Below the pieces are notes generated by a model. That model saw nothing but the letters and a program-made list of their open reading frames with translations. It had not been told where the DNA came from and searched no databases. This document shows, one piece after another, positions 1-64,000 of a stretch of 64,000 bases of DNA. The first letter of the stretch is position 1; every line of letters starts with the position of its first letter. The stretch is from Candidatus Bathyarchaeota archaeon (GTDB taxonomy: Archaea > Thermoproteota > Bathyarchaeia > Bathyarchaeales > Bathycorpusculaceae), in contig CAWAKC010000006.1 of NCBI GenBank assembly GCA_963782525.1, forward strand, positions 64,001 to 128,000. The letters run 5' to 3'. The translations under genes and the position numbers were made by a program.

Positions 1-728
1 CCGACTACGTTTCCGACTGCGTTTAGGAGTGGACCGCCTGAGTTGCCGGGGTTTATGGGTGTGCTGGTCTGTATGATGTTGGCGATTGCGTAGCCGCCAG
101 CGGTGTCCTCAGTTATGGTTCGTCCTGTGGCGCTCACAACTCCTGTAGTTAATGAGCCTACCAGCCCATATGGGTTGCCTATGGCGATTACGGGTTCACC
201 TACACCTAAAGTTGAGGAGCTCACGATTGTTAATGGGTTGAACTCAGAAGCTGGGGCATTCGAAGATACAGAAACAACTGCTAAATCCGAGTACGGATCA
301 GTTCCAAGAACCTTGGCGCCGTAGCCGTGGCCATCAGAGAAAGTCACGCTCAACCCGGTCGTACCTTGGACGACGTGGTAGTTGGTTAACACTACGGTTT
401 GGCCAGCGAAATTATATACAAAGCCTGAACCTTGTACGCCTCCGCTGCTTGTTTCACCCTGCACTAATACAACCGATGCCCTAACGTTGCTGTAGATGTT
501 TGCGAGGGATGTTCCATTTTGGAATATCGTGATGGTTTGGTAAGTTGCGTTTTGGTGTCCTTCAAGGTTTGAGACTGCGCTCTGTAAGTCAGTGATTTGA
601 CCGTTAAGGCTGGTTACTTGACGGTAAGATACAAAGTAGATGAGTAACCCTCCGACAAGTAATCCCAAAACGAATAGTAGTATTAGGACGCTGGCGGAAG
701 CTTTGCTGTAACCTTTAGACGTTAACAC
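1..728 (-). CDS. HtrA/DegP-like trypsin serine protease with N-terminal membrane anchor (runs off window start)
   Basis: Manual translation from GTG at 728: TNYHVV (His), DLAV (Asp), INPGNSGGPL (Ser) motifs; not in the ORF track because it is truncated. Confidence 0.9.
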   Translation of the reverse strand, partial: MLTSKGYSKASASVLILLFVLGLLVGGLLIYFVSYRQVTSLNGQITDLQSAVSNLEGHQNATYQTITIFQNGTSLANIYSNVRASVVLVQGETSSGGVQGSGFVYNFAGQTVVLTNYHVVQGTTGLSVTFSDGHGYGAKVLGTDPYSDLAVVSVSSNAPASEFNPLTIVSSSTLGVGEPVIAIGNPYGLVGSLTTGVVSATGRTITEDTAGGYAIANIIQTSTPINPGNSGGPLLNAVGNVV

Positions 729-775
729 GGTACTGCGCCTCGAAAGAGGATAAACGAATAAGAAAATAAAAGTTG

Positions 776-1789
776 CTATGCTCGACGGTCAATAAGGTCC
801 AAAGCGTCTGGTCCTGTGCCGATAAACACAATGGGTACGCCTGTTCGGGTTTCAACTTCTTTTATGAATTCTTTAGCTTCTTTGGGCAAGTCACTGAATT
901 TTCGGGCAGATCTGCAGGTTGGATAGATACAGTCGAGCTTAGTCATGGCGGCTTGTGTGGCGCCGTTAATCTTGGCGGTTTTTTTGGCTAAGTCAAAATC
1001 GAACGGTGCGCTGCGCCGGTCGCGGCCTGTTCCTGCAGCAACTTCAAACCAGCCTCGTTTGAGGGCTTCTTCTTTGGTTATTTCGCCAGGTAACGGTCCT
1101 GCGCCCACTCGAGTCATAAACGACTTGTAAACGATGATCACGTCGTCGACTCTTGTTGGTCCAACGCCTGCTTCTGAAGCGATAGCAGATGCTCCTGTGT
1201 CTCTACCTGTAACATAGGGGTAGCCGCCGCCCAAGAAAAGCGACAACATAAAACCCTGTGTTCCTTCCAGCAGCACACTTTTGCCAACGTCTAAACCATC
1301 GTTAACTTCCATAATTTGGTCTGCGAGATAAGGTTTGAGTTCCGGAATATCCTTGGCAAGCTTAGCGGTGCGCCTTACACGTTCCTCAAGAGCTGGTCCA
1401 ACGCCTCTGCCTGTGGTTCCGATACCTTTGTTGACTGCACTTGCTTTGTCTTGTTCACAGTGTTTTTGCTCGATGATTGAAGCGTTCTGGTCTATTCCCA
1501 TTCTTTTGGGGTCAACTTGGGTTAGTGCCATTTCATCGAAGAAGGTTTTTACGTCAACGTTTGCGCCTGCAGCAATCAGCAAGCGAGTTTTGGGGTTTAT
1601 GAATGCGGCTGGAACCATGTGTAATGCGTATTTTTTGCCTTCATACCAAACGGTGTGGGCGGCGTTTACGGAGCCTGTTCGGACACAGAAATCAAGGTTG
1701 TCTTTGAGGGCTAAGTACGAGATTATTTTTCCTTTGCCTTCATCTCCCCAGAAGGCGCCAACGATTACTGAGCAAGGCATAACTTTCAC
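776..1789 (-). CDS. purA: Adenylosuccinate synthetase (short archaeal type)
   Basis: GAFWGDEGKGK, LEGTQG, YPYVT, TRVGAGP motifs. Confidence 0.97.
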   Translation of the reverse strand: MKVMPCSVIVGAFWGDEGKGKIISYLALKDNLDFCVRTGSVNAAHTVWYEGKKYALHMVPAAFINPKTRLLIAAGANVDVKTFFDEMALTQVDPKRMGIDQNASIIEQKHCEQDKASAVNKGIGTTGRGVGPALEERVRRTAKLAKDIPELKPYLADQIMEVNDGLDVGKSVLLEGTQGFMLSLFLGGGYPYVTGRDTGASAIASEAGVGPTRVDDVIIVYKSFMTRVGAGPLPGEITKEEALKRGWFEVAAGTGRDRRSAPFDFDLAKKTAKINGATQAAMTKLDCIYPTCRSARKFSDLPKEAKEFIKEVETRTGVPIVFIGTGPDALDLIDRRA

Positions 1790-1839
1790 CGTTGGTTAGT
1801 CTGTTCAGGAATTATTTAAAGCTGAGGGTTTTTGTCGGT

Positions 1840-2046
1840 TTATTCTTTGCTGGATTTTTTGTCTTCGTTTATCAGTTGTGCTAAACGGTAGGTGATGTAG
1901 GCTGAGAAGCTGTGGATGCCTTTTTTTATAGCGTAGTCGTCTTTTACTTTGAGCCATTCGTTAAAAAAGTAGTCGTAAACATCAGCCTTAACAGTGATGC
2001 TTTTGTAGCCTTTTTTCGGCGTTTGTGTTTCCCTCTCTTCAGCCAT
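1840..2046 (-). CDS. Small ribbon-helix-helix-like DNA-binding protein
   Basis: PKKGYKSITV beta-strand followed by two helices; TATA-like CTTAAATA upstream. Confidence 0.7.
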   Translation of the reverse strand: MAEERETQTPKKGYKSITVKADVYDYFFNEWLKVKDDYAIKKGIHSFSAYITYRLAQLINEDKKSSKE

Positions 2047-2583
2047 AGTATCCGAACGTACATTTATTTAAGGGTAACTCCTATTTTTGGGTAGTATTTT
2101 ACAGAGTTAAACCTATTATTCTATAATTTTAGCATGGACGAGGTACTGCCCACCGCATAAGATATCCTAAACTCTGCACTAAAAGGTTTCCCATTGTAGC
2201 AGATGCGTGGTAATATCTTAGTGTAGTAGCAGTAATTGAATGTAGCAACCTTTAGATCATCAGCCTTACAGTAGTAGAAACTTGGGTGAGTAGCAACTTT
2301 TTTAGGATAAACCTCTGTAGCAGAAAGTAGCCTTATTCTATGTAGCACAATTTGAGGTGAATAATAATATTGTTTACGCTACTTTACTCTATCACTTGCT
2401 ATAGCTTGGAAAAATTGAAAGAAAACTTTGTTGTCTTTAAGCGAAAGCGTAAGTGCAGACAAGCACGAAAGCGTTATGACAGAGCGCAACGAAAGTGGAG
2501 CGTTACCCAAAGGGCTATTGTGCGTTACGTTATCCCTCTTAGCCAATCTCTATGTCTCTATGTAATCTTGAAACTTGGAAAAC

Positions 2584-2769
2584 TCAATCCTTTAAGTTTT
2601 TGGCATATCTCATAAACAAATACAACGCTTGAAGAGCTACCCCTAAAATTATTAGATTCCCACCCCAAGTAGTTGCATCAGTGTTTGCATGTGCCAAAAG
2701 TAAAAGAGCGCCCATTACTATACATATTGCAGGAACCGTATAGGCTAATACTTTTATGTCAACTGGCAT
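2584..2769 (-). CDS. Small two-TM membrane protein
   Basis: Two hydrophobic helices; own TATA (CCTTAAAT, ~2819-2826, - strand). Confidence 0.65.
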   Translation of the reverse strand: MPVDIKVLAYTVPAICIVMGALLLLAHANTDATTWGGNLIILGVALQALYLFMRYAKNLKD

Positions 2770-2860
2770 CTGATTCTCAACTTCTCTTTTCTGAATAAGC
2801 CATTATGATACTATGCAGATTTAAGGCTTGTCTCAGTGCAAAGTAGCGAAATTCCACTGA

Positions 2861-3436
2861 TTAAGTCCATGTTATAGCCCAGTTCCAATTATAGCTACTC
2901 GGTAATTGGAAGGGAAACGAGAATTGTATATCCGCTAATTGATAAACAGAATGCCCATTGACCGTTCCAATACTATTGTAAGTTTTAACGAACTGACCAC
3001 CGTTAAAGGTGAATGTGAATGTTATTACCACATTAGACGCTGAGTTAGTACCAAAGTTTACGATAAAACCATTAGAAAAAGTTATGATACTATTCGGACT
3101 GACATACATCACATTAGGAGAAATTGTAATGAACGCTGAAAGGGTTGATGCTGGATTATAACCCTGTCCTGTTGGACCCTGAAGTCCTTGTATTCCCTGA
3201 GCACCTTGTGGACCTATAGCACCTGTACCGCCCGTAACTCCTGTAGGTCCTTGTGGTCCAGTTGCACCCGTAGCTCCTGTTGTTCCTGTAGCCCCCGTTG
3301 CACCCGTATCACCTTTTTGCCCTTTAATCACATCTAATTGTGTAACCACCCCAACAGAGACTAAGCTCGAAACCAACATGGCAACAATCAAACCAACAAC
3401 AAATAAGCCCTTTGATATTCCTGTAGTTTTAGACAT
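2861..3436 (-). CDS. Membrane-anchored collagen-like surface protein
   Basis: N-terminal TM, 18 consecutive Gly-X-Y triplets, C-terminal beta-rich domain; SD AAGGT upstream. Confidence 0.85.
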
Positions 3437-3583
3437 TAGGATACCTTCGTTTTATCGCATTAGGCTATTATCATGCGATGTAAATTTAAGACTTATCATC
3501 ATGAAAACTTGGCAACGCTAACAAGCACTATAAGCTTATATCTGTAGACCCAACAAAGAGGCTAATGTGGGGAAATCGAATAA

Positions 3584-4282
3584 ATGACAAGCCAAAAACC
3601 TCGGCATTTGGGCAGAAATATTGGAGCTGCTGTTATAGTGATAGCTGTTCTTATTGTAGCTATTTTTGCGGTTGTATATTTCTCAGGAAATTCTCTTAGA
3701 ATTGGAAATCCATTTGACTTCAAAATCTCAACCATCGATTCAAGCGGAACAGCTATGCAGGGTAGTAGCATACAAACTACTGTTTACATTAACGTAATAA
3801 GCGGTAATCCTCAAACAGTGACTTTAAGTGCTGACAGTGGGTCAAGTGGTATAAACTGCAACTTTAGCCCATCATCAAACACGCCAGACTTCTCAAGCAC
3901 ATTAACTCTAAACGTTCCATCTTCAACACCGACAAGTGCTTATTCAGTAACAATAACAGCATCAAGTGGGGAAATATCTCATAGCACATCCTACAGCATT
4001 TCAGTTCTAAGCGCTAAAGTACTCGTCTCTGGTTCTGTAGAGACAACAGGTTTGGGGACACATCCGACTGAAATTCAATTCATTGACCAACAAACATCCG
4101 TTACCTACACTGGAAGTCTATCAGGCACATCATATTCGATTAGTCTTCAAAATCAACATACTTACACCGTAACTGTTCATTGGGCAGGGCTTCTGTTCAC
4201 TTCTGGAACATACAATGGTGGTAGTCTGTATGTCTACGCACCAGTTGGATATACGTCAATGAACCAAGACTATTCTGGTTAA
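3584..4282 (+). CDS. Membrane-anchored Ser/Thr-rich beta-sandwich surface protein
   Basis: N-terminal TM then Ig-like repeats (STLTLNV...YSVTITAS). Confidence 0.75.
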   Translation: MTSQKPRHLGRNIGAAVIVIAVLIVAIFAVVYFSGNSLRIGNPFDFKISTIDSSGTAMQGSSIQTTVYINVISGNPQTVTLSADSGSSGINCNFSPSSNTPDFSSTLTLNVPSSTPTSAYSVTITASSGEISHSTSYSISVLSAKVLVSGSVETTGLGTHPTEIQFIDQQTSVTYTGSLSGTSYSISLQNQHTYTVTVHWAGLLFTSGTYNGGSLYVYAPVGYTSMNQDYSG

Positions 4283-4315
4283 TTCGTCTTACTTGCTCAT
4301 TGAGAGAAACTTGGA

Positions 4316-4708
4316 TTATTCGTTCCTTTCCAGTCTATCCCCGAAATGAAGTATCGGAACAGCATTATAGAATCCAGCACTCTTGTTCTCGGGTTCGAGT
4401 GGGTAAGTGCTTTCTAAGTCTCTCCATTTCTCTGCATCTGTCAGGGTGTGGTCAAGCTCGATGTGTAACTTCACTCTAAGTTCTCGATCACGAACCTCTC
4501 GCCATTCAGCTAACTCTCTGTCGTGTTGCTCCCGAGACTCGGCTGAGAGGTCATAGTATTGGAAGAACTTATGCGTTAAAATGTACTCTTCGTACTGTTC
4601 TTTAGTGAAGCCCTTAAATCTATATTGTATTTGTTTTAGGGTCTTCTTCTCTTGCTTCTTTTTCTCTGAAGCTTCTATTATTATTGGATTAATTTGTAAA
4701 GTTTCCAA
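4316..4708 (-). CDS. Hypothetical protein (element)
   Basis: 130-aa ORF with SD AAGGAG upstream. Confidence 0.6.
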   Translation of the reverse strand: METLQINPIIIEASEKKKQEKKTLKQIQYRFKGFTKEQYEEYILTHKFFQYYDLSAESREQHDRELAEWREVRDRELRVKLHIELDHTLTDAEKWRDLESTYPLEPENKSAGFYNAVPILHFGDRLERNE

Positions 4709-4738
4709 AATTTTTTAAACTCCTTTTTCTTAAAAGAA

Positions 4739-4781
4739 AATAGGGGAAGGAAAGAAGGTAATCTTAGAAACTTCCCCTATT
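4739..4781 (-). terminator. Hairpin (11-bp perfect stem) followed by T-tract on the - strand
   Basis: AATAGGGGAAG...CTTCCCCTATT; lies between ORFs 4799 and 4708. Confidence 0.55.
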
Positions 4782-4798
4782 CGCTTGAGATGTGAGTG

Positions 4799-5128
4799 TT
4801 AGTTATTCTTCTTTTTTTGATACTGGTTCAATATCTTTCTAACATCATTGTTTAGGGTTCTCGCTGCTCCCCTGTACATTGAGTTAGTAGGGGAAGGAAG
4901 GACAGGAAGAATATTCTCAATTACTGAACGTCTACCTTCTTCTTTTGCTTGCTCGCATACCTTAGCTATTTCTGCTCGTTTAATGCGCTGGTTGTTCTCT
5001 AATCTTTTCTTAGCGTTTAGAAGTTCTGCTTCTCTGGTCTTTGCTCGGTTAACGCTTTCTCTTAGCTCGGCTTCTCTCTGTTGTATTGCCATTAACTTAC
5101 CTCTTAGCTCTGCTTCTTTATTGCTCAT
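4799..5128 (-). CDS. Coiled-coil protein (element)
   Basis: Repeated REAEL heptads; abuts the upstream stop (TAAATG). Confidence 0.7.
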   Translation of the reverse strand: MSNKEAELRGKLMAIQQREAELRESVNRAKTREAELLNAKKRLENNQRIKRAEIAKVCEQAKEEGRRSVIENILPVLPSPTNSMYRGAARTLNNDVRKILNQYQKKKNN

Positions 5129-5383
5129 TTAGATGCTGTCTCCGACCTGTAGCTCGTCTGCATGATATTTGATAAAATCTCTAAGTTTACATGATTCTCT
5201 GAACTCTTCATTTATGGAACGGTAGCATGTACCATTTTTAGCGGTTTTATTAAGCCAGCGTAGTTGTGCCTTTACCTTGGTCTTAGCATAGGCGATTGGT
5301 CTACAGTGGTCGCAGAATTTTTCATTTAGTTTGAGTGGAGTTCCACAATTACAGATATGTCTCAGTGTTTCTTGTAGGCTCAT
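5129..5383 (-). CDS. Small Zn-finger-like protein
   Basis: CNCG...FCDHC motif; tight operon packing. Confidence 0.65.
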   Translation of the reverse strand: MSLQETLRHICNCGTPLKLNEKFCDHCRPIAYAKTKVKAQLRWLNKTAKNGTCYRSINEEFRESCKLRDFIKYHADELQVGDSI

Positions 5384-5388
5384 AATAA

Positions 5389-6102
5389 TTAACGCCTTAA
5401 CCGTTCCTTTGATTCTTTGTTTCCTTTTCCAAGGAACGAACCCAACCCAAATCCACTCTTCTTCTTTTCTGGTTCTTTCTTTGCAGATTTTAAAGTAGCA
5501 CAGTATTCTTCTGGACTTGGACGGCGATAGCGTTTGTAAGTTGTATCGAATACAAACCCGAGACTTTTCATGTAAGCATCGTTATCCTGTCTTAAGGTAG
5601 CTACTCCCTCTGTAATCTTATCACAGGGGATAGGTGCTGCTTTTTCTACTACAGGGTCAGGTGTGCTTGCGGTCTTGAAAGTATAGATGTAGTTAACTCT
5701 CTCGCCATGAGTATCTGAATTGCAAACTTGAACGTAGACCTTAGCTTCTTCACCGTTTTCACTGAATCGAACATCTGAAGACTTATACTCAGAACCATCA
5801 AAGAAATTCCATTTATTTCTCTGTGGGTCAAATTTGATAGTGTATCTTCCATCTGAGAAACTTAGAGATTTCTTTAGAGTGGCTGATGCTACATCAAAGC
5901 TTTCTATTAATGAATTGAACTCTTTTACTAACCGCTCTATCTTGATTAAATCTGCTTGGTACTCTTGAGAGTGAACGTAAGGCTCTCCATTCTTCAGCCT
6001 AATGGAACTTGGATTATCTGTTTTACTGCTAAGTTGTTCTATCTCTTTCTTGAGAGATAATTTCTTAGACTTTATTTCATCATTACTCAAATTACTCGAC
6101 AC
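5389..6102 (-). CDS. Hypothetical protein (element)
   Basis: 237-aa ORF, SD GGAGTGAG, operon packing. Confidence 0.7.
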   Translation of the reverse strand: MSSNLSNDEIKSKKLSLKKEIEQLSSKTDNPSSIRLKNGEPYVHSQEYQADLIKIERLVKEFNSLIESFDVASATLKKSLSFSDGRYTIKFDPQRNKWNFFDGSEYKSSDVRFSENGEEAKVYVQVCNSDTHGERVNYIYTFKTASTPDPVVEKAAPIPCDKITEGVATLRQDNDAYMKSLGFVFDTTYKRYRRPSPEEYCATLKSAKKEPEKKKSGFGLGSFLGKGNKESKERLRR

Positions 6103-6104
6103 AC

Positions 6105-6218
6105 TTACTCACTCCACCCAAATTCAATTCGTTGTGAAACACTCTTTTTGCGGAGAGTGGTTTGTCCCACAAGCGAATGATGCTTGACACTATAGATATT
6201 TGTTTTAGTTCCTATCAT
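6105..6218 (-). CDS. 37-aa microprotein (not in ORF track)
   Basis: MIGTKTNIYSVKHHSLVGQTTLRKKSVSQRIEFGWSE; SD GAAGGT; fills the operon gap. Confidence 0.45.
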   Translation of the reverse strand: MIGTKTNIYSVKHHSLVGQTTLRKKSVSQRIEFGWSE

Positions 6219-6236
6219 ACTACTTTACCTTCTTTT

Positions 6237-6491
6237 TTAGACCTGATACTTAACTACTATTTTTTCAGCAAACGTGTCTTTGAGTCCACCTTCACTGTTT
6301 AAAGACTGAATGCTCTCGTAGTTGCTAAGAGCAATCTTAGTCTGAGATGACAACTCTTTATTGAAAAGTTCAACATTATTGATTAAAAGAGCCATCTGTT
6401 CTTCTAATGCTGTTTCTCTAAGATGCAGATAGTACAGCTTAACGTCTATATCTCCAAAGATTAATTTCCTGAGAGCTTGAGATAACTTCAA
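6237..6491 (-). CDS. Small coiled-coil protein
   Basis: TTG start overlapping the upstream TGA; SD GAGGT. Confidence 0.6.
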   Translation of the reverse strand: MKLSQALRKLIFGDIDVKLYYLHLRETALEEQMALLINNVELFNKELSSQTKIALSNYESIQSLNSEGGLKDTFAEKIVVKYQV

Positions 6492-6652
6492 TAGAATTGA
6501 CCTCGGGAGTTTCTTTTCCTTACTTTTCCAGCATTAGTTCTTTCCCTGCAACCATCAGAGCAGAATAGCTTGTCAGTGTAGTAAGTTTGGAACTCTTCTT
6601 TGCATCCAAGGCATTTTTTGTTTAGAATTACTTGGGATATGTTATTCATCAT
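6488..6652 (-). CDS. 54-aa Zn-finger microprotein (not in ORF track)
   Basis: KKCLGCKEEFQTYYTDKLFCSDGCRER: CxxC...FCSxxC pattern typical of phage/plasmid TRASH-like fingers. Confidence 0.7.
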   Translation of the reverse strand: MMNNISQVILNKKCLGCKEEFQTYYTDKLFCSDGCRERTNAGKVRKRNSRGQFY

Positions 6653-6654
6653 TA

Positions 6655-7122
6655 TCAATCAAACTCTTTTCTGAAATTTTTCCATCTTGGATAATCGTGT
6701 ATCTTTAAGCTACACTCGGGACATCCTTTCGACTCGAAATGACTAAAGAAATAGCCACAAATGGAGCATTCAATATGATTCTCCACACAGGATAGGAATT
6801 GTTCTATCTCTCCAAGATTTATACCGTTACAAAGTGGAGTATCATCCTCTAAGTAGTGATGTATCTCTTGAAAGTCAACATTCACACCAATACTCTGGTA
6901 CAACTCTTTTCTATGATTGTAAGCTTCTTTCACTTGCTGGAGCGTCTTACCGTAAAAATATCTGTTAACAATACTCTCAAAGTTCTCTACTTTCTGAGTA
7001 ACTTGACTAACATTGGTCTTCAAAGCTGCTTCTATCTTAGTCTGTAACGATTGCTCTTTCTTCACTTGTTGGAAATGTCTTTGTCTCTCTGCATTAGTAG
7101 CGAAGATACGCTTTCTTCCCAC
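6655..7122 (-). CDS. Putative DNA-binding protein with N-terminal GRKRxFxTNAERQR motif and C-terminal Zn ribbon
   Basis: Motif common in plasmid/phage proteins; CSICG...CPEC; SD GGAGAGGT. Confidence 0.7.
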   Translation of the reverse strand: MGRKRIFATNAERQRHFQQVKKEQSLQTKIEAALKTNVSQVTQKVENFESIVNRYFYGKTLQQVKEAYNHRKELYQSIGVNVDFQEIHHYLEDDTPLCNGINLGEIEQFLSCVENHIECSICGYFFSHFESKGCPECSLKIHDYPRWKNFRKEFD

Positions 7123-7207
7123 TTAGACCTCTCCTTTAATGTCTGATTTCTGTTTTCGAGAGAATAGTCTAAGTTGTTTATTGCCCACCAAAATAATCCT
7201 CTTCTTT

Positions 7208-7375
7208 TTACTTACTCTTCTGTTCCTTTTCCTTTAGAGCTTCCAATGCTCTTTCTATTATGGAATTGTAGGACTCGCAACTGACTAACTTAGCATTATC
7301 TAAGCTGTCCTTTGTAGCAGTATGAACTATTATGAGCTTGAACTTCTTAGTGTCCATTTTTCTCTTAGTAGACAT
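7208..7375 (-). CDS. 55-aa ribbon-helix-helix/CopG-like regulator heading the operon (not in ORF track)
   Basis: KFKLIIVHTATKDSLDNAKLVSCESYNSIIERALEAL matches the archaeal RHH pattern (ESYxxxIxR); TATA-rich 7406-7420 upstream. Confidence 0.7.
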   Translation of the reverse strand: MSTKRKMDTKKFKLIIVHTATKDSLDNAKLVSCESYNSIIERALEALKEKEQKSK

Positions 7376-7569
7376 TATTTTCAACTAATAGCTATAGGTC
7401 TAACTGTATATATATGTATATTGGTTGTATTGATATCTATTAATACATTAAAAAGAGTGATAAAGTTTAACGGGTTTATTATCACCTTATCCCTATCTCT
7501 CTCATCTCTCGCCAAGTTTCCAAGTTTTCAATAAATCTTTGAGAGCATTCTGGTTGAATATTGACTGAC

Positions 7570-8140
7570 AGAATTAACCTTAATCCGTCCTTCTTTAGCT
7601 GTATAACATTCTTAACGGTCGTGTTTCCATTGGAAATTTATAATCAATTAGATAGACCTTAACCTTACCTTCTTTAGCAAATTGCTGCCTTCTCCATGCC
7701 GATTGCTATTAGCAATTTTTCATCAACCAACTTTGTTCTAATACCAGAGCTAAAGCCTTGATTACCTGAATAGACCCCTTGATAGAGCGATTACTCTGAG
7801 TAATTACCTGTTTTAAGACCTCAAAAATAGGCTTACCTTCTATCTTCTTTCACTGAATTTCAACTCAAATAACTTTGCTAATACCCGAGATAATGGCTTG
7901 ATTTTTTGAATAGAGTCTTTTCTGTTCCGATTTATCTGATAAATTCCACTCCTAATTAGCGTCTATTCACTCTGAGCGCATTTTTAATTAATAGATTGAC
8001 CTGTTTTCAGCTCTGTTTGTTATTTAAAGGGCTTATTAACCTGATTCATCGGATGAATTTTTTTCTTTAATAAAAATAAACCCAAAAATAACTCTCTCAC
8101 TCAATTAAACCCTGTTTCTAACCGAGAGATGTCATCTCTA
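7570..8140. repeat. Non-coding array of degenerate tandem repeats, each with a 13-15-bp odd palindrome
   Basis: Palindromes at 7624-7636, 7702-7716, 7790-7804, 7930-7944, 8044-8058, 8125-8139; 79-bp and 140-bp duplication periods. Confidence 0.8.
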
Positions 8141-8293
8141 AAGAGCAGAAACTTAGCTAATAACAAAAGTGCTTGAAAAACACCCTAAAACATTGTCTTT
8201 CTTAGGGAACTTGACTCATTAATCTTGAGCAAAAAGACAATTCTTCTGAGCACATTCAATCTTTTTCTTTCGCTTAGATGTTGCCATAAGCTA

Positions 8294-8917
8294 CTATCTC
8301 CTATAGCCTCTATGTTGGGTAAAACCTTCTTGTTGCAAACAATAATCAGGATTCTTTCCATCATTGATTGATACTTCTTTGCTTGTCTGGATAATTTCCA
8401 ACATCTTGAGTTTATTGATGTAGGATTCCGCTTCTATTGCTGCTAAGTTAGTTTGGTATCTTTTGCTGAATGGTTTAAGCAGTTTGAATAAGGCACTTTC
8501 AAATAATGCTCGAATGGTTGTGTGCAGATTATCTTCTTCTGCATGAATGTAAGTTGGAATTAGCTGGATACGTTCTTTCTTAAGTTTCTCTTCCATTTCT
8601 TTAGAGATGTTGGGGAAACTTATGCTTAGAACCCATTCGTCTTTATGTTCTGGGTCCTGACGATGGAAGTATTCTATCTTAGAATCTATAATGTCATTAT
8701 TCATATGGGTTAATTTTTTAGGGTTGGTAACTTCTAAAAGAATCCTTTTTCCTTTAACTGGAATAACTATATCAACTGCATTGTGATGGTCGAATGAATA
8801 TTCAGAGTGGTCAAAACTGTTATGATCGCACTTTAAGCCTAACTTCTGCTCTATGAAGTGGACATGTGCCATCTCTGCTGGAATACCGCTTAGATAGTTT
8901 ATGTTGAAGTTACTCAT
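8294..8917 (-). CDS. PD-(D/E)xK-like nuclease-fold protein
   Basis: AE helix ... AVDIVI ... ILLEVTN core; canonical ExK Lys replaced by Thr. Confidence 0.6.
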   Translation of the reverse strand: MSNFNINYLSGIPAEMAHVHFIEQKLGLKCDHNSFDHSEYSFDHHNAVDIVIPVKGKRILLEVTNPKKLTHMNNDIIDSKIEYFHRQDPEHKDEWVLSISFPNISKEMEEKLKKERIQLIPTYIHAEEDNLHTTIRALFESALFKLLKPFSKRYQTNLAAIEAESYINKLKMLEIIQTSKEVSINDGKNPDYCLQQEGFTQHRGYRR

Positions 8918-8926
8918 TTTTCATTA

Positions 8927-8987
8927 CTCGTCTAATGTGCTTGAAAGAAGGTTGGAAGGAACGAGCTTCCCCTTCATAAAATCAAGC
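8927..8987 (-). promoter_or_regulatory. Predicted 5' UTR hairpin/pseudoknot of the nuclease gene
   Basis: Stems GCTTGA/TCAAGC, GAAGG/CCTTC, GGAAG/CTTCC; loop CUCGUU complementary to GACGAG just upstream of the ATG. Confidence 0.45.
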
Positions 8988-9717
8988 TGTTGTTATGCGC
9001 AAATATATTAATGGTGGATAAGTTTAATAAGGTTTACTGCATTGCAGTTTTTTCGGTGTTTTATGTGGCGTACGCTTGCTGGTTATTTTTCACTACAAAA
9101 ATCTAAGCCTTTTTTGGTCCTCTCCATGCAATACAAGGCTGTTTTAAACGTAGTGATGCTATCACCAAACTTATTATCTAACATCCTCTTAACACGTTCA
9201 AGAGTACCAAGAACATTATAATAAAAAGCAAAAATACAGCCCCATTCTAACCTTCTTTTCTAAATTACTACTTTATTTGGGATTGATCGCATTGCGAATT
9301 AAATCTCAACCCGAAACAGTTCCCATTCTGATTTGGGGCTAACAAAATTTTCTGGGAGATTTCAAAGCTCATTAAGATGTGGCAGGGCATGGAAGGGATA
9401 GTTATTCTATTTAGATAGTAAGTAAGTACTATCCACATCTTTATTCTTGGTTAGGTTTCTGAGCATTGAAGTTTCTTATTTCTTCAAAGCTTGCTCTTAG
9501 TGTAGCATCCACGTTCAACAACTATAGTATAACACCGCTTATCGTTCTACAGATAGACAGATTAGCTGCCTTACTAACCCCTTCATAGTAACATAGTAGG
9601 CTATCCAATAGTAGGAGCTTAGTAGCAATGTTCTCATGCCTCACCTTTATTGATTAATAACTCTGGTTAAAGGGTAGAATATGCAGTTAGATTAAACAAT
9701 GATTCTGTTCTGCATTA

Positions 9718-10812
9718 CTACTCTGGTTCTTGTTCCTGTCTCTGTGCCTCTTCTTCTATATCATGCTCTAACTCTTCTGTTGTCATGTTAAATCTACGTG
9801 CTATAAGTGCAATGGTAGCTTTAGATAGAAAGTTCTGTTTCTCAAGAAGGCTTATCCTCGCTGTAAGTTTAGTAACCTCTTCAGAGAGCTTAGAAACTTT
9901 GCCATTTCCATTAGTTAAGATGCATGTAGTCAATTTCATAACTTTACTGTAGCATTCTTTCAATTCAAAACTACTAACATACGCATCCTCAGAAGTGGCT
10001 TTCCCTACTATCTGCTTCCATTTAGACTCACTCATATTCCCAGATAGTCTATCAATAAGGTATTTTCTTAAGCAGTGGAATCTTAGGTGTTTATCTCCTA
10101 AATTGATATTTGCCTTATCCGCTAATTGCTGTAAAATTGTACTAAGTTCTCTCTCTAATATTGGAAAGATTCTTTCAGTATCGGCTTTATCGGTATTACC
10201 TTCAAGCATGGCTTTAACCACTGGTAAAGCATCACTGTCTATAAATGGATAAGCTGTTACTCCCTCTTTTTCTGTCACTGTTTCACCGATAAAGATAGGT
10301 GCTTCTTGATTCAAGTTAATACTTCTAAATGCGCCATAAGTGAAAGAAGCAAAGTCCCCTGCTCTAAACCCTAAACTCTTCCCTAAGAGTAACACATACT
10401 TTTCTCTAAGATCACCTACAAAAGCCATCTTAGAAATATCTTCATTTACCAACATGTAGTCTTTAGTTGTTCTCTTAGGCTTTCCACCAAGTTTCTTGGT
10501 TTCAGCAGTGGTAAATTCAAAGGGTACTCTATAGTAAGCAAAGAATGACCTTAAGCTGTTGATAGCTGTTTTACAAGCATTATCACTGTAATTCTGTTCT
10601 TTCATCCAACCAATAAAAGACATTATTTTTCTTTCCCACTCAAAGCCTTTATCAGCTTTTTTAGATTCTAAAAGCTCTTTTCCGCTCATCTTATAGTAAT
10701 CAACAATTTTTCTAAAGAAGCATAGATAGATTGTTGCTGTACTCTTTTTTTGACTGTTTAGAAACTCTTTGATTGTATCATCTATTCCCTCATAATTTGT
10801 TATTCTTGGCAT
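9718..10812 (-). CDS. Tyrosine recombinase/integrase
   Basis: LRSFF N-domain, GFRAGD (Arg), TEKE (Lys), FHCLRK (HxxR), DAY (Tyr); ATG 10812 follows SD AGGAGTGA. Confidence 0.92.
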   Translation of the reverse strand: MPRITNYEGIDDTIKEFLNSQKKSTATIYLCFFRKIVDYYKMSGKELLESKKADKGFEWERKIMSFIGWMKEQNYSDNACKTAINSLRSFFAYYRVPFEFTTAETKKLGGKPKRTTKDYMLVNEDISKMAFVGDLREKYVLLLGKSLGFRAGDFASFTYGAFRSINLNQEAPIFIGETVTEKEGVTAYPFIDSDALPVVKAMLEGNTDKADTERIFPILERELSTILQQLADKANINLGDKHLRFHCLRKYLIDRLSGNMSESKWKQIVGKATSEDAYVSSFELKECYSKVMKLTTCILTNGNGKVSKLSEEVTKLTARISLLEKQNFLSKATIALIARRFNMTTEELEHDIEEEAQRQEQEPE

Positions 10813-11030
10813 CTTATCGTTCACTCCTAACACCCTCTTACCTTTAACTGCTTAATAAATTGTACTCCAAAAAGGTGTTTATTTAAGGTTTAAGAATGTT
10901 AGCGGTTGTTTACCGTTAATTATATTTATCTTTAGCTATTACTTCCGTTAATAGTTTTTTTTAGGTTTGTTGTGTTTTGTACGTTCGTTTTCTTTCATTC
11001 TCCATATATCTTTTCATAGTTTAAAAAACT

Positions 11031-11402
11031 TTAGAATTCCTCTTCTGGAAAAAGTGCGTTTTTATCGTCTATTCCTAGCACACCATCATATTCTGATCCA
11101 TCATCTTTTTCGGTCTCTTCGCTGTTTTGGGTTTGTTGTTGCGGTTCATAGCCTTTAGGATAAATTTGTGTAAGGTTTAGACGGTATTTCATAAATCCAA
11201 TAAAGCCTAGTGGTTTAGGTTGCTTTTTCTGTTCTGGAATCTTTAGTTTCACTTCATAAGGTACGCCTTGCTGAATGAACGGTTCTGTAGTGAGTTTTAG
11301 GTCTATCTCTGGAAATACAAATTGACCTTTAGGCAATTCTGTTATTACGTCTCTAAACTCTGCATTATGAATATAATGGCTCTGGAATAATGGGTAGAAC
11401 AC
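11031..11402 (-). CDS. Hypothetical protein with acidic C-terminal tail
   Basis: 123-aa ORF; start uncertain; overlaps the divergent ORF. Confidence 0.4.
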   Translation of the reverse strand: MFYPLFQSHYIHNAEFRDVITELPKGQFVFPEIDLKLTTEPFIQQGVPYEVKLKIPEQKKQPKPLGFIGFMKYRLNLTQIYPKGYEPQQQTQNSEETEKDDGSEYDGVLGIDDKNALFPEEEF

Positions 11403-11668
11403 TAAAAAAGGTAGAAACAGATAAAGAATGTTTACCCTCTAAGCTAAAAGGATATTTCCACAGTGACGAAACTAGACGATATTTTCCAAATTTTGAGATT
11501 GCAACAGAAACAGAACTATTTTTAATTGAGCCTAATGCGGTAATAGAACAAACAAAACAGAATAAAGCAGAACCGTTAAAGTTTTCGTGGTATTGCTCAG
11601 TATGCAAAGAACCTAATGCATACGATGCTAAAGTGTGTAAATGGTGCGGAATAAAGAGAAAATCCTAA
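11390..11668 (+). CDS. Protein with C-terminal RanBP2-type Zn finger
   Basis: WYCSVCKEPNAYDAKVCKWCG = W-x-C-x2-C-x3-N-x6-C-x2-C. Confidence 0.7.
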   Translation: MGRTLKKVETDKECLPSKLKGYFHSDETRRYFPNFEIATETELFLIEPNAVIEQTKQNKAEPLKFSWYCSVCKEPNAYDAKVCKWCGIKRKS

Positions 11669-11784
11669 GTTTCTTTAAAGTCATAAAGGCTAGTTTACTT
11701 CTGGCTTCTTAACCAGCCTAATGACAGCGGGGAAAGGTTCCTAAGAGTTTCCTTTTCCCACTAAACACTTTTTATTAAATAACT

Positions 11785-12804
11785 TAGAAGTGTGCACAAT
11801 TAATTTTTTATAGTTTTTCAGCTAATAACAATGTGAGCGAGACTGGGCCCGAACCCGTCAAAACCAATGGTTTGTGTCTAGGAACACTATAACCGTCTAA
11901 CTATTGGGTCAAGCCCAGTACTTGTTCACCGTTTTCAAGCTTTCTTCGCCGACAATGATCGACCTTATTGCTTCAGCATCGTAACTTATCAGTCCAGCCA
12001 TAACCATCGCCGCTTTCTTTACCAAACCTCTTGGCCAAAGCCAGCAATCCTTCAGTACATTCTCTTTGAGATGCTCGTTAAATTGTTCAACAACGTAGCG
12101 TTTAGTTTTCAAAAACTCCGCATGCTTGATTTTCTTGCGTTTTCCTCGTCTGGGGTTAGAAGCAATAACTGGCTCTGCCTCTATGCCCTTGGCTGCTCCT
12201 TTATTTGTTTTTGAGTCATAGCCCGCATCGGCCAAAACGTAGTCTGCCTCCAGATCCTCAATAAGCTTAGGAAAAAAAGGCGAATCATAGCGATTACCCG
12301 GTGTAACGATTCCTCTTAATGGCAGTCCCAGCTGGTTTACAGCAGCATGAAGTTTGAAGCCTCTGAATTTTCCACGGCTTGTGTGACCCCAGCCTGCTTC
12401 CATATCGTAGAGATCCACTAACGGCGTTGAATCAACAATTAAGAAGGTGGTCGGTGTCATAAGTTGAAGTATGTCTGCTATCTTTTCAAATGTCTCTTCA
12501 AGAAGGTCAAAGTAGCGTCTCCACCATCTTCCAACGGTAGTTCTGTTTGGTACTTTGCATAAGCCAAGTGTTCTAGCGGCATCCGAATGCTTCTTTAGAT
12601 GTTCAATTACACGCGTATCGTTCTCTAATCCTTTCAGTCTGGCATAAACGAGAACTCTTAGTGCTCTTAGGCGTCCGTAGCCTGGGTTTCCGCGTCTTTT
12701 GGGTTCTGTTGAAACGATTGCTTTGTTGACGAAAAGCCTGACGACCTCACAGGCTTCCATAATAAAATATAATTAAGAAGCAGCTTAAATTCTGCACACC
12801 CCTA
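11785..12804 (-). mobile_element. Insertion sequence, 1020 bp, IS4/IS5-superfamily DDE type
   Basis: 17-bp imperfect TIRs TAGAAGTGTGCACAATT (11785-11801) and rc TAGGGGTGTGCAGAATT (12788-12804); 7-bp TSD AATAACT at 11778-11784 and 12805-12811. Confidence 0.92.
11909..12760 (-). CDS. DDE transposase
   Basis: IVDST, GFKLH, ADAGYD, RYVVEQ catalytic motifs; intact. Confidence 0.95.
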   Translation of the reverse strand: MEACEVVRLFVNKAIVSTEPKRRGNPGYGRLRALRVLVYARLKGLENDTRVIEHLKKHSDAARTLGLCKVPNRTTVGRWWRRYFDLLEETFEKIADILQLMTPTTFLIVDSTPLVDLYDMEAGWGHTSRGKFRGFKLHAAVNQLGLPLRGIVTPGNRYDSPFFPKLIEDLEADYVLADAGYDSKTNKGAAKGIEAEPVIASNPRRGKRKKIKHAEFLKTKRYVVEQFNEHLKENVLKDCWLWPRGLVKKAAMVMAGLISYDAEAIRSIIVGEESLKTVNKYWA

Positions 12805-12833
12805 AATAACTAATAAGGGGAAATAAAGACGAA

Positions 12834-12998
12834 ATGAAATTTGTTTGTATTAACTGCAATAAAGAAACAAAGCTAGAAAAGTTAAGGGAAAATCAGATAA
12901 TAAACTGCTCTTCATGCAATAAACCGTGAATCTACAGAGATGGAAACTTGATTTACTTAGAGATAAGAAATATTGTTAGTGGTTGCGAATGGTTTTGA
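12834..12998 (+). pseudogene. Zn-ribbon microprotein (LysW-like Cys spacing) with internal TGA
   Basis: MKFVCINC...NCSSCNKP*IYRDGNLIYLEI...; TGA at 12927-12929; frame continues. Confidence 0.55.
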
Positions 12999-13082
12999 TA
13001 AAGATGTACTCTATTTTTTAGAAGTTTTCTTTTTCCTTCTGTCATCATTATTCACACCAACCCTGAGAGCAAAACGGTTCTA

Positions 13083-13264
13083 TTAAGGAATAATCAGTTC
13101 TCTGCCACACATAGGGCATTGAACAGGGGTTTTCTTTTGGTAATAAAGCAATTGAACCCCACATAAATAACAAAGGGATATTTTGCATTTTGGGCAGTAT
13201 TTGATGCCACCATAACCATTTTTCCGCACATTGTACAGGGAGTTGTAAGGTCAAAAAAGCCCAT
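13083..13264 (-). pseudogene. 8-Cys RING-like microprotein with 1-nt frameshift
   Basis: Adding one A to the A5 run at ~13219-13223 gives MGFFDLTTPCTMCGKNGYGGIKYCPKCKISLCYLCGVQLLYYQKKTPVQCPMCGRELIIP; SD GAGGT. Confidence 0.7.
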
Positions 13265-13404
13265 GACCTCAATGTTTGGTTAAACAAAATATAAAGAGCA
13301 GCTTGAAACGACATTCTCTCATAGTGGAGAGTCTATTGAAAGAGATAGGGCAAAAAAAGCAAGGGCAAAAACTTAAAATTGAATAACAGAGAAATAGCGA
13401 TAAC

Positions 13405-14079
13405 ATGGCAAAAACAGGTCAAAGCATTATTTTTCAATTGAAGCGTTTCCTAAGAATTGGCTCTAATGAAAATTAAAAGAATATCAAAAGAATTCAATTC
13501 GTAAAAGGTGACGAGTGGCAAAAAATAATACATCCACTTGTTGAGGAAGTTAATGAAACGTGCAAGAAAAAGAGATTTACAGAAAGAAGAAAGAATCAGT
13601 TCATTATTATTGGTTTTGGTGCGTTTATGATATGTGTAATAGCTGCGGGATTAAACTATTTTGCTTATTACTTAATTGGACAATTCATTAACATTATTCC
13701 AAACATATCACCAAGCAATCAGACGCAGATTTCTTTGGATAATCAAACCGTTACTCAAGCTCAAATCAATCAAATTAATTTTGCCATGCAACAGTTTCCA
13801 ACACTTTTTGCTTTAACCGTGGGAGTAATAGCTATTATTGTTACTGTTTATGCGATTGTTGTTCCGTTGATTTTTGGAACTTCTTCAATTTCTGAGATTG
13901 CTGAAGAGTATTTTGCAAAACTAAGAAAAGGAAAACCCCTCAATGTTAGACCGTACCTTAAAGCTTTGATTAACATGAAATGTGAAGAATTTGATTTAGA
14001 CCTTACCATAGCTTATGATTTAAATCCTGAGCTATTTTCTCAAGAATCTCTGCTGAGACGTCTTTACAAATGCGGTTAA
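13405..14079 (+). pseudogene. Two-TM membrane protein with early in-frame TAA
   Basis: Leaderless ATG 13405 is in frame with ORF 13627; TAA at 13474-13476. Confidence 0.6.
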
Positions 14080-14139
14080 TCTCATAGCAAATATGCGATG
14101 GCAAAACTTAAAACTTCTTAGCGTAGAAATAGACTAATT

Positions 14140-14664
14140 ATAGCTGAAAAGAAAAATGCGAATTAAACTAAGAATGAACAAAAAAAGAGCAACAAATCGA
14201 ATCAAGTTAAAATCCCGAAAAAGTCTCTTTACGCTCTTGCTATTGCAACTATAATAGTTGTAATATGGGTTGGTATTGGGTCGTCAACAAAATATGGGCT
14301 TCAAATAAAACTCTCTGAAACGTATATCCCAACTCTAATTAACGGAATAACGACTTCAACCAGTGTAGTCATTGGTATATTTATTGCAATTCTTGGAATT
14401 ATGTTACGTTTTTCTATTGAAAAAAAAGACACTGCATCTAAACTGTTTTATCTAACTGCGATAGTGGTTCTTATAGTTCCTGTAGCTTTTCTCTGGTCTA
14501 CCTACGCCTTTCTAACTCAGGGATTTTTGACATTTGCAGTTACATACGCACTCGATGCTCTCATTTTTGCTTTATTCGTCCTTATCGTTATTGTAACCTT
14601 CACTGTAGTAAGAATTACAAACCAAACCGAAAAAGAAGACCCAACTGTTGGAAACGATTTCTAA
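14140..14664 (+). pseudogene. Four-TM membrane protein with ATA start and early TAA
   Basis: Frame of ORF 14401 is open back to TAA 14164-14166 and includes two more TM helices; promoter similar to that of 13405. Confidence 0.6.
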
Positions 14665-14767
14665 AGCTAACCTTACTCCGCTTTATTTTTTCTGGGCACT
14701 TTTTTTATCAAGTACAAGCCTTATATTAAAGGTTAGAACAATAGCGTTCTTTAAGGAGATCCGTAAA

Positions 14768-15019
14768 ACGTCTGGAACACGGCAGTTAGGAATTGCTTTA
14801 ATCGTTTTTGGTGCACTTCTTCTGGTAGGTGCGGCTTTTGCATATACATAGGCGCAAACCCACTCAATAAGTGGTGCTGGAATCACGATACCATTACCGT
14901 CAACTTATCCATATAGAGATGATGCTACGGGTTTAATTCTCGGAGCCGTTGCCATGTTTGTTGTAGGGTTTGCTTTACTTGTCTATAAACCTCAAAATTC
15001 TCTACCACCACCGCCTTAA
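14768..15019 (+). pseudogene. Two-TM 'YPYR' small membrane protein with ACG start and internal TAG
   Basis: SD TAAGGAG 9 nt upstream; TAG 14849-14851, then ...STYPYRDDATGLILGAVAMF...PPPP*. Confidence 0.65.
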
Positions 15020-15152
15020 ATCTACGAGTCACGATTTCTATCCCCATCGAGGGATAGCGGTCTTAATCGTTTTTTAGTGAAAAATAAGTAAATTCCTTAT
15101 CAGTTTTAAAGTAACATTTCTAAGCCTTAACATTTCTATTGAAAGGGTAATA

Positions 15153-15290
15153 ATGGAAAGTTGCAACGATAAAAAACTGTTTTTGTGTAAAATGGAAACT
15201 TGGAGAATTAACGAATATGTACCGAAAAGAACCTGTACCTATGGCATGGGTGAAAAATGCAAAGTTTTCAATAGGTCTCCTTACTTCTAA
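15153..15290 (+). CDS. 45-aa Cys-containing microprotein (not in ORF track)
   Basis: MESCNDKKLFLCKMETW...TCTYGMGEKCKVF; SD AAGGGT. Confidence 0.4.
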   Translation: MESCNDKKLFLCKMETWRINEYVPKRTCTYGMGEKCKVFNRSPYF

Positions 15291-15443
15291 ATTTGGTTAA
15301 GAAGCTAAGTTTTTAAATAACCTTTCATACCATAAAGTACGGTACGAGAAAAGTTGTCTTAGTAATTCTGAGTAACTCGTGTTGCTCTGAATACCAAGAC
15401 TACCAATCTTGAGACTGTAAAGTACGGAAGGAGACTTAGTCTT

Positions 15444-15590
15444 TTGCCAAGGAAAGGTTACAAATGCATAACAGTGACAGAAAAGCTGCATGAAGAAATT
15501 AAGAAAAGGGCAGACGAAACAAACCGAACTATGAAAGAATACATCGAATACTTAATGGCACACGAAAAAGCTAACAAAGCAGGAAAATAA
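15444..15590 (+). CDS. 48-aa ribbon-helix-helix protein (not in ORF track)
   Basis: MPRKGYKCITVTEKLHEEIKKRADETNRTMKEYIEYLM; SD GAAGGAG. Confidence 0.75.
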   Translation: MPRKGYKCITVTEKLHEEIKKRADETNRTMKEYIEYLMAHEKANKAGK

Positions 15591-15593
15591 TTT

Positions 15594-15779
15594 ACGACCC
15601 TAAAAATCCTCCAAAACAACGATCGTGTAGCAGAAGTTCAGTTCATTTGTGATTCCTGCGGTAGGCTGGTAAGGACAAGCCTGATTCCCAGAAAAGAAAT
15701 CGATGCCCAAAAAAACATGGACGTAACATGTTGGCAATGCAAACATCCAAACTCAGCTAAAGATAAAACTAAAAATTAA
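15594..15779 (+). CDS. 61-aa Zn-finger protein with non-canonical ACG start (or start-mutated pseudogene)
   Basis: FICDSCG...VTCWQCK; lies in frame directly behind the RHH stop. Confidence 0.5.
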   Translation, partial: TTLKILQNNDRVAEVQFICDSCGRLVRTSLIPRKEIDAQKNMDVTCWQCKHPNSAKDKTKN

Positions 15780-16156
15780 GTTCGCCTTTCTAACGCTTCA
15801 GCATCGATTATTTCAAGCAACCTAACGACCCGTTTACCCTTGATAGCTTTTTCTTTTTTAGTAATCGTGCTTCTTGACTGACAAATCTCATCCAGAATAA
15901 TCCCTACATCTTCGTCCACAATCACCGGGTACACTCTGCAGCCAGCAGGTCGATCAGCATAAACACTGCAAAGGCGATTTTTGCGGTCGTAGAAAACACA
16001 GTAACCCTCACGATTTTTTAGAATTGCATAGCCTTGTTTGTCTAAGTTTATGAATTGGTTTTGACTGAAACCCTTCTTCTCCAAACGTTTAATATCTTTT
16101 TTGGAGAGCAACATTTCAGTTTCTGTACAGCAAACTCCGCAGTTTGAGCAATCCAT
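15776..16156 (-). CDS. YkgJ-family Fe-S/Zn cysteine cluster protein
   Basis: CxxCGxCC, CVFYD, CSVYADRPAGCRVYP; likely ATG at 16156. Confidence 0.88.
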   Translation of the reverse strand: MDCSNCGVCCTETEMLLSKKDIKRLEKKGFSQNQFINLDKQGYAILKNREGYCVFYDRKNRLCSVYADRPAGCRVYPVIVDEDVGIILDEICQSRSTITKKEKAIKGKRVVRLLEIIDAEALERRT

Positions 16157-16206
16157 AGGCGATGATGTGTCAAGGCGGTATTTGTGTTTTATCAATAGCC
16201 GCTTTT

Positions 16207-16446
16207 TTAGGCTGGATTTTTCATCAAGTTCATGTTGAGCATTTCTGCCCAAGCCACATTTTTAAGAGGTACACGGGTGACTTTATGATTGCTTGACAGA
16301 GAGTACTCGAGTAGGTTGTTTTTTTTCCCTACGCCCTTGTGGATTTTTGTCAATTGAACGTTAACGATTACGGCTCCGTCTTTTAGGTGCAGGTTAACGT
16401 TTCTTCCGATAAATGATCGTGCACTATTAGCGCTAAAACTCTCCAT
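16207..16446 (-). CDS. Small Sm/LSm-like beta protein
   Basis: FIGRNVNLHLKDGAVIVN pattern; SD GAGGA before ATG 16446. Confidence 0.6.
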   Translation of the reverse strand: MESFSANSARSFIGRNVNLHLKDGAVIVNVQLTKIHKGVGKKNNLLEYSLSSNHKVTRVPLKNVAWAEMLNMNLMKNPA

Positions 16447-16448
16447 TT

Positions 16449-16586
16449 TTACCATTCCTCGTCTTGCTCTGAGATTTTGCTCCAGCATTGTTGGCAAATT
16501 GGCAGATTTTCGCCTTTAATTTGGATGTAGAGTTTAATGTTTTCACTGTGGCAGGTGTCTTTCCATGGGTTTTTACAATGTTCCAT
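16449..16586 (-). CDS. 45-aa Zn-finger microprotein (not in ORF track)
   Basis: MEHCKNPWKDTCHSENIKLYIQIKGENLPICQQCWSKISEQDEEW; strong SD; coupled to the next gene. Confidence 0.75.
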   Translation of the reverse strand: MEHCKNPWKDTCHSENIKLYIQIKGENLPICQQCWSKISEQDEEW

Positions 16587-16719
16587 ATTTTTTCCTCACA
16601 CACCCCTTTTGGTGTTTTTGCTTTTAAGGCAGTTGCAGAAACATACTTTTGGTTCCGGGGAGGGGTCAGTGAAAGTAAAACTTTATACGGCAAGTTTTCG
16701 ATTAGTAACTTGTGAGTTA

Positions 16720-17165
16720 ATGGTTTTTAACCTCATTTTTGCAATAGTCACAGCGAGCTTACTTATCCAATTAGCGGTTTTGTCCCTTCTGATTTACGGT
16801 TACCTACTTTATCGACGGTTGAAGTTCCGTCAACACGGCATATCATGTCATACGCCGTTTTTGTGCAAGTTGCAGCGGTTTTCTCGATTATGGTTCCCTC
16901 GTTTGTTCTCGCAGTTTTCCCATACTACGTCGTCCCACACACATTAGAATTGGTATCTATCGTTAGCTTAATCCACGAGGTCACTGGCGGCTTAGCATTC
17001 GCTCTCGGCGTTTGGTTTGTTGCTTCCTGGCGTTTCCGCAAAGACTTCAAAGGTTGCTTTAACAAAAGAAAATTGATGCTCGCAACGATGGTTGTCTGGG
17101 TAACAGCCTTAGCTTTTGGAATAACATTGTACACGATTTTCAACTGGGCTATTCTGATGGGTTAA
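16720..17165 (+). pseudogene. DUF420-like four-TM membrane protein split by a 1-nt frameshift
   Basis: MVFNLIFAIV...FRQHGI | IMSYAVF...IHEVTG; break at ~16840. Confidence 0.7.
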
Positions 17166-17703
17166 ACTCAACGATTTGGGGCACAATGGCTTCTTTAGTG
17201 ATTTTTAGTAACCCAACCGAAGGCTTATTGAAGGGAGAACTGGGGTTAGTTGCGCTTCCAGGGTTAATGTATAGAATATTGTTTTCCCAACTAATGTTTG
17301 CCTTGTGAGTGTGCCCACAAACAAAAACGTTAAACCCATTCTGCTGGACGATTTCTATGCTTTTGGCTAAGCCGAAGGCAATGTCTGGATCATGCATCAC
17401 GCCGATTTTCCAATCAAAAACCTTCATTGAATTGAGCATTGGAAACGCAGTGTTAACTTCTAAGCCGTCCATGTTGCCGTGAACCGCCAACACGGGGGCA
17501 ATCTGTTCTAGCTCATCTATTACAGCCAACTCTACTACGTCGCCTGCGTGTATTATGTAGTCAGCGCCTTCAAAGATTTCAAAAACTCTCTTGGGCAGGC
17601 ATCTTGCTTGTTTGGGAACATGCGTGTCTGCGATTAAGCCTATGGTTTTTACTACTTTGTAGTCTGGGGGGTCTTTGTTTATGAGTGCTTGTCCACCGAA
17701 CAT
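17149..17703 (-). CDS. YfcE/MJ0936-family metallophosphoesterase
   Basis: DTH, HAGD, GNMD, GHTH, NPGS motifs. Confidence 0.92.
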   Translation of the reverse strand: MFGGQALINKDPPDYKVVKTIGLIADTHVPKQARCLPKRVFEIFEGADYIIHAGDVVELAVIDELEQIAPVLAVHGNMDGLEVNTAFPMLNSMKVFDWKIGVMHDPDIAFGLAKSIEIVQQNGFNVFVCGHTHKANISWENNILYINPGSATNPSSPFNKPSVGLLKITKEAIVPQIVEFNPSE

Positions 17704-17799
17704 TTTGGTTGCCTCTTAAGCAGGCGGGTCTTCGATAATACATGTATGTTTGACAATAAATATTGAACTGTTGGAAAATTGAAAAAAATAAAAAAGAAG

Positions 17800-19158
17800 T
17801 TAAGTCATGAATCTTTTGACCGTCTCGTAGAATATGCTGGTTCCAAAAACAAGATTTTCAATGGTTATTCGTTCATCGATGCCGTGCATGCGCTTTTCCA
17901 GTTCATCGTTAGGTTCGTCTGGTCGCATTGGATGGAAACCGTAGCATATGCTGCCTGTTTCTCTAAAGAAGCGTGAATCTGTACCACCCGTAGTCAGGGT
18001 CGGTGTTACGCCACAGGTTGGTTCAAACTCTTTTAGAACATCTGTGATGGCGCCGTAGAGCGGGGTTTGAGTGGTTGATTCGTTGCCATCATGCATCTGA
18101 ATAATCTCAAAACTCAATTTATCCATGCCGATACCTTTAAGCAGAGTTTTGATTGTGGAAAGCGCTTCATCTACACTTTGTCCGGGCAATACTCGGCAAT
18201 CGAAAACGGTGTCGCATTCTGATGGGATAATGTTTTCTTTTATTCCGCCATGAATTATTGTTGGTGTGATGGTCATTTTGGTTCTCGGCCTTATTTCTTC
18301 AGCCAACGCCTTATCTGTCTTAGCTAATTCGTCAAGGATTTGTTCGCTCTGCTTTGGATTTTTGAGTAAACGTGAAAAATCCGTTTCCAGGTCGGGGTTG
18401 AGTTTTGCTACTTCAATAAGAAATTGCCTAAGGGTTGGCACATACAATGTTTCTGGTTGGTAGTCTCCAAGTTTAGTTATGACTTTGTTCATTCTTACGA
18501 TAGCGTTGTCTGCCATGTTTGGTGTTGAACCGTGTCCAGGAGTGCCTTTGGCTTTTATTTTGAACCAAAGGATGCCTTTTTCGGCTGTTTGTACTGGGTA
18601 GATGTTGCCTTTTTTCTGTGGAATGGCTAATCCTCCACCCTCGTTGAGGACGTAAGGGCACCAAACCTTTTCTTTTTGGTTCTGCAATAGGTAGCCTGCG
18701 CCTTCTTCGCCGCCTTTTTCCTCGTCAGCGGTCGCTGCCAAAACTATGTCGCCTTTGAGCGGGACCTTGTTTCTTTTGAGGAGCAGAAGAGTTAACACTT
18801 CCACAGCAGTCATGCCTTTCATGTCGTATGCCCCCCTGCCGAAGACATAGCCGTCTTTAACTGTGCCAGCAAACGGGTCAACGCTCCATTCCGCAGGGTT
18901 CGCAGATACAACGTCCAAATGTGAAAGCAATAGTAAGTTAGGTTTTTCACCCGAGCCATTTAATCGAGTGATTACGCTGCCCCTGCCTGGTGCCGACTCG
19001 ATGATTTCGGATTTTAATCCATCTTTTGCGAGGTATTCGGCTATGAAATGTGCTGCTTTTGTCTCGTTTCCAGGAGGGTTAGTTGTGTTTATACGAATTA
19101 AATCGCTAAGAAAATGTGTGATTTCCTGTTCTATCTGGTTTTGTATTTGTATCGGCAT
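17800..19158 (-). CDS. M20/M25/M40 family metallopeptidase/deacylase
   Basis: SHLDVV, GRGAYDMKG, DEE, GGTD, HGIDE motifs. Confidence 0.93.
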   Translation of the reverse strand: MPIQIQNQIEQEITHFLSDLIRINTTNPPGNETKAAHFIAEYLAKDGLKSEIIESAPGRGSVITRLNGSGEKPNLLLLSHLDVVSANPAEWSVDPFAGTVKDGYVFGRGAYDMKGMTAVEVLTLLLLKRNKVPLKGDIVLAATADEEKGGEEGAGYLLQNQKEKVWCPYVLNEGGGLAIPQKKGNIYPVQTAEKGILWFKIKAKGTPGHGSTPNMADNAIVRMNKVITKLGDYQPETLYVPTLRQFLIEVAKLNPDLETDFSRLLKNPKQSEQILDELAKTDKALAEEIRPRTKMTITPTIIHGGIKENIIPSECDTVFDCRVLPGQSVDEALSTIKTLLKGIGMDKLSFEIIQMHDGNESTTQTPLYGAITDVLKEFEPTCGVTPTLTTGGTDSRFFRETGSICYGFHPMRPDEPNDELEKRMHGIDERITIENLVFGTSIFYETVKRFMT

Positions 19159-19247
19159 GTTTTTTGGGCTCCCCCCCTGTTTAGAACAGGTTTTTTCTCT
19201 TAAGAGTTCCTGTTGTATGTCTGCATGTTGTGCTGGAAGTTTTTCTG

Positions 19248-19298
19248 GTTATCCAACATGATGTTTATATATGATGGCAAAAAATGCTATTGGATAAC
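19248..19298. promoter_or_regulatory. Inverted repeat flanking the TATA box of the Lrp gene
   Basis: GTTATCCAA (19248-19256) and TTGGATAAC (19290-19298) around TTTATATA. Confidence 0.5.
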
Positions 19299-19312
19299 AA
19301 AAAGCGGTTAAG

Positions 19313-19840
19313 TTGATTGTAATGAAAGAATTGAAACCAATTGACTACAAGATTCTGTTTGAGCTCATGAAAGACTCGCACAGAAGCGACAGGCAACTTG
19401 CAAAAGCCTTAGGTGTTTCTCAGCCGACAGTGACTCGAAGACGAGCAATGCTGGAAGAAAACTATATAGAAGGGTACACTGTGATTCCTAAATTCGGGCA
19501 AATAGGGTTTGAAATAGCTGCAATAACATTTTTGAAGAGTAAACTAAAATATGCAGCTGGCCAAGAGAAAACTCAGGCATTACATAAGATTAAAGAATGG
19601 TTCATGAAGCAAACCAACGTAATTATGGCTTTAGACGGAAGAGGCATGGGTTGGGATACAGTTTGCATTTCGCTTCATGAAAACTTCGAAAACTTTGCAG
19701 AGTTCATCAGGGCTCTTGATTCAGAAATGTCAGATTGGGTTGTTGAAAGCCAAACTTTCAATGCTGACTTAAAGGGCGGAATAGTAATTAAGCCATTCCA
19801 CCTCAAATATTTGGCTTCCCAAAAAACAGCCACAATCTAA
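19313..19840 (+). CDS. Lrp/AsnC family transcriptional regulator
   Basis: DYKILFELMKDSHRSDRQLAKALGVSQPTVTRR HTH. Confidence 0.9.
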   Translation: MIVMKELKPIDYKILFELMKDSHRSDRQLAKALGVSQPTVTRRRAMLEENYIEGYTVIPKFGQIGFEIAAITFLKSKLKYAAGQEKTQALHKIKEWFMKQTNVIMALDGRGMGWDTVCISLHENFENFAEFIRALDSEMSDWVVESQTFNADLKGGIVIKPFHLKYLASQKTATI

Positions 19841-20215
19841 ACCTGAACCCTTTTTTCTTTCTTTATTTTCTTAATTAAATGTTCCAGAGCACTCTAACTA
19901 TTATTTATCAAAAAGGAATCATGAACAATTAAGCTGAGGCTTATTTTCGATTAACTTTCTTTAGCAACCGTTTTTTAGGCAGCTTTGGCTTTTTTGTTCG
20001 AGTTGCATCAACGGTCAAACCAATCTACCTGATTTATTATTGTCGTACTCTAATTATAAGGTAATGGGCTTTCCAGCTTTCAGGGTCGATTTTCAAAGGC
20101 TTGGCAACTTGTTTTCTCTTTTTTTAAGGAACAAAGCCCACATGTGAGGGTAAAAGCATATATCTGTTAACTTGCCCTCTTTATTTTTTATATTTAAGTC
20201 TAAATAGGCGAAAAT

Positions 20216-21127
20216 ATGGCTTTATCGGACAAAATTCTAAAACTTAAGAAAGAAAAGAAAGCAGTGATTCTGGCTCATAATTATCAACGACCAGAAATTC
20301 AGGATATTGCCGATTATGTCGGAGACAGTATCGAACTTAGTCGAAAAGCAGTTGAAGATAAGGACGCGGAGATAATCGTTTTTTCAGCAGTAGATTTTAT
20401 GGCTGAATCGGCAGCGATTTTGAACCCAAAAAAGAGGGTTCTTTTGCCTTGTTTAGGTGCTCGTTGCCCGATGGCGCAGATGCTGACGGTTGATGAGATT
20501 AAACGCGCTAAAAAGCAGTATCCGGGTGCACCAGCGGTTTTGTACGTTAATACTTTGGCTTCATGTAAAGCTGAATGCGACGTCTGCTGCACAAGCGCCA
20601 ACGCCGTCGAAGTTATAAAATCTCTCGACGCAGACACAATTCTGTTTGGCCCCGATAAGAACCTAGCTGAATACGTCAGTGAAAAAACAGGCAAAAAACT
20701 AATCCCAATTCCAGCCAACGGTTTCTGCCCCACGCACCTCTTATTTCAGCCTGAAGACGTTAAAGTCCTCAAGATGCAGCATCCAGACGCCATCGCGATG
20801 GCTCATCCTGAATGTAGCTCCGAAATGCGTAAAGCCGCAGACTTTATCGGTAGCACCTCAAAAATGTGCCGTTACGCCAAAGAATCCCACGCTAAAGACT
20901 TCGTAGTCGGTACCGAAGAAGGCATCCTGCATCGATTGCGCAAAGAAAACCCACAGAAAAACTTCTATCTCGCTTACGAAGGCGCCATTTGCCCCAACAT
21001 GAAATTAACAACGCTTGACGGACTATACCTTGCTTTAAAAGAGGAGAAGAATGTGGTTACGGTTCCTGAATCGGTCGCAAAGAAGGCTCGTGCCTCGTTG
21101 GAAAGGATGTTTGAAGTCAAAAGTTAA
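20216..21127 (+). CDS. nadA: Quinolinate synthase
   Basis: LAHNYQ, FMAESA, CPMA, YVNT, HPEC, CPNMK motifs. Confidence 0.96.
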   Translation: MALSDKILKLKKEKKAVILAHNYQRPEIQDIADYVGDSIELSRKAVEDKDAEIIVFSAVDFMAESAAILNPKKRVLLPCLGARCPMAQMLTVDEIKRAKKQYPGAPAVLYVNTLASCKAECDVCCTSANAVEVIKSLDADTILFGPDKNLAEYVSEKTGKKLIPIPANGFCPTHLLFQPEDVKVLKMQHPDAIAMAHPECSSEMRKAADFIGSTSKMCRYAKESHAKDFVVGTEEGILHRLRKENPQKNFYLAYEGAICPNMKLTTLDGLYLALKEEKNVVTVPESVAKKARASLERMFEVKS

Positions 21128-21531
21128 ACTGAAACGATCATTGATTTGAGGATTTTTACTCCTCTTCTTGAGGCTAAATGGTCGCTTAGGTGCCTGATCT
21201 CTGAGCCTTTGCCTTTCACCGCGATGACTTCGAGGCAGTCGCGTTCGCCCAGATGTATGTGCATTGTCGAAGAAATTAATTCAGTGTGTTGGTGCTGTTC
21301 TTCCGTTAGGTCGCTTTCTAAACCTTTTGTGTCATGGTCGTAAACCATCAATAATACGCCCGTTTGCTGTGCGTTTTCCTCTTTTACCCACTTGCGTTCA
21401 GAAACGTAGAGTCGGACTGCATCTTGGATGGCTTTGCTACGGCTTTCGTAGCCCATTTTTGTGGTGATTTCGTCGAAGTCTTTGAGGAGTTCAGGTGGAA
21501 ATGTTACCCCTATGCGGACGATTTTAGACAT
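21124..21531 (-). CDS. nikR: Nickel-responsive regulator
   Basis: N-terminal RHH, SRSKAI, YDH, QH, HIHL, CLEV. Confidence 0.93.
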   Translation of the reverse strand: MSKIVRIGVTFPPELLKDFDEITTKMGYESRSKAIQDAVRLYVSERKWVKEENAQQTGVLLMVYDHDTKGLESDLTEEQHQHTELISSTMHIHLGERDCLEVIAVKGKGSEIRHLSDHLASRRGVKILKSMIVSV

Positions 21532-21582
21532 AGCTATTCACAGTTAGAAATTGTTTGTTGTGCCTAAAAGCTTTTATACATA

Positions 21583-21614
21583 CAGTAACACGTTTCACAA
21601 GTAAAGTGTTACTG
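21583..21614. promoter_or_regulatory. NikR operator
   Basis: CAGTAACAC-N14-GTGTTACTG (GTAACA-N16-TGTTAC), directly downstream of the permease TATA. Confidence 0.8.
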
Positions 21615-21629
21615 AGGGCAGAAAAAAAG

Positions 21630-22700
21630 ATGGTGAACCAAGCAACAATCAACCTCTCACGCAATGAAAAAATAAAAATAGCCACAATCTTCGCCGTGCT
21701 AATAACTATCACCGCAATCGGGTTCTCGGCAGCATTCGTCATCGGAAAAATCGCTGTCGTCCTCGGAGGTTTAGGTATCGTTGCCTATGTTTTCGGGTTA
21801 CGTCATGGAGTTGACGCAGACCACATCGCAGCCATCGACAACACTACACGCAAACTCATGCAAGAAGGCAAACGCCCTACCACCGTTGGCATGTGGTTCT
21901 CTTTGGGTCATTCAACGGTAGTTGTGGCCCTGATAATCGCTTTGATACTGGCGACAAGAGCCGTCGCAACGAACATATCTGCCCTTCAGAGCACTGGCGC
22001 CATCTTAGGCACGCTGGTTTCTGGAAGTTTCCTTTGGATTATCGGCTTCATTAACGCTGTCATCGTGATTGGTATTTACAAGATTTTCCAAACCCTAAAA
22101 CAGGGCAAACTCAACCAAGAAGGACTCGACAACTTGCTCGAAAATCGTGGGTTTATGAATCGCTTCTTTCGCCCACTTTTCAGAGTTATTAGCAAACCTT
22201 GGCACATCTACCCCGTCGGTGTACTCTTCGGGTTAGGATTTGATACTGCCAGTGAAGTTGCCCTCATTGCTATAAGCGTGGGCATTGGCGTTTCCACGAG
22301 TATCCCCCTCTACTACATCTTAATTTTGCCGTTGCTGTTTACCTGTGGAATGGTGACGGTTGACACTGCAGACGGTGTCGCCATGCGGGTTGCTTACGGC
22401 TGGGCGTTCCTAAATCCCATCAGAAAAATATACTACAACCTCACAGTCACTGTCATCTCAGTCCTCGTAGCATGGGCAATAGGAACAATAGAGCTTCTGC
22501 AAGTGCTCTCAACCGAATTAAACCTCAACGGGGTATTCTGGAGCTGGCTCAACGCCATAAACTTTGAAATGATAGGCTTCGGAATAATCGGTATATTCAT
22601 TTTGTCTTGGCTGGCTTCCTTTGGCTACTGGCGATACAAAAAATACGACAAACTGGACCCGTTTACCAAAACACCGCAAGCCCCGATTAAAGCCACCTAA
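21630..22700 (+). CDS. NiCoT (HoxN/HupN/NixA) high-affinity Ni/Co permease
   Basis: RHGVDADHIAAID, FSLGHSTVV, LGFDTASE signatures; likely ATG at 21630. Confidence 0.95.
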   Translation: MVNQATINLSRNEKIKIATIFAVLITITAIGFSAAFVIGKIAVVLGGLGIVAYVFGLRHGVDADHIAAIDNTTRKLMQEGKRPTTVGMWFSLGHSTVVVALIIALILATRAVATNISALQSTGAILGTLVSGSFLWIIGFINAVIVIGIYKIFQTLKQGKLNQEGLDNLLENRGFMNRFFRPLFRVISKPWHIYPVGVLFGLGFDTASEVALIAISVGIGVSTSIPLYYILILPLLFTCGMVTVDTADGVAMRVAYGWAFLNPIRKIYYNLTVTVISVLVAWAIGTIELLQVLSTELNLNGVFWSWLNAINFEMIGFGIIGIFILSWLASFGYWRYKKYDKLDPFTKTPQAPIKAT

Positions 22701-22753
22701 ATCCTGCAGTCGTTTTGAAAAGTTTTTATCACTGATTTAATCATCTAAGGCTG

Positions 22754-23644
22754 ATGTCGGGCAAAGAATTTTTCATAGACCGCTACGAACGGCTAGGCTG
22801 GCACTACCAAGAGGTCGCGCTACGCCAAGTCATCCGCGTAAACAATACTAACGCGAAAGGCAAAAAACTCATCCAAAGGCTCTCAGACTTAGGCGTGCAC
22901 CTACAAAAAATTCCGTTCCTCGAATCAGGTTACTGGGTGCTGGACTCAAAAGTTTCCGCTGGCGCAACTGCCGAATACCTGCTTGGGTATTATTCGATTC
23001 AGGAAGCAGCCGCGCAAATCCCCGTTTCAGTTTTTACGCGCCTCAAAGGCAAAAAAGTGCTCGATGTAGCTGCAGCTCCGGGCGGTAAAACCATACATTT
23101 GGCGGATTTGATGGAGAATTTGGGTGGAATTGTGGCTTTGGATGTGGATAAGTGGCGGTTGAACGCGTTAGTTAACCACGTGGAGCGTTGCCGCGTTAGT
23201 AACGTGGTGGTTTACTTGTTGGATGCACGTCAAGCTTCAACCTTGGGCTTCAAGTTTGATAGGGTGTTGGTTGATGCCCCTTGCTCAGGGAATTTTGCAG
23301 CCGACAAAAACTGGTTCTCAAATCGAACCCTAAAAGATGTTGAGCGCAACGCTGGCTTGCAACGGGAACTTCTAATGGAAGCGGCAGGTTGCCTAAGTGA
23401 CGAGGGAGAAATGGTTTACTCGACCTGTTCTCTTGAGCCTGAAGAAAACGAGCTGAACATAGATTGGGCAATAAAAAACCTCAACCTGCAAACTGAAGAA
23501 ATATACTGCAGCGGAGAAAAAGGATTAACCAACGTCTTCGGCAAACAACTAGACCTATCGATTAAAAACTGCAAACGACTGTGGCCCGGAGAAACTCAGG
23601 GCTTCTTTATTTGCAAACTGAAAAAACGGAGCCCACAAACATGA
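22754..23644 (+). CDS. NOL1/NOP2/Sun RNA m5C methyltransferase
   Basis: AAPGGKT, DAPCSG, YSTCS motifs. Confidence 0.93.
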   Translation: MSGKEFFIDRYERLGWHYQEVALRQVIRVNNTNAKGKKLIQRLSDLGVHLQKIPFLESGYWVLDSKVSAGATAEYLLGYYSIQEAAAQIPVSVFTRLKGKKVLDVAAAPGGKTIHLADLMENLGGIVALDVDKWRLNALVNHVERCRVSNVVVYLLDARQASTLGFKFDRVLVDAPCSGNFAADKNWFSNRTLKDVERNAGLQRELLMEAAGCLSDEGEMVYSTCSLEPEENELNIDWAIKNLNLQTEEIYCSGEKGLTNVFGKQLDLSIKNCKRLWPGETQGFFICKLKKRSPQT

Positions 23645-24114
23645 ACACCCGCACAATAACACACTTTGCCGCACAATTCGGCGTACAAATCGCGTTAAAC
23701 TTGGATTTGATGGTTGAGCACACTGGGCGTTTTTACCTTGTAAATCCAGTTGTGAAACCGCTGGTTCGGCAAGATTTTTTTTCAGCGGGAGTTTATTTAG
23801 GAAAAGCGAAGGAAGGCAAGTTCTTTCCAAGCTTTTACTTGCTCGGGATGCTTGCGAAAAAAGAAGCTAACCGAATTATTTTGGATAAGAAAGCAGCCTG
23901 GCTCTTTATCTGCAGCAGGGATATTTTGAGGAAAAGTATAATGCGTGTTCAGGGTCCTGGCAAGAAGGATACGAATACTTTGGTGTTTAACGAATTTGGC
24001 GAATGTTTAGGTTTTGGCAGAATTGTTGAAAAATTGCGTGATTCCGCCGTTGGTAATGAAATTGTGGTGAGAAACGTATTGGATATTGGTGATTTCCTTC
24101 GTAGAGAGCGATAA
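23641..24114 (+). CDS. Nip7-like PUA-domain ribosome biogenesis protein
   Basis: GVYLGK, AWLFICSRDI, CLGFG, LDIGDFLRRE; coupled to the methyltransferase. Confidence 0.8.
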   Translation: MNTRTITHFAAQFGVQIALNLDLMVEHTGRFYLVNPVVKPLVRQDFFSAGVYLGKAKEGKFFPSFYLLGMLAKKEANRIILDKKAAWLFICSRDILRKSIMRVQGPGKKDTNTLVFNEFGECLGFGRIVEKLRDSAVGNEIVVRNVLDIGDFLRRER

Positions 24115-24333
24115 TGGCGGAATTTTTGGTTATTTGACTAGTTTAAAAGTGTTTTCTGTCTTTTTTTACCGTGAATTAATCAAGAGGTCTTTCGCACACT
24201 ATTTTAGAAATTTGCTTACTTTCTGGACATTTATCGATGCTATTGTAGCGATAAATTTATATATGTTTATGTTTAATCTGATTTCCATAACATATGGAGA
24301 CTAAAGCCAAACCTCACAAGGAGAATAAGCAAA

Positions 24334-25698
24334 ATGAAAAATTTCAAAAACCCCGCGTGGAAAGAAGCAGTATCCAAAGTTATCCAACAAATCCAAGAAC
24401 AGGAAATTAAATTCGTCAGACTACAGTTCACCGACATTAATGGCATGCTAAAGAACATAGCTGTAAATTCAAAGAACATGGAAAGCATCTTTGAAAACGG
24501 CCAATCCTTCGACGGATCATCTATCACCGGTTACCGACCAATCGAAGAATCTGACATGGTTCTCTTCCCAGACCCAACAACCTTCGCAGTTTTACCTTGG
24601 AGACCAAAAGAGAAATCGTCCTGCAGACTCCTTTGCGACATCTATACTCCTCAGAACAAACGTTTTGAAGGCGACCCACGTTACGTTCTTGAACGCACCG
24701 TAGAAAAAGCCGCAAAAGCAGGTTACACTTTCATTTGTGCTCCCGAACTAGAATTCTTCATAGTGAAAGAGAGCGAAACAGGTGGCTTACCAACTCCCAT
24801 TGACTTAGCAGGCTATTTCGATTTTCACCCCAGCGACTTAACTGATGATTTACGACGAGAAATTGCAGATACGGCAGAAGCTTTCGGCATAGAAATCGAG
24901 CTAAGCCACCACGAAGTCGCGTTGGGACAAAACGAAATTGACTTCAAATATGGAGAAGCCCTAATTACTGCTGATCGAGCCATAACCATGAAGATGTGTG
25001 GCAAAGTAGTTGCTGCGCGAGCAGGCTACGTTACCACCTACATGCCTAAACCCTTCCAAGGCATCAACGGCAGCGGTATGCACGTTCACCAAAGCCTATG
25101 GAACAAAGACGTAACCCAAAACATGTTCTACTCAGATGACGAAAAGAACGGTTACCTCTCAGATTTAGCGCGAAACTTCATCGGTGGACAACTCGCTCAC
25201 GGACGAAAAATGTGCGCTGTTCTGGATTCATGGCCTAACAGTTTCAAACGTTTAGTCCCGGGCTACGAAGCCCCAGTTTACCTTGCATGGGCACACAAGA
25301 ACCGCAGCCCACTCATCCGCGTACCCAACTTTGGCGGAAGAAAAGGCGCAGCAAGATGCGAAATCCGATGTCCAGACGGTTCAGGAAACCCATACCTACA
25401 GTTCGCAGTGCTCCTAGCAACAGGCTTAGACGGCATAAAGAACAAGATTGATCCAGGCGACCCAGTTGAACTAAACGTTTACCACATGACCTATGACGAA
25501 CGCAAAGCCCGCGGAATAGTTTCGCTACCAGAATCACTAAAAGAAGCACTCGACGAACTTGAAACAAGCGAACTCATGCGTGAAACTCTCGGGCAAACAG
25601 CATTCGAAAACTTCCTCAAAGAAAAACGCAACGAATGGGACCTATACCGCACCCAAGTTACCGAATGGGAAGTTAACCGCTACATAAAACGCCTCTAA
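24334..25698 (+). CDS. glnA: Glutamine synthetase type I
   Basis: FDGSSI, HHEVA, NGSGMHVHQS, RLVPGYEAP motifs. Confidence 0.97.
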   Translation: MKNFKNPAWKEAVSKVIQQIQEQEIKFVRLQFTDINGMLKNIAVNSKNMESIFENGQSFDGSSITGYRPIEESDMVLFPDPTTFAVLPWRPKEKSSCRLLCDIYTPQNKRFEGDPRYVLERTVEKAAKAGYTFICAPELEFFIVKESETGGLPTPIDLAGYFDFHPSDLTDDLRREIADTAEAFGIEIELSHHEVALGQNEIDFKYGEALITADRAITMKMCGKVVAARAGYVTTYMPKPFQGINGSGMHVHQSLWNKDVTQNMFYSDDEKNGYLSDLARNFIGGQLAHGRKMCAVLDSWPNSFKRLVPGYEAPVYLAWAHKNRSPLIRVPNFGGRKGAARCEIRCPDGSGNPYLQFAVLLATGLDGIKNKIDPGDPVELNVYHMTYDERKARGIVSLPESLKEALDELETSELMRETLGQTAFENFLKEKRNEWDLYRTQVTEWEVNRYIKRL

Positions 25699-25742
25699 AC
25701 CCAAAAAAGCCTCTTTGAGGCTCAACAATTTATTTTTCTTTT

Positions 25743-27017
25743 TTAGTTTTTGATTTTTTCAACCAGTTTATCAATTGTAATTGTGCTTTGTTGTCGATTC
25801 GCTAAATCCTTGAGCACCACGGCGCCTTCTTTGAGTTCTCGCTCGCCAACGATAACTGCGAAATCGACTTTGCGTTTGTCGGCGTCTTCGAGGGCTTTAG
25901 CCATTTTTCTGCCCATCACTTCAAACTCCACAGTCACACCGGCCAAACGCAGTTGCTGGGCAATTTTTAGCGCTTCAGATTTCATTGTTTCAGTGATGGG
26001 TAAAACCGCAACCTTCTTCGCGGCCTTTACAGAGAGCACTGTTTTCTGAGTTAGTAAAGCGATAGCGATGCGGTCGATTCCATGGGCGCAGCCGACTGCT
26101 GATGTAGGTTCGCCGCCGAATGCTTCGATCAGCTTATCGTATCGTCCGCCGCCGCCCAAAGCAATATCCAATCCAGGTATGTAAATTTCAAAAATCATGC
26201 CCGTATAGTACTCTAAACCTCGGGCAAATGATGGTTCAACCGCAAGAGTAAGATCGGCACTTTCAGAAACGAGTTTAAGGATTTCAGCGAGGTTTTCTAC
26301 TGCAGTCTTCGCTTTCTCGTAGCCTACAACGTAACTTTGAAGTTGCTCAACCACGTCAAGCCAATCGTTGCCCTTAACAGCGATCAGACCTTCTAACTTG
26401 GCTCGGCATTTCTTGGATTCTACTAGCTTAAGTGCTTCATCATACTCTTTTTTATCCATCCTCTGCAAGATTGCATTCTGGGTTTTCTCGTCGATGCCTT
26501 CTTGGCTGAGGATGCCTCGAATGACGCCTATGTGCCCGATTTTAAATGCGTAACCATGCAGCCCCAGTAATTTCATAAAGTTATTCGTCAGCAAAACTAC
26601 TTCAGCGTCGGCTTCAGGTTTAGCTGAACCCATTAATTCAAAGTTTGATTGCCAAAACTCGCGGTACCGACCACGCTGGGGTTCATCATAACGGTAAACT
26701 GTGCCAACGGAGAACAAGCGGAAAGGTTTAGGTTCGTTCCTGAGAGCAGTAGTGGCTAACCTTGCTATTGAAGCTGTGAACTCTGGGCGCAACGCCACTT
26801 GGCGGTTGCCGAGGTCTTTGAAAATGAACATGCGCTGGCGGATTTCTTCGCCCGATTTGGCACTTAAAAGTTCAAGCGGCTCAACATGAGGTGTTATGAC
26901 TTCTTTGTAACCATAGAGCTGAGCGGTTTCTCTCGCTTCAGTTATGATGTAAGTGAAGGTTTTGGCATCTTCACCGATTAGATCTCTCATTCCGCGGACA
27001 GGCTGAAAAGCTGGCAT
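25743..27017 (-). CDS. hisS: Histidyl-tRNA synthetase
   Basis: RGMRD, LRPEFT, RYDEPQRGRYREF, RGLEYYTG, GGGRYD. Confidence 0.97.
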   Translation of the reverse strand: MPAFQPVRGMRDLIGEDAKTFTYIITEARETAQLYGYKEVITPHVEPLELLSAKSGEEIRQRMFIFKDLGNRQVALRPEFTASIARLATTALRNEPKPFRLFSVGTVYRYDEPQRGRYREFWQSNFELMGSAKPEADAEVVLLTNNFMKLLGLHGYAFKIGHIGVIRGILSQEGIDEKTQNAILQRMDKKEYDEALKLVESKKCRAKLEGLIAVKGNDWLDVVEQLQSYVVGYEKAKTAVENLAEILKLVSESADLTLAVEPSFARGLEYYTGMIFEIYIPGLDIALGGGGRYDKLIEAFGGEPTSAVGCAHGIDRIAIALLTQKTVLSVKAAKKVAVLPITETMKSEALKIAQQLRLAGVTVEFEVMGRKMAKALEDADKRKVDFAVIVGERELKEGAVVLKDLANRQQSTITIDKLVEKIKN

Positions 27018-27071
27018 GCATGTTTGCTCCTAAACAAGCTAATTGGTGCAATTATTCTATTAAACTCTCGC

Positions 27072-27875
27072 TCACGGCTTGATGGCTTCGACTTCCAATC
27101 TAACCATAGCCAAATGAACAGTACCTTCTGCATCAACTGGGTGATTTGTAATATAGCGGCTAACGATTTCCTTCACGAAGCTATCTCGCTGTTGAATTGG
27201 TATCCGTTCGGTGAAAGGCAGCCATGTAGTGCAAATCCACCCAGTCAATCCCTCAGCACTTGGGAACTTCATGTCCCGAGGAAAAAGCTCAACCCTCACC
27301 GGCTTCAAACCCGTCTGCAATAGCAACTGCTTGTATTCTTGGGGGTTTAGGAAGGCATAAGGAAACGTGAAGCCCTCAAAATAGCATCTCCACTGTGGCA
27401 AAACAAGCAGCTCATCGAAAAGGCTCAGCACTGCCTGTGCGTTGCCTTTGCCTGCCATTTGGAAGAGGATTCTGCCAAGTGGCTTTAGGCTTCTTTGTAC
27501 ACCCTTTAGGACTGCTTTCTGGTCTATTATCCAGTGTAATGCAGCGTTGGAGAAGGCTATGTCAAATTCCTCTTGAAAGGGGATGTTTCGGGCATCTATC
27601 ACTTTGAAAGTGATATTGGGGCACTGCTCGAAGGGAAAAGTGGTTTTTGCTAGCTTTATCATTTCAGGGGAACTGTCGATACCGACGACTTTGCCGTTTG
27701 GCAAGGCTTTTGCGATTTCTGCAGTGATTTTGCCGTCGCCGCAGCCAATATCCAGTAGAGCTTCGTTGCCTTGTAGTTTCAGCTTCGGAATTAGTTCTTT
27801 TGCCCATTGAAACTGGTTCTGTGAGTTTTTAGCGTAGTCTTTTGCATCCCAACCGTAGTTCTTGGATCTACTCAT
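27072..27875 (-). CDS. Class I SAM methyltransferase (Tam-like)
   Basis: LDIGCGDG, FSNAALHW. Confidence 0.88.
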   Translation of the reverse strand: MSRSKNYGWDAKDYAKNSQNQFQWAKELIPKLKLQGNEALLDIGCGDGKITAEIAKALPNGKVVGIDSSPEMIKLAKTTFPFEQCPNITFKVIDARNIPFQEEFDIAFSNAALHWIIDQKAVLKGVQRSLKPLGRILFQMAGKGNAQAVLSLFDELLVLPQWRCYFEGFTFPYAFLNPQEYKQLLLQTGLKPVRVELFPRDMKFPSAEGLTGWICTTWLPFTERIPIQQRDSFVKEIVSRYITNHPVDAEGTVHLAMVRLEVEAIKP

Positions 27876-28446
27876 CTTCGTCTTGGTCCTGCGCTATTTT
27901 GTTGAAGCTTAACGGAGAGACTGAGTAATGTACAACCTCGCCGCGGCGATTTGTGACAGCTAGAATTAGTTCTTTCTTTTGGCTGTTGCATTTGGTTAAT
28001 GCGTCTGCAAGGTCGTTTACGGGGAGTGGTTTGCCTTCTTGTGTAATCATGATCAGGTAGGGTGCGGTGTCTTTGCCGTAGGTGCCGCGTTCGTATATGC
28101 GGAAGTCGATGCCGCCGCCGAAGCCTTCACGAACTACGTAGCCCCGGCTGCGTAGGTCGCGGTAAACGAGGTAGTTGACCCAGGCGTTGTCGTTTTGGGT
28201 TTCGTAACAATGTAGTAGGCTTTGAAAATCGATGTTTTTGCCTTTTTCGTCTTTGATCTCAAGCATGCCCTTATCTAAAAGATATAATGATTCGTAAAAG
28301 GTGAGTTTGAAAACTTTATTCTCTAATGTACCGTAGCCGCGTGATGAAAGAGCATCTATGTTGCTTTGTTCGGAAACGATGACGCCCTTCTCAGATAGGA
28401 CACCGCTCGTTCGAAATTCCACTGGAGCCTTTTTGGTATCACTCAT
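27868..28446 (-). CDS. tRNA-splicing endonuclease, probably the structural (beta) subunit
   Basis: YLVYRDLRSRGY and DFRIYERG fold motifs, but catalytic Tyr/His positions replaced. Confidence 0.85.
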   Translation of the reverse strand: MSDTKKAPVEFRTSGVLSEKGVIVSEQSNIDALSSRGYGTLENKVFKLTFYESLYLLDKGMLEIKDEKGKNIDFQSLLHCYETQNDNAWVNYLVYRDLRSRGYVVREGFGGGIDFRIYERGTYGKDTAPYLIMITQEGKPLPVNDLADALTKCNSQKKELILAVTNRRGEVVHYSVSPLSFNKIAQDQDEDE

Positions 28447-28466
28447 TACTTAACCCTTGCTTTTTG

Positions 28467-29495
28467 CTAGACTTTTCCTTTTCTAAATTCGTCAAATTCC
28501 TTGCTATAGATAACTCTATCTTCGGTTATGATGGCTGTGACATATTTGAGTGGTGTAGGGTCAAACGATGGGTTCATAACGTTGACGCCGTTAGGTGCAA
28601 TTTGCACGCTACCTATGTGGGTGACTTCCTCAGGCTTTCTTTCCTCAACTTCGACTTCGGAGGCTTTGCGGCTTAGGTCAAATGTCGATTTTGGTGCGGC
28701 GACGTAGAATGGGATTTTGTGTTCATGTGCTAACACCGCGACGGCGTATGTGCCGATCTTGTTGAAAACGGCGTCTTGGACGATGCGGTCGGCGCCAACA
28801 ATAACCAAGTTGACGAGGCCTTTACTCATTACGTAGCCCGCCATGTTATCCGTAATCAATGTAACGGGTATCCCGTCGCGTTTAAGCTCGTATGTAGTTA
28901 GTCTTGCGCCCTGAAGAAGCGGTCTGGTTTCGTCGGCGATGACCTTGATTTTTTTGCCTTCTTCCCAAGCTGCGCGGACAACACCCAAGGCAGTTCCGTA
29001 TTCGACAGTTGCCAACTCCCCAGCATTGCAATGGGTGAGGATTGTGTCGCCGTCTTTGATGAGGACTGAGCCGTTTTTGCCCATGGCGTGGTTTTGGGCG
29101 GCATCTTCGTCGGCAATTTTCTGAGCCTCCTCAATAACTGTTGCTTTGATTTCTTCAACATCGCCTAAAACGTTCTTGGCTTTATTTAGGACACGGTCTA
29201 CGCCCCAGAACAGGTTCACAGCGGTTGGTCTTTGACGTTTAATTACTGTGCCAGCAGTTTCCAGTTCCGATAACAATTTTTCTTTAGTTTTGGCATGTGA
29301 GTGGTAAGCTGCTAACGCTACGCCGAACCCTGCGGCTGCACCCAAAAGTGGGGCGCCTCTGACGCGGAGGACTTTTATGGCTTCAGCCATCTGGTCGACT
29401 GTTCGAATTTCTATGGTGACTTCTTGGAGGGGCAGTTTGGTTTGGTCGAGTGTGATTACTTTTCCGTTTTGCCACTTGATCATCCGCATATTCAT
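28467..29495 (-). CDS. mtnA: Methylthioribose-1-phosphate isomerase (eIF2B-like family)
   Basis: VRGAP, RPTAVNL, THCNAG, ETRPLLQGARLT, NKIGT. Confidence 0.93.
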   Translation of the reverse strand: MNMRMIKWQNGKVITLDQTKLPLQEVTIEIRTVDQMAEAIKVLRVRGAPLLGAAAGFGVALAAYHSHAKTKEKLLSELETAGTVIKRQRPTAVNLFWGVDRVLNKAKNVLGDVEEIKATVIEEAQKIADEDAAQNHAMGKNGSVLIKDGDTILTHCNAGELATVEYGTALGVVRAAWEEGKKIKVIADETRPLLQGARLTTYELKRDGIPVTLITDNMAGYVMSKGLVNLVIVGADRIVQDAVFNKIGTYAVAVLAHEHKIPFYVAAPKSTFDLSRKASEVEVEERKPEEVTHIGSVQIAPNGVNVMNPSFDPTPLKYVTAIITEDRVIYSKEFDEFRKGKV

Positions 29496-29559
29496 TTACC
29501 TCAAAACATTAATGTAATAACGGATATTTGTGGACGGTTGTGTTAAAGATTTTCTGTCT

Positions 29560-29961
29560 CTAACGATTGAAGCGTTGAACTAAATCAAAGAGGTTTCCAT
29601 ATAAATCCTCAAAAACCACTTCAACGCCCCACTCCCGCATCTCGGGCTTACCATAAAACTTTACGCCTTTTGCCTTCATCACTTTGTGATCTCTTCGGCA
29701 ATCATCAGTTTCTAGCGTAAGAAAAACATGATCTCCCGCTTGCTTTCCCAAAGCCTTGCGCTTATCATCACTGTCAGCCACCACAAACGTTAACTCAGGA
29801 TCACTTTGACCTTTCAGTGAAACCGTAACCCACCGCATGTTTCCCCATAAAATGGTGTCTTGCCGTTTTTGGAATCCGAGTTTTTCAATATAGAATTTTA
29901 GGGCTTCGTCTTGGTCTTTGACGAGGAGGGTTATATGGCCGATTTTGTTCAATGTTCTCAC
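29560..29961 (-). CDS. VOC/glyoxalase family protein
   Basis: HITLLVKDQDEALKFY, FEDLYGN. Confidence 0.9.
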   Translation of the reverse strand: MRTLNKIGHITLLVKDQDEALKFYIEKLGFQKRQDTILWGNMRWVTVSLKGQSDPELTFVVADSDDKRKALGKQAGDHVFLTLETDDCRRDHKVMKAKGVKFYGKPEMREWGVEVVFEDLYGNLFDLVQRFNR

Positions 29962-30003
29962 TCAATTGGTTAACTAAATGGAAAAGGTTGCTTAAGTTTT
30001 CGC

Positions 30004-30756
30004 TTAAGCGGATGTGTCAAAGGGGGATTTTAGGTGAGTGACAACTTCGACTGGGCTATCTTCGCCTGATTTTAGTCGTTTCTTCCATTCCTCGCCAACA
30101 GCGATAAGTGAAAAGATGCCTGAAACCTCAGCCTTCGACTTCTTCACAAGGTTCACAAGCGCCTCTTGGGTTTCGCCGCTCTTAATCATGTCGTCAACAA
30201 CGAGCACGGAGTCACGTTTTTTGATTGATTCTTTGGGGATATAGAGTGTAACGGTGACTCCTGAGTCTCTACCGAGAATGTAGGTTTCTTCGAGGAAGGC
30301 TTTGACGCCCACTTCTTTGTTGCGTTTGGCAACTATGAGGTTTACGCCCAAGGAGTTGGCGACCATGGTGGCGAGCGGGATGCCGTCGACGGCTGCTGTT
30401 AGGATTTTTGTTACCCGTTTGCCCGCGAAGTTGGCGAGGGCGTGGTTTGCGGCTTGTTGGAGAATGTTGTAGTCGCCGACGATTTCGGTGTTGTCAAAGT
30501 AGCCGATGTCGTCGAATTTTATTCTGCTGCGCAGTTCCGCTTCTAAACCGACGAGTTTGGTTAACACGCGCCAGAGCTGTTTGGCTCTTGTCGTGTTTGG
30601 AAGCACGTGGCCTTTTGCGTAGCGGCTAAGAACAGTGACGGGTAAGCCTGTTTTTGAGGCTAATTCCCGGTAAGTAATGTTTCGCTTGTACTTTGCAGTT
30701 CGTAACAGTTCGATTGTCATTAAGCGAAGTTTCAAATCTTCTGCGTGAGTGCTCAT
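30004..30756 (-). CDS. PurR-like regulator (HTH + phosphoribosyltransferase)
   Basis: TYRELASKTGLPVTVLSRY HTH; VLVVDDMIKSGET PRPP loop. Confidence 0.85.
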   Translation of the reverse strand: MSTHAEDLKLRLMTIELLRTAKYKRNITYRELASKTGLPVTVLSRYAKGHVLPNTTRAKQLWRVLTKLVGLEAELRSRIKFDDIGYFDNTEIVGDYNILQQAANHALANFAGKRVTKILTAAVDGIPLATMVANSLGVNLIVAKRNKEVGVKAFLEETYILGRDSGVTVTLYIPKESIKKRDSVLVVDDMIKSGETQEALVNLVKKSKAEVSGIFSLIAVGEEWKKRLKSGEDSPVEVVTHLKSPFDTSA

Positions 30757-30942
30757 TTTCCCTTAACCCCAATTTTACATTTATAAGTTAATTATTATAT
30801 GGTATTTAGTATTGTATCTTGCCAATTTATAACTTTCCGTTAAAATTAAATTGAAACCACCAAGAATTTCTCAGCCTTCAACGCTTTATCATTAACCTTT
30901 TTAGATGCAACCTTAACTGCTATACTTAAAGGGGGGACTTGG

Positions 30943-31491
30943 ATGCAGAAGATTCAGCGATTATTCATAGTTGCGCTCTTCGGAGCCGTAATCTTCGTTA
31001 CCAATGTGTTCCTGCCGCCCCCATTAAACTACCTTATCATTGTCGTCCAAGCTGTACTGCTGGCTTTAAGTGCTCTGTTCATCCCAAAAGGCGGCGCAAT
31101 GTACGTTGGCGCAGTCGGTGGACTCTTAACCGCTTTGGTCAGCCCAGCCCTTGGACCGTTCACGTTCTTCTTCGCTTTCCTCTTTGGTGTATTCGTCGAT
31201 GTTTTCCTATTTGTCTTCAAAATTAAGGGTTCTCCTCAAGGAGTAAACCGCAACAGGTTAATTGCAGCTATGGCTGTGGCCACACTGTTGATTGCGGTTT
31301 CAAGCTATTCTGCTTTCGCTATTTTTCCGGAGTACATTAATTCGCAGGGTTTCTCGATTGTTAGTTTGTTTGTGCAGAGAAGCACAATGCTCGACATGCT
31401 CGTGTTGTTTATGGGTCCAGCGACGGGTGCCGTGGCGGGTTACGCAACTGCGTACCTTTGGAATAAGTACCTACGGCACATTAACGTCTAG
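30943..31491 (+). CDS. Membrane protein, ECF S-component-like
   Basis: About 5-6 TM helices, ALFGAV motif; divergent from the PurR-like gene. Confidence 0.55.
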   Translation: MQKIQRLFIVALFGAVIFVTNVFLPPPLNYLIIVVQAVLLALSALFIPKGGAMYVGAVGGLLTALVSPALGPFTFFFAFLFGVFVDVFLFVFKIKGSPQGVNRNRLIAAMAVATLLIAVSSYSAFAIFPEYINSQGFSIVSLFVQRSTMLDMLVLFMGPATGAVAGYATAYLWNKYLRHINV

Positions 31492-31757
31492 AGCTGCATT
31501 TCCTTAATTTTTTGGTCAACGAGTTTGGCGACCATCAAATTGGAAACGTAAACACATTTGACCCCAAGCAACTCTGCAAGCTCTGCAGGCTTCCGATATT
31601 GCGTAACCAAAATCAAGCCATGCTTACCCGCGTACTCGACGATGTCGCGGTCCTTAGCAATCTTTAAACCTGCTTCTTCAGAAGTTACAGCTTCATAGCC
31701 TAAAGTTTCAAAGTATTCTTTTAAGCCAGCGTACATTTCATCCAGGAGTATCTTCAT
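31488..31757 (-). CDS. Mut7-C/DUF5615 PIN-like protein
   Basis: MKILLDEM, DRDIVEYA, LVT motifs. Confidence 0.8.
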   Translation of the reverse strand: MKILLDEMYAGLKEYFETLGYEAVTSEEAGLKIAKDRDIVEYAGKHGLILVTQYRKPAELAELLGVKCVYVSNLMVAKLVDQKIKEMQL

Positions 31758-31800
31758 GCTTGCTGTGTTGGAAATATAGATTATTTTAGCTTTTCCCTAC

Positions 31801-32436
31801 TCAGTCTATGAGCAGTATCGCGAAGGATTCTGGGTTCTTGGCAAACGGAAAAATAACTGAGATTCCAGCGTTAGCAGCGGTTTTTTTTACGTTCACGCCG
31901 ACTGCATCTTCTGACCACCTTGCCAAGTTGGGGTTGCGGCAAATGCGTGTTTCGGTGTTGCATTTTTCGCAGAGTTGGCAATGCCCAGAAATGAACGAAA
32001 TAGCTAAGCTGTAGCCTTTGTTCATTGCTGCTTTTTCCAGACCCACGACGCTTTCCAGCATTTTGCGTTTGTCGTCTTTCCAATCTTGCCAGAATTTGGT
32101 GGCTTTTTCCTTAATTTCTTTGGAGACGGTGGTGTCGGTTTCTGCGATCATTAGTTTGGCTAAAACTTCGGGTGAGGCTTCTGCGGTTGATTTGTATTTC
32201 ATGAACATGGCGTAGCTGTATTCGTTGACGATTTTTCGGAATTCCTCAGCTGAGGGTGTGTAGGGTGGGCAGGCGAGGGTTTTGCCGTAGTGGTTGCAGC
32301 CGACTTTGCATTTGAGGACCACGCGGTTTTCGACGACGACTTTGCTGGTTGGGATTATTTTTGCGTCGGTTGCTCCGTTTTCGAGGGCTAATTTGACGAG
32401 GAACTGGAATTTTTCAGCGCCATTTTCACTTGACAT
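31801..32436 (-). CDS. DUF2284 metal-binding protein
   Basis: KCKVGCNHYG, CPP, GHCQLCEKC, SEDAVGVNV. Confidence 0.8.
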   Translation of the reverse strand: MSSENGAEKFQFLVKLALENGATDAKIIPTSKVVVENRVVLKCKVGCNHYGKTLACPPYTPSAEEFRKIVNEYSYAMFMKYKSTAEASPEVLAKLMIAETDTTVSKEIKEKATKFWQDWKDDKRKMLESVVGLEKAAMNKGYSLAISFISGHCQLCEKCNTETRICRNPNLARWSEDAVGVNVKKTAANAGISVIFPFAKNPESFAILLID

Positions 32437-32604
32437 AATTAATTGACCTTCTTGGATTGATGTTTCTTTTGATATAAATGTTCTTTTATTGAAGACCAGT
32501 TTTGTGTGCTTCTATTGATTGCAAGCGACATAGCATCTGATTGGGTAGTTGGCGGTTTTGTTGTCTTGCAAGCGCAAGAATAATATAGCTAATCCTTAAA
32601 TGTT

Positions 32605-33783
32605 GTGAGCACTGAAGGTGCGGTTGGTATCAAAAGCAAAATCAGTACCATAGGCTATGTTAACAGAATCCAAGAAAATATAATGAGTATCAAAAAAAGA
32701 GAACTTGCACCCTTGTATGAAGCGCTCAACAATGCTGACTGCGTCATCTGCGGTGGGTCAGGGCGCTCATTATATTCACTTAATGCGGCTATGAGCCAGA
32801 TTGCCCTCAGCCAAGTGGGCTGGCGAAACAAAGTCGTTTTAACACCCGACGACCCCGGGTTTCCAGGCAAAAGCATGTACGATGCCGCACCAGATCTGGA
32901 ACGCCGCTACAAAAAAACTCTGCTTCTAATGAACTCGGGTAGCGGCTACAGCGACGACCCACTCGTTATGGCGCAGGACTTAGCTAAATATATTGAAGAA
33001 AAGAAAACCTCGCATTTCTCCATGGGCCTCTTCACCTCAGCCCTAAATTCTCCTTTAGCAGAAATCACCAATAAATATGGACATAGCGTCGAAATTAAAG
33101 GACGCGGCAAATCCAAACCCGGCGCCGAATATGCTGAAACAGGCATGATGGGCGACATATTCGAACTCGGTACCCTCGAACTTCTCAACAGCATGATAGA
33201 AGCCATATTCCGCAACCTCCCAGTCAACGATGTCTTCCGATTATGCGAAGAAGAGTTCGAGAAAGTCGGCGACATGATAGATGCCAACGTTAACAGCGAA
33301 ACCTACACCCAACTAGTTGACTTACTCGAAAAACGGACCAACCTGTTTTTGGGTGGAAAAGGTACGGCGAACGAAATCGCAAAGATGACTGGAGTGAGAT
33401 TATTCCACATTAAGAGTTTCCTTGGCGACAACGTCTACATTACAAGAGGCGTAAATACACCGCACCCAAGAGCTGGCGACCTGGAAATTCTGCTTTCATT
33501 CTCAGGTGAAACCCGCCCCGTTATCATTTGGGCGGATGTGCTCAAGAAATTCGGCGGTACAGTATTTGCTATAACAGGTAGCAAAGAGTCGACACTTGCG
33601 AAGAAAGCAGACCTCAAAATCATTTTGCCCGAAGAAGTCAAGCCATCAACACCAAGACGCTTCTACACCAGAGCAGCTTACGTGCTAAGCCCATTACCTG
33701 TGAAGCTTGCAGAACGTCTCGGCGAAAGAGGACTTAACCTACCTGAATACATCATCAGTTGGTACCACTCAGTAACACAATGA
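32605..33783 (+). CDS. Tandem SIS-domain sugar isomerase (hexulose-6-P isomerase-like)
   Basis: GSGRS, SGSG, LSFSGET, AITG motifs in two repeats. Confidence 0.8.
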   Translation: MSTEGAVGIKSKISTIGYVNRIQENIMSIKKRELAPLYEALNNADCVICGGSGRSLYSLNAAMSQIALSQVGWRNKVVLTPDDPGFPGKSMYDAAPDLERRYKKTLLLMNSGSGYSDDPLVMAQDLAKYIEEKKTSHFSMGLFTSALNSPLAEITNKYGHSVEIKGRGKSKPGAEYAETGMMGDIFELGTLELLNSMIEAIFRNLPVNDVFRLCEEEFEKVGDMIDANVNSETYTQLVDLLEKRTNLFLGGKGTANEIAKMTGVRLFHIKSFLGDNVYITRGVNTPHPRAGDLEILLSFSGETRPVIIWADVLKKFGGTVFAITGSKESTLAKKADLKIILPEEVKPSTPRRFYTRAAYVLSPLPVKLAERLGERGLNLPEYIISWYHSVTQ

Positions 33784-33798
33784 GAAAAACCAATTTCT

Positions 33799-35223
33799 TT
33801 AATGGTTTTTTAGCCAGAGGGGCTTGCCAATGAGAAATTCAGTTAAAAACTCGGCAAATTCCCCATTTTCCTCATAAACTTGAAGAATCTCGTCGTTGAC
33901 GAGAACTTTTAGGTTTTTCTGCATGGCTTTTGCGATTAAATCGGTGACACCGGCGTTTTTGCCGCCATCCGCCAACTTTTCCTTCAATAGTACTTTGGCA
34001 TTAGTGGTTTTACGAGGTAACTCTACTATCCAACGTCCATCTTCGATGTATGGACCAGAAATTACCAAGCCGCTGTCACCATATTTGGCAAGGTATTTCT
34101 CACATTCAGTTTCCCGTTCGAGCGGTGGACCCAAGTGCTTCTTGATATTGGGCAATACCTGCTGTTCCAGCTCAAATATGAAAACGCTCTGTGATTTCTC
34201 GTTGCTCCAAACTGCATCTTTGAGAACTTTAAAATCGTTTGTTTCAAGCAGTGTCCTTAGCGAACGCTTTGTGCGATAGATTTGTCCCCAAAGAACATCT
34301 GGAACCGCGTTCAACTCACCGATAGCCAAAAACACTACGGCTGATCCGCTTTCCCCCAGTTGATGCCTCAACGCCCCTGCCGATAAAGTCGCTGGTTTTG
34401 GTGGATAAAAGAAATCTTCTGCAGGCTTCTTGAGAAAGGCTCTTGTTGCGCCGATGAATGTGTAGAGTTTCTGGTGTTGTACGGCTGATGCGACGTTTCT
34501 TCCTTTGTCTACTGGGTCAACAATTACCAAGGGTTCAGGAAAGAGTAGTGTAAGCTCGTTTGCTCTATTCGCGTAGAAGCCTTCAATGTCGATTAAAACT
34601 CGTCGATTATAATTTGCAAAAGCCTGCAGAGTTTTTGCGAATGAACCGTACTTTAGTATGAGCAGTTCGCAGAGGTAACCGCTGAAACCGCCAACCCTGA
34701 TCTCGGCACCGTAAACATCAACTCCCTGCATGAATTTTTTGAGAAGCCGCACCTCACCGCGCATCTCATTCGAAAAGTGTCCTCTAATGTACTCTGTGTG
34801 GTAGGGTGTTCGGTCAGTGGCGCTTTGCCATTCGCCGGGCTTAGCATCATAACAGGGAACAATGTCGACGCGGTAACCGTCAACAAAGCTTTGGAGATAA
34901 GGATGCTCAGCGAAACGTTCCAACTGCTTAGCCTTGCCAGCAGCCTTTTTTGCAATTTTCAGCCCGATGTCGCCGAGGTTTTTGCGAGGAATCGAAGTAG
35001 GCAACCGCATAAAAATATCGATATCCGGGTTTTCGCTCAACCAAGTGTCTTTGGCAACTGAGCCTTCAACTCGCACAATTGCAGGGACGCCTTCTTGTTG
35101 GCAAGCCGCTGTGATTTTTTGTTCGAGTTCGCGGCTTAATGCCTCAATTTTAGCATATTCCTCTTTTTTCGGCGTGATTTTCTCAAGAATCCGCTCGGAA
35201 AGCTGTTGTACTTCTTTTTCCAT
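33799..35223 (-). CDS. cca: Archaeal class I CCA-adding enzyme
   Basis: GSVAKDTWL, DIDIF, AEHPY, DRTPYH, GGFSGYLCELL. Confidence 0.96.
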   Translation of the reverse strand: MEKEVQQLSERILEKITPKKEEYAKIEALSRELEQKITAACQQEGVPAIVRVEGSVAKDTWLSENPDIDIFMRLPTSIPRKNLGDIGLKIAKKAAGKAKQLERFAEHPYLQSFVDGYRVDIVPCYDAKPGEWQSATDRTPYHTEYIRGHFSNEMRGEVRLLKKFMQGVDVYGAEIRVGGFSGYLCELLILKYGSFAKTLQAFANYNRRVLIDIEGFYANRANELTLLFPEPLVIVDPVDKGRNVASAVQHQKLYTFIGATRAFLKKPAEDFFYPPKPATLSAGALRHQLGESGSAVVFLAIGELNAVPDVLWGQIYRTKRSLRTLLETNDFKVLKDAVWSNEKSQSVFIFELEQQVLPNIKKHLGPPLERETECEKYLAKYGDSGLVISGPYIEDGRWIVELPRKTTNAKVLLKEKLADGGKNAGVTDLIAKAMQKNLKVLVNDEILQVYEENGEFAEFLTEFLIGKPLWLKNH

Positions 35224-35233
35224 GGTTTATCAT

Positions 35234-35806
35234 TTAGGGGCAATATTCCTTGAGGGTTGAGTAAGTTGGTCCCTTTGGTGAGAGCTGGCTTTTTTTGAGT
35301 CGTAGACAGTCTGCTCTGATGTTGCCAAAATCGTAATTTGCTTGTTTAGTGACGAGGTCAACTAAACGTTGTTTGTTTGCACCCGACCGTACACGGGCAA
35401 TGGTTAAGTGGGGGCTGAACCCGTTGGGGTCTGGCGCAAAACCTAATTCGTGGATTTGTGGCTCCAACTGCTCAAAGATGCTTTTTAGTTGTTCAGCCCC
35501 GTCGGTTATTCCTGCCCAAACTACCCGTGGATAGTTAAGTGTTGGAAAAACCCCTAACCCAGAGAGTTGGATGTTGAATGGGCTGAACTTTACGTTTTTC
35601 ATAACTGCATAAACTTTTTCTACCATTTCTGGGCTAATTCCGCCAAGAAACCTAAGTGTAATGTGAATGTTTTTTGGTTCAACAAGTTTTAGGTCGGCGT
35701 TAGTTTGGATCAACATTTTTTGTGCTGCAGCAAGCCTGTTTAAAACGTTGTCGTTTTTCATGTCGAAGGCGATGAAGCTTCTAATTTGTGGTTCTGGTTC
35801 GGTCAT
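35234..35806 (-). CDS. thpR: RNA 2',3'-cyclic phosphodiesterase / 2'-5' RNA ligase
   Basis: Two HxT motifs (HITLRFLG, PHLTIAR). Confidence 0.93.
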   Translation of the reverse strand: MTEPEPQIRSFIAFDMKNDNVLNRLAAAQKMLIQTNADLKLVEPKNIHITLRFLGGISPEMVEKVYAVMKNVKFSPFNIQLSGLGVFPTLNYPRVVWAGITDGAEQLKSIFEQLEPQIHELGFAPDPNGFSPHLTIARVRSGANKQRLVDLVTKQANYDFGNIRADCLRLKKSQLSPKGPTYSTLKEYCP

Positions 35807-36302
35807 TTTGTATCTTCACTATTTTTAACACATATCCCTCATAAATGCTTATTTGCAAGTTTCGGGTGTCGTCTTCCGTGCTCGATCTTTCTTTTTTTGT
35901 TTTGTGTGGGTGTGGTGGGCTAAAAATGCCACACTACACTTGTGGCTTTGGTTTTGTTTGCTTTTTTGGTTTGGGTTGTTTCTCTTTTGTGTTTGTGTGT
36001 GGGAAGATGTGTTGGTTCACACTGCTATCATGGGTGCTATGTTGGGCTGTGTGGGTGTAGTGTGGGAGTATGTTGAATATTTTTTGTGGAACCACACGTT
36101 CTGGGACATGTCTGCTGTCGTATGCACAGTCGGTGTTAAAGTTTTTGCCCTACTGTGTTTGAGAAATAATTAGAAATATGTTAAAAGGGACGGAGGCTGT
36201 GCAATCTAAAACTTTCAATTTGGGATTAAGATAAAGAGAAGAAGAAGTGGTGGTGGGTCTGTCTTCTTCTTCCAACAACCCGATGCGCTGCCAACCATAC
36301 TG

Positions 36303-36638
36303 TTAATGAATGGGGGCTAAGAAATTTTGGACCTCAATCATAGGCTCAAAATGTCCAGGAGATTGGGCGCTCGCAGATTCTAATCTTTGCATTCTCTGAA
36401 TTGGTTCAGCAACTACCATCAATGTCAGTGAGCTTGTTACACCTTCCACATTTCTTATTCCTAATCTTGTTATGTTCTTCAGCTCTTCAATTGAAGAAGC
36501 TTTGGTTTTAACTATTAAATCGTAAACTCCGCCGTATAGCTCATGGGCCTCTTCGACACCTTCAACAATTTTTATGCCTTTTAGCACTTGTTCTTGGGAT
36601 TGTGGTTCTGTGTTTACCAATATTATTGCAGAAATCAT
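36303..36638 (-). CDS. Stand-alone Lrp/AsnC ligand-binding (RAM) domain protein
   Basis: AIILVN, YGGVYDLIVK, VEGVTSSLTL. Confidence 0.8.
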   Translation of the reverse strand: MISAIILVNTEPQSQEQVLKGIKIVEGVEEAHELYGGVYDLIVKTKASSIEELKNITRLGIRNVEGVTSSLTLMVVAEPIQRMQRLESASAQSPGHFEPMIEVQNFLAPIH

Positions 36639-37107
36639 GCCTGTTCCTCTGACGAGATTCTTCTCATCACAACTATTAAGAATGTGTTGTTACAAACTTG
36701 AGACAACAACCGACCAAGCCCAAAAACTATTACTAACCTTCTCTGCTGAATTATGAAAAGAAGTTTTATTTCAAAGTGCGGGTGCGTAAGGCTGTTTGGC
36801 ATCTATTACTACGCACAAGATTTTAATGCTGATTGAAGCAATCAATTGTTTTGTTAATGTGACTAATAAGAGAAAAAAGCTGCCCTCTCCTCAAAAATCA
36901 TTAAACTCTTTGGCAAAAGAAACTATTTTTGTTAGCTACACCTTCTATAGGCATCCGGGCGATTTGGCTTCAAACAAGCGTTCGGTAAACAAAGAAAGGA
37001 CGCTGAAAACATCTCAAAAATACTTCAAGAAATAGCGGAAAAACAACAATCCAAACAAGAAAACCAAAAAAGGTTCGTTAAAAAAGATTAAGAAGGGAAA
37101 ACTAAAC

Positions 37108-37368
37108 GTGAGCACCGATGACAAATCTTCGAAGAGTTATTTTGCAAAAACTAATATCAAGGCAACACTCAGACTAAAATGCAGTTGCGGAAAATGGAAT
37201 AATATTCATACTCAAAAAGTTAAGATTCATTTGGATAATGATGAGCCAAAGATGGAGGTCGTTTTGCCTGCGTATTTGCCGCTAAAAACTCAAGTTTGCG
37301 CTAAATGCAAAAGCGTGATAGCGGAACCTAGGGAATTAATTAGAGTAACGAAAGACTCCAAAATCTAA
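37108..37368 (+). CDS. Small Zn-ribbon protein
   Basis: KCSCGKWN...CAKCK. Confidence 0.6.
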   Translation: MSTDDKSSKSYFAKTNIKATLRLKCSCGKWNNIHTQKVKIHLDNDEPKMEVVLPAYLPLKTQVCAKCKSVIAEPRELIRVTKDSKI

Positions 37369-37788
37369 CGTGCCCTCCAAAGTGATTCGTAAGAATTCAA
37401 TAGTTACATAAATTGAAGATAGTTAACCTTCTACTTTTTTTAGGGCATCCTGTTTCCTTAAATCGCTGTCTCTCTAAATGGAAAAGTTGTTCCTAACACC
37501 GATTTTAGAGGGTATTATTTTTTTACGTTTTAAACGTTTGCTTAAAAGCTAAAATAGAAATAAAACAGACATCCTTTCAAGAATTTCGCAACTTAGAGTT
37601 GGTGTAATGTTTGTAACCCGCCTTTGGGCTTAGCAATTTCTTAGATATTTCCTTGCTCATTTTGAATCCTGAGTTCTTATTGTTGTGTTCTAGTTATAAG
37701 CTTTTATACGCTGTTTTTGGGTGACGCTTCAAGAATCTCCCGCACACCCCCTCTTTTCTTTGAGCATATGTGGCAAAGGTGAAAACGA

Positions 37789-37986
37789 ATGGAACACAAA
37801 ATCATGAATTGCCCTCACTGTGGCAAAATTATCCCTAAATAAATTTTCAACCCCAAGACAGAACATCAGAAGGTAACCTTCCCTGAGTGTGTTAGCCAGA
37901 AAAACTGCAAAGATGGAATGAGGCATATTCGCCCTGGAAAGATTCAGCGTTACCTCTGTTGGGAATGCGGCTACAGGTTTTCATAG
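37789..37986 (+). pseudogene. Decayed InsA/IS1-like Zn-ribbon gene
   Basis: MEHKIMNCPHCG...K*...FPECVSQKNCKDG...IQRYLCWECGYRFS; TAA 37840-37842; SD AAGGTGA. Confidence 0.6.
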
Positions 37987-38447
37987 TCGGGAAGGGGAAG
38001 GATTTGATCCTGCGCTCTAAAAGGTATTTCACCCGAAAAATCCTCTTTTTTCTTCAAACTTGATTTCTGATTAGAGACGGTAACCCATGCCCACACTGGC
38101 TACCTCTGAGAGGTGAATGGCGATTGTCATTTGAGTTGCATAGTGCTTCTTCATGGCCATTAATCTGAAGAAATCCATCTCCAATTGTTAGTGTATGGAA
38201 ACTAAGAAGTGTGTGACCCCAAATGAAGGCAGCGAAACCCCAACTGATAGGAGACATGAATACGCCAGGTGCCAATAACTTGCGTTACCTCCGTAGCTAT
38301 AAAGAGAATTCTATTTGAAAGTAAGGTATGTACTTTTGCTCTGGAAAACCTGCGCTAATTCATCTGTGGCTTCGATATGTCAGATGGAATTGTACTAAGA
38401 CATTTGGGCAAATCTTAAATTTCTAATGCTGCAACTTATTGAAGTAA

Positions 38448-39650
38448 TTGGGGTTTAAACGCTTGGATCCCGCAGTGCTTGCCTTTCTCGTTGCAGGTCT
38501 CGTAATAGTGTTAGGGTTCATAGGGGAAGAATTCTTCAAAAGAACAAGCATACCTGACCCGCTTCTCTTGCTTTTATTTGGTGTTTTGTTAGGACCAGTG
38601 CTAAATGTCTTTTCCCATCAGCAATTGAGCTCAATCACACCATATTTTGCAGCTTTAGCTCTGATTGTCATTCTCTTTGATGGTGGTCTCAACATGAACA
38701 TCACGTATGCAATCAAAAACAGCCCAAGGGCTTTGATACTTGGAATCGCGGGTTTTATTTTGAATGTTATAGTTACGGCTTTGCTCTGCAAGTACATTTT
38801 GGGCTGGCGCCTTTTAAATGGATTGCTGCTTGGCAGCATACTTGGAGGTGGCAGTTCAATAATCGTAATTGCGCTGGCAAGAAAGCTCGGAGTTGACAAG
38901 AAAACTGAAACGGTTCTTAGCCTCGAGTCAATTTTGACCGACGTTCTCTGCACTGTTGGAGCCTTTGTCATAATTGATGTCATTCTTTCAGGCGAGGTAA
39001 GTGTGCAAGCAGCATTGGGTTCTGTTGCAATAGCGTTCGGAGTGGGCATTGTTGTAGGTTCACTTATTGGGATAGCTTGGTTGAATGTTTTGGAGAGGAT
39101 AAAAGGAAAACCAAACATCTACATGCTGACGTTTGGAGTTTTGCTTTTGACCTTTGTGTCAGCAAGAAATCTAGGCGGGACAGGGGCGGTCTCAGCGCTT
39201 TTTCTAGGGCTTATCATCGGTAATGCGCCTCAAATCGCCAAACTGTTGAAATTCAAGAATATGGTTTCAATTAATGAAAGTGTCTCAACGTTTCATAGTC
39301 AAATCAGTTTTCTTATTCGGTCGTTTTTCTTTGTTTTTACCGGCCTATTGTTTAGCTGTTCATCTCTCACTATAGTTATTTTAGGATTGGTTCTTTCGTT
39401 TATCTACTTGGGTTTGCGATTTGCTGTCGTTAAACTGTCATTTCTGAAGTCTTCTTTTCAAGATTCCAAATCGCTTATCACAATTATGCTTCCTCGAGGA
39501 TTGGCGGCAGCCGTTTTAGCTTCTTTGCCTTTTGCATCGGGCGTTCCAGGGTCTGAGGTATTCCCAGAAATAGCCTTCATAGTAATCATAACAACGATTG
39601 TTATTTGTACTGTTGGAGTTGGGGTTCTCAAAAAGAAATTGAAATCGTAA
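38448..39650 (+). CDS. CPA1/NhaP-type cation:proton antiporter
   Basis: ILFDGG, LESILTD, FFFVFTG, PRGLAAAVLA. Confidence 0.92.
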   Translation: MGFKRLDPAVLAFLVAGLVIVLGFIGEEFFKRTSIPDPLLLLLFGVLLGPVLNVFSHQQLSSITPYFAALALIVILFDGGLNMNITYAIKNSPRALILGIAGFILNVIVTALLCKYILGWRLLNGLLLGSILGGGSSIIVIALARKLGVDKKTETVLSLESILTDVLCTVGAFVIIDVILSGEVSVQAALGSVAIAFGVGIVVGSLIGIAWLNVLERIKGKPNIYMLTFGVLLLTFVSARNLGGTGAVSALFLGLIIGNAPQIAKLLKFKNMVSINESVSTFHSQISFLIRSFFFVFTGLLFSCSSLTIVILGLVLSFIYLGLRFAVVKLSFLKSSFQDSKSLITIMLPRGLAAAVLASLPFASGVPGSEVFPEIAFIVIITTIVICTVGVGVLKKKLKS

Positions 39651-39793
39651 GATCAAACAAGTGGATAAAAAAAGGTGTAAGTCAGGCTATACATTCAATT
39701 CATTTTTCTAATTTTCTAAATAGAGAACAAATTTTCAATATACAGCATCTTCTGGCACTTTCATTCTTAAATATCAAAAAAGTGGTGGAACTT

Positions 39794-39854
39794 ACAGAGC
39801 CCTTGGGTGCGGGAAGGTAACCCACAGGGCACCACTCGCAAGCAAGGACTCTGT
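39794..39854 (-). ncRNA. Candidate structured RNA hairpin, short relative of 41469-41706
   Basis: 12-bp outer stem, inner stems, - strand TATA near 39900 and T6 tract; 20-bp identity with 41527-41546. Confidence 0.45.
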
Positions 39855-39964
39855 TTTTGCACAGCAATTAGAAGAGAAAGTTTGAAGGTTAACCCTTAAA
39901 AGCGGAATTGTGCCAAGATTGAAATACTTAAAACACCATAAATTATAGTTGAGGCTGCCCTGGT

Positions 39965-40813
39965 ATGTTTGAAGATATTCTTTTGCCTTTAGATGGCTCT
40001 CATTCCTGCTTGAGAGCAAGAGAAGTTGCGGCTGAAATCGCCAAAAAGTACAACTCAAAAATAACAGCCCTTCACGTCATGTCCCATGATTTCATGCATT
40101 CAGAATTGAAAGCTAGCTACAATTTGCCACCTTTGGTTTTGCAAGAACTCAACAAAACATACGAAAAGAACGGTGAAAAAATATTGAGAGCAGCAGAAGA
40201 GTTTTTCAGAGAAGAAGATATTTCAATCAAGACTATTCTTGATAGAGCTGAAGACACGGCAGATAGGGTATTGCAAAAGGCAGAAGAGCTAAATAGTGAC
40301 CTCATAGTAATGGGAAACATTTCAGAAGATGAGGATTTGCGCTTTTCTTTAGGAAGTGTAGCTGAGAAGGTTTCCTTGCATGCACAATGTTCAGTTCTTA
40401 TAGCGAAAAGAAAAACTCAATTCAACAAGTTGCTTGTTGCCTATGACAGCTCCAAACAATCTAAGAAGGCTCTCAAAGTTGCAGTTAATTTATGCAAGCA
40501 TTTTAAAAATGCCAAAATGACAATACTTAACATTGAAAACCGAGAATTGCATCGTCTGGAGCCAGAGTTAGCTAATGAAATTGGAGAGAAGATATTAGAC
40601 GAAGCTTCAACAGCGATTGAAGGGGTTACTTGTGATAGGCGGTTGGAATTTGGTAATCCCGCAGAAATGATTCTAAAAATTGCAAAAATTGATGACTATG
40701 ACCTTATTGTATTAGGAAGTCGAGGTCTAAGCAGCATTAAAAGATTTTTCACGGGTAACGTCGGAACCTTTGTAAGCATGAATTCAGAACGTTCAGTAAT
40801 GCTTGTTAGATAG
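39965..40813 (+). CDS. Tandem universal stress protein (UspA x2)
   Basis: ILLPLDGS, DLIVMG, GSVAEKV, DLIVLGSRG. Confidence 0.93.
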   Translation: MFEDILLPLDGSHSCLRAREVAAEIAKKYNSKITALHVMSHDFMHSELKASYNLPPLVLQELNKTYEKNGEKILRAAEEFFREEDISIKTILDRAEDTADRVLQKAEELNSDLIVMGNISEDEDLRFSLGSVAEKVSLHAQCSVLIAKRKTQFNKLLVAYDSSKQSKKALKVAVNLCKHFKNAKMTILNIENRELHRLEPELANEIGEKILDEASTAIEGVTCDRRLEFGNPAEMILKIAKIDDYDLIVLGSRGLSSIKRFFTGNVGTFVSMNSERSVMLVR

Positions 40814-41120
40814 GCTAAACCTTAAAGCGAAGGCTTAACCTGTGCATGAAAAATTAACAAGAGCAACATCATAAAGATAAGTGCTGCGAGCAATGCAGAA
40901 ACCTCTTCTAATGAAAGATAAACCTGCCTCTCGCTCTTCTTTTGTAAAGAAGAGACCAAAAAATGGTGTTCTCCGTATCTGCACAAGAGAAACAGAAAAC
41001 CGTTTTTGGCATCCAAAGACCCAAAAAAACACAAATACAGTTAAGAACTAAAGTTACTTTGTTAATTTTAGAGCAAGATAAGGCTGGTGTTGCTTCAATA
41101 CTTGAAGTGCTATTGCTTTT

Positions 41121-41417
41121 TTATTTTTTGCACTCTAAAATCTCTTGATTGTTTTCCAATTCTTCTATAGACCTAGAGATCGTCACCACATGCGCGACTG
41201 CTTGAACCATGCTAACTGGAATGCATATTTTGGAACTTCCAAATCTCTTCTTCATCCCAAAACTCTCAGCAGCATCACCAGTAAGCTTCACACTCAAAAA
41301 CTTAATCGCCCAAGTTGCAGGATCAATTTTTGCTCCTTTGACTTCTCCAATAATTTTTGCGCCAGAAGTCACTACCTGTAACCCCATAATTTCTTCAAAA
41401 TTTATCACACATGTCAC
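41121..41417 (-). CDS. PRC-barrel domain protein
   Basis: IMGLQVVTSGAKIIGEV...IDPATW...IPVSMVQAV. Confidence 0.85.
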   Translation of the reverse strand: MTCVINFEEIMGLQVVTSGAKIIGEVKGAKIDPATWAIKFLSVKLTGDAAESFGMKKRFGSSKICIPVSMVQAVAHVVTISRSIEELENNQEILECKK

Positions 41418-41468
41418 CTATATTACTTGAGTTTATTCTAAATATATGCCTATCTTTTCTAATCCCTT

Positions 41469-41706
41469 TCGCATTTGACTGACTAAAGTCAATATTCCAT
41501 TACTAATAGTGTTAGAATGTTGCAAGACAGAGTCCTTGCTTGCGAGGAGGGTGCCCTATAGGGATGTGAACTCGCTACCTGAGGTGTTTTTGCTTTGAGT
41601 ATAAGAAGTGCTTTTAGGCAGAGGACTAAGTAGCGGACTCTGAAACGCTTTCACTTCCATTTACCTCTCTACTGAGTGGAATAGTTAGTTAATTCGATTT
41701 CTTTTT
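41469..41706 (+). ncRNA. Candidate ~235-nt structured ncRNA
   Basis: Nested stems closing a three-way junction, G-U rich on the + strand, ending in a T-tract. Confidence 0.55.
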
Positions 41707-41752
41707 ATGGTCATTTCGATGATGGGTTGGTGTTGTTTGGAGGTTTGTAAGT

Positions 41753-42037
41753 TTGGGTAAGACTGTTCCTGCTTACAGCTGGGCTTTGGAATCTGAGATT
41801 GACTCGTGGAGGGGTTTTAGGCGGGCGTTAGCCAGTGATGAGGACAAGCAGGCTTTTGAGGAGATTATGGATTTATCCAGGATATTCGCTTCAGAAAGCA
41901 GCAACGCTACAAACCCAATAATCTTTGAGCTCATGGTAATGAGTATTCTTCTTGGTCAACAAAAAAGAATACGGCAACTCGAATGCAAACTCCGAAATTT
42001 GCCTGGGCAGAAAAACGGAGAGAGCACCCATGGTTAA
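41753..42037 (+). CDS. Small helical protein resembling the PolB2-associated partner family (MGRTxPS/AxxxALExE)
   Basis: MGKTVPAYSWALESEIDSWRGFRRAL...MSILL; SD GGAGGT; family recalled, not searched. Confidence 0.6.
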   Translation: MGKTVPAYSWALESEIDSWRGFRRALASDEDKQAFEEIMDLSRIFASESSNATNPIIFELMVMSILLGQQKRIRQLECKLRNLPGQKNGESTHG

Positions 42038-42239
42038 AATCCAAACAAGAACTATCACAAAAAAGTACAGGGACAAAGTCTACAGCTACAAGCAACACAT
42101 AGTTCTCCTGCCGCTTCCATGCGATGAAGAACTCGCGCCCTTTCTTGATCAGCAACTTGACCTAAAAATCAAAGACGACGCCTTAATTTTGGCTCTTAGA
42201 AAACCAATGGAAAAACCGCAAGATGAAGAGAGGAATTAA
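42030..42239 (+). CDS. Small AbrB-like/swapped-hairpin protein
   Basis: MVKIQTRTITKKY...YSYKQHIVLLP; overlaps neighbours in the operon. Confidence 0.5.
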   Translation: MVKIQTRTITKKYRDKVYSYKQHIVLLPLPCDEELAPFLDQQLDLKIKDDALILALRKPMEKPQDEERN

Positions 42240-42507
42240 GCTATCCAAAATAAATGCCACATTCAAGCAGGCAATGGACCTCACAACGCTTTTGGGGAAG
42301 TTGCAGCAACATGGCCTGGTAAAGATAATCTTTGACCCATCAATAGATGAGGAGCCGCTTGTGCAGCTAACAGAAAAGGGCAGACAAGAATTAACCGAAC
42401 TGCTCTTTTCCAACGAGCCTAATAAGGAATCTCAACTGAAAGTGAATAAAGATGATGAAAAAACAATCTACATTATTCCCTCAAGATGCAGTAAAGATTG
42501 TTGGTGA
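42223..42507 (+). CDS. Small winged-helix-like protein
   Basis: LGKLQQHGLVKI...VQLTEKGR wing motif. Confidence 0.55.
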   Translation: MKRGIKLSKINATFKQAMDLTTLLGKLQQHGLVKIIFDPSIDEEPLVQLTEKGRQELTELLFSNEPNKESQLKVNKDDEKTIYIIPSRCSKDCW

Positions 42508-42910
42508 ACTGGACTTAAGGGAAGCCGAAAGATTAGCAGCTAAAATAAAGGCAACCGTAGAAGCTCAATGTGAACTGATTGAGGTTGCAGGCAGCATAAG
42601 ACGGCAAAAACCCAAAATACATGACATCGACTTTGTGGTCGTCGCAAAAAGTGACCTCGAATGGCAGAAAATAAATGAAAAACTCAAGCAGTTAAAAGCC
42701 AAACCTAACTGCTCAGGTAACAGCGTCATCAAAGCCTTCGTGCCCTGCCACGAAGGTCTTTTTCAAGTGGACTTTTACCGTGCAAAACCATCGACTTTAG
42801 GAATTCATCTGCTTGTTCGGACCGGCTCAGCTGACCATAACATGTGGCTTGCAGGCCACGCGTTCTCAATGAATTCAAAAAGTGTAAAAGTGAAAAATTT
42901 TTCCTGTTAA
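42452..42910 (+). pseudogene. Minimal family X DNA polymerase, C-terminally truncated
   Basis: VAGSIRR, HDIDFV, QVDFY, RTGSADHN motifs; similarity stops after HAFS and the thumb is missing. Confidence 0.75.
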
Positions 42911-42965
42911 CAATTGGGTGATAGTTTTGTTCTCTGAAAAAAGGCTGTTAACTTTCGGATGATCT

Positions 42966-43220
42966 TTAGTTAAATTGTTTACCACTTTTTGAGCAGAATT
43001 TGGCGTTGCCTGCCATTGAAAGCCCACATTGTGGACAGATTCTGTTGATAGAATGGTTATATTGTGACTGAGGTTGCTGTAAATATTGTTGTGGTGAGTA
43101 AATTTGGGGCGTATTTGTTTTCTGTCTTGTGATAAAGTGCAAAAGAGCTATAATTAAGACCACAAGCATGGTGAATGAAATACCCCCGATGATGATTATC
43201 CATTCCCATCCTTCAAGCAT
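42966..43220 (-). CDS. Membrane-anchored zinc-ribbon protein (last Cys lost)
   Basis: TM, Gln-rich linker, CPQCG...KFCSKSG. Confidence 0.7.
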   Translation of the reverse strand: MLEGWEWIIIIGGISFTMLVVLIIALLHFITRQKTNTPQIYSPQQYLQQPQSQYNHSINRICPQCGLSMAGNAKFCSKSGKQFN

Positions 43221-43417
43221 GTTTTTTCCTCTCTTGAATCACTTTTTATTTATTGCGTAATTTGTTTAAAAGAATTGTTATTTTGGGGGCCGTTCCTCAT
43301 TTAATCATGGGTAAGTCAATGACGTTGAACAAAGACTGCAGTAATAAATGAGAACCCGCGAACGTAAATGCTTTAATCAAGGATGCTGCTATACAACCAA
43401 AAAAAGGTTAAGTTAAC

Positions 43418-43984
43418 GTGAACGCTGACAAACTAGTTATTGGTTTAGCTGGGATGCCTGGGTCAGGAAAATCCTTAGTCGTTGATTCAGCAGGTGAGTT
43501 GGGCTATGATGTTGTGGTTATGGGCGATGTGGTTAGGCAAGAAACCACAAAACGCGGGTTAGATTTGACGCCTCAGAACGTGGGCAAAGTGATGCTTGAA
43601 CTTCGTGCAGAAGGAGGAAACTATGTCATCGCACAGAAATGCATCCCAAAAATAGCGAAACAAACTAGCCCCAAGGTTCTTGTTGACGGCTTGAGAAGTC
43701 TCTACGAAGCCGACATATTCAAAGAGAATTTTGTCAAATTCAGTCTTGTGGCTGTCCACGCTTCGCCAGAAACCCGTTTCAGCCGTCTCTCGAACCGACG
43801 TCGAAGCGACGACCCAGCAGAGTGGAAAGTGTTCCATGAGCGTGACATGCGGGAGCTCAGCGTTGGTTTAGGCAACGTTATAGCGATGTCTGAGCAGATA
43901 ATAGTGAACGATAATAGCTTCGAGCATGTTAAAGCTAAAGTAAAAGAGGCATTGGGGAAGATTGAGGAGAAATGGTTGAAGTAA
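43418..43984 (+). CDS. UPF0200-type P-loop nucleotide/dephospho-CoA kinase-like protein
   Basis: GMPGSGKS, MGDVVR, DGLRS, RDMREL. Confidence 0.88.
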   Translation: MNADKLVIGLAGMPGSGKSLVVDSAGELGYDVVVMGDVVRQETTKRGLDLTPQNVGKVMLELRAEGGNYVIAQKCIPKIAKQTSPKVLVDGLRSLYEADIFKENFVKFSLVAVHASPETRFSRLSNRRRSDDPAEWKVFHERDMRELSVGLGNVIAMSEQIIVNDNSFEHVKAKVKEALGKIEEKWLK

Positions 43985-44370
43985 CAGTTTTCGTTGAAAC
44001 CGAAATTTATCCAACGGAATGCGAAGAAAACGTTAAGACAGCGGTTGCCAACTTTTTGGACAACGCAACCATAACCGTCAAACCCGCCGCTAAAGGAAGT
44101 ACCTTAACGGCGGTGGCGAAAGGGGAAGAGTCACTTATCAAACTCCGCAATATGTTGCACAACGACCGAATCCGCGATGCAGCAAGAAGATTCCTCTTCA
44201 AATCTATCCGTGGAAACATGATTTCTTTTTGCTTAAACAAGCAGGTGGCTTTTGCTGGGCACATTTCGTTTTCCGAGCAAACTGCGGAGTCGCCGTTGGG
44301 TCCAATACGGGTAAACATTGAGACTGATAACACCGAGTTGCTTATCGGTTGGTTAGCTGAAAAGACTTAG
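43972..44370 (+). CDS. UPF0201/DUF54 putative RNA-binding protein
   Basis: PTE..V..AV.N, IRDAAR, LNKQVA, PLGPI. Confidence 0.88.
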   Translation: MVEVTVFVETEIYPTECEENVKTAVANFLDNATITVKPAAKGSTLTAVAKGEESLIKLRNMLHNDRIRDAARRFLFKSIRGNMISFCLNKQVAFAGHISFSEQTAESPLGPIRVNIETDNTELLIGWLAEKT

Positions 44371-44384
44371 AAGGAAGAGAGGGT

Positions 44385-45404
44385 TTGGCTGAGCGGGCGT
44401 TGGTAACGAAGAGTGGCGCGGTTCTGTTAGGGGACAGTGTCGCCTGTGATGCCCATGACTCCTCAAGACCTCTTCGTGTTGTAACCCATGCCCATGCCGA
44501 CCACCTCTACGGTTTACGTACAAGCTTGAAGGGTTGCGAGAAGGTTTTGATGACCAAGGCCACCCGAGACCTCACACAAACCCTCAACGAATCACTCAAA
44601 CTAAAAGATGCCTCAGCCGTAAAAACCCTCGAGTATGGTAAAGTTCTCAAGTATGGCGACGAAAAAATCAGCTTCATAAAAGCAGACCACATCTTGGGTG
44701 CATGCCAAGTTTTGGTTGAGGATTCAGGAGGCATACGCATCGTTTGGACTGGCGATTTCAGGTTGGATGGAACGCCAGTCGTTGACTGCGATGTTCTGGT
44801 GGTTGAAGCCACGTATGGTAGCCCATCGTGCAGGCGCAACTTCGACGTGGATGTCCGTGAACTCTTGGTCTCAATGATTGAGAAACGACTTCGAGGCGGC
44901 ACCGTTTACGTATTTGGTTATCATGGCAAACTTCAAGAAATTATGCAGATTTTGCGGAATGCAGATGTTGAAGTGCCCTTTGTTATGCCCGAGCGTGTTT
45001 ACGAAGTGACCAAAGTCTGTGAGAAGCATGGCATGAAATTGGGTTGTCTCTCACTGTCCACCGATCATGAAGGGCACGAACTCTTAGACGGCAACTTGCC
45101 CTGTGTTGCTTTCTACCATATGAATCAACGGCAGCATGTGGGACTCAGGAACGCTCGAATCTGCGTGAGCGGCTGGGAATTTCGTAATCCTTGTAGACAA
45201 ATTGGCGATCGCGAACATTTGGTTGCGCTGAGTGACCATTCGGATTTTGATGGCTTAATCGAATATGTGAAGCGTTCAAAAGCTAAGCAGGTTATCACGG
45301 ACAATTTCCGCAGCAACGGTGATGCATTAGCTCGGGAAATCCGCAAGCGCCTAGGAATCTCTGCAATTGCTATGCCCCGAACTAATGGTCAAACAACATT
45401 GTAA
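44385..45404 (+). CDS. MBL-fold beta-CASP exonuclease
   Basis: THAHADH, HILG, TGDF, EATYG, LSDHSDF. Confidence 0.9.
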   Translation: MAERALVTKSGAVLLGDSVACDAHDSSRPLRVVTHAHADHLYGLRTSLKGCEKVLMTKATRDLTQTLNESLKLKDASAVKTLEYGKVLKYGDEKISFIKADHILGACQVLVEDSGGIRIVWTGDFRLDGTPVVDCDVLVVEATYGSPSCRRNFDVDVRELLVSMIEKRLRGGTVYVFGYHGKLQEIMQILRNADVEVPFVMPERVYEVTKVCEKHGMKLGCLSLSTDHEGHELLDGNLPCVAFYHMNQRQHVGLRNARICVSGWEFRNPCRQIGDREHLVALSDHSDFDGLIEYVKRSKAKQVITDNFRSNGDALAREIRKRLGISAIAMPRTNGQTTL

Positions 45405-45422
45405 ACAAACCAATTTTCATGG

Positions 45423-45461
45423 ATGGTTTTATGGTTCTGTTTGGAGAACCATGCGGTTCTC
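45423..45461. promoter_or_regulatory. Operator-like repeats upstream of a TATA box
   Basis: ATGGTTCT-N6-AGAACCAT plus extra GGTTCT half-sites adjacent to TTATAAA (45471). Confidence 0.5.
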
Positions 45462-45509
45462 TATTGAGAGTTATAAATACAAAAAAGAAATAACGATTGG
45501 GGTCTAACA

Positions 45510-46223
45510 TTGAAAACGAAAATTGTTATTGTAGTGATCGGGATTGTCGCGTTGCTTTTAGGTCTGTTTTTGGCTTTGCCTCTTTTTACTGCAAACCTGA
45601 ACCATCCAGCTCTTACATATCCTGGTGGCAGAGCTTACATCGGTTTAGATGTTGTATACGCTTATTTTAAACTCGAACCTTTCAATCAAAATATTCCGGG
45701 TTTATGGCGCGATACAAGTGACCCAACTCAAGTTAGCGAGAGCCTAACCAGTTATCTCATCATAATGAACGTCACAAATTATTCTAACAGCACAGTTTAC
45801 ATGGAAAGTTTCGAAGCAACTGCAGCAAAATACATGAGTTCTGTGAGCAACAAAAGTTACATTAGCCAAGAAATCATCGAACCATTTCTCACCAGCACCC
45901 AATTAACCAATGGCGAAAATGATAGACTTCATCAAGTATTCCCGACCGCAACTAGGTGGGAACCGTACGAGTCACGAATGGTCGCTTTTTCGGGTATCGA
46001 AGAGGTCACGAATACAAGTCTGCTGCAAACAGGAACATTCTATATGGGCGGTCATGTGTACGAAACCCCGATTGATGGTTTATCCTCTCAGGGTGTAGGC
46101 TCCAAATTGGTTCGTATGTCTGCACTTGGAAACGAGTTCCTCTATAACATCCTTGTTGGGCCAAATCAAGTGTTACGTTTTACGTGGGACGGGCAGATTG
46201 CCTATGTTGATGAGGCGCAATAA
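45510..46223 (+). CDS. Membrane-anchored extracytoplasmic protein
   Basis: N-terminal TM, VVYAYF and YLIIMNVTNYS, NxS/T sequons. Confidence 0.7.
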   Translation: MKTKIVIVVIGIVALLLGLFLALPLFTANLNHPALTYPGGRAYIGLDVVYAYFKLEPFNQNIPGLWRDTSDPTQVSESLTSYLIIMNVTNYSNSTVYMESFEATAAKYMSSVSNKSYISQEIIEPFLTSTQLTNGENDRLHQVFPTATRWEPYESRMVAFSGIEEVTNTSLLQTGTFYMGGHVYETPIDGLSSQGVGSKLVRMSALGNEFLYNILVGPNQVLRFTWDGQIAYVDEAQ

Positions 46224-46225
46224 CT

Positions 46226-46669
46226 TTGGCATCTAGCAATGAGGAGCTTGAAGGAACCACATTCAAAGTATACCTTTATGTTGCTAGGGAAGGACGTCCA
46301 GTCGGAACACGTGACGTAATCAGAAATCTTCCCCTAAGTAGCTCCAGCGTGGCTTTTAGGCACCTGCAAAAACTAGAAGCATTAGGACTATTGCAGAAAA
46401 ACGAATATGGAGAATATACTCTTAAGGAAAAAGCAGGAATTCAAGGACACGTGTGGATTGGAAGGAACCTTGTCCCTCGCTTGTTGGTATACTCGCTTTT
46501 CTTCCTTGGGCTCTTAACTGTTGAAATCTCAATTATCATAGTCCTTTTTTTCTTTAACAGTCAATTTCCAGATACTAACTTTATGTACCTTACTGCAGTC
46601 ACTGCTGCAGCAATGATTGTTCTCTCAACGGAGGGCTTGCTGCTCTCACGAAAAATGGCTAGAAAGTAA
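46226..46669 (+). CDS. Winged-HTH regulator with two C-terminal TM helices
   Basis: LEGTTFKVYLY...SSSVAFRHLQKLEALGLL followed by 2 TM. Confidence 0.8.
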   Translation: MASSNEELEGTTFKVYLYVAREGRPVGTRDVIRNLPLSSSSVAFRHLQKLEALGLLQKNEYGEYTLKEKAGIQGHVWIGRNLVPRLLVYSLFFLGLLTVEISIIIVLFFFNSQFPDTNFMYLTAVTAAAMIVLSTEGLLLSRKMARK

Positions 46670-46799
46670 TATTACCTCATGTCGATTGAATACTGCACAC
46701 TTTACCGCTTGTTTGGTCTTTTTCGAAACGCTTTAGATAAACCTTAAAAGTACAGAGTTAAACCTAAATCTCAACCTAACGCGTGCAAAGGAATTTGAA

Positions 46800-48071
46800 A
46801 TGACAAAAACATCTGTAATTTCAGGCTTCTATAAGATTCCGCCCAAAGAGCGGCTAGCAATCATCAAAGACTTCGCAGGTTTAACCGACGAAGAAGTTCG
46901 TTTACTGGAGAACACTGGTTCTTTGCCGATGGATGTCGCGGATCACATGGTTGAAAACGTAATCGGTGTCTTTCCTGAACCCATGGGCATCGGCGTTAAC
47001 TTCCAAATAAACGGCAAAGACTACCTCATCCCCATGGCGACTGAAGAGCCAAGCGTAATTGCTGCAGCCAGCTACGCCGCCAAAATGGTTCGAGACGGCG
47101 GCGGATTCCACACTATCAGCACCGCACCGGTCATGATAGGGCAAATCCAAGTGGTCAAACTAAAGGACGCCAACGCAGCCAAAATACAGGTTTTAGATGC
47201 CAAATCTGAATTGCTCAAGAAAGCAAACGATCAAGACCCCGTCCTCAACTCCTTCGGTGGAGGCGCCAAAGACCTCGACGCCCGAGTCATCGAAACAACC
47301 ATGGGACAAATGCTCATTGTTCATCTGTTCGTTGATTGCCGAGACGCAATGGGTGCAAACGCCGTTAACACCATGGCAGAAGCCATATCCCCTGTGATTG
47401 AGCAACTCACCGGCGGACATGTTTACCTCAGAATTATCAGCAACCTCGCTGTGAAACGTCTCGCAAAAGCTACCTGCACGGTTCCCAAAGAAGCAGTAGG
47501 CGGCGAAGCAGTCGTCGACGGCATCGCATATGCCTCCGCGTTTGCAGCAGCCGACCCATACCGCGCAGCAACCCACAACAAAGGCGCCATGAATGGTATA
47601 ATCGCCGTCGTCTTAGCAACAGGCAACGACCACCGCGCCATCGAAGCGGGCGGACACGCTTACGCAGCGTTCAACGGACCATACACTAGCTTCTCAAAAT
47701 GGGTTAAGAACAAAAACGGTGACTTAGAAGGCACAATCGAATTGCCCATGGCTGTCGGCTTAATAGGGGGCGCAGTAAAAACCCATCCCATCGCAAGAAT
47801 TGCTATGAAAATCCTCAATGTCAAATCAGCCAACGAATTCGGAGAAGTTCTAGCGGCTGTAGGTTTAGCCCAAAACTTAGCTGCCCTCCGCGCACTCTCA
47901 AGCGAAGGAATCCAACGTGGCCACATGTCCCTGCACGCCAGAAACATCGCCGTCACCGCAGGCGCCAAAGACAATCAAATCGACATAGTTGCAGAACGCA
48001 TGGTTAAGGAACGCAAAGTCCGCGTGGACCGAGCCAAAGAAATCCTCGAAGAACTAACAAAAAAACAATAA
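46800..48071 (+). CDS. mvaA: Class II HMG-CoA reductase
   Basis: ENVIG, EEPSV, DAMGAN, THNKG, GIQRGHM. Confidence 0.95.
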   Translation: MTKTSVISGFYKIPPKERLAIIKDFAGLTDEEVRLLENTGSLPMDVADHMVENVIGVFPEPMGIGVNFQINGKDYLIPMATEEPSVIAAASYAAKMVRDGGGFHTISTAPVMIGQIQVVKLKDANAAKIQVLDAKSELLKKANDQDPVLNSFGGGAKDLDARVIETTMGQMLIVHLFVDCRDAMGANAVNTMAEAISPVIEQLTGGHVYLRIISNLAVKRLAKATCTVPKEAVGGEAVVDGIAYASAFAAADPYRAATHNKGAMNGIIAVVLATGNDHRAIEAGGHAYAAFNGPYTSFSKWVKNKNGDLEGTIELPMAVGLIGGAVKTHPIARIAMKILNVKSANEFGEVLAAVGLAQNLAALRALSSEGIQRGHMSLHARNIAVTAGAKDNQIDIVAERMVKERKVRVDRAKEILEELTKKQ

Positions 48072-48194
48072 TTCCCCGATTTTTTTCGTTCTTTGTTTTA
48101 AGAACTATTTTTTAACAGGATATGACTACTTAAAAGGCTAATGCGCCGCTGCCGCTTATGACAGGGTCGGATTTGAGGTAAAAAAGGGTTGGGT

Positions 48195-48890
48195 TTATTC
48201 TAGTATTATTCTTGCGTCGACTGTTTTTGCGCCTTTTGGGTATGCCATGACGGGGTTGAGGTCGAGTTCTTTGATTTCTGGGTTTTCCATGACGAGGCGT
48301 GAAACGCTGCAAAGTATAGCCACAAGGGCGTCTATGTCTGCTGGCGGCGTATTTCGGTAACCATTCAGGAGCGGATAAGCCTTAAGCTGAGTAATCATTT
48401 CTTTTGCGTCTTCAGCCGTTATGGGTGCAACCCGGAAGTTGACGTCTTTTAGGAGCTCAACGAATATGCCGCCTAAGCCGAACATGACGGTTTGACCAAA
48501 CTGCGGGTCCTTGATTGCTCCCACGATGACTTCGGTGGACTGCGGCGCCATCTCCTGCACCAAGACTCCAACGATTTTGGCGTCTGCCTTGTATTTCTTT
48601 GCGTTTTCAATTATTTTTTTGTAGCCGCTCGCAACTTCAGCTGTTTTTTTCAGGTTTACCAGAACTCCTCCCGCCTCGGATTTGTGGATTATGTCGGGGG
48701 ACACAATTTTCAGGACTATGGGGTAGCCGATTTCGTCGGCATAGGTTGAGGCTTCTTTTTCTGTTTTTGCGAGTTGGAATTTGTTAACTGGGATGCCGTA
48801 TTCTGAGCAGATAGTTTTGGCTTCTGGTTCGAGGAGTACTTTTCTGTTTTCATTTTTGGCTTGGTGGATGATTTTTGCGGTTTGGTTCAA
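48195..48890 (-). CDS. acdB: ADP-forming acetyl-CoA synthetase beta subunit (ATP-grasp)
   Basis: LKIVSPDIIHKSEAGGV, DPQFG, FGLGGIFVE, ELDLNP. Confidence 0.92.
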   Translation of the reverse strand: MNQTAKIIHQAKNENRKVLLEPEAKTICSEYGIPVNKFQLAKTEKEASTYADEIGYPIVLKIVSPDIIHKSEAGGVLVNLKKTAEVASGYKKIIENAKKYKADAKIVGVLVQEMAPQSTEVIVGAIKDPQFGQTVMFGLGGIFVELLKDVNFRVAPITAEDAKEMITQLKAYPLLNGYRNTPPADIDALVAILCSVSRLVMENPEIKELDLNPVMAYPKGAKTVDARIILE

Positions 48891-49027
48891 GAGTTATTCT
48901 TCCAGTGCATGTTTGAGTATGTGATGTTTTGTGGGTTTAAAAATGGTTTGTTTGTGCTTTGAGTTTTGTTTAGTATGTCTGTAGTACATATTATCAGTAT
49001 AGTATAATGAGACATAATATTTAATAG

Positions 49028-50815
49028 TTGTTGAAGCCAAAATACGAACAACGACCCACTATGCGCAAACTCAATTTCAACCAAAAAATCAAAGAAAAAA
49101 TCGCAGCTACCAAAGCCAAACTCCACCAATCAAATATCGCCTTCAAAACTCGTCTACAAAAAATGAACCAAACCATCAAAGGCCAAAACGCAAACACAAA
49201 AGCAAAAATAAAAAACATCCATCTCCCAAAAATAAAATTAAAAATAAACCTAAACTTCTCAAAAAAACAATCCGAACCCGAACCAACCCCAATACCTAAA
49301 ACCCTGCAAAAGGGCATAAAAATCGTCGACAAATATCCACTCTACGAACCCTTCGCCCAAGTGGTGATAGTTCAAGACCCCAAAACAGGCGAAAACAAAT
49401 ACTTCCTCGACGAGCTCCAGCTTGACCCCATGGAACGGGCAATTTATCAACGAATTTTAGAAATCCTATTAGCAGAAATTGAGTCACCCAAAGAAGAAAT
49501 AACCGACCCAAGAAAGTTTTTCGCTGAAGAAGCCAAAAAAATTGTGGACAAATACCGTATCAGCCTCGGTTGGCTTCCAGACGTCTCCTGGTACAAAATC
49601 CTCTACCATGCAGAGAGGGATTTGGTTGGGTTTGGCAAAATTGATCCGTTAATGCGTGACCCTAACATTGAAGACATTTCCTGCGACGGAGTCCAAAAAC
49701 CAGTGTATATTTGGCACCGCAACTTTGAAAGTATAGAAACCAACCTGCAATTTGAAAGTGACGAGGACCTCGACAACTTAGTTGTTAAACTTGTTCACAT
49801 GGCTGGGAAACACGTTAGCAGTGCCTTCCCCATTGTGGATGCTTCTTTGCCGGGTAAACACCGTCTTGCCGTTGCGTATAGACGGGAAATCACACCTTTC
49901 GGGACAGCTTTTACCATCAGAAAGTTCCGTGAAGACCCCTACTCAATTATTGACTTAATCAACATCGGCACTTTCACCGAGGAAATGGCGGCTTACCTTT
50001 GGATTTGCCTCGAAAACCGTGCGTCAATCATGGTTCTCGGCGGGACAGCTGCAGGTAAAACTACAGCTTTGAACGCTTTAGGTTGCCTCATTAAGCCCGG
50101 CAGCAAAATCATGACCATCGAAGAAACTGCCGAACTTAACTTGTCTCATGAAAACTGGGTTTCACTCATTGCTCGTCAAAGTTACGGTTTAGGCGGCAGT
50201 AGTGTGGGTGAAGTTGCGCTTTTCGACTTAGTGAAAACTTGTATGCGGCACCGTCCCGACTTGATGATTGTAGGCGAAGTTCGAGGTCAAGAAGCATATG
50301 TTCTGTTCCAGGCTTTGGCAACAGGCCACGGTGGCATGTGTACCATGCACGCTGAAAATGTTCAATCAGCTGTTAGACGTTTAACCCAAAAACCCATGGA
50401 TATTTCGCCAGCATACATTCCACTCATGAACATCGTCATGTCTGTTCAACGTGTTCACTTGGTAAAGAACGGTGAGAAGAAAGCATATCGCCGCATCCTC
50501 TCCGTCAACGAAATTGTCGATTCTGAAAAATTCATCGAATCCTTCAAATGGGACCCCATAAAAGACCAGCAAATCACCGATATACAATCAAGCTTTTTGT
50601 TAACCAACTTTTCAGAGCGCCTCGGCATAACACGGGAACAACTCATCGAAGAAATGCAACGACGAACTAACGTATTGAAGTGGATGCGGAAGGAAAAAAT
50701 ACGAAGCTACAAAGAAGTTGCTTCAATAATTGCGGAGTACTACGCTAGACCAAAAGAGTTCTACCATAAAATACTGGAAAATGAGGAGGCTAAACCAGTT
50801 GCCGCTTATAGATAA
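49028..50815 (+). CDS. Type IV pilus/archaellum-family assembly ATPase (VirB11/TadA/FlaI-like)
   Basis: IEDISCDG, TIRKF, GGTAAGKTT, IEETAEL, VGEVRG, TMHA; Lys/Asn-rich N-terminal extension; start uncertain. Confidence 0.95.
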   Translation: MLKPKYEQRPTMRKLNFNQKIKEKIAATKAKLHQSNIAFKTRLQKMNQTIKGQNANTKAKIKNIHLPKIKLKINLNFSKKQSEPEPTPIPKTLQKGIKIVDKYPLYEPFAQVVIVQDPKTGENKYFLDELQLDPMERAIYQRILEILLAEIESPKEEITDPRKFFAEEAKKIVDKYRISLGWLPDVSWYKILYHAERDLVGFGKIDPLMRDPNIEDISCDGVQKPVYIWHRNFESIETNLQFESDEDLDNLVVKLVHMAGKHVSSAFPIVDASLPGKHRLAVAYRREITPFGTAFTIRKFREDPYSIIDLINIGTFTEEMAAYLWICLENRASIMVLGGTAAGKTTALNALGCLIKPGSKIMTIEETAELNLSHENWVSLIARQSYGLGGSSVGEVALFDLVKTCMRHRPDLMIVGEVRGQEAYVLFQALATGHGGMCTMHAENVQSAVRRLTQKPMDISPAYIPLMNIVMSVQRVHLVKNGEKKAYRRILSVNEIVDSEKFIESFKWDPIKDQQITDIQSSFLLTNFSERLGITREQLIEEMQRRTNVLKWMRKEKIRSYKEVASIIAEYYARPKEFYHKILENEEAKPVAAYR

Positions 50816-52520
50816 GTTTGAAGCTTTATCGTTTCGCCTCTTCGGGCGCTACGCCCCATACGTTTTGAAGAATGTTTTTCCCCAAATTAAGACTAACTTG
50901 GAAAAGGGTCGAGTGAGAATCTACCCTGAAACCTACATTTCCCTAATGTTCTTCGTCGCAATGTTAACGTTGCCAATTTCCGTTGTAGCCGCCGGGATAG
51001 CTTTGACCTTTGGGTTTTTGCCCATTCTTGCTTTGGCTTTTCTGCCCTTGTTTGTTGTTGTGGGGTTTCTGATTGTTCCCATGAACAACGCCAGCGAAAG
51101 ATCCTCAGGGTTAGAACGTGAAATGCCTTTCGCTGCTGCATACATCAGCGTCATGTCGTCAGGAGGCATCGCACCCTACACCAGCTTTAAACGGTTAACT
51201 CAAGTGGACCTCATGCCCGCAATGAGTAAAGAAGCCAGAGATATCATAAAAGACGTTGAAATCTTCGGCGTTGACCCGCTCTCTGCTCTTGATCTGGCTG
51301 CAAAAAAGACTTCACTGGACATCTTCAAAGATTTCCTAAGCGGCTATGCTTCAACCGTCATTATCGGCGGTGACATCGGGCACTATCTTGAACGTAAAGC
51401 AGAAGACATCTTCAAAACCCGCGCATTACGCGTCAAAGCAGCTGCTGAACGTTTAGGCATGCTGCTTGAAACCTTCATAATCGTCATGGTTATGATGTCA
51501 CTGTGCTTCTACATCCTGTTCGCAGTTAACGGCATCCAAAATGGGTCAAACGCAAGCACCGACATCTCCCAGTACTCAGGCATACTAATGTATACCTACA
51601 TTTTTACGCCCATGCTCTCAATAATGTTCATCTATTTAGCCCATAGCATGCAGCCCAAAACACCCGTGCTAGATATGCGCCCCTACAAGGTCTTTGCTAT
51701 ATCCTGCGTACTGGCAATAATCGTTTTCCTATTGCTAACAAACTTCATAGGTACAATGCAACTTCCAATATTTACCCAGTTGCAATCAATAGGTGTCGAC
51801 TTACCTGTAGCCTTGGCCGTCGCGTTGTTCATATCTGCGGCTCCGGCAGCCATCGTGCATATTCGATTAACAAAAATTAAAACCAGCATGGAAGCTGGAG
51901 TTTCCAATTTTCTGCGAGACCTCACGGAAGTTCGAAAAACAGGGTTATCACCCGAAAAATGCATCGAAAGCTTATCCAAACGAGACTACGGCGGGTTTAC
52001 CAAGGAACTTAGAAAAATTAGCTCTGAAATTTCCTGGGGAATTCCTGCAAAAAAAGTCATGATGGATTTTCTGCATCGTACACGCAGTTGGATGGTGCAA
52101 ATAGTCATGTTCCTACTCGTCGAAACCATCGACGTCGGCGGAGGAACCATCGCCATGATTGAGTCGTTGGCACGCTTCAACAATTTAACTCAAGAAGTTG
52201 AAAAAGAAAAGAAAATGTCAGTTCGACCCTACGTGATGATGCCGTACCTGGCTTCGATTCTGCTGGTGGCAACCACCATTATGATGATGGGGTTAACCAC
52301 TGGAGTCGCCGTGCCGGGATCAACTGCACCACCTACCGACAACACCCTCATGCAAGTGATATTCATTTCATCCGTAATCTTCAACAGCTACCTCATCGGC
52401 ATCGTCGCAGGCAAAATCAGCGAAGAATCCGTTGGAGCAGGCTTCAAGCACGCCGCAATCCTCGTGTTAATCTCTATAGTAGCTGCCAAAATAATTCCGT
52501 CATTCGTGAAACTTGGATAG
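50799..52520 (+). CDS. TadC/FlaJ-like membrane platform protein (two T2SSF domains)
   Basis: EREMPF, FLRDLTE...TGLS, DYG..TKEL; TTG 50799 follows SD GAGGAGG. Confidence 0.92.
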   Translation: MPLIDKFEALSFRLFGRYAPYVLKNVFPQIKTNLEKGRVRIYPETYISLMFFVAMLTLPISVVAAGIALTFGFLPILALAFLPLFVVVGFLIVPMNNASERSSGLEREMPFAAAYISVMSSGGIAPYTSFKRLTQVDLMPAMSKEARDIIKDVEIFGVDPLSALDLAAKKTSLDIFKDFLSGYASTVIIGGDIGHYLERKAEDIFKTRALRVKAAAERLGMLLETFIIVMVMMSLCFYILFAVNGIQNGSNASTDISQYSGILMYTYIFTPMLSIMFIYLAHSMQPKTPVLDMRPYKVFAISCVLAIIVFLLLTNFIGTMQLPIFTQLQSIGVDLPVALAVALFISAAPAAIVHIRLTKIKTSMEAGVSNFLRDLTEVRKTGLSPEKCIESLSKRDYGGFTKELRKISSEISWGIPAKKVMMDFLHRTRSWMVQIVMFLLVETIDVGGGTIAMIESLARFNNLTQEVEKEKKMSVRPYVMMPYLASILLVATTIMMMGLTTGVAVPGSTAPPTDNTLMQVIFISSVIFNSYLIGIVAGKISEESVGAGFKHAAILVLISIVAAKIIPSFVKLG

Positions 52521-52531
52521 GAGACCAAAAC

Positions 52532-53395
52532 TTGCAAAATCATCATCGCACAAATCTACCTAAAGATCAAAGGGCAACTAGCCCCGCTATTTCCACAGTC
52601 ATTTTGACTGGCACCGTCGTTGTCATGATTTTGGTTGCGATGACTTTCGCAAACAATACCTTAGGGTTAAAGATGGCCAAGAACGAGTATGACACAAATC
52701 AACAATTCATGCAGACTACGGGACAACAGATTGATGATGTTGCTTGGACTGTTGGTCGTACCCAAACAATTGCGTATTCAGGCAATTATGGCAACGTAAA
52801 GTTCCAGGAAGTTGCGTTAGATTACACTTTTCAGGTTTTCACAGCTTCAGGGGGGTTGAAAACTTTAACTTTGCCCGGAGAAACAGGAGTAATTCTCTAC
52901 AATATGCCTGTGGGTTCTTACTCTTTAGGCAACAACTATTTTGCTCGGGTTCCTTTGGGTACCGATGATTCATTTTTGCAATATGATTCCTCAGCGCCGA
53001 TAAGTCAAGTGATTTGCGAGCAAAAAGTTCCTATGAGTGACGGCAGCTACAATCGAATAACACTTGTTCCCACAATGAGAGTGCTTACTTCAAACGTAGG
53101 GACAACAAGCAACTTCAAATTTTATCTGCCTGACCTCGAAAACGGAACAAACCTCTACAGATCCCAATCTATTACATTAACGGGCGCAGGCATCTCTAAA
53201 GTTACAATGTCTGACGTTTCTCAAGTTATCATTACGGTCAGTTTCCCTCAGGCAGCTCTTGGATTTGACAGATCTTTCTTCAATTTTAACAGTACTACAA
53301 TAACTCTAGACGGTTCTTCGACTCCAAAATTGGCTCCACATTCAACGGTTGAATTCTACGTTGGCAAAGTAATTGTGGCTTTGGGACAGGTGTAA
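52532..53395 (+). CDS. Pilin-like protein with class III signal peptide
   Basis: KDQRA|TSPAISTVILTGTVVVMILVA. Confidence 0.8.
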   Translation: MQNHHRTNLPKDQRATSPAISTVILTGTVVVMILVAMTFANNTLGLKMAKNEYDTNQQFMQTTGQQIDDVAWTVGRTQTIAYSGNYGNVKFQEVALDYTFQVFTASGGLKTLTLPGETGVILYNMPVGSYSLGNNYFARVPLGTDDSFLQYDSSAPISQVICEQKVPMSDGSYNRITLVPTMRVLTSNVGTTSNFKFYLPDLENGTNLYRSQSITLTGAGISKVTMSDVSQVIITVSFPQAALGFDRSFFNFNSTTITLDGSSTPKLAPHSTVEFYVGKVIVALGQV

Positions 53396-53412
53396 TTGCT
53401 GGAGGTTAAATT

Positions 53413-53889
53413 GTGCCCTCGATAACTCTCGAATACATGATTATGATTCCAGTCTTAATCGCTCAGATATTCATTTTTCCCTTTACCGCCTCAGTCATCA
53501 TGAACACTTGGACGGATTCACGTATGACAATTGAGCTTCAAGAAACAGCTGGGCACATTGCCAGCTCCATTCAGCAACTGTATTATACAATGAATCATGA
53601 TTCAATGTCTAACGGCACAATTTCAATCACCCTGAATACGCCGCCACTAATAGAAGGGTACGCATACAAGACTTCTCTGAGGCACGTGGAGCATCTGGAT
53701 ACTTCATACCGGATTATGAATGTATCACTACAGCTCTTAGGCACTAAAGACCAGACTTCAACGTTAGTGACTCTGGGACCAAACGTCGATTGGCAAGAAA
53801 ACTTGTCCTTCCTCAGCGGAGCACAACCAATTATCTTTGTTGCTGAAAAGACATCTGATTCTATCTCGATATCCCTCGGAGGTTCATAA
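53413..53889 (+). CDS. Minor pilin-like protein without leader
   Basis: MPSITLEYMIMIPVLI; in-frame TAA two codons upstream. Confidence 0.7.
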   Translation: MPSITLEYMIMIPVLIAQIFIFPFTASVIMNTWTDSRMTIELQETAGHIASSIQQLYYTMNHDSMSNGTISITLNTPPLIEGYAYKTSLRHVEHLDTSYRIMNVSLQLLGTKDQTSTLVTLGPNVDWQENLSFLSGAQPIIFVAEKTSDSISISLGGS

Positions 53890-53893
53890 GATC

Positions 53894-55105
53894 ATGGCGA
53901 ACGGCGCAATCGACCACATGGTTTCCTTGATAATATTCATGGCTGTCATCTCTATTTTTATAGGTCTCTTCAGCCAAAACATGCAGACAGGTATCGCTTA
54001 CGAACGCCACAATGCACTGTCAACTAAAACCAGTGACCTCATAGACAACTTACTTCTAAACCCCGGTATACCGAGTAATTGGGGACAAAGTGATGGTACC
54101 ATTGTAGGGTTTGGTCTGCAGGATCCAGCCTATGCAGAATACAAACTGAGTTCTTTTTCTTCTATGCGGTTAACTTCCACTCAATCGGTTATCTATTATC
54201 CTAGAACTAATACGTATTTCAGTGTCGTTTCCGCTGGATTTGGCGGCTACTTGCTTGCGCCAACTTCAAAATGTGTGAATTACTCGGCAGTTTCAAAGAT
54301 TCTTGGAGTAAACGGTACTTACGGATTCCAACTGTCCCTGAAACCAACAATTACGGTTACAATCAATGAAACATCGATTGCCCCACTAAAATTTTCAGTT
54401 ACGGTTGATGGAACTGGTTACCCCCTTGCAAACGCTCCCCTCTCATACAGCCTCCTTTTAGTTAACCAAAGTTTGGACATTTATCCATCATATACAATTT
54501 TTAACTACACTTCCACAACTGACGCTGCAGGTTCAGCCCAACTGAGTTTTCCACAAGTTACCAACGAAATTCAATCGTATGCGCTTATAGTTTATTCTTA
54601 TCTTTATGGACTCGAAGGAGTAGGCTACTACGTTCATGATTCACCAAACTTCACCAGTACGGTAGTTCCTGTAGTTGACAGTTTTCAGAACCACAGTATC
54701 ATGCTTGTTCATGGAAATACTATTGGTCAACAAATTCCGGGATATTCTTCTTTGAGTTTTAATGCCTCATTTTTCTTATTGGCTGAAGATTATACTCTGC
54801 GTCAAATGCTATTAGATTCGCAAATCTCCTATGGTAAGCTAATTTCTGGTGGAGGCGCAGGACAAGATTACGCTTCCTTAACTGTCCCAAACAACGACGG
54901 AGTCTTGGTTGTAACTTACAAGGATGTTTCTGGACACTATGGGGTTGCTTTGATGCCTTGGGGGTTAGGTGCATTGGCGTTTCCTCTAACCTTCGGCGGA
55001 AACCCTGTAGGGCAGGAATGGGTTACAACTGACATCCGCCAAGTATCCATCGACGGCATGGCATATCAAGCTCAATTGAGCCTTTGGAGCACAGGAGTTA
55101 TCTAA
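53894..55105 (+). CDS. Minor pilin-like protein without leader
   Basis: MANGAIDHMVSLIIF; DNLLLNPGIPSNW motif; SD GGAGGT. Confidence 0.7.
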   Translation: MANGAIDHMVSLIIFMAVISIFIGLFSQNMQTGIAYERHNALSTKTSDLIDNLLLNPGIPSNWGQSDGTIVGFGLQDPAYAEYKLSSFSSMRLTSTQSVIYYPRTNTYFSVVSAGFGGYLLAPTSKCVNYSAVSKILGVNGTYGFQLSLKPTITVTINETSIAPLKFSVTVDGTGYPLANAPLSYSLLLVNQSLDIYPSYTIFNYTSTTDAAGSAQLSFPQVTNEIQSYALIVYSYLYGLEGVGYYVHDSPNFTSTVVPVVDSFQNHSIMLVHGNTIGQQIPGYSSLSFNASFFLLAEDYTLRQMLLDSQISYGKLISGGGAGQDYASLTVPNNDGVLVVTYKDVSGHYGVALMPWGLGALAFPLTFGGNPVGQEWVTTDIRQVSIDGMAYQAQLSLWSTGVI

Positions 55106-56473
55106 ATGATTCGCACAATCGAAGTTTTATTTGTAATATTAATTCTCGCCAGTGCAGTTGCAGCTACTTCATACTTTACTGTTCTGCCATCTCCAAGAGA
55201 GGTTTCACCCTTAAATCTTCGACGCCTCTCATTCACAACACTACAGACGCTCGATTCGAACTATGCTTTAAGCCAAGCAGCCTTCGATACGGACAACGCT
55301 ACAGTTTGGGCTGGATTGCAAGTTGCACTTTCCGCTTCGCTACCGCCTAATGTGGTATACAATTTAACGGTCTATAACATTACCAACGTTAACGATCAGA
55401 ATATTCAACTTTACTGTAAAGTTGACTCTATTTCTAACTCTGCAAACTTGGGAACAATCAACGATGTTTCAACATATACTGTTGCTTCTTCAAACGTAAC
55501 CTTTAACGTTAAGCCCGAGAAAATCGGAGAGACTAACGGAGGAACAACACTCTACATTCTAAATTGTAGTGATGCTAACGGCTGGTGGGTTACAGGTTAT
55601 ACAGCCCAAAGCTTAGCCCAAGATCTATACAATCTGTTGTCGCCATATTTTAGCAGTACCGTAATGGTGCAAAACACAGCGCAGCTAAGACAGCTAATGG
55701 ATAACCAAACAATTTCTGGTTCGACCAAAGAGAGAGTGCAAAACGCAGTGGTTATCAATACATTTGGTGAAAGCGTGCCTATGCCTCAGGAGTACTACCA
55801 AACTGGTAATCGCTCAAGTCAAGGTTATAATTCAAGCGCTCCTAAAGGCAGTGGATATGATTATGGCTACGTCAAATATTGTTACACTTTAGGAAACACA
55901 GTCCGTCTGTACAATTGGACTTGGGCCAGTATCGTTGGTTACCCTTTTTATTACGTTAGCAATACAGGTGTTTTCTCTAATGACCAAAACGGTTGGGGGA
56001 TTTATGGGACGAAAATGACGAGTTCGGGCGGCTCAAGAGCTTTTCTTCAAGGCTTAGCTAATCAAACATATAACTATGACGACAGCAGCATCACTAAAAA
56101 TGTTGGAGGCGTTACACTTACAAGCCAATCAATGAGTTCATGTAACTATTATGGGATTTATCCCTCATCGTATCAAACGTCTACACGTGCACTTTCTAAT
56201 TCCATTCTACAAAGTTATAATCTGATTCTTGGACTTAACATTTTCAATCCTGTTGGAGCATATAACCCTGGCGCAGTTTACAATCACGTTGCAACAAATT
56301 CGACGATTACGGGGTCGCTTTTGGCTTTAGGGTTAACTCGTACGCCTGACGTTCGAGTTACTGGTTTGAGTCTTCTTTCGTACTATCAACCAAGGTTGTA
56401 TCCTGCCCCATATAATTCGACGGACACTTCTAGGTTGGTAATTTTGCAGTTAGGTATGGTAGGGAGTGGTTAA
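55106..56473 (+). CDS. Minor pilin-like protein without leader
   Basis: MIRTIEVLFVILIL; abuts the upstream TAA. Confidence 0.7.
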   Translation: MIRTIEVLFVILILASAVAATSYFTVLPSPREVSPLNLRRLSFTTLQTLDSNYALSQAAFDTDNATVWAGLQVALSASLPPNVVYNLTVYNITNVNDQNIQLYCKVDSISNSANLGTINDVSTYTVASSNVTFNVKPEKIGETNGGTTLYILNCSDANGWWVTGYTAQSLAQDLYNLLSPYFSSTVMVQNTAQLRQLMDNQTISGSTKERVQNAVVINTFGESVPMPQEYYQTGNRSSQGYNSSAPKGSGYDYGYVKYCYTLGNTVRLYNWTWASIVGYPFYYVSNTGVFSNDQNGWGIYGTKMTSSGGSRAFLQGLANQTYNYDDSSITKNVGGVTLTSQSMSSCNYYGIYPSSYQTSTRALSNSILQSYNLILGLNIFNPVGAYNPGAVYNHVATNSTITGSLLALGLTRTPDVRVTGLSLLSYYQPRLYPAPYNSTDTSRLVILQLGMVGSG

Positions 56474-59400
56474 ATGAATAATAAAGGTCAATTTTCAATC
56501 ATAGCTGCTTTGCTTGTTGCGGTTGTTTTGATTGGTTCAGTTATGGGAACTTACTCTTCTTTACGATACAGCACCAGCACTACACAAGATCAGCCCCAAA
56601 TTTTGAGTTCCGTGGATGAAACCAACCAAGCGATTAAACAGCTTTTAGGTTTTACAGTTGGATATTATGGTTCGGTCTTAAAAGTTACTGGTAATGCGTC
56701 CTATGCTCAGACATTAGCCCACAAATATCTTGACGATGGCATAGGGAATTTGAGTTCGATTAAACCCGAGTGGGCTTTATCTTTGAATAATACTCAAGTG
56801 GAGCTTAAAGCCAACTGGTTTACTAATGACAGTTACAGCCAAGGCAGTATGAACGTCACTTACGACTTAAACGGGTTAGGAATCAACGGCGTAAGTTACT
56901 CTGCCTCAAGTCGACTAGAAGTCCAAGTATCAAATATTAACTCTACAACTCAGGCGCAATTTAAGATTTTAACCGACAACGGTGAACCTTTAATCGACCT
57001 TGGAGCTAACAACATAAAATTTTTCCGTTACGTTCTTGGAAATTTAACCTGGGAATACTCAACTCCAACTAGTGTGGTCTCCCATGCCGACGGAACCTAC
57101 ATAGTTGACCTTCCCTCGGGAGTCCTCAGCAACGCATATGTGGTTCAAGTGGAAGATACCCGCGGACTCTCAGTTTTAGCTGCCTCTTACAGCGAGTTTA
57201 CTTCTAGTATAGCTTGGAATCAAACTGGGTTTACAACCAACCTGAATTACGTAAACAGCACCATCCAAAACGTTACAGGAACACACGGCAACTTTACAGC
57301 ACAACAATACGGTCCAGACGGAATCTATGACACGTTGACTGAAGCTGCATCAGGAACCACATACGTACCAAGCAGCCCAACAAATTGGAGTGCACAAGGG
57401 TCTACAACTTGGGTGTCTGGAAGCATATCAAATTTGACCTTGAACGATAATGTTTACATGAAATTAAGCTGTAATGGCAGTTCGCCTGCGGGTCAGACTT
57501 TTTACGCTCATCAAGAAGCTTCCCCTTTAAGTTCAAGCTATTATCTCAAATCAGCAAGCGCCGACCAAAGTGGAACAACAATTTCGGCAAGCGCTAAGAA
57601 CCCGGGAAAACAACCTATAGGCAAATTTGTGTTCCAGTTAACTGGTATTTCCTCAATTCCTGCAAGTTCAGGAACAATCTACTACCGTGCATACCGTGAC
57701 TCTAATGTGGCGGGATATTGCGATGCAGATATTGTTATTCGACAATCAAATGGAAATTTGAGGGCAACTCTCGCATCATCCACTGCAAGCACTGGTGCAG
57801 GTAGCCTTACAACTTCTTGGTCTACACTTAATGGGTCTTATTCAACGGCAACTTACAATGTTGTTGACCAAACTGACTATTTAGAAATCGATTATTTCGT
57901 GGAAGTTGCATCAAGTCACAATAGCGCATACATGTACCTCCAGGTTGACAATAGCAATTTGAATCAAACCCTTCAAACAAGAATCACTAACATCAACCTT
58001 CCCACAGTATTTAATGTGAAAGCGGAGTACACTGGATCTTCAATCGACAGCTCATCCTGGACCAATCTGGTGTGGACAATTGACAGTTCGGCTTCTGTAA
58101 GTGGAGTAAATGCGACTTTTCAATTATACAATTGGAGTGCAAGTGCTTATCCAACTAATGGAAACGGATTCATGAATTCTTCGCTGTTAACCAGCGATAA
58201 AACATTTAACCAGACAATAATAACAAATTCATCCAATTTTCTAAACAGCACTGGATACTGGAAAATCATGGTAACCACTGTGATGAATTCTAGTTTTGAT
58301 CTCAACTTAGACCAGGTTCAGTTTAGTCCTCAAGCCGCTAATTATGCTCTTAATCTTCAGGAGCTGTTTACAAACGTTAACGCCACGAATCCTCGTCAAG
58401 ATTTATGCATCAAAACAGGCAACATGACTGCGGAGCCCTTGTTGGTGCAGGTGCTGCATAGCGGTTCATGGCAGTATTTGACGACTCTTGTTCCCAACTG
58501 CCTCAACAAAGTATCCCTCGCAGGATACATAGATTCAACTAATCTTACCATATGCTTTATGGACAGCAACAGTGCCTCAGACCCAACTCAGGACAGTTGG
58601 AAAATCGATTCAGTATACTTGCAAGATGAACCCGACATCAACTTCCTAGTTAACCTACAGCAATCCACATTTACGCTTGAGCTTCTGCAGAACGGAACTA
58701 TGAATTGGCTAGGACAAAACATGCAAATAACCACCCAAACCCTACCTATCCCACCAGTTCCAGTGAAAGCCATCCACGTAAACCAAACAATAAACGGCGT
58801 CAACCAAGAAGTACCCTTCCAAATCGAAGACTGGGCATCCAACTACAAAATCCCCTTGGGCTTAACAAGCAGCACAACGCTATTCAGTAACCGCCAAATA
58901 ATTGTTTTCCTCTTAGACAGCAAAGTCTCTGACTTCACGGTTTGGTGGAACGGCAGCGACGTAGCAACTCAAACGCCATTAGAATTCACAAATCGATATT
59001 TTACCGATAATCCAGCTAGTCAAACTTTAAACAATGGTAAACTGAAATTACAGTTTGCAACCACCGGATTCGTTTTAACATCAACAGTCGGAACTGTGAC
59101 TAGCACCGCAAATTTGATGCGGATTAATACAAAAGAAGATAATACAGACCCCGAATTATCTTATGTTATATCGAATGGTACAGTTAGGGATATCGTGCTA
59201 GGAGAAGCCGAGTTCTCAAACGGCGTTACAAACTGCTCAAACACTTACACAAACATCGTAATCACTCTCCCCGCTAACGCTACATATTATACTTACCAAT
59301 TGCGCGCCATGTTTCTTGACTCTTCACCTCGTCCCCGAAACATCTCAGACCTGTGTCCAATACGTTTGACCACAAACGCTGCTCCCGTACAAATCCAAAC

Positions 59401-59818
59401 GGAGAACAGCACCATAGCAGGTTCTCCAATCGTGCAAAATGGAACCGGAACATTCTTCAACTCCACAGGCAGCCGCTGGGCGGCACATCACTTTAGCCAA
59501 TTTATTTCAGACGATGGAAAAGGCGCTGGAATAATTTTCACCGACTTAGCTAACCAGAACCTTTACTCGTTTGATTCATTCTCCGCTAGCACTTCTAAAG
59601 GCGCGTTGAAAACTAGCAGCGGATTGCTGGAGTTGTTGCCTGTAAGTTCTTCTATGGTTAAGTTCACATATGCATACGACATCACTTGGACGGGTGCCGT
59701 TGTAACCTTTGATGGAACGTCCACGCCAATATGCAACTTATATGATGGCACCACTCCGATGGGTCTTTGGATATTGGCCGAGTACCCACCGACTTTAACT
59801 GTAACTCCCAAATGCTAA
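56474..59818 (+). CDS. Large (1114 aa) pilin-like adhesin with class III signal peptide
   Basis: MNNKG|QFSIIAALLVAVVL; beta-rich, many NxS/T sequons. Confidence 0.8.
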   Translation: MNNKGQFSIIAALLVAVVLIGSVMGTYSSLRYSTSTTQDQPQILSSVDETNQAIKQLLGFTVGYYGSVLKVTGNASYAQTLAHKYLDDGIGNLSSIKPEWALSLNNTQVELKANWFTNDSYSQGSMNVTYDLNGLGINGVSYSASSRLEVQVSNINSTTQAQFKILTDNGEPLIDLGANNIKFFRYVLGNLTWEYSTPTSVVSHADGTYIVDLPSGVLSNAYVVQVEDTRGLSVLAASYSEFTSSIAWNQTGFTTNLNYVNSTIQNVTGTHGNFTAQQYGPDGIYDTLTEAASGTTYVPSSPTNWSAQGSTTWVSGSISNLTLNDNVYMKLSCNGSSPAGQTFYAHQEASPLSSSYYLKSASADQSGTTISASAKNPGKQPIGKFVFQLTGISSIPASSGTIYYRAYRDSNVAGYCDADIVIRQSNGNLRATLASSTASTGAGSLTTSWSTLNGSYSTATYNVVDQTDYLEIDYFVEVASSHNSAYMYLQVDNSNLNQTLQTRITNINLPTVFNVKAEYTGSSIDSSSWTNLVWTIDSSASVSGVNATFQLYNWSASAYPTNGNGFMNSSLLTSDKTFNQTIITNSSNFLNSTGYWKIMVTTVMNSSFDLNLDQVQFSPQAANYALNLQELFTNVNATNPRQDLCIKTGNMTAEPLLVQVLHSGSWQYLTTLVPNCLNKVSLAGYIDSTNLTICFMDSNSASDPTQDSWKIDSVYLQDEPDINFLVNLQQSTFTLELLQNGTMNWLGQNMQITTQTLPIPPVPVKAIHVNQTINGVNQEVPFQIEDWASNYKIPLGLTSSTTLFSNRQIIVFLLDSKVSDFTVWWNGSDVATQTPLEFTNRYFTDNPASQTLNNGKLKLQFATTGFVLTSTVGTVTSTANLMRINTKEDNTDPELSYVISNGTVRDIVLGEAEFSNGVTNCSNTYTNIVITLPANATYYTYQLRAMFLDSSPRPRNISDLCPIRLTTNAAPVQIQTENSTIAGSPIVQNGTGTFFNSTGSRWAAHHFSQFISDDGKGAGIIFTDLANQNLYSFDSFSASTSKGALKTSSGLLELLPVSSSMVKFTYAYDITWTGAVVTFDGTSTPICNLYDGTTPMGLWILAEYPPTLTVTPKC

Positions 59819-59939
59819 AACCGGCGAAAACCATTGTTATTGTACGATGAATTATTTACCGACAAAATCTTATTAGCCTAAACCTCATCACTACCTCAAT
59901 GCCAAAGGTGTACCATCAATCCAAACATTACCGAATGTT

Positions 59940-60740
59940 TTGATCGCGGCAAACGTAGCAGTTACCTTAGTCTTTCTACTTTATGCTTCATGGCGAGACC
60001 ACAAAACAAGGGAAGTCAGCAACCGCGTCTGGGCTGTTTATGGCCCCATAGCACTCGCCCTGTCCATCTCTGAACTGCTTCTCTTTGAACCATCTCAGTT
60101 ACCCTTCTACGGTTTAAGTGTCGGCGTAACCGTTGGCTTTGCATTCCTTTTATTCTATGCTGGGGGTTTCGGTGGCGCAGACTCAAAAGCCCTCATGTGC
60201 ATTGCCCTCTCATTGCCCTTCGCCCCCATAGCACTATCTTTACCCATCTTAACAGAGGGTCTGTCACCAATTGCACAGTACATTTATCCTATAACAATAC
60301 TGGGCAACTCTGTTTTCTTCGCTGCAGCAACCGTCTTATACATGGTTCTTCGGAATTTCTTTTGGCATAAAAAAAATGGTGCTACAATGTTCCCGGGGAC
60401 TCTCGAATCTGAATCCGCTGGCAAAAAGTTTCTCGCTGTCATAACTGGCTACCACATCCCAGTTGATACGATTAAGAAAAGGCATATGCTCCCTATGGAA
60501 GACCTCGAGGAGCAAACAGAAAACTTTGGCAAGCGTAAACTTGTGGTTTTTCCGCAGGATGAGGAGGCTCAAGAAAAAACTATTGAACGTCTATCTAACG
60601 CGGTGAAATCTGGAAAAATCGATGCTTACGTTTGGGCGACACCAGGTTTACCAATGTTGATATTTGTTACTTTAGGCTTGATTGTCGCATTAACTTTCGG
60701 CGATATTGTATGGTTGCTAATTAAGTTTGTTTTAGGTTAA
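59940..60740 (+). CDS. Prepilin peptidase (A24; PibD/FlaK/EppA family)
   Basis: ASWRD..TREV, GGADSKAL, VWATPGLPML; true start possibly ATC 59919. Confidence 0.92.
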   Translation: MIAANVAVTLVFLLYASWRDHKTREVSNRVWAVYGPIALALSISELLLFEPSQLPFYGLSVGVTVGFAFLLFYAGGFGGADSKALMCIALSLPFAPIALSLPILTEGLSPIAQYIYPITILGNSVFFAAATVLYMVLRNFFWHKKNGATMFPGTLESESAGKKFLAVITGYHIPVDTIKKRHMLPMEDLEEQTENFGKRKLVVFPQDEEAQEKTIERLSNAVKSGKIDAYVWATPGLPMLIFVTLGLIVALTFGDIVWLLIKFVLG

Positions 60741-60758
60741 AGTCCAGAAAGTCAAAAG

Positions 60759-60986
60759 TTAACCCAAGAGGTTTTTGCTTCGCTTAGAATAAGAAATTGA
60801 AGCTGTAACCATCGAAATGGAGCCGAATCCGACGAATGCCAAAGCGATGCCCCTGTATGGGAAAGCTAAACTATAGCTTAAAGTGGCGTTGTTGCTTGCC
60901 CCGTTTTGATATGAGTAGAAGAACATAGCTACCGAAAATAATGTAATTGCTATTAGTAGTAAACTAACCTCTGTTTTAAACCTCAA
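60759..60986 (-). CDS. Small two-TM 'FPYR' membrane protein
   Basis: TM-YSY-loop-FPYR-TM; SD GGGGAG. Confidence 0.7.
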   Translation of the reverse strand: MRFKTEVSLLLIAITLFSVAMFFYSYQNGASNNATLSYSLAFPYRGIALAFVGFGSISMVTASISYSKRSKNLLG

Positions 60987-61078
60987 TTGCCTTACTCCCC
61001 TTTAAGTAGTATGAATTCATATCCATAATCAAAAGGTTATTTTAGCTTTTTGGAAATAACTCTTTAAGGAGCCTCCTC

Positions 61079-62161
61079 ATGACCGAAACAGCATGTGAAA
61101 AAGAGCTTCAGAGCTTTCTACAGAAGCCACTAAAAGATTGCAAAGTTGTGGTGATGCCAGATTTTTTCCTTGACCGAATCATCAACTTGGAATGTGATTC
61201 GGCAGAATTTTCAAGTTTGATTACCGATGTGGCTAAGCGTAAAGGCGGCAACCTCGACGGAATCTCTCAAACCGATTTGCGCGGTGGAAACGCCATCAAC
61301 GTCGCCTCAGCCTTAGCCAGTTTAGGCGTCACGGTTACGCCGATTGTTTGCACGAGCGAGTTTGGGATGCAACAAATAAAATACAACTTCCAAAACACCC
61401 CAATTGACATTTCACACATTAAGCCTCAGGGCAAAGCGTCAATCACAACAGCCTTGGAATTTCAAAACCAAAACAGCAAAATCAATGTTATGCTCCGCGA
61501 TTTAGGTGCATTGGCTAATTTCGGACCTGCGAACCTTGATGAAAGTGATTTTGGGTTGATTGAGAATGCGGATTATACCTGCCTCTTTAATTGGGCTGGA
61601 ACCTTAAAGTTCGGAACGGAGTTGGCTCAAACTGTTTTTGAGTGGACCAAACGGCTTGGCAAGGGGAAAACTTACTACGACACAGCGGACCCAACTCCAA
61701 ACGCGAAGGAAATTCCTGATTTGATGGATAAAGTTTTGAAATCCTCTAAAGTTGATATTTTGAGTTTAAACGAAAACGAGGCAGTTACATACGCAAGCCA
61801 GCTCGATGAGACCTTAAAAGCGAAAAAAGGAAGTGTAAAGTTTGCGGAGTTGGCGCTGGAAGCCGCAAGAGTTTTGGCAAACCATTTCTCTGCAAGAATT
61901 GATTTGCACACGTCAGATTTCTCTGCGACGCTAAAAGGCAAAGAAGAGGTAGCGGTTCCCACTTTCAAGGTAAACGTTCTGCGTGCAACTGGCGCTGGCG
62001 ACACTTGGTGTGCAGGAAACATCTTAGGCGATCATAATGATCTCAGTGACGAGTGCCGTTTGATGTTGGCAAACGCCATGGCCGCCTGTTACATATCCGA
62101 CCCAACGGGACAACATCTCACCAAACAAAAACTTGAATCTTTTCTTAACAAAGCCACTTAG
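61079..62161 (+). CDS. PfkB-family carbohydrate kinase
   Basis: GGNAIN, LSLNENEA, ATGAGDTW. Confidence 0.9.
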   Translation: MTETACEKELQSFLQKPLKDCKVVVMPDFFLDRIINLECDSAEFSSLITDVAKRKGGNLDGISQTDLRGGNAINVASALASLGVTVTPIVCTSEFGMQQIKYNFQNTPIDISHIKPQGKASITTALEFQNQNSKINVMLRDLGALANFGPANLDESDFGLIENADYTCLFNWAGTLKFGTELAQTVFEWTKRLGKGKTYYDTADPTPNAKEIPDLMDKVLKSSKVDILSLNENEAVTYASQLDETLKAKKGSVKFAELALEAARVLANHFSARIDLHTSDFSATLKGKEEVAVPTFKVNVLRATGAGDTWCAGNILGDHNDLSDECRLMLANAMAACYISDPTGQHLTKQKLESFLNKAT

Positions 62162-62224
62162 CGCTGTGCCAAATTCTTTTTTAAGCTAACCTACACACTA
62201 CCATGCATTAACAGGTGCAGATTA

Positions 62225-63586
62225 ATGGGTAAACTGTTCGGAAGCTCAGGCGTGCGAGGCTTAGCAAACGTTGATTTAACTCCAATTTTAGCTTGTAAGG
62301 TTGCTTCAGCGGTTGCAACTCATGAAAACGCAAAAAGAGCTGTAGTTGCAAGTGACACACGGGTTTCAGGTAATATGCTTGTGGAAGCTTTAATTTCAGG
62401 TTTGGTTTCAACTGGCACTGATGTTTTGCTCTTAGGTATGGTGCCGACGCCTGTTTTAGCTTATGTTGCAAAAGCGTTGGGTGCAGAAGTCGGTTTTATG
62501 TTGACGGCTTCCCATAATCCGCCTCAGTATAACGGCATAAAAGTGTTCAAATCCGATCTATCCTACACGGATGCAGCTCAGGATGCCGTGGAAAAAATCA
62601 TCTCCGAAGGAACCTTCGTCTTAGCAGATTGGCGGGACCTCGGCAAAGCCTCATCCGCAAACGCAGAGCAAATTTACCAAAATATGGTTCGACAAGCAGT
62701 ATGTCTCCAAAAGCCCTGGAAAGTGGTGGTTGACCCTGGATGCGGCGCCGCCTGCAACATTGCTCCTCAGATGCTTCAAGCTTTAGGCTGCAAAGTAACC
62801 GCCCTAAACTCCCAGCCTGACGGGTTTTTCCCAGCAAGAAAATCTGAACCCACCGCAGAATCCCTGCAAGACCTCGCAAAAACCGTGAAAGCCCTTGGCG
62901 CCGACATCGGTATAGCATTCGACGGTGATGCGGACCGTGTCGCATTCGTTGATGAAAACGGGATTTTCGTTAATTTTGACCGTTCGCTGGCGGCTTATGG
63001 AGCTTTTGCCTTAAAACGTGTTAGTGGCGGAACCATAGTAACCACTATTGAGGCATCGATGTGTGTGGAAACGATGGCGGAGAAATACGGCGGCAAAGTC
63101 ATACGAACAAGGGTGGGGGACATTTACGTTTCTGAAGCAATAAATCGTGAGGGCGCTGTTTTCGGCGGCGAACCCTGTGGCGCTTGGATTCATCCACAGT
63201 TGCATCTGTGTCCCGATGGTCCTCTTTCTGCAGCTTTGTTCTTGGCAGGTTTGGAAGAGGAGGGCAAAACCGTTTCTGAGTTTATTGATGAAGTTCCTGA
63301 ATACATAACGAAAAGGGTCAGCATTGCCTGCAAGAACGAACAAAAATACAATTTGATAGAGCAGTTAGGGGACGTTTTGAAAGCAGAGTTTCCAATGTAC
63401 ATAGATTTTAGTACGGTTGACGGCGCTAGGTTAGCGCTCAAAAATGGTTGGCTTCTTGTCCGCGCGTCAGGTACCGAACCCCTCATTCGCTTAACCGTCG
63501 AAGGCGAATCAGAGCAATCGGCAAAAGATATAACCTCAAAGGCAACAGCACTTATACACAAACAAATCGAGGCAAACCCCCAATGA
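62225..63586 (+). CDS. glmM: Phosphoglucosamine mutase / phosphohexomutase
   Basis: FGSSGVRG, TASHNP, DGDADR, GEPCG, RASGTEP. Confidence 0.9.
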   Translation: MGKLFGSSGVRGLANVDLTPILACKVASAVATHENAKRAVVASDTRVSGNMLVEALISGLVSTGTDVLLLGMVPTPVLAYVAKALGAEVGFMLTASHNPPQYNGIKVFKSDLSYTDAAQDAVEKIISEGTFVLADWRDLGKASSANAEQIYQNMVRQAVCLQKPWKVVVDPGCGAACNIAPQMLQALGCKVTALNSQPDGFFPARKSEPTAESLQDLAKTVKALGADIGIAFDGDADRVAFVDENGIFVNFDRSLAAYGAFALKRVSGGTIVTTIEASMCVETMAEKYGGKVIRTRVGDIYVSEAINREGAVFGGEPCGAWIHPQLHLCPDGPLSAALFLAGLEEEGKTVSEFIDEVPEYITKRVSIACKNEQKYNLIEQLGDVLKAEFPMYIDFSTVDGARLALKNGWLLVRASGTEPLIRLTVEGESEQSAKDITSKATALIHKQIEANPQ

Positions 63587-64000
63587 AAGCTGTCCTCTTA
63601 GCGGCTGGCGCCGGCGAAAGACTCATGCCCCTAACGGCAACACGTCCAAAACATCTCATTAAGGTTGGCGGGAAACCGATTCTTCAGTTTTGCTTGGAAG
63701 CCGTTAAGAGTGCAGGAATAACTGAAGCAATAATCGTAACCCATTACATGGGCGAAGCCATCAAAAGCTACTTTGGCGACGGAGAAAAACTCGGTTTAAA
63801 GCTAAGTTATGTGGAGCAAAAAGCGATTTTGGGCACAGGCAACGCCGCTGAAGTTGCCGAGCCATATGTGGACGGCGACTTCGTTTTAATCTATGGGGAT
63901 TTGCTTTTTGGCCAAGATGCTGTGAAACAGGTTTTGTCTCAATTCAAAAAAGGAAAAACCGCCGCAGTCATGGCGGTAGTCCCCGTAGACCGACCAGAAA
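63583..64000 (+). CDS. Sugar-phosphate nucleotidyltransferase (GlmU-like), partial
   Basis: MKAVLLAAGAGERLMPLTATRPKHL, LGTGNA, YGD. Confidence 0.9.
   Translation, partial: MKAVLLAAGAGERLMPLTATRPKHLIKVGGKPILQFCLEAVKSAGITEAIIVTHYMGEAIKSYFGDGEKLGLKLSYVEQKAILGTGNAAEVAEPYVDGDFVLIYGDLLFGQDAVKQVLSQFKKGKTAAVMAVVPVDRPE

Follow-up and report, generated by a model that had tools for sequence, protein, structure and literature searches.

Many small integrated elements of uncultured archaea lack any recognisable genes for replication or transfer, and how they replicate, spread and compete is an open question. An array of short palindromes in a 64,000-nucleotide stretch of Bathyarchaeota DNA (the whole stretch analysed, hereafter the window) bears on it. 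The array, seven units of ~80 bp (7570..8160, minus strand), sits in a low-GC integrated region whose genes all lie on the minus strand: a tyrosine integrase (9718..10833; phrog_216, E = 3 × 10−6), a 207-aa ORF, a 55-aa ORF and seven ORFs of unassigned function. The core genes of unassigned function (155, 53, 84, 237, 84, 109 and 130 aa; 4316..7122, minus strand) are common to the elements in two further genomes, G386 and G489. No replication, transfer or capsid gene was recognisable in the element and it encodes no Lrp-family protein; a tRNA scan of the window returned none, and attachment sites of the window element were looked for and not found. The 155-aa core protein had four homologues, and the viral collection contained no relative of it, of the 130-aa protein or of the 207-aa protein, a further search there giving single scattered matches. 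The 55-aa ORF (7208..7375, minus strand) appears ribbon-helix-helix-like by eye and matched neither Pfam nor PHROG; between it and the array lies a spaced inverted repeat, GTGATAA...TTATCAC (7459-7487), a possible operator.

Six palindromes had been reported here in an initial annotation, and all were recovered where it had placed them, as were the triplets ahead of the five 15-mers (CCG, GCG, CCG, CTG and CCG) and two degenerate duplications with periods of 79 bp (83% over 23 nt) and 140 bp (71% over 68 nt). When compared with shuffled sequence, as that annotation had proposed, odd palindromes with arms of 7 numbered 5 in 571 bp (7570-8140) against a mean of 0.07 and a maximum of 2 in 5000 dinucleotide shuffles, none of which equalled the count; for arms of at least 6 there were 6, against a mean of 0.24 and a maximum of 3. 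Pooling loop sizes 0-8 at arm 7, a count that enters one site under several loop sizes, was far less striking (at least 5 sites in 14 of 2000 shuffles), and the density signal is therefore specific to the 1-nt centre. The 2.87-Mb genome contains 239 palindromes with arms of at least 7 and a 1-nt centre, and the array is their only cluster of three or more within 700 bp. A decayed seventh unit, absent from the earlier list, brings the spacings to 79, 88, 140, 36, 78 and 81, a period near 80 bp. Units 1 (8125..8139, with a differing outer frame), 2 (8044..8058), 4 (7930..7944), 5 (7790..7804) and 6 (7702..7716) pair at 7/7 positions, decayed unit 3 (7966..7980) at 5/7, and unit 7 (7623..7637), the first site along the window and a 15-mer with one outer G/T mismatch, at 6/7.

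The 207-aa protein (8294..8917, minus strand) had been called PD-(D/E)xK-like, and the core fold was indeed matched by its predicted structure (pLDDT 88), with a best Z of 9.1 (rmsd 4.4, 124 aligned) and top matches nearly all from the PD-(D/E)xK superfamily, pointing to no specific family. It has 48 relatives at E ≤ 0.001. E15, D49 and E62 are conserved, the residues recorded as invariant being D49, E62, N65, K80 and D88, and E-x-T-N-P-K stands in place of ExK. The window copy of the gene is frameshifted: intact nucleases are 251 aa in G386 and 248 aa at locus L042, and a C-terminal tail in another frame (8185-8433, minus strand) matches the C-terminus of the G386 protein at 54% identity across 54 aa. 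Because this tail belongs to the gene, the array begins about 45 bp past the full-length gene end. The proposed link between nuclease and array held for close homologues (at least 50% identity, 4/4 loci) and failed for distant ones, an array being absent from 20/20 distant metagenome loci, several of them short contigs; eight further genome loci also had none. In the G386 element, whose nuclease is 88% identical, the core genes occur together with an array of seven units; at L042 (73%) the array comprises at least six sites and ends at a convergent foreign ORF; and in the G489 element (51%) the nuclease gene is preceded by three units and followed by two. A unit stands upstream of that gene at the same place in all four elements, with different cores (9285..9299 in the window, 5/7 pairs). 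The evidence on the units comes from these four elements; the contigs L052 and L062 end inside the nuclease gene. A profile from 25 units recovered one site outside its training set (G386 12315), and elsewhere in the host genome it reached at most 18.4. Searches of class (401), family (332) and order (401) genomes added no members to the clade; the unit pattern gave 4 further matches in the 332 family genomes, none with a palindrome, against 4 control matches, and the upstream copy of the unit gave 0 matches in the viral collection.

The integrases of the three complete elements are unrelated (23% or no significant identity) and their insertion sites differ, and five loci with close integrase relatives (41-45% identity) have no array. 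Since the arrays are also missing from distant nuclease loci, the units follow one clade's core module, and neither the integrase nor the nuclease family at large. This bears on the idea that the element's integrase runs an integron-like cassette system in which each unit serves as a recombination site. The position of the units at gene boundaries would suit it, as would a zinc-ribbon ORF family that lies to one side of the nuclease gene in G386 and to the other in G489. Integron attC sites have RYYYAAC...GTTRRRY cores around an imperfect hairpin, and no such core was matched on either strand of three arrays; whereas attC sites would travel with one integrase family, these units accompany three unrelated ones, and differing cores would block homology-dependent exchange. 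Such a cassette system is very unlikely here. As to the insertions themselves, the G386 element lies at the 3' end of a protein-coding gene (L038:5700-5794 / 14560-14698), methyltransferase-like by our own reading, with a diverged copy of that 3' end at its other side, similar in protein and not in DNA. The G489 integrase is split by a 54-bp tRNA-like attachment repeat (L079:7995-8999, 15996-16289) while the core genes are the same, placing three unrelated integrases on one core.

Read in the gene sense, a unit consists of an A-rich flank, a 7-bp arm, one base and the complementary arm, with further motifs downstream in many units: an RGYAAT-like motif ends exactly at +21 in 8/31 (at +19 or +20 in 3 more), and AAAGAAG stands at +25/26 in 10/31. 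Pairing by position, from just outside the arm inwards, was 2, 22, 29, 31, 30, 31, 30 and 26 among the 31 sites, counts that are inflated by selection of the sites as near-palindromes (the decayed G386 orthologue at 10661 was excluded). The arm edges are sharp, with position 0 paired in 2/31 sites and positions 2-6 in 151 of 155 cells, the 4 mismatches including one G·U on each strand. A less biased measure is given by sites whose outer six pairs are intact, in which the innermost pair was complementary in 16 of 20 (binomial P = 2 × 10−6 at 0.28, the sites not being independent). The units have 24 distinct cores and 8 frames, the ATT frame occurring in 18, and the base at the centre shows a strand bias (A 14, C 6, T 3, G 2; n = 25). 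A coding reading of the units was rejected: peptide-like frames are not conserved and the array has no gene-sense ATG ORF of at least 13 aa.

The cores diverge symmetrically. In the seven closest unit pairs (flank identity ≥70%, flanks differing by 24%) both sides had changed at 18/49 pair positions and one side at 7, which bears out the claim that symmetry is preserved through double changes across homologous elements. Relative to their G386 orthologues, unit 5 shows four double changes and unit 7 two; the orthologue of unit 3 (L038:10847) pairs at 6/7, and that of unit 6 has decayed asymmetrically, a kind of decay seen in some units. Core identity is independent of flank identity (rho = 0.017), and the identical 15-mer of unit 4 recurs in G386 in a non-orthologous flank (40% alike). 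A general covariation scan of 1770 tests gave marginal matches only. Tandem duplication is evident and template switching is able to perfect palindromes, which might make the array a neutral by-product of duplication and quasi-palindrome correction in AT-rich DNA. However, the palindromes have a fixed length and position in four elements, and the observed count was never reached in the window shuffles or in 1000 shuffles each for the G386 and L042 arrays (two G489 stretches alone were not significant, at 120/1000 and 68/1000). The density and divergence counts have already largely refuted the neutral account, which we consider extremely improbable. The array is a real, conserved cis array; it is also previously undescribed, no description of it or of the RNA leader treated below having been found in a literature search over titles and the starts of abstracts, with subscription journals mostly outside its scope.

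That leader, a 67-nt kissing-loop RNA motif (8921..8987, minus strand) ending at the start-codon region of the nuclease gene, is probably the 5' leader of the gene, because a TATA box lies 41-44 nt upstream of it in four loci (scores 10.3, 3.0, 8.2 and 5.7; in the window 9024..9031, minus strand, scored 10.3 under the host model, at 44 nt). A 13-bp perfect odd palindrome (9035..9049) overlaps the BRE of this promoter, an operator position. Across 46 sources the motif was recovered at six loci only, namely in the window and at L038:12104-12172, L079:9781-9849, L042:153-226, L052:563-632 and L062:830-898, and 120 genus genomes gave two other matches, both weak (E = 0.014 and 0.047). Stem P1 is 100% paired with three double-changed pairs, and the two hairpin loops are complementary over 6/6 bases in all six loci through five different loop pairs; swapped loops mostly form 2-5 pairs, one U-rich loop reaching 6 with three others via G·U. 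The two-hairpin fold is the minimum-energy structure in 4/6 leaders, the other two folding otherwise in a calculation with pseudoknots excluded. Over 1800-16000, which includes leader and array, Rfam returned 0 matches to E = 1. Pseudoknots control the rep leaders of IncI/IncB plasmids and occur in type III antitoxins, where loop-loop pairing likewise lies beside the start codon of a mobile-element gene and the loops vary between elements; the present leader differs in having two adjacent hairpins within 67 nt, in single copy, with no Rfam match and no identified antisense RNA or leader peptide. Candidate roles are a translational switch, an incompatibility determinant or a ribozyme.

Within the element, the leader contrasts with the array: it has bulges, 6-8-nt open loops and G·U pairs, and the palindromes are without these. 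The array folded no better than shuffles on either strand (z = −0.88 and −0.05), and cognate flanks paired no better than non-cognate ones as RNA or DNA (0.46-0.49). These results count against the small-RNA array that had been suggested, in which a transcript shared with the nuclease gene would be cut at the hairpins into ~80-nt guides or antitoxins. Such RNAs would suit the unit length (67-81 nt), the co-oriented position downstream of the gene and an element that already uses a structured RNA in its leader, but 2 of 155 cells are of G·U type, units also occur upstream of the promoter, and the segments between the palindromes are paralogous to one another and matched nothing else in the host; we give this reading only a slim chance. 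The initial annotation had further concluded that structure, not sequence, is being maintained, and this is now doubtful: a hairpin would leave the innermost bases in its loop, so that their conservation counts against one; cores recur in unrelated flanks; and the spacing to further motifs is fixed. A hairpin or RNA reading of the array is weak because the arms stop at 7 bp, the innermost bases pair in 16/20 sites, G·U is nearly absent and folding is no better than in shuffles.

The main rival to a duplex reading is nevertheless of this kind. Single-stranded hairpins or short cruciforms could form at an origin of replication or transfer, where the PD-(D/E)xK protein would nick or resolve them by shape, and fold-back or strand-switch synthesis would copy one arm to the other, giving double changes at once. 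Strict symmetry with a free core and few asymmetric intermediates is what this would leave, and units flank the nuclease gene in 4/4 loci with at least 50% identity, L042 included. Junction resolvases and nickases are among the many proteins with the predicted nuclease fold (Z = 9.1 for the best match, 7.1 for Hjc), and the pseudoknotted leader recalls the way plasmid initiators are regulated in copy-number control. Against it stand the weakness of 6-bp, mostly A-T stems that never extend, the conserved innermost pair, a centre base whose strand bias opposes free flip-flop, the asymmetric decay of some units and the arrayless metagenome loci of distant homologues, several of which are short contigs. 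On balance we consider this explanation unlikely, though a serious contender.

The geometry of the units fits operators of dimeric DNA-binding proteins: their fixed length, sharp edges, odd centre with paired neighbours and fixed motif spacing suggest sites for dimers, and we infer that they are read by proteins on double-stranded DNA. The explanation we favour, with some hesitation, as one that may well hold but falls somewhat short of probable, is that the array is a panel of putative protein-binding duplex sites of varying specificity, working like multiple oriT mimics. Each unit would be a cis-acting dsDNA module comprising a 15-bp arm-N-arm' site for a dimeric protein and, some two helical turns downstream of it, conserved motifs. 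The element would retain one to three copies of this module upstream of the nuclease gene, and the downstream variants would have been amplified by tandem duplication; each core would be read by a protein of different specificity, so that symmetry is kept while the core changes, and units out of use would decay asymmetrically. In this way a small element might make use of proteins from several related elements, react to them or sequester them, with mobilisation or replication in trans, sensing or titration as possible outcomes. Twenty-four specificities are, however, a large number to posit, no reader protein was identified, and a search with the patterns used, covering the element's own genome, the viral collection and 332 family genomes, found no helper element carrying the unit.

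A close parallel comes from bacterial plasmids. The oriTs of pWBG749-family plasmids owe their specificity to a variable inverted repeat with a further arm-like copy nearby, and small non-conjugative staphylococcal plasmids collect 2-3 oriT mimic subtypes (PMC8136818). The array shares with these subtypes, as described there, a conserved cis module, a subtype-variable inverted repeat, nearby arm-like copies and several subtypes on one small element; it differs in being archaeal, in having 7-8 tandem variants built on 15-bp odd palindromes, and in that no relaxase, nick site, conjugation genes or helper were found (PMC8136818). If the panel reading is true, it would represent an archaeal counterpart of multi-oriT hitchhiking on a larger scale. 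The oriT-subtype model predicted a covarying extra half-site, and the top of 216 position tests fell at 21 bp downstream (z = 4.1). There, two turns away, a degenerate copy resembling the unit's own palindrome peaked (z = 3.7, family-wise P = 0.007, n = 29), and the signal persisted without the window, G386 or L042 (P = 0.01-0.04); it was lost without G489 (P = 0.19), weakened when each cluster was represented by a single unit (median z = 2.2, family-wise P = 0.59), and was not seen inside single elements. The copy tracked 5/32 arm differences, with 2 running opposite, and a covarying extra half-site is suggestive only. A 10.5-bp periodicity common to three arrays was not found.

Archaeal Lrp/FFRP operators offer a second likeness: operators of different specificity follow a common pattern, abcdeWWWedcba, in which the arms vary from one paralogue to another (PMC2715240). 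The present sites have the abcde-NNN-edcba layout of such 13-15-bp odd palindromes, with arms that vary as between paralogous readers and AAT as the commonest central triplet (7/31); in contrast to the operators described there, the triplet is A/T-only in just 11/31, host promoters hold no matching sites and the element has no Lrp protein (PMC2715240). The host itself has 15 AsnC-domain matches above the Pfam cut-off. Decoys of host operators were tried and rejected, 304 host matches being found against 289-378 for shuffled arms; as the host has no excess of matching sites, the units are not decoys of host FFRP proteins as a class. Alternatively, each unit could combine an activator site with a weak BRE/TATA, forming a tandem panel of promoters that would switch on the downstream operon for several regulators. 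Several units have a TATA-like sequence at +14 to +16, scoring at most 6.6; this, the palindrome over the nuclease promoter, and distant relatives in which another palindrome lies 14-15 nt before a strong TATA point that way. Yet the units score below the relatives' promoters (8.5-13.6), equal peaks occur at +3, +33 and +44, L042 has no co-oriented gene after its array, and the small downstream ORF comes with a TATA-like box of its own, leaving a promoter panel improbable.

Comparison with known repeat families supported the earlier view that the array is neither CRISPR nor attC, and it matches no Rfam family either. CRISPR arrays combine near-identical repeats with unrelated spacers, whereas here the cores differ and the intervening segments are paralogous, with no Rfam CRISPR repeat. 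A crude periodic 22-mer scan of the 96%-complete host genome found no host array with which a repeat could be shared. REP/HUH sites carry a conserved GTAG/GGAG-type foot 5' of the hairpin. The resemblance to them that had been proposed was not supported: the 31 sites have 20 different 3-nt feet, the supposedly typical CCG occurs in 4 of them, and the neighbouring gene has a PD-(D/E)xK fold, with no HUH family among the 17-18 ORFs scanned and TnpA, Cas and Nop-domain genes likewise absent. TIGR arrays and C/D guide RNAs are marked by boxes C and D and by an accompanying Nop-domain protein; box C occurs 0 times in the three arrays, CTGA is absent from L042 and no Nop domain is encoded. What the array has in common with these families, and with viral mini-arrays (PMC10848311), is a set of palindromic repeats, here 67-81 nt long, within a mobile element; it differs in lacking a conserved foot, attC cores, identical repeats, foreign spacers and box C. 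The first palindrome resembles the core of the archaeal ORB repeats of oriC, and both are clustered in a non-coding stretch, but the host's ORB-like repeats beside cdc6 have a downstream G-string, and the arrays have variable cores and no G-string. Those host repeats, upstream of cdc6 at G000:C7:364500-365250, are likely the host oriC. The array thus fails the defining tests of CRISPR, attC, REP, ORB, TIGR and strict FFRP sites.

A more speculative pair of proposals, unlikely as matters stand, concerns what the nuclease and the array might do. The PD-(D/E)xK protein, under element-specific kissing-loop translational control, could act on sites set by their 15-bp symmetry and not their sequence; alternatively, the element could be gathering a growing library of the recognition sites of rival elements. 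Were symmetry alone read, this would be a new kind of nuclease substrate; a library of rival sites would amount to a memory of other mobile elements kept in DNA, with no guide RNA required; and either would constitute an archaeal module so far undescribed. The cis module is short and well delimited and comes with natural specificity variants; together with the candidate enzyme and the covarying RNA leader, it can be studied in vitro without any need for the host.

An integrase was nearby in 10/26 nuclease loci. Distant nuclease homologues in L049, L051 and L058 belong to larger elements, where their neighbours are small regulator-like genes, coiled-coil genes and a shared ORF that looks phage-like. 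Near distant homologues we also observed an invariant palindrome, TTAATCA-NN-TGATTAA (L043:3037, L044:1133/1319, L045:5524, L046:7839, L049:5826, L051:5081/7451, L053:3745/4726, L058:7710/9198, L059:1560 and L022:14634), often 14-15 nt before a TATA box, sometimes paired 67 bp apart or directly after TTCGA T-loop-like fragments, and with 0 perfect copies in the host genome. This sister-clade palindrome was considered as an ancestor of the array units and set aside; being sequence-invariant and often following T-loop-like fragments, it is probably better regarded as a separate feature. At the far end of the element, a conserved non-coding stretch with internal repeats is found in three genomes (window ~2290-2470, without an Rfam match there; L038:5819-6007; L079 ~15650-15720). 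A short motif around CTTAAA...CATAG, probably a shared promoter, precedes cargo genes of several elements (window ~2811, ~3475, ~13372 and ~14107; L078:12214-12279; L079 ~14720). Finally, a DDE transposase insertion sequence occupies window positions 11860-12800, and the rest of the genome has seven relatives of it at ~83% identity.
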